Counted from the stretch's first letter, positions 1 to 64,000 are shown. The stretch is 64,000 bases of DNA from Salpingoeca rosetta (GCA_033442325.1 JAWQFM010000011.1:551498-615497); one strand, 5' to 3'. The notes: generated by a model from the letters alone, not told the origin. Program-made: numbers and translations.

Positions 1-1762
<1,762 letters not shown>

Positions 1763-2086
1763 TCTTCCTTCCAGATTGCTTTGTCAGCACAAAACTGAAG
1801 CAAAGCAGAGATGGTCAACACGTGAGTTGACTGACACCTCTGACTGCACAGGTGTGCACCGTGCTGCATGCGTGTGCATGCCAGTGCTTCTTGCTGCGAT
1901 GCATGAGGACCCAGCTGCCGCGATGGCCCAAGCAGTGGCACCGACGTCTACCCGCGCAAAGACAGGTCAGTGCTTCTTGTCACCATCGCCATCACCAACA
2001 CCATCACCAACACCATCATCAACACCATCACCAACTTCCACTCCGCTCGACTCCTTGATGCCTGGTCCACCACGGCCGTTTCCTCC

Positions 2087-2150
2087 TCTGCTCCTCTTCC
2101 ATGTGGTCTTCTTCCGTCTGCTCCTCTCCCATTTGGTCTTCTTCCGTCTG
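2087..2150. repeat. 30-bp minisatellite, ~2.1 copies
   Basis: TCTGCTCCTCTTCCATGTGGTCTTCTTCCG / TCTGCTCCTCTCCCATTTGGTCTTCTTCCG / TCTG. Confidence 0.8.
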
Positions 2151-3469
2151 GCCTTCTTCCTTTGCTTCGCACGGAGGTTTGCAACAGAATCGGCAAGCCA
2201 AAGCTACCGCTTGTCGGATTACACAACTCCAACACCAAGCCATCGTTGGCGTGCGGCACGTGGTGCACGACTTCCATCAACGTCGGGCCTCGCTCGTGTG
2301 CGTGAGACCGGGAGCAGAGGACCGCTGGTGGTGGTGGTAATGTCAGCAAGAACAGCCACTGTTCTTTGCCGGTACCACACCACTGGCTATGGACGATGGT
2401 GTGCAGAGCGGAGAGTAGGCGGTGACGTGTGAGGGGTCGCGCAAGGCTGGTGTTCCGTCGTGTCGCTGTGGCCGTGTGCACACATGGCGTTGGGGATTCC
2501 TCCCTTCCATGCTCCCTCGAACATGTTCTTCAAGTGGTTGTGGTTGTCATGGCTGAGGGAAGGCGCAAGTGTGTGTGTGGGTGTATGGGTGCGTGGGCGG
2601 TGCGGAGGCTCCAAACGCCTTTCTGGTGTTCTGTTTGAGACGCGCTCGCCCATCACCCTTGCCCTCCCCCCCCCTTCCTCTCACCAGCTTCCACTTGTCC
2701 CGACGCCTGCCACGGTCCCGCTCACGGAACATCGCGCCTTGCGTGTCTTTCTCCCCTCCCGCACTCTGTCTTGCTCCACCATATGCACCATCGCTCCATG
2801 CGTTCTCTGTCGCTTCCTCTCCCACACGAGCTGGAAAGCCCACGCACCCCTGGAGATACCAGTCGTGCGAGCATGTATCCTTCCAACTCGCACGTGTGTG
2901 TCTCTGGCTCGCCGCCACACTTTTTTTTTCCTCTTCCCCTCCCTCCTCCTCCTCCTCCCTCCCTTGCACTGCTCCTGTTCTCATGCTTATGCCACATCTC
3001 GCTCACTCATTTGATTTGTCTCCCGCTCCCCGGGTCGTCCCAACTTCTTGTCCAACAGGAATGTGCTGCGCTCTGGCTTTGCCTTACACTGCAATGTAAT
3101 GTTACATGTTGCTACGGCTAGCTAGACTTGGTTGACTGATGTGACATTGGGCTTTTATCCCTTTCTGACAGCATGGGCAAGACATGTGACATGATGTGAC
3201 CCATAATACACAACCACTCACAAGAAAGCAAGATAGCACATGAAGACGTGGTGTGGCGACGAAGTTGACGGTGCCGACGGCGTGATGTGATGTGTGATGG
3301 GATGTGATGGGATGTGATGATGCAAGCAAGCGAGAAGCCAATGGAAATAGAGAAGAGCCCACTAGACTGGCTCAATACGAAAGAAGTGAGCAAACAAGCT
3401 CACACTCTCATGCGCATGGATGCAGATGCGAAAAGCAATGCCGAAGAACAACAAAGACATGCATCACGT

Positions 3470-4097
3470 CTAGCTCTGCGCCTCATCATCATCGCCATCA
3501 TCACCATCATCACCCTCTGCCTCGGCTGCGTCGTCGTCTTCTTGCCCATCATCTTGGACGCCATGATCACCGTCAGCCTCTTGGTCATCATCGCCATCAT
3601 GGTCATCATCATCATCATCCTGTTCTTGCTCCTCCTCCTCCTCCTCCTCTGCATCTTCTTCTCGCTGCTCTTGTTCCTCGTCCTCTTGTTCCTCGCCTTC
3701 CTGCTGCTCCTGATCTTCATCATAGTCTTGCTGCTGTTCCCCTTGCCCCTCTTTCTGGTCATAGTGTTCCCCTTCGTCGTCCTCTTCATCCTCCCCACCT
3801 TCTTCTTGCTCTTCTTCACCCTGTTCACCCTCACTTGCTTGTTCCTCTTCCTCCTCTTCCTCCTCTTCCTGCTCCTCCTCCTGTAGAGGCGGGGTGCTGC
3901 TGATGGCGCCCATCGCCGCCTCCCGCGTCATCGTGTGCGCCGCGCTCCCAATCACAACCGTCGGCTCAGACGCCATCGCCTCCCCTGCGCACAACACGCA
4001 AACACACGTCAAAACAAAGCATGGCGGATGCGCATGGCATGTACGTGACAACTAGCTCCTCTGAGGCAACGACAACACACACACACACTCACAAACA

Positions 4098-4167
<70 letters not shown>

Positions 4168-4841
4168 CGCAAACACACACACACATTCAGTGTGGCTGTA
4201 CCGTGCTGTTGGGTGTCGTGGTCTTCCTCTTGGTCGGCGTCGCGTCGCCCATCGTCGGCACGGCGGTCCGGGTGCTGCCATCCATTCACCTGCTGCTCAT
4301 CCTCCCCTTCGTCTTGTGCAGCATATTCCTCCTCCCGCTGTTCACGGCCTTCTTCTGCCTCTTCTTCCTCTTCTTCTTCCTGTTCCTCCTCCCGCTGTTC
4401 ATGCTCATGGTGCAGCTGGTCATCATCGCCATCATCGCCATCATCGCCATCATCATCAGCATCATCGGCATTGACCTGTCGCTCCTGCCCGCTGTCTTCG
4501 AGCTCAGACGCCGCCCTGTCGTCCTCGCCAAAGAAATGATGATGCTGCTGTTGCTGCTGTTCTTGGTGCTGCTGCTGTTGTTGTTGTTGGTCGAACGATT
4601 GCTCATGCTGGTGCTGGCGCTGGTGCTGGTGGTGACTGTATCGGTTGTTGTGATGGCCATCTTGCTGCTGCTGAAGCTGCTGGTGGCCAATGGGCTGAAC
4701 CAAAACGAGCGCAAGCAAGCAGGCGCGATGAGCATGCAGGGATGCGATGAATGGCAGTGACCACTTGAACGCTCACAAGTCGGACAGCAGAAAACACGCT
4801 AGGCGGACAGGCAAACGAACAGCGTCGAAGAAACGAACCGA

Positions 4842-4919
<78 letters not shown>

Positions 4920-6852
4920 GCGCGCGCGCGNNNNNNNNNNNNNNNNNNNNNNNNNNNNNNNNNNNNNNNNNNNNNNNNNNNNNNNNNNNNNNNNNNNNNN
5001 NNNNNNNNNNNNNNNNNNNNNNNNNNNNNNTACACGCGCGCGCGCGCGTCCACTCACCGGCAAGACGGCCTTGTTGTTGAGCGAGTGCATGGGCGGGTTG
5101 TTGCTGCTGCTGCTGTCGTGATGAGGGTGCGTACGTGAGGGCGAGTGCTGCACTGCAAAGTCGTCCTGCGACATGTTCTCGTACAGCGCGCGTTTGAACT
5201 TGTGGCGGCGGCCAACAGCGACGAGCACAGCGCCATCGAAGATGCCTGCGAGCGTGTTCACGCGATGGCCCTGCAGGTCGCACATCTGGAGCCGGTGGAA
5301 AGTTCAGGGGCGGAGGGCAATTGACATGGAGGTGAGGTGAGGGGTGGATGGCGATGCAACGTGTGTCTGAGCGAGAGAGCGAGAGAGAGAGAGTGTGTGT
5401 GTGTGTGTGTGTGTGTGTGATTGTATTATGGAGGTACCAAAATGCTAGCAGCGCTGCCCTGTCTTCAGTGTTCATCAGTACACCATTCACGTGGAACATA
5501 GCGCACGGCAGCACCTTTCGGATTGGTTCGGCGGGGAGGGCGACGCGTTCCTCAATCTGCCGGAACACCTGATCGAAGGTTAGTCGGTCGCGCTTGCCAA
5601 GCATCAGCTTCACCCCGGGACCCGTCTCACCGTTGCGCAGCACGCTGGAAGAACGCGGAGTCGGGGGTAGGGGCGGGGTGTCGTGTGAGGTTGTCGAGCA
5701 AGGCAGATGGCGAGGTGAGCACATGTCAGTGGAACACGAGAGTGGATTTGCACGTAAAACAACACAGAAGTACATGGACATGCATGCAAATGACACTCAT
5801 GTCAGACAAACACACGCACACACGCAACACAACACAAAAAGCGTCACCTCCCCCCCTCCTTCTCTTCTGCCCGAACAACTGACGTGATGATGATGGGCCT
5901 GGTTGCTGCGGCGGCTTTGCGTGCGCGGCCGGAGCGAACAGGCTTGCGGATATGATGCACAGGCGGCAGCGGGTTCACTGCCCCGCCTCGCAGCGGCTTG
6001 CCCAGCGTCTTTGCGTCGGGGATCTGCGCATATGCGTATGGGCGGAATCGCTCCTTGCCGGCAGCCACATACGCGCGGCCGTCCTCCAAATCAAGGATGG
6101 CGCGGACACGGTGCCCTGTCTCGGCATCATACAGGCGATGCACCGCACCAAAGTTGGCCTTGACGCCCTGCGTGACCTGCGTTGTTCAGCCACCACAATT
6201 GTAGCAACAGCAGTTGTGCACATCAGTATTGCCGCGTGTAGTGTGTGTGTGTGTGAGTGAGTGCGTTAGTGAGTGCGTGTGTGTGTGTGTCTGTGTGTTT
6301 GGGTGTTTGTGTCTGTGTGTGTCTGTGTGTGTCTTCTGTCTGTCCTGGTGTGAAAACAGCGGGAAAAAAAACTTAGACGTGTACATCACTCGACCCGACA
6401 CCCCCCCCCACACACACGCATGGACACGCACTGCAGCGAAGCAAGTCAGAGAGTCGACACATACCACGTCCAAGAAGACGGTAAAGTCAACTTTTGGGTT
6501 GCGGATGAGAATGTTCCGTCCGGGAAAGTGGGTGTCCCCATTCCTAACACAATGAACATCATCAGCAGCAGCCACAACAGTAAGAATTGGGTGATCCCTC
6601 CTCACACAAATGAGTGTATGTTTGTGTGCGTGCGTGTGTATGTGCGTGTGTATGTGTGTGTGTGTGTGCGTGTAGTCGCTGGGGGTGGTTAGGTGAACGG
6701 CAGGCACTGCGGAGACAGCGTGCGTGCGTGCGGACATCAAATCACACAGGACAACCCACACAAACACGTTTGTGTGCACACAGGACCCAGACGAACCGAT
6801 ACACACGGATCTTGCGGGGCTTGAACGGCTCTGCCGCTGTTGGGTTGGACAT
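3470..6852 (-). CDS. DCDC2: Tandem doublecortin-domain protein (DCDC2-like) with long His/Gln-rich and Asp/Glu-rich tail
   Basis: Seven phase-consistent exons. DCX1: RKIRVYRNGDTHFPG..VDFTVFLDVVTQGVKANFGAVHRLYDAETGHRV..LEDGRAYVAAGKERF. DCX2: ITVLRNGE..TFDQVFRQIEERV..IRKMCDLQGHRV..DGAVLVAVGRRHKFK. No kinase domain. Acidic exons at 4694-4202 and ~3985-3470. Confidence 0.85.
4931..5030. other. Assembly gap (100 N) inside an intronic (CA)n/(CG)n tract
   Basis: Run of N. Confidence 1.
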
Positions 6853-7001
6853 GGTGGCCCTTTCTTCTTCTTCTTCCGGCCCACTCGTTTGCGAGCTGGC
6901 TGACAGAGGCAAGCTCACACACACTCTCTCTCTCACACAATAGGGACGAATGAAGGCGCAGGTGCAGGAGTGGTCGAGTGCAGCACAGTCAAAACAAGCA
7001 A

Positions 7002-7015
7002 GTTGCCAAGGAAAA
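7002..7015. promoter_or_regulatory. X-box-like RFX binding site ~150 bp upstream of the DCDC2-like ATG
   Basis: GTTGCCAAGGAAAA, close to the RFX X-box (GTTGCCAxGGxAAC), with an intact GTTGYCA half-site. Confidence 0.55.
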
Positions 7016-7051
7016 GTAGACCAAGATGCAGCGAATTCTCCACAGTTGTTG

Positions 7052-7211
<160 letters not shown>

Positions 7212-7378
7212 TGTGTGGCATCGTTTCTTGCTTCGTTCCTTCCATCCTTCCATCCTTCCCCCGCCCTTCTCCCCTTCCCTTCTTTGTTCAATCTTGCGAA
7301 CCCACTGCACATGACTGAGTGCATCGACTTGTTCAATACCACCCAACATGGAAAAATACGCACACACACACACGCACA

Positions 7379-12923
<5,545 letters not shown>

Positions 12924-14939
12924 GTTGTTGTTGTTGTTGTTGTTGTTGTTGTAGATGCTGGTGCGGCTCCCCATGATGACAGTTGCTTGCTCGCTCGCTG
13001 GCTGGTTGGCCGGTTGGCCGGTTGGCTCGCTGCGTGTCTGCCTCTGTGACGTACCCAGTGCCTCGCTCCCCTCGTCTCGCTTGCTCTCCCTCGTCTTCTT
13101 GAGGATGCTGGTCACACGCTCTCCTCGCACCACAGCCACACTGCCACACTGCCACCTTTTTCTTTTCTCTCGTGTGTCCGTTGCTCCCGCTCGTTGTTTT
13201 TTTTTTACATTATCCTGCCGTAGATTCGATGCGCCTCTAAAACACGACGCTGCGCGTGTGAGTGCGTTTCCGCCCATGTTTTGGGCTCTGGCGTGTTGCT
13301 TCGGTGCGTCTGACCCAACCTAGCCGGGTGGCGAAGTTGAAAAGTATTCCTTCGTGAACTCCCCCTCACACCATCAATCCTGCATGTTGCACGGCACGGC
13401 AACGTGCATTTTGAAACCGTCGTGCACGACATTGCGTTCTGGGCCCCAAGGAACGCCTCCAGTATTTCACGCATCCTACTTACAAGCACACGTCGGAGGA
13501 GCAAAACACAAAAGAAGCAAGCAACAACACAACAACGCCAGCAACAAAGTTGATGGTAAAGTTGTTCACGCAACACAGATACGCTCTTCTTCCCCAGCCA
13601 GGTTTTGTGACCCACTGTCCAACGTGACCCGCCACATTCTTGACCCGTACGTCCCACCAGTGGTAGGTCACGTTTTGTTGTGGGACATCCCTCACCATCC
13701 CAGCAAGGCACAGCATCATCACATCACACACCATACCTGCTGCAGTTTGCCCCACCCACGCGCGGATTGCGCATGTCCATGCCCTTCGCTACTGGCCGTT
13801 GCCAAACATGGTGCGTGTAACGAACTTCCACATGCCACGCCACATGCACACACACGCGCTCGCGTGTAAACACATGCACACACACGAACGAACGAAATCG
13901 CAGGTTTGATTGGCGAAGCAACACCGCTCGATCGTCCGCGGCAGACGACAAAAACCAAACGCAGCCTCACCAAGCAACCAACGAACGAACAAACGAAAAG
14001 GATCTCACATCGCATTCCCGCGCACCGGTAAGTTGTCCAACTTGCTTGTTGCTCGTGGCCTTCTTGCTCTGCTTGCTGGCACTTGTGTATGCACACGCAA
14101 TCGCAATCGCCAACGCAGTCGCGTGCCCTCTGCCCGCCTGCTGCGGTGAGCTCATTCGTTGTTTGCGTCGTCGTTTTGACGCGGCGCGCATACACGCACA
14201 CCTGCACGAACCACAGCAAGCACACACACGCACACACAGGAAGGAGCAGCAGTGCAGAAAGAAGGGGGGAAAAAAGCACAAACGCAGTCGCCAGCCACGC
14301 CAGAACACAACCAGCACCAGTGGTGTGGCACGCTGCGGTGTCCTCTCCGACTGGCCTGTCTCAACGCCCGCCTGCACACGCGCGGCAAACTTCCTGCCTT
14401 CCTCGCTGCCGTCCTCCAAAAACCACGCTTGAGGTCTCCTTCCTTTCCTGACCAACCCACGACAATTGCCTCGATCAAGATCAAGCCCCGCCACGTTCAC
14501 GAGGGCCTGTCCATTTGCATCTTCCAATCCGTGAGTAAGAATCACTCACGCGCGCGCGCATACTCACACCTACTCACACAAGGCACACCTTGCTTCGCGA
14601 TGCCCATCAAGCAAGCAAGGGTCGCCCCAGCCCCTGCCCACACTATCCAACAACACCTGCAACCGCAACCGAGCGTGTGGCGTTGCACGAAGTGTGCGTG
14701 CGTGTGGTGTTGCTTCAGCGGGTCGCAATTCGCCCCCTGTCGTCGTACTTCTCTCACGCACGTCCAAACAACTTTTTTTTTTCCACACTCGCTTGCTGGT
14801 CTTGCTCGACAACACCACAACACCACCCACCCACCAGCACCACCTCGCTCATCCATTTCCCCTCATTCCTTCTTGCTGCACTGCTGGCGTTGCTGCTGTC
14901 TCTCTCTCCCTCCCTCTCCTGTCGGTACCCACCACACAT

Positions 14940-15310
14940 CACTGGGTTTCGTACGCGGATTTAAGAATTCCCGAGTGCATCACGGTAGGAGGATTGAGCG
15001 TAGGCAGGATGGCCCTAATTTTGCGAAGTATAGCAGAGACCAACCCTAAAACACATCTGGCGTTACGGATCTGGCAATTTTGAAAACGCTGCCCCGCGAA
15101 AGCCGGCATAGGGTTCGCTTGAAGAGCACGGGTTACGACCCTGAACGGGGTTACCTCGGGGGGGATTAGGGCGACCGTTTCCCATGAGATTTCGGTAAGC
15201 TCTCCCCTCCCACTTACCGACAACGCCGCACCTCTGTACATCAACGCCTCTTGGATAAATCAGACGAGATTGAGGTGTCATAGGGTGAGAAAGTAGCAGG
15301 TCTATGCCAC
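14940..15310 (+). ncRNA. Candidate structured RNA element of unknown class
   Basis: Microsatellite-free island. Nested helices 15012-15019/15165-15172 and 15042-15048/15109-15115. GAAA-capped (15098) and UACG-capped (15134) hairpins. Stems 15192-15199/15213-15220, 15228-15234/15272-15278 and 15279-15283/15302-15306. G-U pairs favour the + strand. Confidence 0.45.
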
Positions 15311-16251
15311 CACGACACGTCGTCGTCGTCTCTCTCTCCTCCTCCTCCTCTCTCTCTCTCCTCCTCTCTCTCTCTCTCTCTCTCTCTTTGCCTCCTCTTC
15401 CACCCGCCACCTACCTGCCTTGCTTCCCCTTCTCGCGTGTACCTGTTTGTGTCGCTCTCCCCATCACAGCAACGCAACAGCGCCCCAACGCCCAGCAGCA
15501 ACACATTTGGCAGGAGCTCTCTGCCCATTGCGTACCATCCCATCCCATCCTCGCCCACATCCGTCTGTCAGTCTATCAGTCTATCTTGCTTGCTGAGCGC
15601 TTGACGCTTGTCACGTCACTTTTGTCTTGGCTTCGCGCCCAAAACGCATGCCTCCAACGTTGACTTGTGCGCGTGCTTGTTTGTTTGGTCAGCCCCTTGC
15701 CTGCAGCTCTGCTGGCCGTGCTTGCTGTGTGCACTTGACTCGTGTCTTCCTCATCTCCTCACCATCTTCATCATTGCCATCCATCATCATCATCATCATT
15801 GTCACTCGCGCGTTCAGTGTCTCACGCTGCTTCTCTCTGCCTGTTTGTTCTCTCGTGTTGCTGGTGGCTGGGCACGAACCACCACCATCGCTGCCGCCAC
15901 CATTCGCATCATCATCATCATCATCATCATTGCATGTGCCTCCATTGATTTGCTTGCCGACTGACTGGCCGGCATCAGCCACAGCAACCAACCCATCGCA
16001 GCAACTAAGCCCCCCACGGCAGCTGTGTGAAGCACTTCCGCCTCTCCACTCAACTGTTTGGTGGTGGCATGAGCGTTGAAGGATAGCAGCCTCCTCTTCG
16101 TCAACAACACCTCTCATCCAACAAAGAGGGCGCGTGACCTTGCCCTCCTCTCCTCCATCTCATCAGCACCACCACCACCACCACCACCACCACCAGCAGC
16201 AGCAGCAACAGCAGCGACAGCATCCGTGACGAGTGTGCTGCAACAGAACGC

Positions 16252-17965
16252 ATGCACACGATGCCAACACCACCAGACGACAATGACGCCACACCAGTGG
16301 CGTCGTCGTCATCCTCCTCCGCTTCGCCACTGGTCCAACCCAAACGCAAACCCACCACCCCGAGCTCCTCGCGTGTTGATGACACGCAATCAACTTCCCA
16401 CAAAGGTCCTGCCTCTTCCCACTCAACATTTCCCTACAACACACGCAAGCACATGCACACACACCCACACACACCCAAGCACCCCACCCTTCACCGCCTC
16501 TCCACCTAAACACCAAACAACATTTCTACACACCCCCAACGCACCCCAACGCCCTTTCAAACCACACATGCATGCGCACCTACGCCTGCCTAAACGCGCG
16601 ACAACATGTTTGGCACAGGTCCTACAAACACATCACCAACAAACACATCACAACACAACAACATAACACATCCTACAAACATACACATGCAACACACACA
16701 CACACACACTCACGCACACACACGCGCGCGCACATCACAACACACCAGCATGTGAAACCACCACATCACACTCTCAACTCTGCGCTTGCACACCTGTGTT
16801 TCTTTGTGTTGTGTTGTGTGTGTGTGTGCGTGTGTGTGCGTGCGAACCATTTGCTACTTGTGCATGTCGTGCCTCGCGTGTGTGCGATCCAATCAACGAC
16901 GTTGTTCCCCATTCATTCATTTCTCCCACGAGCTCACACCTGACCTACCCGCTCTCGCTCTCTTGCTCGCTGCGCCATCATCGCCATCAACTTTTTTTTC
17001 CTGCACTTGCTTGACTTGACCTCTGTCTTTGCATGCTTGGCCTCTGTCCTTCCTCCCACCTCCCCACATCTTTTCCCACCCCTCTCTTGCCCATCTTCTG
17101 CACGAACACAAACACCAACACAAACACCAACACAAACACCCCTTCCATTATTGATCCATCCTCCCATTCAACCATCCTCTTGCGTGCAACCCATCCCATC
17201 AACTTCTTGTGACCAAACTCTAACTTCACTTGCTTGCTTCCTTGCTTGTGTTCGTTTCCTCCGGTGGGCCTCAACCAATTCCCCCCACAACCCCTCTCCA
17301 ATTCGACTTACCCATACCTTTGACCCCCGCGCCACCTCCACACTATTCCCTCGGCTGCGGCCCTCTCGTTGTTGTTTTTTGTTTGCCGCGCAGGCGATGC
17401 TCCCTCAAGCGCAACACGAGCTATGATGGCAGGAATGACACCCTCGCCGCCACAACCAGCAAAGACAGCAACTACAACAACTACAGCAGCAACAGCACCG
17501 TCATCAACAACCGCAGATGCAACAGATGCAACAGCCGCCCCCACTCTCGCCTCCTCGTCAGGAACTACGGGCCACGCGCAATCAACATCCACGCCAACGG
17601 CCCGCAAGCACCAATGTGACCCGTCCAGTCCAGAATCTGCTGTTGCATCCACACCACCCGATCACTCCTCAACCGCACACCGCCGCAGCCGCAGCAGCCG
17701 TCGCCAGCAGCAGCACCAGCAGCAAGAGCAAGAGCAAGAGCAAGGGCGTGTGGCCGCTTCTTCTTCAGACACAACCCTCCACACGAGCATGGTGCAAGCA
17801 TCCCTCCACGCCCACAGCAGTGATGGCAGTGAAGACGCCCGTGAACCCCACGATGGGCGTGCGACATTTCGCAAACCCAAAGCGAAACAGGGCGTCGGCG
17901 GTCGGAAAGGCGGTGCTGCCCCCCGCACACGACCCAGCAGGTACAAGGACGACGACGACGACGAC

Positions 17966-18009
<44 letters not shown>

Positions 18010-18443
18010 CGCTGACGCCGATGATTGCGCAGCAGCAGACAGCGGCTCGGATGCTGATGGGGACAACGCATACCATGCGGCCGGTGTAACCGCCGGCTCT
18101 GAAGGACAAGGACAAGCGAGTCACCGACGGGAGCAGCCACATCCGCAACGCTATCGTCGCAGTCGCCGCAGTGGTAGCAGCAATGGCAGCAGCAGTGGTA
18201 GTGCTGGTACTCAGCGCAAGCACAGAGGTGAGCCGTCATCCCCACCATCATCACCATCATCATCGTCGTCATCATTATCTGTACCTTCTTCGCCGCCGCA
18301 GTCTCCACCAGACGCAGGCGTGCAAGCAGGTACGGCGGGCGATGTGAACAGACCACGTGCTCGGCACTCGCGCCATGATCGGCGACGCCACAGCAAACAG
18401 CGGACTCGTGATAATGATGACGACGATGACAACAACAACAACA

Positions 18444-18483
<40 letters not shown>

Positions 18484-19165
18484 TAGGCACCGCCGCCACC
18501 GCCGCAGCCTCCACCAGAAGCAGCGCCGAAAGCCAGAATCTGACGAACGCCCCTCGGCCGCAGCAGCAACGAAGTCATCGACATCGTCGCCATCGCTGTC
18601 GCGGATACGAGGCAAAGACGCCCGTGCCCCGCCGAGAGAGGTGGACAGCGGCAGCTCAGGCGCTGGCGTCGGCGCTGCGCGTGCGGGTGCATTGAAACGT
18701 CGTCACCGCAGAGGCAGCGCAAACGGCAACAACGCCGCCCGCGAGCCAACAACGCAGCCACATCCCCACAGCCATCAACAGAAGCAGCAGCAGCAGCGCC
18801 GACGGCAGCTAGAAGGCGATCTGAGCAGCTCGTCCGCGATCTCGTCATCAGCACAGCAGGGCGCGCGAACGCAAATGACAACAAAGCCTGCGCACGGAAG
18901 CGGAACAAGTGCACCTGTGGTGCCGACGACGACAACAAACTCCCGGCTGATTGGCGGTGGTACCCAGCTGCAGCCGTTCCATTTGCCGCCATCCATGGTG
19001 TCATCCCTGACAGCGGCATCTCCCTCTGCTGGTGCTGGTGCTGCTTCTTCTTCGTCTTCTGTTGGTGCGCGAGGCGCACGGAACGCGTCGTCTGCCAGAT
19101 CCCAACTCGAGCTTGCCCAGCGACAACGTCAGCAGCAGATGCTCATGCTTCTCCAACAACAACAA

Positions 19166-19217
<52 letters not shown>

Positions 19218-22200
19218 CCCAGCACCAACAGCAACACCACCATCAACAGCAACAGCCGCAGCAAGCATTTCTGACAGCACAGCAGCAGCTGTCGCTCTGG
19301 GGACAGCCTGGCGTGTCGGCACCAAGCTCCCTTGGCCTTGCGCCAGGATTCAACCAGCAGCCACCACTGTCCCTGGCCACGGGAATGCAGCCGTCGTCGT
19401 TATTGTCACAGATGCAGCAACCTCCTCCATTGCAGCAGCCACAACAGCAGCAGTATCCGCCATCCGCGTACGTGGGATCGTCGTGGCTTCCCCAGTCATT
19501 CAATGCACAGCAGCAGCAGGCAGGGCAACAACAGCCGCCGCCACTGCAACCACCGCAACCGCAGCAGCAGCAGCAGCAGCAGTCGCCCTGGCTTGCAAAT
19601 GCAGGTGCCATGGTGCCGTCGATGTTGCCATCTCAGCAACAGCAGCAACTCCCTCAGCAAACGCAATTGCAGCTGCTGCTTCAACAGCAGCAGCACCAGC
19701 ACCAGCAAGCCCAGCACCAGCACCAACAGCTGGCAGCATTGCAGGCCATGCAGTACCAACAACAGCTGCAAGATCCACAGCAGCTGCAACAGCAACTGCA
19801 ACAGCTGTCCAACCCTGCGCTGGCACAATATCTAAACACGTTCCAGGGCGCGCCTGCAATAAGTAACCCCCTGCAGTCACAACAGCTACAGCAACTGCAG
19901 CTGCAACACCAGCAGCTCCTCCAACAACACCAGCTCCAGCAACAGCAGTTGCAGCAGCAACACCAGCAGCAGCAACAACAGCTCTATGGATCCCAGGCCG
20001 TCAGCAGCCAAGGCATGCCCTCACAGGTTCGTCGCTGCGTCCATAATATGCTTGACAATCACCACGCCTGCCCCCCCCCCCCCCCTCGCCCGCCTTCTAC
20101 ACAGAATGCAAGTAGAAGTCACTTCTTTTTTCACCCTGCGCTGTGCATATGTGTGTGTGTGTGTGTGTGTGCAGGTTGGCGGGCCACAGTCTTTCCGCGG
20201 CGGCGGCGGTGACGGAGGCGGAGGAGGGGCAGACGTAATGACAATGACACCAACAGCGATGCTGGGCCACAACCCGCCGTCAAAGCGCCCGCGACAAATG
20301 TCAGGCGCTGCGTCCTCGGAGTCGTCCTCGTCGCGCCCAACCGTGCCCTGCCCAGTCTGTGGCGCAATGGCACGCAAAGCAACAAAGCAGTACGTGGTGG
20401 CTCGTGCTTGCTTGCATGCATACAAACAAGCAGGTCTCACTCTGTGTGTGTGTGTGTGTGTGTGTTTGTGTTTGAGAGGAGGGCGAGGCTTGCCTTGTTT
20501 GTGGCGCACCACAATTATGCCTGCAAGCATTTTATCCGCTCACGCTGACGTCCAACCACACCACCTTGCATGTGCATCTTTCACCACCAACAGGTTCTGC
20601 ACACGTTGCTACAGGTGGGTGTTATGTCTGTGCGTGGGCTTGCTTGTGCCTGCAAGCACGGGCCGTTTTGCGTGTTGCTGTTGGTCTGCCGCTGTTGGCT
20701 GCGGTGGTGAAACGTCTATCTGCACCAACTTGTGCACAACTGTTCGCCCGCATTTGGAGATGATTCCGCCAACATGTGCTACGCGCGACCGTTTTGCTTC
20801 ATTTCATTTCGTTTTGCTTTGGTGGCAACTCGTGTTCGAAATCGCTGTTCGAGAGACAGTCAGTCGTGCAACTTTCGGTTTGCATCATTTTGGACTTGAT
20901 CCGTGTAGTGGAGCTAATTTTGGCGTCGTGCAAGACTTCAAACCCCCAGCTCACCTCCTTCTTCTTGGCGCGGTGCAAATGCCTGTGTTGCATATTCGCT
21001 TGCACGCCATGCAGTGGCCTTTACAACGACATTCGCAAGTGGATCCGGGACTCTGCTCCGCGTCACGCTGACCCCGTCAACATTGCGCCCGAGCAATTTG
21101 CGGAGGGTGAGATGACCCACGCAATTTCAGCACACGCGCACGTGTTTCTTTGTGTTGCACTGGTCTGTCTCGGGCTCGTGTACACGCGTGTGAAACTATT
21201 TCTGCGCGTGACCACGTTTTTTTGGAGGGGGGGAGGGGGTTGTGCTGCTGCTCTCGCTGTGGCGTTGCACATAATGTATTGGTTGCTGTTTTGGTTTAGC
21301 TTGTGTTGTGGTTTGGTTTAGGTTTGTGTTTTTACTTTCCTCTGTGGCTTCTGTTCATTCTGTTCAGCCCCAACCTCCCTTGCCGAATTGTTACACCTCC
21401 ATTGTTCACATGCGAGCATGAACGCATGCGGTGCTCCCTGCTTTGCCTGCAAGCAAGTAGGCATATATTTGTTTGCGCGTCTCCGCTTGGTTCTGCCGGC
21501 TGAACCCCTGGTGCTTGTTGCGTGGCTCCTACACACGCTCACAACGTGTTTCGTGCTCTCTGCTCGCGCACATGCGTGCATGCACCTGCAACACCCACAC
21601 ACAACAGACCTGAAGCAGATTCCACGTGGCTGCCGTCATAACTACACATGCGAGGCTGTGTTCGGAAGAGGTATTGTTCGCGTGTTGTTGGAGTCGCGGC
21701 TTCGTGGCGTTGCGCGGTTCTCACCGCAGCAGCAGCAGCAGCGTGCACGTGTGTGGGTGCGCGTGGGTGCGTTAAATTCTTTGTGCGCGGGAATGTTGTG
21801 TGGGTGTGAGGGCAGGTGCGTTAGTTGCCGTGGCCGGGTGGGGTTTTCGTTTCGTCGAGTTCTTTCCGCGCATGTTTTTGAAAACACGCGTCACCAAAAA
21901 GATGGTGGCAGTTTGGTGTAGTTTTGTTTGATTGTGCCGTTGCGTTGTTGCGTGTTGTCTCCTCCTCTTCCCCACCAACAGCTAGTTTGATTCGTCAATG
22001 TTTCGATGTTTGAAACATTGGGGTTGCGAAGTTGCGTGCACGTTGTTGTTTGAGCACACCCGAACGTGATCACCAATTGCGTGATGCAATTGTGTGTTCT
22101 TTGTCCTTGTGCATTCGTGACCGTGTCACATGCGGTAACACATGCAGTCACGTTGTGGCGTGAACAGAGCAAAAGCGTTTGTTCAGGCGTGTACTTCAGT

Positions 22201-22606
22201 CGCAAGTGTTTGCTTCATTTTCTCACAGTTGTTGCACGTTGTGTGTGTGTGTTGTGTTTTTGTGCGCGCGCGCGCGTGTGTGTGTGTTGTGTTTTTGTGC
22301 GTTTGTAGTGCGCGACTGCAACCGGTGTCGCAGCATCAAGCTCCTGCTGACGTGGCCAGACATCTTCCGTCAAAGTGAGAACGCATCACACGATTGCACG
22401 TGCCACATTGTGCTGCGTCACGTGCACACACGTGGGAGGGTGCTGCAGTTGCGCTTGTTGTCACCAGTGTGTGTGTGTGTGTGTGTGTCTGCTTGCTGTG
22501 ATTGCTTGCTGTGTTTGGTTGTGCCGGTGCAATGGCTGCCGTTGCGGTGATTGCTGCCGCAGTGGCGATGGCAGCCTGCCAATGCACACACACACACACA
22601 CACACA

Positions 22607-22663
<57 letters not shown>

Positions 22664-22860
22664 TCACACACACACAAAAAAGCACAAACCACAACACACC
22701 CCATCATGTCATTGTTGCTCACAACTGCTATCGCTGTGTCGCGCTTGACCCTCCTCCTCGCCCCCTCCCACCTGTCTGTTGTCCACATATGTATGTAGTG
22801 CTGCTGAAGGCGCTCGACAACCACCCATGCGACGTGACTGCAAACCCCCGCTACCAATGA
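16252..22860 (+). CDS. Putative transcription factor: long S/D/Q-rich low-complexity region, NLS-like PPSKRPR, C-terminal double C4 zinc finger resembling a nuclear-receptor DNA-binding domain
   Basis: Phase-consistent GT-AG exons 16252-16405, 17394-20026, 20175-20389, 20594-20614, 21015-21106, 21608-21670, 22309-22374, 22799-22860. C-terminus: PCPVCGAMARKATKQFCTRCYSGLYNDIRKWIRD...IPRGCRHNYTCEAVFGRVRDCNRCRSIKLLLTWPDIFRQMLLKALDNHPCDVTANPRYQ*. Start is uncertain (16252 or 17423). Confidence 0.7.
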
Positions 22861-23535
22861 TGCAGCACAAGCTACACCCTGGTTGGTGCAGCAGACACGT
22901 GTCCTGTATGTCGTTCGTTGTTCTTGGGGGTCACAGCTTCGTATTTTCGAGAGTGAGCGCCCTTCTCCGGTTGTTTGCTTGGCTGCAGACGTTTTGTCTT
23001 CGTTTCTGTAGTCTGTCCTCCCTCCCCCCCCCCTTCTTCAGGTGTTTCTTCTCTTCCTGCTTCGGCGCCTGTTTGTGTGTCCGTTCGCACAACTTGTGTA
23101 CGAAACACTCTCTGCGCTTACCCGATGCGAGCAGGCAGGGCCTTGTGTCAAGTAGGGTTTTAGTTGAATCGTTCCCTTGTGTGCTACACTCTGCCAGCCT
23201 TACCAGGCTCTCGTGCATCCGCTGGCATTCCCTTTCTCGCCCCCTTTGCCACGTTGGGTTTGGTTCGGCCCTTGTCTGTTGCGCCCGAGAATGTCGATGT
23301 TCTCGTGAACGACACAAATGAGTGGGCGTTACATGTGCTGATCCTCCTCCTCCTCCTCCTCCTCCTCTGTGTACCCAACTACCCCCCTCCCCTTTGGCTT
23401 ATTTTTCTTCTTCTTCGTCGCTCAATCTCAGGACGGGCTAGGCATTCTGTTCTTTTGTCTTCTGCTCTTTTGCTGTGGTTTGCTCTTGGGCCTTGGTGCT
23501 TTGCTGTGATGCAATGATTCCAGCACCGAGACACA

Positions 23536-23572
<37 letters not shown>

Positions 23573-23823
23573 GTGCTCATGTTCACTTGGACCGCCATAG
23601 GTGGTTGGCTGCGTGATATCGTTATGTATTTCCTTTGATTTTTTTTCGTGCAACGTTTGTTCGCATGCGGGCGTGTTGTGTGAGCAATGGGCCTGCTATT
23701 GTATAGGCTGTTGTTTGCGGTTCCCATTGCTCTTGTTCGTGCACGCCTTGCCCCCCTTTCCCCCCTTTCCCTTGTCTGAAGGTGTCTGATTCCTGTTGCA
23801 TGAGACATGTAACTAAACGTACG

Positions 23824-23854
23824 ACTGCATTGAGCTGCATTGAGCTGCATTGAG
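23824..23854. repeat. 10-bp tandem repeat (CTGCATTGAG)x3
   Basis: Read directly from the sequence. Confidence 0.85.
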
Positions 23855-24103
23855 CCCTTGTTTTCCATCTGCACCAACAAGAGGCGCAACTTGTGTGTGC
23901 ATGTGAGGGTCTCGAGGCATGCCGTGCTGCTGCCGTTGTTGTTTGGAGCGGGAGTGTGGCTGCGCTTGAGACAGAAAAGCAGAAAGGCAGAACGCAGCGA
24001 AGCGCTGGTGCTTTTGCTCGTCACGTGGCTGAATTCAGTTTCGGCGGTTATCAAGCACCATCCAAGCAAGCAAGCTTGCAAGGCATCCGCTTCTTCCCAC
24101 CCC

Positions 24104-24208
<105 letters not shown>

Positions 24209-24226
24209 CTGACAAGGCGTGAAACG

Positions 24227-24916
24227 ATGGCGTTTGACTTGAGTGTGTTGCCTGACTTGACGCTGCCGGACCGCTTTAAGCACACGGCGAGTGATCTGAG
24301 CCGCGATGTCAAGTGGCAGGTGCGCAACGACGCGCTGGCGCGCCTGGACGCCGTGGACCCCATCCTCAGGCACGTGCTGGAGGTGAAGGTTGTTCGCAAC
24401 CAGCGCCGAAACTTCCTCAACCTGCGCGTGCGGCAAGACTACGCCACGCTCATCTTCCAGCACCCGGGTGCAGACAACGTGCGCTACTGCTTCTTCATTT
24501 CGGACAAGCTCGAGCCGTTCATCACCATCACCGTCCTCTCGCCGGACGAGGGCAAGCTGGGGCGGCTGACCGCGCAGCAGGTGGTGGAGCTGGAGGAAGG
24601 CATCACCCGCTTCAAGACGCGCTTTGGCATTGTGGGCGAGTCATACCATTACACGCCGCTGCAGGAGAGGCGCGAAACGGACGAGTTTGTGCGACAGACG
24701 TCGGTCGACAGGGCCAGCAAGGCGCACTCGACGCACTTCCACCTCAAGATGCGCATTGCAACGGAGATGTACAAGGACAAGTTCCCCGTGCTGCAGCTGA
24801 TGAACTTTGACAGCATGCGTCGAACGCTGGACCACATCAAATACAACTACAGCCGAACCACCGTACCGTGGGACCGTGTCAAGGCGCAGATCCAACACGA
24901 CGCCATTCCAGAATGA
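24227..24916 (+). CDS. Intronless 229-aa hypothetical protein with HIT-like HxH motif
   Basis: Clean ORF with high GC3 and globular composition. KAHSTHFHLKM resembles the HIT/GalT-superfamily histidine motif. Confidence 0.7.
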   Translation: MAFDLSVLPDLTLPDRFKHTASDLSRDVKWQVRNDALARLDAVDPILRHVLEVKVVRNQRRNFLNLRVRQDYATLIFQHPGADNVRYCFFISDKLEPFITITVLSPDEGKLGRLTAQQVVELEEGITRFKTRFGIVGESYHYTPLQERRETDEFVRQTSVDRASKAHSTHFHLKMRIATEMYKDKFPVLQLMNFDSMRRTLDHIKYNYSRTTVPWDRVKAQIQHDAIPE

Positions 24917-24936
24917 ACCCCCGCTTAGGTTGTGTC

Positions 24937-24994
<58 letters not shown>

Positions 24995-25517
24995 GTGTGT
25001 GAGCAAAGTGGTGTAAACATGGTGTGTGAGATTGTGCAAGTCCAAGTGCAAGTCCAAGTGTAAGTCCAGTATGCACGTCCAACTGTGAGTTCCATATTCG
25101 CACGCGTTGATTCGTTTGCCTGTTCATCTGCTCGTGCGTCGACACAGCACAGACCCCGTTCATTCCCATCCTGTTTTGCCTGCCCATCATGAGGTGTTGC
25201 TGATTGCTGTCCAGTACTGCTTGTCGTTGTTTATTTGAGTACTGGGGTGCGCGTTCATGTGTGTGCTGTGACAAGAACACGTGTGCAGAGTGTGTCGTTG
25301 CTTGTGTTGGTGGTGGCGTTGTTGGTGTCAGTGGGGACGGTGACAAGTGACACATATTCGACAAGGAGTTCCATAAACAAGTTGCATTCAGCAATACGCA
25401 GTCAGCCCACATGACCTGTGTTTTAAACCCTTGTCGGCAGCTAAATGTTACGCACACGCACACATGTACACACACGCATACACACACGCACACATGTACA
25501 CACACGCACACACACGG

Positions 25518-27182
25518 CTAGAGTGCAGGTCCGAGGGTGCGTGTGAAGAACGTCTTTGGCGCGTCATGGCGTGGTTTGCGTTCAGGGAGCGCATAGTGGC
25601 GACGTCCCTGCTCCATATACGCCAGCGGAGACGATGTTGTGGTGGTGCCGGCTGCTGCCACTCCTGCTGCTGCCAACGATGACGATGACGATGATGGCAC
25701 TGTTGCTGTTGCCACCCTCTTTGGTGTGGTATTTACTGGTGGTGATGTTGCTGCTGTTGCTGCTGCTCTCATTGACATCCGCCCTCCACTGCCCCTCACC
25801 TCTGGTCGTGGCCACTGATGCTGCTGCTGGGTCGGATTCGGCGTGTTTGCTGAATGCTCTTCGCCAACGCCCACTCCAGCTCCGTGCACCACATCACCCT
25901 GCCGACAACTGTGCCCATCATCACCACCACCACGGGTGACATCCACTGCGTCCCAGTCAAACACCGGCTTCTGCTTCCTATCCACCCCATCGCCAGCACG
26001 TGGAATATGCGTTGCGCGAGGCGATGGCACAGTGAATGCCGACCTTGCATGCGTGTGTGGTCGCGTTGGCGTTGATGGGTATGACGAGTCGAAAGCGTTG
26101 GCAATCATAGTGGTCGTAGCGGTGGTGGTGGTGTTGGGGGTGGCATTGGCATTAGAATTGGAATTGGCGTTGGTGTTGGGGGTGCCTGCTGGCCGCCGTC
26201 CCAGGAGCGATGCCACGAGCGGGCTGCCTTGTCGTGACCGCACCAACGGCGACGACAACAGCCGCAGTGGTGTCCCTCTGGCTCCACCACCAACACCACC
26301 ACCGCCACTGGCTGCAACGCGGCGCTGGCGCATGGCCTGAGCGCTCTCCACGGAGGCCTGGTATCTGCGTATGCTGTCGTTCTGAGAAGGCGACGGCGAA
26401 CAAGGCGTGCCCGCTTCCACGCGTGCACTCATCACACTCCTGTTCGCCACGCTGCCTCCATCGTATGTGCGGGCGCCACCATTCCCAGAGATGCGACTGC
26501 TGTCACCACCACCATGATCATGACGATGATCACCACCACCACCACCACCACCACCACCACCACCATCCCTGCCGATCTCACGCGCGTGTCCAGCGTCAAC
26601 ACGGCGCAGGGAAGAGGGCACGCGTGGGGATGCGAGGCGGGAGGCGGCGGCAGACTGGCGCTGGTGCAGCTCGGAGATAAGCGACTGCTGGTGGTGTAGG
26701 ACAGCGACCGAGGGGCTGTGCAGTGGGCTGCGGTCACCCACGTCCTGGGCAATGCGGCGGCGTGGCACGAGGTTGCTCCAGTGCCACAGGCGCGTGGGTA
26801 TCCATGCAACAGCAAGCACCACCACGCTGGCCACAAACACGCGTGTGATGGGGGGCGGGGTGCTCGGGTGCACGGCCGAGTTCTCCGCGGGCGAGAAGAG
26901 GAGGAGGAGGGCACACACGAGTGCATATGTGACGGTGCGCACACCGTAGTACTGCTGGGGTTGCACTAGCTGCTTGTGGCCATCGGGCGAACGCACGTCC
27001 CAATACACCATGGCCACCAGGTAGCACCACCACATTGGCAGCCGCGCCAGCTCATGTTGCTGTTGGTGTTGCTGGTGCTGGCGCCACTGGTGGTGCTTGT
27101 GTTGCGGAGTGGCGCCGTTATGTGGGGCCGCGTACTTCTGTACCCGACTATGTGCCGACTCGTCAACGTCACGCTCTGTGGT

Positions 27183-27246
<64 letters not shown>

Positions 27247-28751
27247 GCATCATCATCATCATCATTATCGCGACTACTGCTATGCCTTCCATGTCCATCA
27301 CCATCCTCACCACCACTCTCAACAATGCCACCCATGCTACTCTCCACCTCTTCCTCCCTCGCGCCCCCTTGGTGTTGGTGCAGCCGCTGCTGCAGCTGCT
27401 GCATGAGCTGGTCGTGCCCAAACGAGAGGCGGCGCATGGGCGGGCGACGCCGACCATGGCGATGGCGTGGCGACCGCAGCGACAATGGCGATGCCAGTGC
27501 ATGTGGAGAGGGCGGCACTCGTGCTGCGAGCGGTGACAACGGCGATGATGCTGTGGTTGTTGCTGTTGCGGTTGTTGTTGTTGTTGGTTGATGGGAGTAG
27601 GCGGACGCTAGCGGAGACGATGATGGTGGTGGTGGTGGTGCTGTTGTGGGACGTGATGTCAATGGAGTTGTGGGTGTGTCAGCGACAGTCCTGTGAGCGC
27701 TGCTGCGACAGCAGCGGTAGACGGTTCGCACAAAGGGCAGCGTTGGAATGAGGTGCACGGCGATGACGCTGATAGCGAGGCGCCATGGAAGGAAGACGAG
27801 GATTGTGGCGAGGGAGACGATGGCTGACAATTCGGAGTAGCGCAGCACATACAGGGCGATGCGACGGGAGAGCGGGAGGCGACCCATTACCATGATCTTG
27901 GCGAGCGTCTGCCCGCCTTCGTACGCAACCACCGCTGCCACGATGGAGTACAGGGAGAAGGCCAGCGAGAGGTAAGGCAGGAGGTGGCGCAGGGTGTGGG
28001 AGTTGCTGTTCTGCTGCGGCGACGCCACCGGCGAGGCTGGCAGCGAGAGCAACACGCACTGGCACAGCAAGACAGGAAGTGCCTTTGCCAGCGCATCAAA
28101 CGCAAGCACGTCAGCTCGCAGCGAGTATGGGTTGAGCGCCCCGAAGGACGACGTCGTTGACAGGGCACGGGAGGAGGAGGAGGACGACGACCACGACGAC
28201 GACGAGGCAATAGACGAGCGGGACGGCGCTGCAGTGGGGGCTGCGGTGGAAGCAGACGTCAGGGCAGTGTACAAGTCCAAGACACTGTGCAAGCGCAGCG
28301 CCACGAGGCATTGGCGAAGCGACAAGGCCTGGTGCAGCAGCGTCCACGGCCTGCGCTGTTGTTGGTGTCGTTGCCGTGATGGTGACGGCCTTGCAGGGGA
28401 TGCAAGTCGGTCGAGCTGTTGTCGTCGCTTTGGTGCAACGGTGGTGACGGCAGGTGGCAGCAGCAGTGCCTGTGCAATGCCCGCCGCCACAGCTATCGTC
28501 GTACACAAGCACGACAGCGCGCATGCCATTTGTTGCTGTTGTCCATCATTGTTGTTGTTGTCGATGCTGTTGTTGTTGTCGATGTTGTTGTTGTCGATGA
28601 TGTTGTCGATGATGTTGTCGGCGTCGGCCTGCGACCAAAGGGAGGACAAGCAGCACGAGGAGCACGTTGCTGCGTGCCCAATGTCTGTCACCACATCCAC
28701 AACACACAGCACCAGCAACACCACCACGACCACCACTCGACTGCGCAGCAT
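25518..28751 (-). CDS. XK-related (Xkr) membrane protein / putative phospholipid scramblase, apparently single exon with low-complexity loops
   Basis: TM1 with VDVVTDI (DxxxD). AFDALAKALPVLLCQ (degenerate ExxPQxxLQ helix), SLAFSLYS and LRYSELSAIV follow, in the order typical of XK-related proteins. Long disordered C-terminal tail. Confidence 0.6.
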
Positions 28752-28980
28752 CACTGTTGTTGTTGAGACACACGACACTGTTGTGTTGATTGGCGTTTGC
28801 AGTGTTGGCGGCAAACAGAAAACGGTTTCCAACAGCACAATTTTCTTTGGCGCCACAACAGTCGCAAATCGCGCAGACACGACCACCACTGACTGTGACC
28901 GCGACTGGGTGCGCACCACCCTCGGCTGCTTCACCACCACTACCACTACCACACACACACACACACACACACGCACACAC

Positions 28981-29068
<88 letters not shown>

Positions 29069-29069
29069 C

Positions 29070-31437
<2,368 letters not shown>

Positions 31438-31916
31438 TACCCGTGATGTATGTACCCACATGCACGCATCCACACGTGCGCACACGCATGCACGTATCAT
31501 GTGTATTGGGTGCCATATGCGTCGTGTGGTTGTCTTCACCACCTCTTCCCGTCCCCTCTTCCTGCAACTGTGACGTTGTGTTGTGTAACTTAGTCACACT
31601 TAATCGCAGCCTTGTGTGTTGTTTGTGTTGCACGTGTTCACGTGCGTCACGTGCATATGGCCTCATTCTCTTCATTGTTGTGAGACGCGAGCGAGTACAC
31701 GGCATGCTTCTAATCCACCATCACAGCCACTGACACCCGCACATGTGCACACAAGACGCCGAAGAGAGGGCGGTGCTGTCGTTCACGCACGCACACACGC
31801 GCACACACAATGCGTACGGACATACATACACACACTCACAATGCGTAAGTACATACATGCACGGGATCATGCACAACCGAAACATGCATGACAGTCTGGC
31901 TTGCGCTGGTTGGTTC

Positions 31917-31984
31917 TCATTGCTGGGGCTTCCACGCCTCAATCTTGGGCTTGGTTGTGGAGTAGGGCACATACTGCTTCTGTT

Positions 31985-32047
<63 letters not shown>

Positions 32048-32384
32048 AGAGAGAGTGTGTGTGTGTGTGAGTGAGAGTGAGAGTGAGAGCGTGTGAACAC
32101 ATAAAGGGCAAGCGCAGCGTGTGAACACATGCCATGTCGCTGGCATGCGTGAACACGCAAAGTGTGTTGCACGAACCGTTGTGCCGGTGTAGTTCTCTGT
32201 GTGCATTGCTTGCCACTTCTGTAGCGACGAGACGATCAGCGTTGCAGAACCAATAGCGATGAGAAACATATCATAAGAGCACACAACCCGCCAAGCAGGG
32301 AGAGCGCAACGATATCGTGCATCTCTTGAGCACATCCGCATGTAAAATCCTGCTACCATCACGACGACGTGTCTGCACCAACAC

Positions 32385-32429
<45 letters not shown>

Positions 32430-33434
32430 CACACACACACACACACAGACAAACAGACAAACACACGACCTTGAGGGGCTCCTCGGAGTTGGGCAGGTCG
32501 TCGGTCATGTAATGCATCCAGCGGTGCCACTCGCCAGGGATCTGGCTGCCGTCAGGCTGTGAGCTCGCGTAATCCACGCGACGATGCTGGCCTGTCAACC
32601 ACGAGCGAATTGGGAGGGCAGTGAACATGAGTGTGTGTGTATGTGTGTGTGTCCGTGAGCATATGTGTGTGTGTGTGCGAGAGCATGTGTGTTGTGTGCA
32701 TTTGTTTGCATGTGCATGTGTTTGCATGTGTTAGCGATGGGTGTGCGCACAATCTTTCCTTTGCACAGGTGACCGAGATGCATGCGTGTTCGTTCGCGTG
32801 AACCGACGCGATTCATCAACACGCGCACATAACTTCTCATCTTTAACCACACCCGCAACATGGCACAGCACAGCACGGCACGTTTTGTCATCTTGGACGA
32901 CAGCACGCACCGAACATCTGGGTCCTGTCCTCGTAGTAGCGGTTCCCAAGCTTGTCCACGCCAACCAGCGTGCCAGGCATCACCTTTCCCTCGCTGTCAA
33001 CAACACAAGTGTCGAGAGAGTTACATCCGAATGCCGACCAAGCGCGCGTCAAACATCAACTACATTACATGCACACCACGCAGCAACACACTACTCCACA
33101 ACGATTCAACACAATCCTTCCTTTAGAGTCCCATCCCATCCACACACACACACACACACACACATTCACACACATTCACACACATTCACACACACACTCA
33201 CACACACTCACACACACACACACATGTACACACACACATGTACACACAAATACACATGTACACACACGTGTATACATGTATACACAAATACACATGCATA
33301 CACAACACACATGTACAAACGCGCACACAGTGACACTGTATCACGCACCGCATGAGGTCCCTGGCCACCTGCTTCCAGCCCACCCGCTGGATGAGCTTCA
33401 TCACAGTGGAGAAGTTGTTCACGTTCACGCTCAT
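31917..33434 (-). CDS. NDUFA12: NADH:ubiquinone oxidoreductase subunit A12 (B17.2)
   Basis: GTLVGVDKLGNRYYED, RVDY..DGSQIPGEWHRWMHYMTDDLP, HTENYTGT..YVPYSTTKPKIEAWKP*. Confidence 0.93.
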
Positions 33435-33847
33435 ATCCGTGGTGGTGTTGGTTTGGCGAGAAGCGGCATGCGTTGCAAAAATGCAATTTGCACGGTGCAA
33501 TTTGCAAACTTGCAGCGATTGGTGTGTGTGTGTGATGAGTCATCACAAGAAGTAACGAGAGGAAGAGAGGAGGAAGCAGCAACGCCACCATCCAGCCATC
33601 CTTCCTGCAACGTCGTCAGCAAGCCTCATCTTCACTCCACACTCACACTCACCAACCACACACACACAGACACGCACGCACTCACCAAGCACTCACCCAC
33701 GCATTCACGCTCGTCGCAAGAACAAACGCGGTTGTCTGTGGTGGATGGGTGGGGTTGCGACCATCTCTTGCCGCTCTTCTTGATGAGCTTCCCCCGCTCT
33801 TCCCTTTCCTCTTCTCGTTGTCCTTGTTTTTGTGAGAGCCGGCAACC

Positions 33848-34625
33848 ATGAAGTGCGAGTCGTTTGAGCAGCTCCGAGACAAGGCGGAGCAGAGCATCGA
33901 CAAGCTGTTTGATGACAAGGGTGTCGCCCGCTTCTTCGCCCATGCACAGAAGCTGGCCGAGCTCGGCAAGAAGGAGAAGGACGATGAAATGGCGCTCTTC
34001 CACTTTTACCGCGCCATCTACTTGCTCACCCGCATCCAGCAGTCCAAGACATACAAAGCAAAGAAGGTGCTGTCTATCCCCTGCGTACCTCACACATACT
34101 CACGCACACACCCACACGCACACACACACACGCACACACACGCACGCACACACACACACACTCTCTCTCTCTCTCATGGCTTGTTGACTGCTTGTTCGTG
34201 GTCGCCCGCTTGCACGCCGGCGTATTCGCCAACGCTCACCGTGCGATACATGCGTTCGCGCTGTTCCCCGAACCAGGATGCCCTCGGTCCACAGATGGCA
34301 AAGGCAATGCCCGTCTTTGACATGGCTGCATCCAACGTGGAGCGCCTCAAGAAGATTGTCAAGGACAAGTGCGTGTTCTGCGTGTGTGTCTGTGTGTGTG
34401 TGTCTGTGTTTCTGTATATCTCTGTGTTTGTCTGCACCTGTGAGTGTCTGCATCTGTGTGTGTGCGTGCACCAATGTATGCCGTATTCCCTTGTCATGCA
34501 AAGACAATGCACCCGCTGGCCTGTATCCTGATGCGCACGCCTTTCTGGTCAACCAATCGGTCCTCTTGCATGCCACCGTTGCCCGCCCCCGTCCTTTGTC
34601 TTCTACACTCTCACAATAACTGGCA

Positions 34626-34702
<77 letters not shown>

Positions 34703-37700
34703 GCAGGTATGCGCAAGAAGCCGAGAAACGTGCGCGTGCCCGCGCAAAGCAAGAACAACCCAACATGTCCGCGGAAGAAGAGGCATTCCTGGACATGTTT
34801 CCGTCTGTACCTGATGAGCACATCGTTGACGGCGTATCAACAGGCCGCCTCTCCCACAGCCACGACGAAATCCACCAGTGGGTGCACGGGCGCCCCATGG
34901 ATACCACCGCGCCAGATGCAGACACCGTCGCATCCAACGACGTGTTTAGTGACGGCGCTGCACTACCACCGGCACCGCCGCCCGCGTCACAGTCGCCAAG
35001 CACACCTCCAACAACATCGCCTTCATCCATCCTGCAGCCCACACACAGCCATCCCACCACGCCCGCTTCCAACCCACCGCTGCACCCCATGCAACCAACA
35101 CCCTCCTCCGCCCCTACAGCTCCCTCTGCCAGTACCGCAAACGCCGCAAGTGGACAGGGTGGCGACTCGAACTTCCTTGTTGACCTGGGCTGGCCACCTT
35201 CATCGTCAACACAACCGCCGCCACCACAGCAGCCATCACCGTCTTCATCGTCATCGGCAGCAACGGGCGCCCATCAGCCCCTCATCAGCCTTGACAACGG
35301 CGGTGACGCTGGTGATGGTGGTGCCTCGGCCCCTGAACACCGCCCACAGCCACCAGCATCATCACAATCACCAGCATCGCCACTACACTCGCCTGCTGCC
35401 TCCACGACCCTCATTCCGCTCTCGCCCACCGCCGACCAAGCCACCACCGCAGCAGTGACGGATGGCAGCGCAGCGAGCGACATGTTGGACGCCACCACGA
35501 CCAACGGCGGCGGCCGCGATGGCAGTGGCAGTGGCAGTGCGGGGGCGCTATTTGTGTCGCCGGAGGAGTTTCACGCCATCATGAACACGTGTTTGGTGGT
35601 GGATCTTCGGTCCCATTCGCGCTTCCGCATGGCAGCCATCTCCCCGCTGCTGACGTCGGTGGATTGCGTCAACATCCCTGGCGAGGACATGCGGGAGGGC
35701 ATGAGTGCAGACGACGTTCGCAGTCTCGTTCGCAACCATGGTAGCGTGCGCGCGTTTGACAGGCGCAATTCGTACAAGCGGATTGTTCTCGTCACGGAGG
35801 GCGACGAGGACAGCAGGCGCACGGACACGGGGCCCATCAAGTGGTTCACGGTGCGTCTCACGGATGTGTGCGTGTGTGTTTTGCATGTATGAATGTATGT
35901 GTGTATGTATGTATGTTTGTGTATGTATGTATGTATGTATGCATGTATGTATGTATGTATGTATGTATGTATGTATGTATGAATGTATGTATGTATGTAT
36001 GTATGTATGTATGTATGTATGTATGTATGTATGTATGTATGTATGTATGTATGTGTGTGTGTGTGTGTGTCGTCATTTACATGCATGCTTCACCAGAAGT
36101 TTTTTCCGCCGTGTCTGTCTTCACAATAGTGTTGTTACTGTCACCCCTTACGCTCTCACCACCTCACCACTTCACCACCACCACGGTGCAGGATGCGCTG
36201 GTGCACTACGGCGGGGCGGAGGAGCTGACCGTTCCCATGTGCGTGCTCAAGGGCGGCTATCGTGAGCACTACCACATGTACCCGTCAGACTGCTCAGGCG
36301 CTCCGCTCGACACCGTTCGGCAGTCTCCGCGCACACGCAACCCGGTCTCCTTCGACGTGCCCTCCATCCCCGAGCCAAAGGCGAAGCAACGGCCCAAACC
36401 AACAACAGCAGCATCAGCGGCAGCTACAGCAGCTGTAACAGCAAGCAGAGGTGCACAACAGTCGCTTCCAAGTGCACACACGCACGGCGACTTGAGCCGC
36501 AACGTGGGCGCAGCCGCTGTTGACGACACAACTCGCGCTGGTAATGGTGATGAGGATGTGTTGGAATCGCCATACCGCCTGCACCGGCAGGTGCTACAGG
36601 CGCATCAGGAAGAGGAGGAACGAAGGGAAAGGAAGAGGAGGGAGGAGGAGGAGGAAAGGAGAAGGAGAATGCAGGCGGAGGAAGAAGAGAGGAAGATGAG
36701 GAAACAACGGGAGCAGGAAGAAGAAGAGGAGGAGCGACGAAGGAGGAGGAGGAAGCAGGCAGCCGAAGAGGAACGCATCAGGAAGCAGCAGCAGCAGATG
36801 GAAGAAGCGGAGAGGAAGAGAAGGATGATGATGGAGGAGGAGGAAGTGGAGGACAGAAGGAGGAGAGCGGGTGTTCTGCCTGGCACATCCGATGGTGATG
36901 CCGTGCGACCCGGGTTGCCTGCGCGCTCCCTGTCGTCCACTGCAGCAGTCGCATGGCCGCAAACGCCAGCACAGCAACAGCTACCAGCATTGCCAAGTGC
37001 GTCGCCGCCACCACTGGCCCGTACTGTTGGCGCTGAGGGCGTTCCTGCTGCCGGCCCACTGCCGCCGGCGCCGCACGCTCCGCCTGCACCACACGTGGCA
37101 CGGATGGCAGCGAGCGAGGGCGCAGTGCGCGATGTTGGCGCAGAGGGTGTTGACGACAGCTCTGCTGGAAAGCGAAAGCCAACGCGTCCGCCACCAGCAC
37201 CGCCAGCCGGCCGTGTGCTCACAAAGCCATCCACACCTCAGCAGCCACAGCGCGTGGACAAGAACAAAGGCGGCGGCGATGGGGGCCATGCACGTGTGCA
37301 ACCTGATGCCTTACCAGCGCTTCGACCCGCAGCACGTGCGATTGAGCAAGACGATGTCAATTGCGACGATGGTGGCACCAGTGGCAGCGGCGGTGACGAC
37401 CACGCGCCGTCATCACCGCCATCGTCGTCATCGCCGCTGCCACCGCCGTACAGCGATGCTGTCACGGCCAAGTACGATTTGCCCGCAAGGGACGTGGGCG
37501 CAGTCGGCCTGGATCATGCCGGTGGTGATGGCACGACTGTGACTCCAAGCGCACCGTCGACACTGCGGAGCACAGCACCAGCCCCTCAAACAGCAGGCAG
37601 CCACCCGACACACGCGACAACAACCCAGCAACAGCAGAAGCAGGAGAGGGCGGCGCTCGAGGCGAAAGCAAAGCTACGAATGGAGAACGGCAAGGTTGTG

Positions 37701-39412
37701 TATCCCCCAAAGGTTCCCGATGCGCCAAAGCCCGTGGTCGACGCAACCCCACCCCGCACTGTCGGCGCAAGCGGTATGGACACTTCCGATAGCAGCGGCA
37801 GCGGTGGCCACAGCAGCAACAGCGATCACAGTCGAAGCAGCAGCGATGGCGGCGCCCCGTCGTTGCGTGCTGGGCGGCGCGGACGCGTGAAGCCGTACAC
37901 GGCCATCAGCGCTGTGCAGGCGAGCAGGAACGCAAACAAACCGCCAGCACGCGCACCGCCAACGCCGCCCGTGGTACACGTGTCCACCACGGGCCCACAC
38001 AGCAGCCGCAGCAGCAGCAGTACTTCAAGCGTCAGCAGCGGTGACAGTGCCAATGGAGTCAACGACGCCAGCACTGATGGAGATAGCCACCGTGATCGCT
38101 ACCTGCGCTCCTTCCAGAACAGAACCAACAACGCCCACAGCAACAGCAACGGCAGCCGCAACGGCAGTGGTGGTCGCGTGGCACCGCCAAACAAGCCACC
38201 GCCGAAGCCGTTGTCGTACGCACCACCACATGCACGAGCACGTGCACGCGCGCGAACAACGGACGACCTACCGCGACGCAGCGCAGCCACGCTGGACAAC
38301 GGCAGCATGACAGCCGGTGGGGGCGTCCGGAAACCGCTCGTTGACCGCTCAACAAAGCCGCGTGCAGCGCTCTCTGTTGGGCGGTGCCGGCCCGAGCTCA
38401 CCGTCCCGCGGATGCAGAGCATGCGGCTGATCCAGTCGTCGTACCCCATCTCGACCGGTCTGAAGAACCTGGGCAACACGTGCTACATGAACGCCGTCCT
38501 GCAGTGCCTTGCCCACACCAAGCAGCTCGCCACATACTTTGTGCAGGTGTGAGCGAGAGAGCGAGGCAGTGTGGTTTTGCTGTGTTGTGTTGTGGATGTG
38601 CTGTGTTTGTGTTTGTGTTGTGTTTGTGTTTGTGTTGTGTTGTGTTGTGTTGTGTTTGTGTTTGTGTGCTGAGCTGTGTTTGTGTTTGTGTTTGTGTTGT
38701 GGATGCGTTGTGTTGTGTTGTGTACGTGTGTTTGCGTGCTGAACTGTGGAAAGTGTGATCCTTTTCCTCAATCCCAAGATACTCACAGGCTTGACATATG
38801 TGCTTGTCTGCGTGGTGGGTGTGCGCGTGGGGCAGAAACGGTATCGAAACCACCTGAACCGCCGCAGCAAGTTTGGCTGCAAAGGGGAGGTTGCCGAGGA
38901 GCTGGCCGAGCTGCTGACGGTGCTCACCTCGCGGCAATACCGCCACCTGTCCCCCTCCATGTTCAAGGAGGTGTTCGCCTCCTACTGCCCACAATTCGCC
39001 GGCTACGACCAGCAGGACTGCCAGGTTGGTGTACTTGTGTTTGTGATTCTGTGTGCGTGCTTGTGATTCTGTGTGTGTGTGTGTGTGTGTTTGTATGTGA
39101 TTGTGTGTGTGTGTGTGTTTGTGTGTTGTGATTCTGTATGTGTGTTTGTGGTTCTGTGTGTGTGTGCTTCTGTTTGCGTGTTCATAAGTGCTTTTCTCCC
39201 TTTGTTTGTTTGTCGGTGCGGGTCCTGATGCTTTTTTTTTTTTCACTGTCATTGTCGTTGTGGCTCCATGGTGCTTGCATCACAACACACTCTCCTTCTT
39301 TCTCATGCGCACGTGTCCACCCATTGCAGGAGTTTGCGAGCATGCTCCTGGACAAACTGCACGAAGACCTGAATCGTGTCGTCGCAAAGGTAATGTGTGT
39401 GTGTGTGTGTGT

Positions 39413-39449
<37 letters not shown>

Positions 39450-40475
39450 TGTGTCTGTGCGTGTGTGCGTGTCATGTGTGTGTGCGTGTCATGTGTGTTT
39501 GTGTGTCATGTGTGTGTGTGTGTCATGTGTGTGTGTGTCATGTGTGTGTATTGTGTGCTCGCAACGCCCTCGCCCCACGTGTCCCGAGCCCTCATACCGC
39601 CTTCTCCCGCTGTTCCTTCCAGCCGCCGGCAAAGGATCTCGACTTGAGCGGTATGGACGCTGTTCGCGCCGGCAACGAGGCGTGGAAGCAGTGCATTGCA
39701 CGCGATAACTCCATCATCACAGACCTCTTTCAGGTACGCGCGTGCGTATGTACATGTGTGTGTGTGTGTGTGTTTGCGAGCTGGCTTCGTTGTTTCACAC
39801 GTCCTCGCCTCCATTATAGTCTTTTCCTCGTTTTCAACCCCCCCCCCACACACACACACACACTTTGTCCATCCGACCGCACGCAAACACACACTCAAAC
39901 ACACGCTCAAGCATACGCCGACTCACTCAAACGCACGCACGCACACACGCACACACACACATGCCCCTTGTTTCAACGCACCACCAACAGGGCCAGTTCC
40001 GCAGCGTGACGCGGTGCAACACGTGCCGATATGAATCTGCAACGTACTCACCGTTCACGTCGCTGTCGTTGCCTGTGCCGCCGCACGGCCGCTACTCTCT
40101 CCACCACTGCATCCGCCTCTTCTCCCGCCAGGAAAACATGACCGGCAACAACCAGTGGTGCGTGTGGTGTTTGTTGTTTTGTTTTGTTTGTTTTGTTTTG
40201 TTTGTTCGTGCGTTCGTGCGTGCGTGCGTGCGTGCGGCCATGCCTGCGCATGCCTGCTTCGCCTGTCCTTGACTCCGCCTTGTCCACATGCACCCCTCTC
40301 ACCTCCGCAACAACGACCACAGGAAATGCCCCAAGTGCAAGGCGTATCGTGATGCCATCAAGTTTATGGGCATCTGGCGGCTGCCTCGCTGTCTCCTCAT
40401 CCACCTCAAGCGCTTCTACTTCAACGGGCCCTTTAGAGACAAGATCAACACCATGGTATTGTGTTCCACGTGGGC

Positions 40476-40506
<31 letters not shown>

Positions 40507-41192
40507 TGTGTGTGCGTGCGTGTGTGTGTCTGTGTGTGTGTGTGTGCGTGTGTGCGTGTGTGGAAGAGAATGAGTGTGTGTGTGTGTGAAAGTGGGACTG
40601 TGTGTGTATGTGTGTGCGTGTGTCTTCACATCAATGCCATCGTTGTGATTGTTGTGTTGAGTTGCAGTTGTCGTGATTGTTCTTGTCGTTATCGCTGCCC
40701 TGCCCTACTCTCATCAACTGCATTGACGTGCTTTTATCTGTCTGCGTGGTGCTGTACCTGCAGATTGACTTCCCACAAAACCTTCAGCTCGGCAAGGACG
40801 ACGTCATGGTGCGCGCGTGTGTGTTTTGCTGCGGCATGTCAACATGTGATGATCAACGACACCATTGTGCTTTCCACATATCCTTCCCGCTCTTGAGTGT
40901 GATCAACGCAACTCCCACTCACGCCCCCCCCCCTCCCTGCCCTCCTAATTGCCCCCTTTGTTGCCTCGTTCATCCCTGTGCCTCTTTGCCTCCCCTACGT
41001 GCGTCTCCCCTTGTTGTCATGTTCATTTCACCACCATGCAGAGCTTCAGCCGACCGGAGCAGCGGGAAAACTACTCGCTGTACGCCGTCGCCAACCACTA
41101 TGGCACGCTCACGGGCGGCCACTACATTGCCTTTGCAAAACACGCTGGCAGGTGTGTGTGTGTGTGTGTGTGTGTGTGTCCGTGTGTGTGTG

Positions 41193-41285
<93 letters not shown>

Positions 41286-41286
41286 G

Positions 41287-41339
<53 letters not shown>

Positions 41340-41621
41340 GTGTGTGTGTATTTTCTTTCGCCTGTGCTCGTCTGTCTCCCCTGCCCCCCCCCTTGCAGGT
41401 CCGTGTGCACATCTCGATGGCTCGTCTGTCCGCACCGTCGTTACACCTTCTCGTGCATCATCTCCATTGCCACGGCGCTCACCCTATCGCCCCGGACCTT
41501 GCTCGGTGTTTCCATGTGCAGGTGGGAGAAGTACGATGACAGCGTGGTGTCGCCCATGGCGCCGCAGCAAGTCGTCACGCCGGCCGCATATGTTCTCTTC
41601 TACTCGTCCCTGGATCTGTAG
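33848..41621 (+). CDS. USP8: Ubiquitin-specific protease 8 (MIT - rhodanese - coiled coil - USP)
   Basis: N-terminal MIT-like helices, rhodanese (LVVDLRS..VLKGGY), E/R coiled coil and [11 protein letters not shown]3-binding motif. Catalytic motifs [49 protein letters not shown]. Splice phases checked across the catalytic-domain exons. Confidence 0.93.
35886..36052. repeat. (ATGT)n tetranucleotide microsatellite, intronic
   Basis: Read directly from the sequence. Confidence 0.9.
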
Positions 41622-42340
41622 TGGTGGTGGTGGTGATGATGATGATGATGCGACACACACGCACGCACACATACACGCACGCACAACACACACGCACGCA
41701 TACACGCACACGCACATACACATACACACGCACGCACACATACACGCACGCACCTGATCATGTCGCCCCATTGAGTCAGTTACATGCAGATGTGACACAA
41801 TACGTCATGTCACAACTGCGGTATCGTCGTTAACACCTCCTTCTTCCTGTTCCTCCCTAACTAACCGTATTTGTTTGTTTGCTTGTGTCCCTTTCTTTCG
41901 CGTCAAGACACAACTACATGAACAACTGTCATCGTGTCCGAAAGGTGGCCGTTTGGGAGGGCCCGTCACAAAGGCAGCTTGAGAATGGCACACACACACA
42001 CACACAGAGGAAGATTGTGTGTGTCACACCACTTCACATCCCACCACCAATGCACTCAGCAAACAAAGAAGCACGGATCGTCGAGTCATGTTCATCACAC
42101 TGTGAGTGAAGCGTGCGAACACACCACAAAGCAATCAATCAGTGGAGATTTGGAGGAGAAAGGACAGACAGTGCAAAAAAAAAAGTGTTTTTGTTTTGCG
42201 CCGTCTGCTTTCCCACAAAACAACAACAAAGACAAGCACGACGCAACACTGCCATTTCCACTCGCTCTGACTCAACGTTGATAAGCATTGACACACCAGC
42301 GCAAAGGCAGAGACAACCACACCAACGCAAGGAAGGAAGG

Positions 42341-46768
<4,428 letters not shown>

Positions 46769-46876
46769 ACGGCGGCGCGAGTGCCTTGAGCCTCCACCAC
46801 ATGACACGCACAATCACCTACATCCCCCCCCCCCCACTCGCGTTTCTCCACAAACACAAACACAAACACAAACACA

Positions 46877-46950
<74 letters not shown>

Positions 46951-47075
46951 TTGTTCTTCTTCAAACCTCCATCAAACGCCTGCTGCCCGTTTTTGTTCGT
47001 GCCTTTTTGTCACGTCGTCATCGCGCTGCAACGCCACCACGGTTTTTGTTGCGTATTTTCTGCAAATTTTCATGG

Positions 47076-47089
47076 CAAAACCGGTTTTG
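47076..47089. promoter_or_regulatory. 14-bp perfect palindrome CAAAACCGGTTTTG in the XPO1 upstream region
   Basis: The palindrome is visible; its core AACCGGTT equals the Grainyhead/CP2 consensus. Confidence 0.3.
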
Positions 47090-47822
47090 GCTGGGGGCGG
47101 CCTGCGCGGGCACCTTAAAACGACATCAAACCCGGAATCTGGTTTTTTTCGACGCCGGGAAACAGAGCGACTTGCACACAAATCACCACCATCGCCAGTG
47201 CTGGCCTTCTTTGTTTGGGCTTGTTGTGCAAAGACACGTACCCCAGTCCCCTCCCACCCACACACACACACACACACACACGTCTTCCACTCCATAACCA
47301 TCAACCATCATCATCGTCCACGCAAGAAAGAACAACACACACACACTTGAAGTCGCTTTCGACAAAACCAACCCCCTGCCCTTATCCTCATCTGCTGGTG
47401 AGGTGTCTCCTTGCATGTGTGACGTGGTGCACGGTGTTGCGTTGTGTCGGCGACACGGCCAGGAAGAAGAGAGGGGAGGGACAGATGGCATGGAGGGAGA
47501 GATTGCAGATTGTGTGTGTGTGTGTGTGTGTGTGTGTTGTGGTGGTTCACACACCTGAATCACGAGCACCGGACGCCTTGCTTCTTGCTTGTATTCTCCT
47601 CCGCCTTACATGACCTTGTTTCCCCCCTCTCACCGATATCATCCATCATCCAACATCATCATTTCTCCTGCCACCAACCCTCACACACACACACACACAT
47701 ACACACAAACGCACACACACACACACACGTCGACCGTTCACGGCAGGCAACCAGCACACAACCGCACGCACCAGAACACACTTGTCCTCAAACTTCACCA
47801 CAACAAAGCAACACCTGCAGCC

Positions 47823-49058
47823 ATGTCGCTGACAGAGGAGCAGGCCGCGCAGCTGCTCGACTTTGAGCAGGCGAGCATCGACGTCTCGGTGCTGGACACC
47901 ATTGTGCGCTTCTTCTACGAGTCCAGGCCCGGGTGCCCAGAGCAGAAGATGGCCGAACAGATTATGAAGCAGTTCCAGGAGCACCCCGACGCGTGGATGC
48001 GGGCCTCTCAGATCCTGCAAGAATCACAGTACCCGAGCACCAAGGTGTGGTGATGACCGCGCAGCCTTTGCTTCGCTTTCTTGCTTCCTTGCTTCCTTGT
48101 GCTTGCCTGTGCTCTCTTGCTTCCTTGCTTCCTCGTCTCGCACCCCGCATTGCAGACACCAGCACACGCCTGTGTGTGTGTGTGTGTGTGGTGTGTGTGT
48201 GTGTGTGTTGCGTGCGTGCAACTACAACTCACGCAACCTCCTATCTTCACCTCACGCAACCTCCCATCTTCACCTCGTTGCGTTGCGGTGTGTGTTTGAT
48301 GTTCCTTTTGGCCAACGACAACGGCACCAACAGTACTTTGCTCTCAACATCCTCAAGGACGTGATTCGGACGAAGTGGAAACTGCTTCCAGAGGAACAAA
48401 CAGAGGGTAAGTCTTGAGGACGACGAGCGAGAGGAAGAGGGGGGGGGTGGTCGTGGTTCTGGTCGGAGTTCTGGGTCTTGTCGTTCTTGTTGTTCTTTCT
48501 TTTGTTCTTGTTCTTGTGATTGTGTTTGTGTTTGTGCTGCTGTGTTGTGCTTGCATGCTCAACACGTCCGCCTGTGACACTTTGGCTGGACAGGCATCCG
48601 CAACTTCATCGTGTCCATGACCATTGAGGCTTCCAAGGACTTTGAGAGCTTGCAAGAGAACCGAGTGCTCCTCTCCAAGCTCAACGCAGTCCTCGTGCAG
48701 GTAGGCTTTTGCCCAGTCCTGGGCGCGATTTTGTCGGGTGTCGCCATGCCCCTATCGTTTGTGCAGTCGTACGCGTGCATGAGTGCGTGAAATGTGATTT
48801 GTCGATTGTTGGTTTGAGCGCGTGCAACTTATCAGCCGCTGTGTCTTGCGTGTTGTTCTGCGTGACACTCCTCGCAACAACGCAGATTCTGAAGCAGCAG
48901 TGGCCGCAGCAATGGCCGTCCTTCATCACAGATATTGTCGGCGCATCCCGCACCAGCGAACCCCTTTGCCAAAATAACCTGGAGATTCTCAAGCTCCTGA
49001 GGTGTGTGTGTGTGTGTGTGTGTGCGTGCGTGCGTGCGTGTGTGTGCGTGTGTGTGAG

Positions 49059-49095
<37 letters not shown>

Positions 49096-52000
49096 TTGTT
49101 GGATGTGCTTGCATGCTGCCGGGCATGTACTGTACACGTCACGCAAGGCACACTCCTCCCTGCTCGCTACCCACCCCCACACACAGACACACTCAACATG
49201 AGCTTACCCACGTGTCCCAATCATGATGCGACCGCTTGTCTCGTGTGCACAGCGAGGAGATTTTCGACTACTCCAAAGGTCAGATTGTGCAGGTGAAGGC
49301 GCAACATCTCAAGGACGCGCTGTGCCAGGAGTTTGGGCCCATTTATGAGCTGTGTGAATTTGTTCTCGAAAATGCCGGCGAGCCAACCCTCATCAACCAA
49401 GCCTTGCAGGTGTGTGTGTGTGTGGCTGTGTGGGTGGGTGGGTGTTTGTGTTTATCTTTGTGTAATGTGTGTGTGTGTGGGTGGGTGGGTGCGTCGTGAG
49501 GAGTTGCCTGTGACATTTAGCTTCAATGGCTGTTTTGCTCAACATTAAGTCCGCGCTTCCCTTGACAGACGATGTTGCGGTTCCTGAGCTGGATCCCCAT
49601 TGGCTACGTCTTTGAGACAAACCTCATCAACCTGCTCGTCACGCGGGTAAGCACACCACCCCACAGCTCACTCGTGCTTTGTCTCCCCCATGTCCATGAT
49701 CCAAACTTCGTTTTGCCAACTGATGTGAGCATCGATAACATTACACACCCACATATCACTCACGCACACCCACATATCACTCACGCACACGCACACACAC
49801 TCACACACTCACACACACACTCACGCTCACACACACACACACACACTCTCTCTCTCTCTCTCCCATTCACGTACACACACACACACTCCCAGTTTTTGAA
49901 TGTGCCCATTTTCCGCAACTCGACGCTGGAATGCCTGGCTGAAATTGGTGCGTTGAATAAACGATCATTCGTCAACTGTGTATGTCTGCGAGGTTCATGC
50001 TGCCTGCTGCTCTCCTGTCATGTTCACAACACTCACACTGGTCGCCTGCTTGCTTCTCTTTGCCTGATGACATTGGTGTGGGTGTGTTGCAGCTGCGCTT
50101 CCTGGTGACGCTGTTGCGGACATTCCCATGGACGACCTGCAAAGCATCCAGGCCAAGCAGCTGCAGCTGCTGCAGGGCGCCCTCAAGCAACTTGTCGAGG
50201 TCTGTCGTTTCCCTTCTGCGCTGTCCCTGGTCGTTGTTTTATCTCTTTTGCCGTGGCATGTCGTGTGACACCGTTTGTGCCTTCGCAACTGGCACGGCAC
50301 TGACACGGCTAGTCCTCGTCTCCTGTGCCCCCTCCCCCTTCCTTCGCCTTTTGGTTCCCTCAGCCCAACTGCGCGCGCTAACCCCAACAGTTGCACTGCT
50401 TTGTCATGAACAGATGCTGCCGCCTTCGACGGATGTGGCTGGCATGTGGCACACGGCGTCAATGGAGGAGCAAGGCTTTATTCGCATGCTCGCCCTGTTT
50501 CTCACGTCGTGGCTGAAGCAGCATGGGCAACTGCTGGAGGCCGACCCATCCCTTCGTGAGACGCATGACATCTGCATGAACTACGCCCTCATGATCTCCA
50601 CCGTCGCAGACAAGGAGCTCTTCAAGATTATGCTCGAGTACTGGTCCACCCTCGCAGGCAGCCTCTACTCTGAAGCGTAAGTCAAGAGCCAGTGAGCCGC
50701 GATAACTGCCGATTTCTCCCATATTGTGTGGCGCGTACACATACTCACACACGCACGCACACTGAGCTAACATGCGGTTGCGGGTTTTGCGTGATGCTTG
50801 TGTGCCTTGGTGGACAGGACTGCTTGCGGCACGGGCATGTTCACCCCGAACCACGAGCCCAAGTACCGCTACGACCTCTACCATGACCTTCTGTCAACGG
50901 TGAGCGTCGGGAGGAAAGGAAAGTGGGAAGGAGAGGAAAGGGGCGGGACCTGCGCCTTGGTTGCTGCGTCGCCGCCTTTTTGCCTGGCCCTCTACAAGCG
51001 GGATCGCTGTTTGTGAAGCTCGTCGTGTTGCTCATGGCCTGTGGCGGTGGCGTGCAGGTGCGGAGCGTCATCATCAGCCAGATGCCCAAGCCAGAGGAGG
51101 TCTTGATTGTGGAGGTGGACGGTGAGCCCGTTCGCGAGTTTGCCAAGGACACCGACACCATTGAGCTCTACAAGGCCGTCCGCATCACCCTTGGTCAGTG
51201 CTTATTCGTGTGGGTGTGGGGGGGGGCATGGGTGTGGGTGTGTGGGCGTTTTGTTTGTGCTTTTTGCTTGCGTTGCGTTGCGTGTCCGTGTATGCAGTGG
51301 TCACACCGTACTGGACCGCTCCAAACATTCAATATTCAACACCACTCCAAGCTCACACTGCTGACGCATGTGTATGCTGTTGTTGCTGTTGTTGCTGATA
51401 TTTCCGTGCATCTCTTGGTGTGCGCTGCCTTCTGTCGATGTGTACAGTGTATCTGACGCATCTTGATCCGTACGACACGAACCGCATCATGCGGGACATG
51501 CTCGCACGGATCGTTGACGGCTCGCAGTACTCTTGGCACAACCTCAACACGTTGTGCTGGGCCATTGGCTCCATCAGCGGCACGATGAGCGTGGACGATG
51601 AGAAGAAGTTTTTGGTGCAGGTGATTCGCGAGCTGCTTGGTCTGTGCGAGGCGCGCCGTGGCAAGAACCACAAGGCCGTCATTGCCGCCAACATCATGTA
51701 CGTCGTTGGCCAGTACCCGCGCTTCCTCAGGATGCACTGGAAGTTCCTCAAGACGGTCGTCAACAAGCTCTTCGAATTCATGCACGGTGCGTATCGTTGG
51801 GTGTGTTGGGTGTGTTGAGCGTGGTCGAGGGAAACAGAGATGCAACGCTGCTTTTGCTCAATCGAAATGCACGCACAATCATGTCACACCGTGCAACCGT
51901 GCAGCCCATGCCATAATGACATGAATCGCCCTTCCTTTCCTTCTCACACCCTGCTTTGTCCTTACCCCTTGCTTCTGCAGAGGAACACGATGGCGTGCAG

Positions 52001-53569
52001 GACATGGCGTGCGACACGTTCATCAAGATTGCGACCAAGTGCAAGCAGATGTTTGTGATGCAACAGCTGGGCGAGACCAAGCCGTTTGTTATTGAGATTA
52101 TCGACAACATGGGCCGCACGACGCAGGACCTGACGCAGCAGCAGATTCAGACTTTTTTCAAGGCGGTTGGCCACATGATCTCTGCACAGACAGACCCGGA
52201 GCAGCAGACTGCCCTTGTGCAGCACCTCATGGCTCTGCCAAACTCCATGTGGTCCCGTACCATGCAGGCCGTGCAGGAGGTAATGCAGACGACTCAACAG
52301 CAACAACTGAAATGTCGCATGTGTGTGTGTATGCGCGTGTGTATGTGTGTGCGTGCCTTGATTCCTGTGTGCTTTTATTCTTGTGTTGCTTGTTTATCGC
52401 TGCTATTTTTCCTGATTGCTCGCACTCTCCCCCAACTCGGGAGGCTCACCACCAGCAACCATTTCAACATGCTGTTTTGCGCCGTTGTGACAGCAACCCG
52501 ACCAGCTGATGGATCAGGCGACGCTGAAGCAGCTTGTGCACTTTTTCCGCTGCAACTATGCGGTTGCCTCGACCGTGAGCGCGGCGTTCATGGTGCAGCT
52601 GCAGCACATCTTCAACGACTCGATGCTCCTCTACCGCACCATGTCCCAGCACATATCCTCGGCCATCGCCCAAAGCGGTGTGTACGCGTGTTTAGGCTGT
52701 GCGAGTTGAGCCAGGAGCCAGGAGGAGGAGGGGCGACAGGAACGTACTTTTTTCTGGTTTTGTAACGAACCTGTTTTGAGGGAGGGAGGAGGAGGCAGGA
52801 GAAGAGACAATTTGGAATCGTCAATGACGATGAGTGTGTTCTCGTCTCCATGCTGCCGTGTACTCATGCCGTGTACATCATGCTGCTTTGCAGGGGAGAG
52901 CGTGACGAAGCAGCCGCTTGTGCGGACGATGCGGGCTGTTCGCCGCGACATTTTGCGCGTGCTTGAGGTGCTGTACCAGCGCGCGGACACATCGCAGGAG
53001 GAGCTGGAGGCGCTGACACCCACGCTGCTGGAGCACGTGCTCAGCGACTACAGCGAAACCGTGCCCCAGAGCAGAGAGAGCACCGTCCTCAGTGTGGTTG
53101 CGGAGTGCGTTTCGCGCCTGGGCCAGAGCCTCCTCCCAGCGATGGGCGACATCTTCCAGCACTTGTTTGAGCCAACCGTCGACATGATCAAGGAGGTATG
53201 TCAGGCAAAGAAACACGTGCAAGAGCGCAAGGACTGCAGGGGATTGTGGTGTGGGTGAGTGGGTGGGTGTGTTGAGGAGGATGGAGGAGGCGTGTTCCGC
53301 AGCCGTGTAGTCTCTGCCAACGCCACTGGCTGACATTACTTGTGTGTGATACTGTTTGTTGATGGCAGGACTTTGAGACGTTCCCCGAATTTAGGAGGCC
53401 GTTCTTTGCGTGGCTGGGTGCTGTGGTCAACTGCACGACGGATGTGTTTTCGGACCTGTCACCGGAGCAGTTTAAGACGGTACTTGACGCCATCATCTGG
53501 GGCTGCCGTCATCCCCAACGCGACGTCGCAGAGTGCTGTACGTTCCATTTGTGCCGGAAATGGGAATGT

Positions 53570-53619
<50 letters not shown>

Positions 53620-54932
53620 TGTTAGTGCGGGCCGGCATGTGCTCGAAAGCGAATCTCGGTAGTATGCATGCAAGAGCCATTGCCCCCGTTCACAACTCAC
53701 GTGCTTATTCGTATGTGTGGATGTGTGGGTGCGGGTGACGGGTCGCTTGTTGTTGTTGTTGTTGTCATTATCTCTTGTCGTTGTTGTTGCTTGCTGCTAT
53801 GTCGTGGCTGTGTACAGCGCTGAAGGTGCTCCGGAACCTGATGACGGCGGCGGGTAGCGCCACGTTCAAGCAGCTCTTCTTCCAGAACTTCTTCCTTGAG
53901 GTGCTCCAGCAGATTCTCCTCATCGCCACAGACCCCCAATACGCAGCAAGTAAGTTGTCTGTTTGTTTGTTTGTGTTTTGTTTGCTTGCTTGCTTGCTCG
54001 TGTTTGTGTTGCTTGGATCGCGTGAGTCACTCATGACTTTGTTCCTTCTTCGTTCTGGTGTTTTTTGCTGCAATCAGATATGGTGCAGCATACGGCGCTG
54101 CTGTCGCAGATGTTCTTCTTGGTCGAGAACGGCACCATCGATGTGCCTTTGCAAGAGGGCCAGACGTCGGCAAATGTGGTGGGTATACCACGTCTTCATT
54201 TCTGGACGGAGGGGGCGTTGTGTGTGCGTGTGTGTGTGTGTGGACTCAGCGGATGCTTCAATCGCGCCGAGACAATCTGTGCTTTCACTCACCGCCACCG
54301 TGTTTGTGTTTGTATTGTTTCCTTGTTGTCATCAGGACGTCGTGCGCTCGTTTGTTGGCTCGCTGCTCAAGGAGAACTTCCCTCACTTTGCCGAGTAAGA
54401 GCGAACGGTGTGCGAACGTGAGGAAGGGGGGAATAGGTGTTGTTGGTTGGTTGGTTGGTTGGTTGGTTGGTTGGTTGGTTGGTTGGTTGGTTGGTTGGTT
54501 TGTTGGTTTTGATTGACGGAACTCACGCACTACCGCATCTTGTATTGCGGGACCTCCCCGCCCTCTTTCGCAACAACGTGCAAATCACAACAACAGCGAA
54601 CAAGTGTCTGTGATTGTTGACGGCTTCTTTGCGTATGACCAGAGCCCCGGCGAGTTCAAGAACCACCTGCGCGACCTCATTGTCCAGGCCAAGGTGTGGG
54701 CGCTGGTGCTGTTGGTGTTGCTGTTGGTGTTGCTTGGGTGTTGGCTGCCCTTGCTATGGCCTGCGCTGCATGTGCATGTTGCAAGTGATTGCATGTCGGT
54801 GCTTGGACTGTTTTGTTTGCTGATCGTCATGGCATTCGCGCATGTATATCGTGTGGGTTGGTTCTGTAGGAAATGGCCAGCGGTGATTTGGGCGACCTTT
54901 TCCTCACGGAGCGCGCCGACCAGCTCAAGGAG

Positions 54933-54963
<31 letters not shown>

Positions 54964-55280
54964 TGTGTAGGTGTGTCTGTGTGTGTGTGTGTGTCTATCT
55001 GTTTGTGTCTGTGTCTGTGCGTGTGGCGCGTGATGTCTGCTTGTGTGCGTCTGTGACTGGTTGTTGGCTGACGCCAAGCGAGCGAGCCATCGCGCTCACA
55101 CTCCACCCCTTCTCTCTCCCTCTCCCTCTTTTGTGTCTGTCTTGCTTGTCCTCGCTCTCCTTTCGCCAGGCACAAGAGCGCAAGATGAAGCGGCTTGCAG
55201 CCATTCCCGGCATGCTCAACCCGCACTCCGATGTCAGCAAGGACAAGAACGGTATTATGTCCCCCGGCTTTTCTTCATAG
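47823..55280 (+). CDS. XPO1: Exportin-1 / CRM1
   Basis: [122 protein letters not shown]. Confidence 0.97.
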
Positions 55281-55336
55281 GGTGTGTTGATGTCATTGTG
55301 TGATGTCATTGTGTGCAAAGACGAAGGAAGACTGCT

Positions 55337-55420
<84 letters not shown>

Positions 55421-55954
55421 ACGATGTATTGTGCGCGATTGCATGTTTGGGCGGGGGGCCATGCTTTGGGATACGTGCAAAGAAAGGGTGGTAACGTAGC
55501 TGCAGTGATTCTCACACACCTTAACCCTTGTTGACCTGTTCATTGCGACTGCCTCCCTCAATAGCTGGCCTTGCGTGTGGCTGCCGTTTCTTCTGCACTG
55601 GCTCGCACTGAATGCTGACTGCCACTTGTTGAGGAAGATGCCCATGGCCGACCCCATCCAACGCAGCGCTCGGTGTTGTCTGGCTTTTTTATCTGAACCC
55701 TTTCCCTCCCTTCTCTTCCTTCTCTCATGTTGTGCTTCATGCTGTGCTCGCTTGTTCGCCTTTCTCTGCCGTAGGTTTGTTCTACACTGATTCTTCGCGT
55801 GTCCTTGTTTTGTGTGTTGCTGATTGGGTGCATTGGTTGTTGAAACACGTTGTTGTGAAAATACAAAGACAAAGACACCGACATACATACATATATGTTC
55901 AGCATAACAACTCATTGGGAGGAGTGGGTAACGAGAGCATTGGCAGGAGGGGAC

Positions 55955-57409
<1,455 letters not shown>

Positions 57410-57652
57410 GGTTCAGAAGGAAGGGAGGCTGGGAAGGAGAGGAGGCTGCTCTGCTGTTGGTGGCTTGGTGTTGGATGCTCTTCGTCAGATTGGATGATGA
57501 AGCAACGTCGATGTGCAAGCAGAGCAAGAAAGTGTGAAATCCAAACACTGAGCGACAGCGACACATAAAATGATACAAACTCCAGCACTGCCTGCAAGCA
57601 AGCAAGAGCAAGAAGCAAGCAAGCACGACAGACAGTGACACAACAAAACCAA

Positions 57653-57697
<45 letters not shown>

Positions 57698-57747
57698 CAC
57701 ACACACACACATCCACACATAGACACACACACACACACACTGGAGCC

Positions 57748-59528
57748 ATGGACAACCTTGGAGTGCTGCTGGCCAACGCTGGCTTGGATGAAGAGACAAG
57801 ACACGCCATCATGGCCATCGCAACCAACCAATGCAACAGTCTCGTCATGTTCGTGTGTCTTGTTGTCGCTTGGTGTTGAGAGCTTGATGTAGTCACTGGT
57901 TCGCCTGCGGTGAGCGTTGATTCCTTGTCCTTGTTTTGCTTTTGTGTTCTGGTCCATGTCTTCACTTCGGGTTGTATGCAGGAATGCCACCGCCTCACAA
58001 TGCAAGTTGCCTTCCAATTTGTGTGCATAGGTTAACTGGGAGAAGTCTCGGGGACACTGCAGTGAAAGCAGTCGCCGAGGCTTTGAGACGAGGCCGCACC
58101 GTGCAATGGCTGGAGTGCGTTGTTGTGTCATTATGGCCTTGTTGCGTGGTCTCGTGTTCTTGTATTGCTCTCAGTGGCGCGTGTTTGTTTGTCGTGCCCG
58201 AGATCCGTCGCTCGTGTGCCATTGCTGTGCTGTTGTACCCATGGCTGCAGGGTTGCGCGCTCGTGAGCTCATGCTGCTCACCGCACCCAAAACGTCAACA
58301 CACATGCGCGCGCACACATTGCCTGGCTTGTTTCAAAGCTTAACCAACAATTGCATTACTACCCACGGCGTCCAAGAACTCGCAGAGGTCATGCTCAACC
58401 ACCCGTCGCTCACCACCGTCTCGTACGTGTTTTAATTGAGGGGGGGCATGGCATCTATCTGGTTTGCGTGAGTAGCTGCTTGTGCTTGTGGGCCTACTGT
58501 GCATTTATTGCCAATTGTACGTTGTGAGCGAAGTCCAGCATTTACACAAACAAACAAACAAACAAACAAACAAACAAACAAACATACATACATACATACA
58601 TACATACATACATACATACATACATACATACATACATACATACATACATACATACATACATACATACATACATACATACATACATACATACATACATACA
58701 TACATACATACATACATACATACATACATACATACATACATACATACACAAACACACAGACTCGCTGGGAATGACCTCGACGATCAAGCCATGTTCTTCC
58801 TCGAAGAAGTGCTGCTGCACAACCCCAAGATGAAAACAATCTCGTGTGTACTCGCGTGTACTGCGACATGTCACATACTGTGAGGTGCCCCAAGGCAGTC
58901 ATAGATTTATTTGCTTGTTCACTCACAACCATTTCCACTTGCTTGCGCGTGCGCTATGGCTAAATTGCCTTGACCACTCAGGGTGCATGACAACTCCATG
59001 GTCACGGCTCGCGGATACCAGACCATCCACAATGCCGAGAAAGCCAAGAAACAACGGGCATCATCGACTCCTGCGTAAGGTTGACGCCTTGCGCCCTCGT
59101 GTTGCGGCACACTGGCTGGTGTAGCCAATAGCGTCAGCACGCGTTGCTTTTCGTGCGACCGCACTCATTTTACTATGCCCGTTCCCTTGGCACCTGCACA
59201 TGTTTCCTTACAGTTTCGCTCACGTTGTTGAGGATGGCGATGCTGACGAAGGCCAGGACTTTGAAGTGGAGCAGCAGCAAGGGAGGGAGAATCCAGGCCG
59301 CCTGCTGACGTGGGACTTAGCTGGCCCAGGTGGGTCTCCTCGTTTGTGCCCCACGCATGGAAGTAAAGGCATGTGCTCACTTTCGCGATCGTGCATGTGT
59401 CACTCCTCTTTGCATGTGCACACATACACGTACACACACACACACACATGTACACACGACATGACACATACACACGCGCTCGCTCGCTCGCATGCATGTA
59501 CACTTTCCTACTTCAAGTCCTTCACAAT

Positions 59529-59601
<73 letters not shown>

Positions 59602-62299
59602 TGCCCGAATGGCGAATGTCCATGTGCAGCCATACCGAACGAGGGTGCTTCGTCGTCCACGGGCTCCCCTGTAAACACATCAACCGACGCCGAATCGCAT
59701 CGAGCCTCTATGCACGACGACGCGTTTGGTCAACACGACAGCATGCAAGTGGCAGAGCAAGACGCCCTGATTGAACAGCTCCGTGAGTGCGTGCCTGCAT
59801 GCAAGTTGCATGCGCCCGCGTGCCGGCCTTGTTCGTGCGTTACTGTCTTTATGTCTCAGAAGTGTTGTGGTGTCTTCGTGCACCAAACACTTGCACTGCA
59901 TGCCACGCACGCTCGATTGAAGAACTTACCGTTTTTCCTTGGGGTATCTCGTGCAACTGCCGCCAGTGGATGAACAAGCCGAGTCTCGCCGTCTGATCGA
60001 AAGCCACAGAACCCAGATCGAAAGCCAGAGAACGCAGATTGAGAGCCAACGTGAGTTGTATAATGTGCGCTGTGTCCTGTGCGCTTCGTTGTGCCTAGGA
60101 TGCTGTCTCTGGCGGATGTGTCTGCTCACGTGTGTGTCCGTGGCAGGCTTGCGCTCACATGATTTTGGTTTTGTCTCGTTGGCAGAGATTGAGATGGAGG
60201 AAATGGCAAGGTTGAAGGAGTACGTCGTGGAGCTGCAGCAGAACGCCAGTGAGAGTTTTACGGGGGCCACAGTACAACACAGAAGCGTGTGGTGTTTTCG
60301 AGTGACATGATGGCGAGCGCTGTTACAGCTCGCCCGAAGATGGTGCAGATGAGCAACAACATTGCTAATATCGATTGAGGAAGAGTGTTTCTGATATGCC
60401 CTGTCCTGTAACCCCCGTCTTGTTTACAGGTGATGAGCGAGCCCGCCTCTTGGCCCAGCTCAAACGCCTAGGTATGGTCGTTTCGAGTCGGGGATGCTAG
60501 GCGTCGCTGAAGGAAGAGCAGTGTGTTGTTTGCCTTTGTACGATCGATGCGTGAAGACGTGAGGTCCCCCTCGCTCACTCAGAAGCTCCACTTTTGACAC
60601 CCAAGATGTGCGCTCAACATCATGTACTGTATTGATTTGGTCAACAGAGAGCGAGCTTTCGTGGCACAAGGAGTGCATCACACGCCTCTACCGTACGAGG
60701 CAACCGGACAACGCAACATTCGGGCGAGATAACGGTACATGTTGAACACACTTGCAGCAAGTTGACACGTATCATGGATTATTGTGTCGTGTCGTTGTGC
60801 AACAAGCCTGCAATGTCACTACACATGCCACACGTCAAGTATCAATCTCTCTAATTCTAATTCCAATCATGCATGTGAACCATCAGGGTTTGAAGCCGAA
60901 GCCGAAGTCTCAGGCGCACAATCGTTGGAGGCCCAGCTCACGCGACAAGCAGGTGAGATGGTGCCAATGCCCCTGGCTCTCCGTGGCTCTGTGCTGTGTG
61001 TGAACTTTGTGATCGCAAACGTGGCATTCGCATACCCTACAGCAGAGCAATGCTCTTGTCTCGTGCCACCTGATATCAAGCACTCATCCCGCGTTTTCAC
61101 ACTCAAAAACTCTTGCTCTGCGTGACAGAGCTCGCTGAGAGCATGCTGAGGTTGAATCTGCGGCCCACCTTGTTTGCCGAGAAGGTTTGCGCTACAGACT
61201 CAAACGGCAACCCCACCCAAGGCAGATTTGGCCGCCTATTTCGAAGCACATTCTCCGGGCACATGGTTGCCCTCAAGGAAGTGGGGGATGTCCGGCAGCG
61301 GCCCGGGCTGCGAGAGCTGGTGCACGGACTGAAAGCGCCACTGTCGCGTCATCACGGCGACAAGCGAGTCCTGCGAGAGGTGGCCATCCTCGCCTCCATC
61401 CGCCACCCAAACGTCGTGCAATTCCTGGGCGTGTGCTATGACGAGGCAGAGAAAACACTCTTCTTTGTGCTGAGCTGGGCAGACAACGGTTCCCTGTTCG
61501 ACTTCATGTACGTGAAGAGGCGCAAGCTCAGCCACATTGACAGGCTGCGCATCTTGAGCGAGGTTGCCGGCGCCATGGAGTTCCTGCATGCCCACGACGT
61601 GGTGCACCGCGACCTCAAGTCTCCCAACGTGCTGCTGGATGCTGTGCTCTCCGCCAAGGTGGCGGATTTTGGGCTGAGCACGTTCAAGAACACGGAGACC
61701 TCTTCGCTGTCCCGAGTGACCGGAACCCCACTTTGGGCGTCGCCCGAGCAGCTGTTGAGCAAGAAGTTGCGCTCGGACACGGACGTATTTTCCTTTGGCT
61801 GCCTGGCGTGGGAGGTGTGGTTTGCTGTCAAGCCATGGCACCATGGCGAATATGAAAGGGACGGTGTATCGCTGGTGCAACTTGCCCTCAAGTACGACAA
61901 GCACGAGTACCTGCCGCTCGAGGAAGAAATCAACGGACAGGAAATGCCGGTTCACCTGCGAGCGCTCCTTCGTGGCTGCTTCACCACGAGTGGTAGCCGC
62001 CTCAGCTTTGCTCAGCTTCACGCAGCACTCAGGGCACAATATTGCGCCAACAAGGAGCACGAACCGGAACCGCTTGATTTTGAGCAGCAAACCAGGCTGT
62101 TGTATGGCAGGCCGGATGCTGTGTGGAAGTTCGACCCTGACATCCTTGCAACACTGGGGAAGAAGAAGCACGCATTGTCAACCCGCGACACAGTGTACGT
62201 CGTGCCACTTGATCTGGAGAACCAGGATGAGGCCAGCATCGTCAAGACGGTGCGTGTGTATGTGTGCGTGTGGGTGGGGGGGGGGCGGGGTGATGTGTG

Positions 62300-62385
<86 letters not shown>

Positions 62386-63541
62386 TTGTGTGGTTGTGTG
62401 GTTGTGTGGTTGTGTGGTTGTGGATGTGTGCGAAATGTAGTATGCGTTTTCTGTCTTTGGTGCTCGCTGCTCGCCCCCCCCCGTCCTAATGTCGTCACAA
62501 CTCACACCCCCTGCCCTTCTCTCTGCTTTGTATTCTGCTCTGATCTTCATCCACTGCACACCACAGCTCCTTCGTCAGGCTGGTGGTCGCACCGCTCGGC
62601 AGCCAGACCTTCTTGGGCCATTTGGTCGCAAGGTCGCGGCTGCTGGTATTACATGGTGTGATCAGAAACTCGCAGCGTTCAATGGCGCCGTGCATCGCAA
62701 CAAGACGCGCTTCCGCGGCCACCTCAGAAACACAAGCCACCCATTTGCACCCAAATATCGGCACGACACAAGCACTGGGTTTGCCACTCTCGAGGAGGAG
62801 CGCTATGTGCTGGAGCAAGTGACAATGGCGCGGCATTACAAGATGCTCGACCTACAGCAATTGTTTGCCAACCCGCAGCTACGCATCCAGCGCGTGTTTC
62901 ATGGCGTGAAATCCTTCGATGCAGCTGTGGGCATCCTGGGGAGTGACTTTGCGCGCCTGCGCATGACAGACGATGGCTGGTTTGGCGCTGGCCTCTACTT
63001 CACACCAGACCTTGATTATGCGCTTGCATTTACTCAAGAGTGCGACGGAGCCGACGTGCCAGCCGATCTTCAGCTTCCTCATCTGAAGTCGGGCAAATCT
63101 TATCGCATCGTGCTGGCTTGCGATGTGCAGTACGGCAATCCCTATCCTGTCACGAAGCACAGCGTGCACCCGCAGGCGACGTCCCACGAGAGGATGCAGG
63201 CCAGCAACAGCTTCTACACCTTCCGCAACAAACCTCTTGTTGCTGGTCACGATGCACATGTTGCTGTGGTTGATTTCCAGAGGGTTTCTGGTGACAACGA
63301 TGACAATGTCGACAACGTACGCCCCTTTGACTCGTACAAGGATTGGGAGCACCCTGACGCCAACCCCGTGGCGGAAATCCTCCTCAGTGACCCGTCCTGT
63401 GTACTGGTTCGTGCCGTGTTGGTGTTTGATGCGGAGCACGTCTCATCATCAGAGGCCACAACCACGCAAGCTGAGGCGCAATACACTGGTCCTTCAACAG
63501 CGTCAGCACCTCACACTCATCAAGCAGGCATCAAGCGTTGA
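57748..63541 (+). CDS. LRR (RI/NLRC3-type) - coiled coil - TKL Ser/Thr kinase - PARP-like ADP-ribosyltransferase fusion
   Basis: 13 phase-consistent GT-AG exons. LRR exons 58031-58114, 58339-58422, 58760-58843. Kinase exon 61129-62249 (VALK, LREV, HRDLKSPN, DFG, GTPLWASPE, DVFSFG). ART exon 62567-63541 (VFHG, GWFGAGLYFT, VLACDVQYGNPY, AEILL). Confidence 0.88.
58582..58748. repeat. (ACAT)n microsatellite preceded by (CAAA)n, running up to the acceptor of an LRR exon
   Basis: Read directly from the sequence. Confidence 0.9.
59527..59600. repeat. (AAC)n microsatellite, intronic
   Basis: Read directly from the sequence. Confidence 0.9.
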
Positions 63542-63827
63542 TGATAGAATTCGAATCCTTTTGTTATGGGCCAGCATTACAGACACTACAGAGCTTTGCT
63601 TGCAGGCAACGCGACCATTTGCACCACTCCCCCTTTCCGCCCTCGTTCACACTGTGCACACGAATTCCATTGCCAGTTGTCTGTGGTTTGTTTGCATTTA
63701 TCGTTCCTTACAAGTACAAACACACCACCAAGTACACGTACACGTACACAACACAACAGAAGCAACCAAGCCTTTCACATTCTGCCTGCTCATATCACAA
63801 TCGTCCTGCACATGTGTGTGTGTATAT

Positions 63828-63869
<42 letters not shown>

Positions 63870-64000
63870 TGGCGGGCGGGGGGAGATTCAAGCATCATCA
63901 CATTATGAGCCACATATCAATGGGGTCCCTTCATGCACGCAACACAACACGACAAACACTGCAACCCATGCAAATACCACACACACACACACACACACAC

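Follow-up and report, generated by a model that had tools for sequence, protein, structure and literature searches.

A choanoflagellate gene for a single chain of leucine-rich repeats, a predicted coiled coil, a kinase and a PARP-type ADP-ribosyltransferase fold

Described systems and the present locus

The proteins ZAP (PARP13), PARP10, PARP12, PARP14 and PARP15 are antiviral or interferon-linked PARPs, in which the third position of the catalytic triad, a Glu in PARP1-5, is taken by I, L, Y or V; ZAP lacks the H-Y-E triad and its PARP-like domain is catalytically inactive. Tankyrase combines ankyrin (Ank) repeats, a SAM domain and a PARP domain, LRRK2 and the ROCO proteins place cytosolic Ank or leucine-rich repeat (LRR) modules ahead of a TKL-group kinase, and animal NLRs as well as ribonuclease inhibitor (RI) carry LRRs of the 28-residue RI type. 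How does a single gene of Salpingoeca rosetta, a member of the choanoflagellates, the sister group of animals, compare with all of these?

The gene lies at 57748-63541 on the plus strand of the window, i.e. the 64,000-nucleotide stretch of S. rosetta DNA that was analysed, and all features given below are, unless stated otherwise, on that strand and numbered from the window's first letter. Its C-terminal ADP-ribosyltransferase (ART) domain, as modelled, has the same catalytic fold as the PARP10/12/13(ZAP)/14/15 clade (Z 13.6-14.1, rmsd ~2.7 Å over ~158 residues), finds in that clade its best profile matches among solved structures and has the H and Y motifs in common with it. Unlike the clade, however, the choanoflagellate family has Glu in third place of the triad, as PARP1-5 do, and the protein is fused to a kinase, stays under the Pfam PARP threshold and is devoid of macro, WWE and CCCH domains. 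Tankyrase resembles the protein in combining repeats for the recognition of substrates or ligands with a module for self-association and a PARP domain of the H-Y-E class (structural Z 14), but here a kinase is inserted ahead of the ART and a coiled coil stands in place of SAM. The order of cytosolic repeats and a kinase annotated as TKL recalls LRRK2, and the S. rosetta genome also has LRR-Roc-COR protein(s) ending in the same ART; the present gene, by contrast, has no WD40 domain, the Roc GTPase and COR are absent by Pfam from its product (P0025), the ART follows the kinase, and dimerisation is predicted to proceed via the coiled coil rather than via COR. The likeness to NLRs (NOD2, NLRP1, NLRX1) and ribonuclease inhibitor comprises the fold of the repeats and their encoding by single 84-nt phase-2 exons, one repeat each, whereas the repeats number only five, the effectors are enzymes on the same chain and the protein is without a CARD, PYD or death-fold domain. 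Moreover, Pfam detects no NACHT/NB-ARC NTPase in P0025, where a linker of low complexity and the coiled coil make up the region between LRR and kinase, and in the absence of NACHT or any other NTPase the protein is therefore not an NLR. Finally, the C-terminal LRR of tropomodulin and leiomodin is the best structural match of the five-repeat module with its C-terminal capping helix, yet the two are only 14-17% identical, the remainder of the protein is entirely different, and no actin-binding helices were identified in it.

No paper describing the LRR-kinase-ART architecture or the family was found in the literature searched. The sequence-only reading, according to which no characterised animal protein is known to have this architecture, holds in so far as the architecture is without description in that literature, but the gene is that of a choanoflagellate and is already annotated, albeit as a kinase only.

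Gene structure and transcripts

The gene comprises 14 exons and 13 introns, every one of them GT..AG, and its spliced coding sequence of 3159 nt yields a single frame of 1052 aa with the sole stop at the end, in agreement with the continuous spliced frame and the motifs first read from the DNA, all of which were found (the heptad stretch, VFHG with H840, GAGLYFT with Y872 and PVAEILL with E998). The product equals the annotated XP_004994525.1 (1050 aa) save for two residues at the exon-1 donor and, starting with the first LRR exon, also equals the variant XP_004994524.1; both are annotated in S. rosetta solely as ‘TKL protein kinase’.

Exon 1 (57748-57854) opens with the first in-frame ATG and encodes the start codon and the first, capping LRR unit; its donor at 57854 preserves the 28-aa LRR register. 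The annotation instead takes a GT donor lying 6 nt further upstream (exon end 57848), which leads to the 1050-aa product. Exons 2 (58031-58114), 3 (58339-58422) and 4 (58760-58843) are each 84 nt long, of phase 2 and encode one 28-aa RI-type repeat; exon 2, placed by its GT..AG borders and frame, is identical in P0025 and P0031. The last LRR unit, with a long capping helix (127-145 in the LRR model), is encoded by exon 5 (58982-59074), and an acidic low-complexity linker by exon 6 (59214-59329). Exon 7 (59630-59782) passes from a Ser/Thr-rich linker into the coiled coil (starting at aa 228, position 59743), which runs on through exons 8 (59967-60050; heptads IESHRTQ and IESQRTQ), 9 (60186-60248) and 10 (60430-60471) into exon 11 (60648-60734), where the predicted dimer interface ends (aa 319, 60692-60694) and a linker follows. 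A helical linker (exon 12, 60887-60952) precedes exon 13 (61129-62249), which holds the entire kinase domain (aa ~380-655) together with a conserved pre-ART segment (LLYGRPDAVWKF...). Intron 13 (62250-62566; 317 nt, phase 0, rich in GT repeats) then separates the kinase from exon 14 (62567-63541), which encodes the PARP-type ART (core aa ~834-1018) and a disordered tail followed by the stop codon. A (CATA)n repeat occupies 58582-58748, and a divergent exon on the minus strand starts at 57409.

Nine of the 13 introns were seen directly as joints in spliced RNA contigs (runs X4 and X5), which connect exon 4 (joint 58843>58982) and all exons after it up to the beginning of exon 13 at 61129 and onward. 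Two more are fitted by loose ends of contigs: the upstream loose end of the same contig, before 58760, ends with the last 30 letters of exon 3, up to 58422, and a second contig leads out of the kinase exon at 62249 into the letters of 62567 onward, a phase-0 junction that had been predicted beforehand. The RNA comparison covered 58749-62285, downstream of introns 1-2 and of the exon-1 donor; of two raw RNA-seq runs, X16 contributed 0 reads and X17 contributed 5, so that expression there may be low.

Could the gene model have fused two or three adjacent genes, coding for LRR, kinase and ART? The numerous small exons, the repeat-rich introns and the existence of free-standing relatives of the ART exon (P0001, P0005) might suggest so. 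However, the LRR exons run into the kinase exon in one spliced contig and another crosses the kinase-ART junction, kinase and ART occur together in transcriptome ORFs of Microstomoeca and Didymoeca, the annotation gives the same gene, and the junction is kept in 17 paralogues, where a tblastn gap places an intron at the same protein position in each of the fetched two-domain loci. Barring chimeric contigs, the spliced RNA rejects such a merger, which is almost certainly not what the gene model reflects. The locus is one expressed gene with LRR, coiled coil, kinase and ART in one chain. The maximum Kyte-Doolittle 19-residue mean of the product is only 1.69, within the beta-strands of the ART, and the protein therefore contains no membrane segment.

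Repeats and coiled coil

The RI-type assignment of the LRR module, also made initially from the DNA, agrees with a structure model (pLDDT 92.4) of five units forming an arc, in which strand and helix recur every 28 residues (the strands being at residues 32, 60, 88 and 116), and with Foldseek matches to NLRP1, NLRX1, NOD2, RNase inhibitor and tropomodulin. By Pfam, P0025 stays below the threshold of PF13516 (LRR_6; 19.6 bits, E 8.8e-4, against 23.4 bits), which is passed by the paralogues P0018 (62.7 bits), P0020 (43.1) and P0021 (26.5).

The best Foldseek match is with the actin-binding LRRs of tropomodulin/leiomodin (E 2e-7, TM 0.72), and several LRR proteins of axonemal doublet microtubules match too. 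It is therefore conceivable that the protein regulates the cytoskeleton or cilium, with its LRR docking on actin pointed ends or axonemal complexes and its kinase-ART part modifying proteins of the cytoskeleton in collar or flagellum; a docking role of this kind would be equally compatible with the modelled LRR fold. Yet the LRRs of NLRP1, NLRX1, NOD2 and RNase inhibitor obtain almost equal scores, meaning that the fold class does not discriminate, and relatives exist that bear ankyrin repeats instead of the LRR or lack the LRR entirely; we strongly doubt the cytoskeletal explanation. By the same token, tropomodulin and the axonemal proteins possess the same five-repeat RI-type fold, and the LRR is therefore not diagnostic of immunity either.

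Self-association through the coiled coil, likewise proposed at the outset, is borne out at the level of prediction: a parallel homodimer of ~90 residues, in register over residues 228-319 (with in-register contacts at residues 245-266 in exon 8), is modelled with an ipSAE of 0.56 versus 0.00 for the best control, although coiled-coil dimer predictions can pass by mere likeness to solved coiled coils. Among proteins with solved structures, 21 of 30 same-chain pairs attain this ipSAE mark, as against none of 23 single chains (for eukaryotes, 17 of 29 and 0 of 30, respectively). At least 85% of the contacts are shared between runs, with a partner pLDDT of at least 76.

The kinase domain

The kinase matches both Pfam Pkinase (E 3e-39, 135.4 bits, cut-off 31.7) and PK_Tyr_Ser-Thr (E 6.9e-39, 134.1 bits, cut-off 23.1), and with all catalytic residues in place it deserves the description of intact-looking that it had been given: the VAIK Lys K404 (61275-61277), the alphaC Glu E438 (61377-61379), D516 (61611-61613) and N521 (61626-61628) of an HRD motif reading HRDLKSPN, D534 of DFG (61665-61667) and E561 of SPE at the APE position (61746-61748). 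Nearly every family member in the alignment retains these motifs; in the present protein, Q takes the place of the first glycine in the Gly-rich loop. The nearest solved kinases mix TKL (CTR1, RAF) and TK (EGFR, ABL) members, and the annotation sources say TKL.

The PARP-type domain

By model, the C-terminal domain is a PARP-family ADP-ribosyltransferase fold with the H-Y-E triad that had been picked out from the sequence, namely H840 (62900-62902), Y872 (62996-62998) and E998 (63374-63376), besides Y879 (63017-63019). The AF2 model (pLDDT 81.4, pTM 0.82; the structure predictions draw on alignments that are shallow, with 14 and 6 sequences) retrieves exclusively PARP catalytic domains among the top 50 Foldseek matches, superposes on PARP12 with a VIA-align Z of 14.1 (rmsd 2.7 Å over 158 aa) and reaches Z ~14 with PARP14, TNKS2 and PARP10 as well; ESM Atlas matches are PARP families too. 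Among solved structures, the family profile matches ZAP (5e-7), PARP10 (1e-6) and PARP12 (3e-6), and tankyrase remotely (E ~0.02), aligning FHG with YHG of PARP10, GxGxYF with GKGVYF and the Glu with the third triad position of ZAP. In this protein, Pfam PF00644 gives no match at E<=1 (gathering threshold 26.7 bits), while 13 of 14 family members match it weakly (best E 2.6e-6; 17.8-18.3 bits in the paralogues shown). These scores under the cut-off mark the domain as a divergent PARP subfamily, and surveys of PARP evolution that use this model therefore probably miss the family.

Is the domain an enzyme? It may alternatively be regulatory, binding NAD+ or ADP-ribose, docking or being auto-modified in an otherwise ordinary signalling kinase, with no effector action on other proteins. 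The distance from canonical PARPs, this copy having no Pfam match, is consistent with that notion, and so are the inactive PARP-like domain of ZAP, the nearest solved relative by profile, and the annotation of the protein as a kinase only. However, almost every member retains H, Y and E, and the NAD-site motifs GxGxYFTPDLDYA, GNPYPV and HDAHV are almost invariant across many paralogues and three genera, the pattern expected of purifying selection on catalysis; the triad missing from ZAP is, furthermore, kept by the choanoflagellate family. A purely regulatory domain is hence unlikely, and the ART is apparently active, putatively in NAD+-dependent ADP-ribosyl transfer.

The family

Rather than a singular receptor, as the sequence-only reading could be taken to say, the protein is one of a family of ~20 copies. 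The search for paralogues brought up about 22 strong ART loci in the S. rosetta genome, the kinase exon lying directly upstream of the ART in 17 of the 20 loci fetched, and relatives in Microstomoeca and Didymoeca, a part of which, including those of Microstomoeca, carry ankyrin repeats. LRRs occur in at least seven annotated proteins of the family, whose architectures comprise LRR-kinase-ART, Ank-kinase-ART, Ank-ART and LRR-Roc-COR-TIR-ART. The last of these is PTSG_11903, in which the same ART follows the TIR domain; Roc-COR is present in P0033, an ART-bearing protein distinct from P0025. Compared with its closest paralogue, the present protein is 36% identical in the LRR, 73% in the kinase and 60% in the ART core.

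What might the protein do?

The explanation that we favour, and consider probable, is that the gene gives rise to a cytosolic two-enzyme protein of 1050-1052 aa belonging to a sensor-effector family, with five RI-type LRRs, an acidic linker predicted to be disordered, a parallel coiled coil of ~90 residues, a Ser/Thr kinase of putative TKL type, the pre-ART segment and the H-Y-E ART following one another from the N-terminus. The coiled coil would keep the protein a constitutive dimer and the short LRR arc would serve as a regulatory module binding a protein or ligand, its occupation altering how the two kinase domains are arranged and thereby permitting trans-autophosphorylation; kinase and adjoining ART might then phosphorylate and mono-ADP-ribosylate substrates or one another. 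In the least certain step, the family pattern appears to fit a sensor-effector of stress, microbes or viruses better than a housekeeping role, because a variable LRR or ankyrin N-terminus sits on a constant kinase-ART core and the same ART ends an LRR-Roc-COR-TIR protein.

An immune or NAD-depletion role is a plausible hypothesis; the fast-diverging N-terminus, the lineage-specific expansion and the ART shared with PTSG_11903 point indirectly in this direction. Its most radical version, the strong form of the sequence-only reading, would be an innate-immune death switch. Here a pathogen molecule would be recognised by the LRR and higher-order oligomers would form through the coiled coil, whereupon the ART would kill or arrest the cell via NAD+ consumption or massive ADP-ribosylation, with the kinase as amplifier. 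Besides the features just named, the retained triad and the antiviral or interferon-linked PARPs found nearest by profile speak for it. Against it, there is no NTPase oligomerisation module and the model, run in dimer stoichiometry only, supports a dimer, the five-repeat LRR offers a small recognition surface, and PARP-type enzymes are not known as free NADases; such a switch is quite improbable. Somewhat speculatively, and on balance doubtful, the kinase-ART core and its Roc-COR-(TIR)-ART sisters could represent pre-metazoan cytosolic pattern-recognition or guard receptors, in which interchangeable LRR or ankyrin sensors switch on both phosphorylation and ADP-ribosylation by an immune logic distinct from that of NLRs, TLRs and cGAS-STING, one that the nearest kin of animals possess and that animals themselves have lost or replaced.

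Returning to the favoured sensor-effector reading, were it true, it would show cell-autonomous defence or environmental sensing before the NLR and interferon-PARP systems of animals. S. rosetta is amenable to genetic manipulation, and this large conserved family, in which a single chain unites repeats of the recognition type with a kinase and a PARP-type enzyme that is apparently active, would allow cross-talk between phosphorylation and ADP-ribosylation to be tested directly.

Gene structure, transcription and annotation

Assembly of the 14 exons of the gene at window positions 57748-63541 (+) yields 3159 nt encoding 1052 aa with a single terminal stop; the surrounding sequence is eukaryotic, with about 55% G+C and introns rich in microsatellites, among them (CATA)n in intron 3 (58582-58748), (AAC)n in intron 6 (59528-59600) and (GT)n in intron 13 (62286-62420). 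The names of closely related proteins place the window in the choanoflagellate Salpingoeca rosetta and not in an animal genome, and no part of it resembled human DNA. RNA reads were compared over 58749-62285, between the (CATA)n repeat of intron 3 and the (GT)n repeat of intron 13. Spliced contigs covering the gene occur in two runs, X4 and X5; they lack introns and must therefore derive from RNA, and nine GT..AG joints could be read from them directly. A contig of 1711 or 1750 nt begins ~480-520 nt 5' of position 58760 and reaches the kinase exon (61129-62249), its upstream part ending with the last 30 letters of the second LRR exon, which itself ends at 58422. Further downstream, a phase-0 GT..AG intron between the kinase frame and the C-terminal frame (62250-62566) had been predicted from the sequence and by comparison with transcript P0002, a homologue encoding both domains; a second contig joins the end of the kinase exon at 62249 to the letters of 62567 onward, in agreement with that prediction. 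The sequence-only reading had proposed a single continuous spliced frame running from LRRs through kinase to ART, and this is the architecture of the transcribed gene: since the contigs join the LRR exons to the kinase exon and the kinase exon to the ART exon (62567-63541), the reading as a gene-fusion artefact was rejected. Two runs of raw RNA, X16 and X17, contributed 0 and 5 reads, respectively, over 58749-62285, too few to bear on expression.

GenBank and UniProt already list the gene, under the name of a TKL kinase. Its assembled product equals XP_004994525.1 (P0031, 1050 aa, 'TKL protein kinase') except at the exon-1 donor, which lies 6 nt upstream in the annotation, and from the first LRR exon onward it also equals XP_004994524.1 (P0025, 1032 aa, 'variant'), which begins at an ATG within intron 1 (~57984). 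Exon 1 thus ends at either of two in-phase GT donors 6 nt apart, at 57849 (annotated) or 57855; the downstream one yields the canonical 28-residue LRR register, and use of either is possible. P0028, which has the same length of 1052 aa, was considered as the product of this gene and is in fact a paralogue. On the minus strand, a coding-looking exon at 56738-57409 has its ATG at 57409, only ~340 nt from 57748, a spacing that fits 57748 as the start codon; this exon probably belongs to a divergently transcribed neighbour, with a promoter region common to both genes.

The C-terminal ADP-ribosyltransferase domain

When the ART exon was searched alone against Pfam and against PDB sequences, neither gave a match, and the identity of the domain was revealed only by family profiles and fold search. 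In alignment A1 (the gene and 13 relatives), 13 of the 14 members have weak PF00644 matches. The AF2 model of the domain (pLDDT 81.4, pTM 0.82) retrieved PARP catalytic domains as all of its best 50 Foldseek matches, at E ~1e-6, and VIA-align gave Z scores of 13.4-14.1, with PARP12 superposing at 2.7 Å over 158 residues and PARP14, tankyrase 1/2 and PARP10 giving similar values. The PARP-like C-terminus suspected at the outset is thus predicted to adopt a PARP fold, and the neighbours of the domain in the ESM Atlas are likewise PARP families. Profile A3, built from 37 sequences, matches ZAP/PARP13 (5e-7), PARP10 (1e-6) and PARP12 (3e-6), and further PARP15, PARP4, PARP14, PARP16, PARP2 and the tankyrases. 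In the profile alignment, the family's FHG falls on YHG of PARP10 and its GxGxYF on GKGVYF, while a conserved Glu falls on the third triad position of ZAP; H840, Y872 and E998 are therefore assigned to the triad positions. These three residues and the motifs adjacent to them are nearly invariant across the family, and the H-Y-E triad first picked out by eye is accordingly borne out at the level of alignment. Among PARP-family ARTs the domain is a divergent one that retains H-Y-E, and on the strength of these residues and the modelled fold it is predicted to be catalytic.

Kinase, linker and coiled coil

The kinase (aa ~380-655, Pfam E ~1e-39) had been described as intact-looking, and K404, E438, HRDLKSPN, DFG and SPE are all in place; its nearest solved relatives are CTR1, EGFR, ABL and RAF. 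No membrane segment was found in the sequence of the whole protein. An acidic, Ser/Thr-rich linker (aa 150-227) is followed by a coiled coil (aa 228-~320), within which the heptads quoted earlier are located. Modelled as a homodimer, the coiled coil reached an ipSAE of 0.56 vs 0.00 for the best control; the ipSAE mark is attained by 21 of 30 proteins solved as one-chain pairs and by none of 23 solved as single chains (17/29 and 0/30, respectively, among eukaryotes only). Contact agreement between runs was at least 85%, with a partner pLDDT of at least 76, and the contacts are in register, so that the predicted dimer would be parallel. Self-association through the coiled coil is hence supported by modelling.

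The LRR module

The LRR module (aa 1-148) comprises five 28-residue units, three of which are encoded on 84-nt phase-2 exons. These three lie consecutively at window 58031-58843, each carrying exactly one LRR, a layout that would permit gain or loss of repeats by exon duplication with the frame unchanged. Pfam LRR_6 is sub-threshold in this copy (19.6 bits) and clear in the paralogues. An HMM made from the gene's own five units detected hardly any LRRs 5' of the kinase exons of paralogues. This reflects a lack of sensitivity, since Pfam finds LRR_6 in the annotated paralogues. An AF2 model based on six N-termini (pLDDT 92.4) shows a regular alternation of strand and helix, and in a fold search it matches the LRRs of tropomodulin/leiomodin, NLRP1, NLRX1, NOD2, NLRP9/14 and ribonuclease inhibitor at E ~1e-7 to 1e-5. 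Judged from this modelled fold, cytoskeletal or axonemal docking would fit the module equally well as a sensor role.

Roughly 9 kb beyond the window end, a neighbouring gene contains RI-type LRR exons (locus L034, 4073-4802; G000:C11 ~624.6-625.3 kb) that share 40-43% identity per 28-aa unit with those of the gene, and no kinase or ART match lies near them. This neighbour was considered as a specific decoy and set aside, such per-unit identity being ordinary among RI-type LRRs.

A lineage-specific expansion in S. rosetta

Some 22 strong and about ten weaker loci for the ART domain exist in the S. rosetta genome. Of 20 loci that were fetched, 17 carry a kinase exon immediately 5' of the ART and are interrupted by an intron at the corresponding junction; in one paralogue (L025) the GT-rich intron there contains no stop and keeps the frame, so that a 700-aa open frame reads through it. 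Annotated members combining LRR_6, kinase and ART include the gene under study, P0018, P0020, P0021, P0028, P0032 and P0035, and other annotated members have coiled-coil N-termini with no named domain. In the kinase-ART tree, the S. rosetta copies form two within-species clades, and the gene is sister to P0021 (support 100/99) within the clade that holds every LRR-bearing member of the tree. Identity between these sisters is 73% in the kinase, 75% in the pre-ART segment and 60% in the ART core vs 36% in the LRRs, and their linkers and coiled coils are barely alignable.

The same ART (profile E 5e-89) also ends P0033 (PTSG_11903, XP_004996163.1), a protein of 1728 aa in which it follows LRR_6, Roc, COR-A and TIR; by its predicted domains, P0033 connects the ART with architectures of ROCO and TIR type. 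The gene itself is neither an NLR, having no NTPase, nor a ROCO protein, having no Roc-COR. In P0008 (PTSG_09951), encoded in the same genome, the ART is preceded by an N-terminal region that is rich in Cys (CxxC ... CxxC) and lacks any Pfam match; this region may be a zinc-binding sensor module in place of the LRR-kinase part.

That the repeats vary while the enzymatic core stays constant, that the expansion is lineage-specific and that the ART also occurs alongside TIR and ROCO domains together suggest a sensor-effector role in the response to stress, microbes or viruses. The mechanism proposed for the protein is that of a dimer formed through the coiled coil, in which the LRR module would control the kinase-ART catalytic pair.

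Relatives outside S. rosetta

No paper on the LRR-kinase-ART architecture, on a kinase-PARP fusion or on the accession numbers of the gene was found in a literature search, and a kinase-PARP fusion goes unmentioned in a survey of PARPs (Perina et al. 2014; PMC4245714). Paralogues with no other name are labelled 'PARP catalytic domain-containing protein' in UniRef. An exhaustive search with the ART profile returned 34 cluster representatives at E<=1e-30, 277 at E<=1e-10 and 1332 at E<=0.001. Twenty of the 23 relatives looked up by source are from choanoflagellates and the other three from Paulinella and Apiculatamorpha; no animal protein was among these 23, most of the search list being without names. 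In proteins of Microstomoeca roanoka the architectures are Ank-kinase-ART and Ank-ART, in those of Didymoeca costata kinase-ART and COR-ART. A protein of 1267 aa from the Paulinella chromatophora transcriptome (P0048 / P0162, EukProt) carries a SidE-type phosphodiesterase domain (PF12252, 1e-29) and a kinase, together with a PARP domain (PF00644, 2.7e-8) akin to the ART family of the gene, a pairing of phosphodiesterase and ART in a eukaryote that, by analogy, recalls the SidE chemistry of Legionella.
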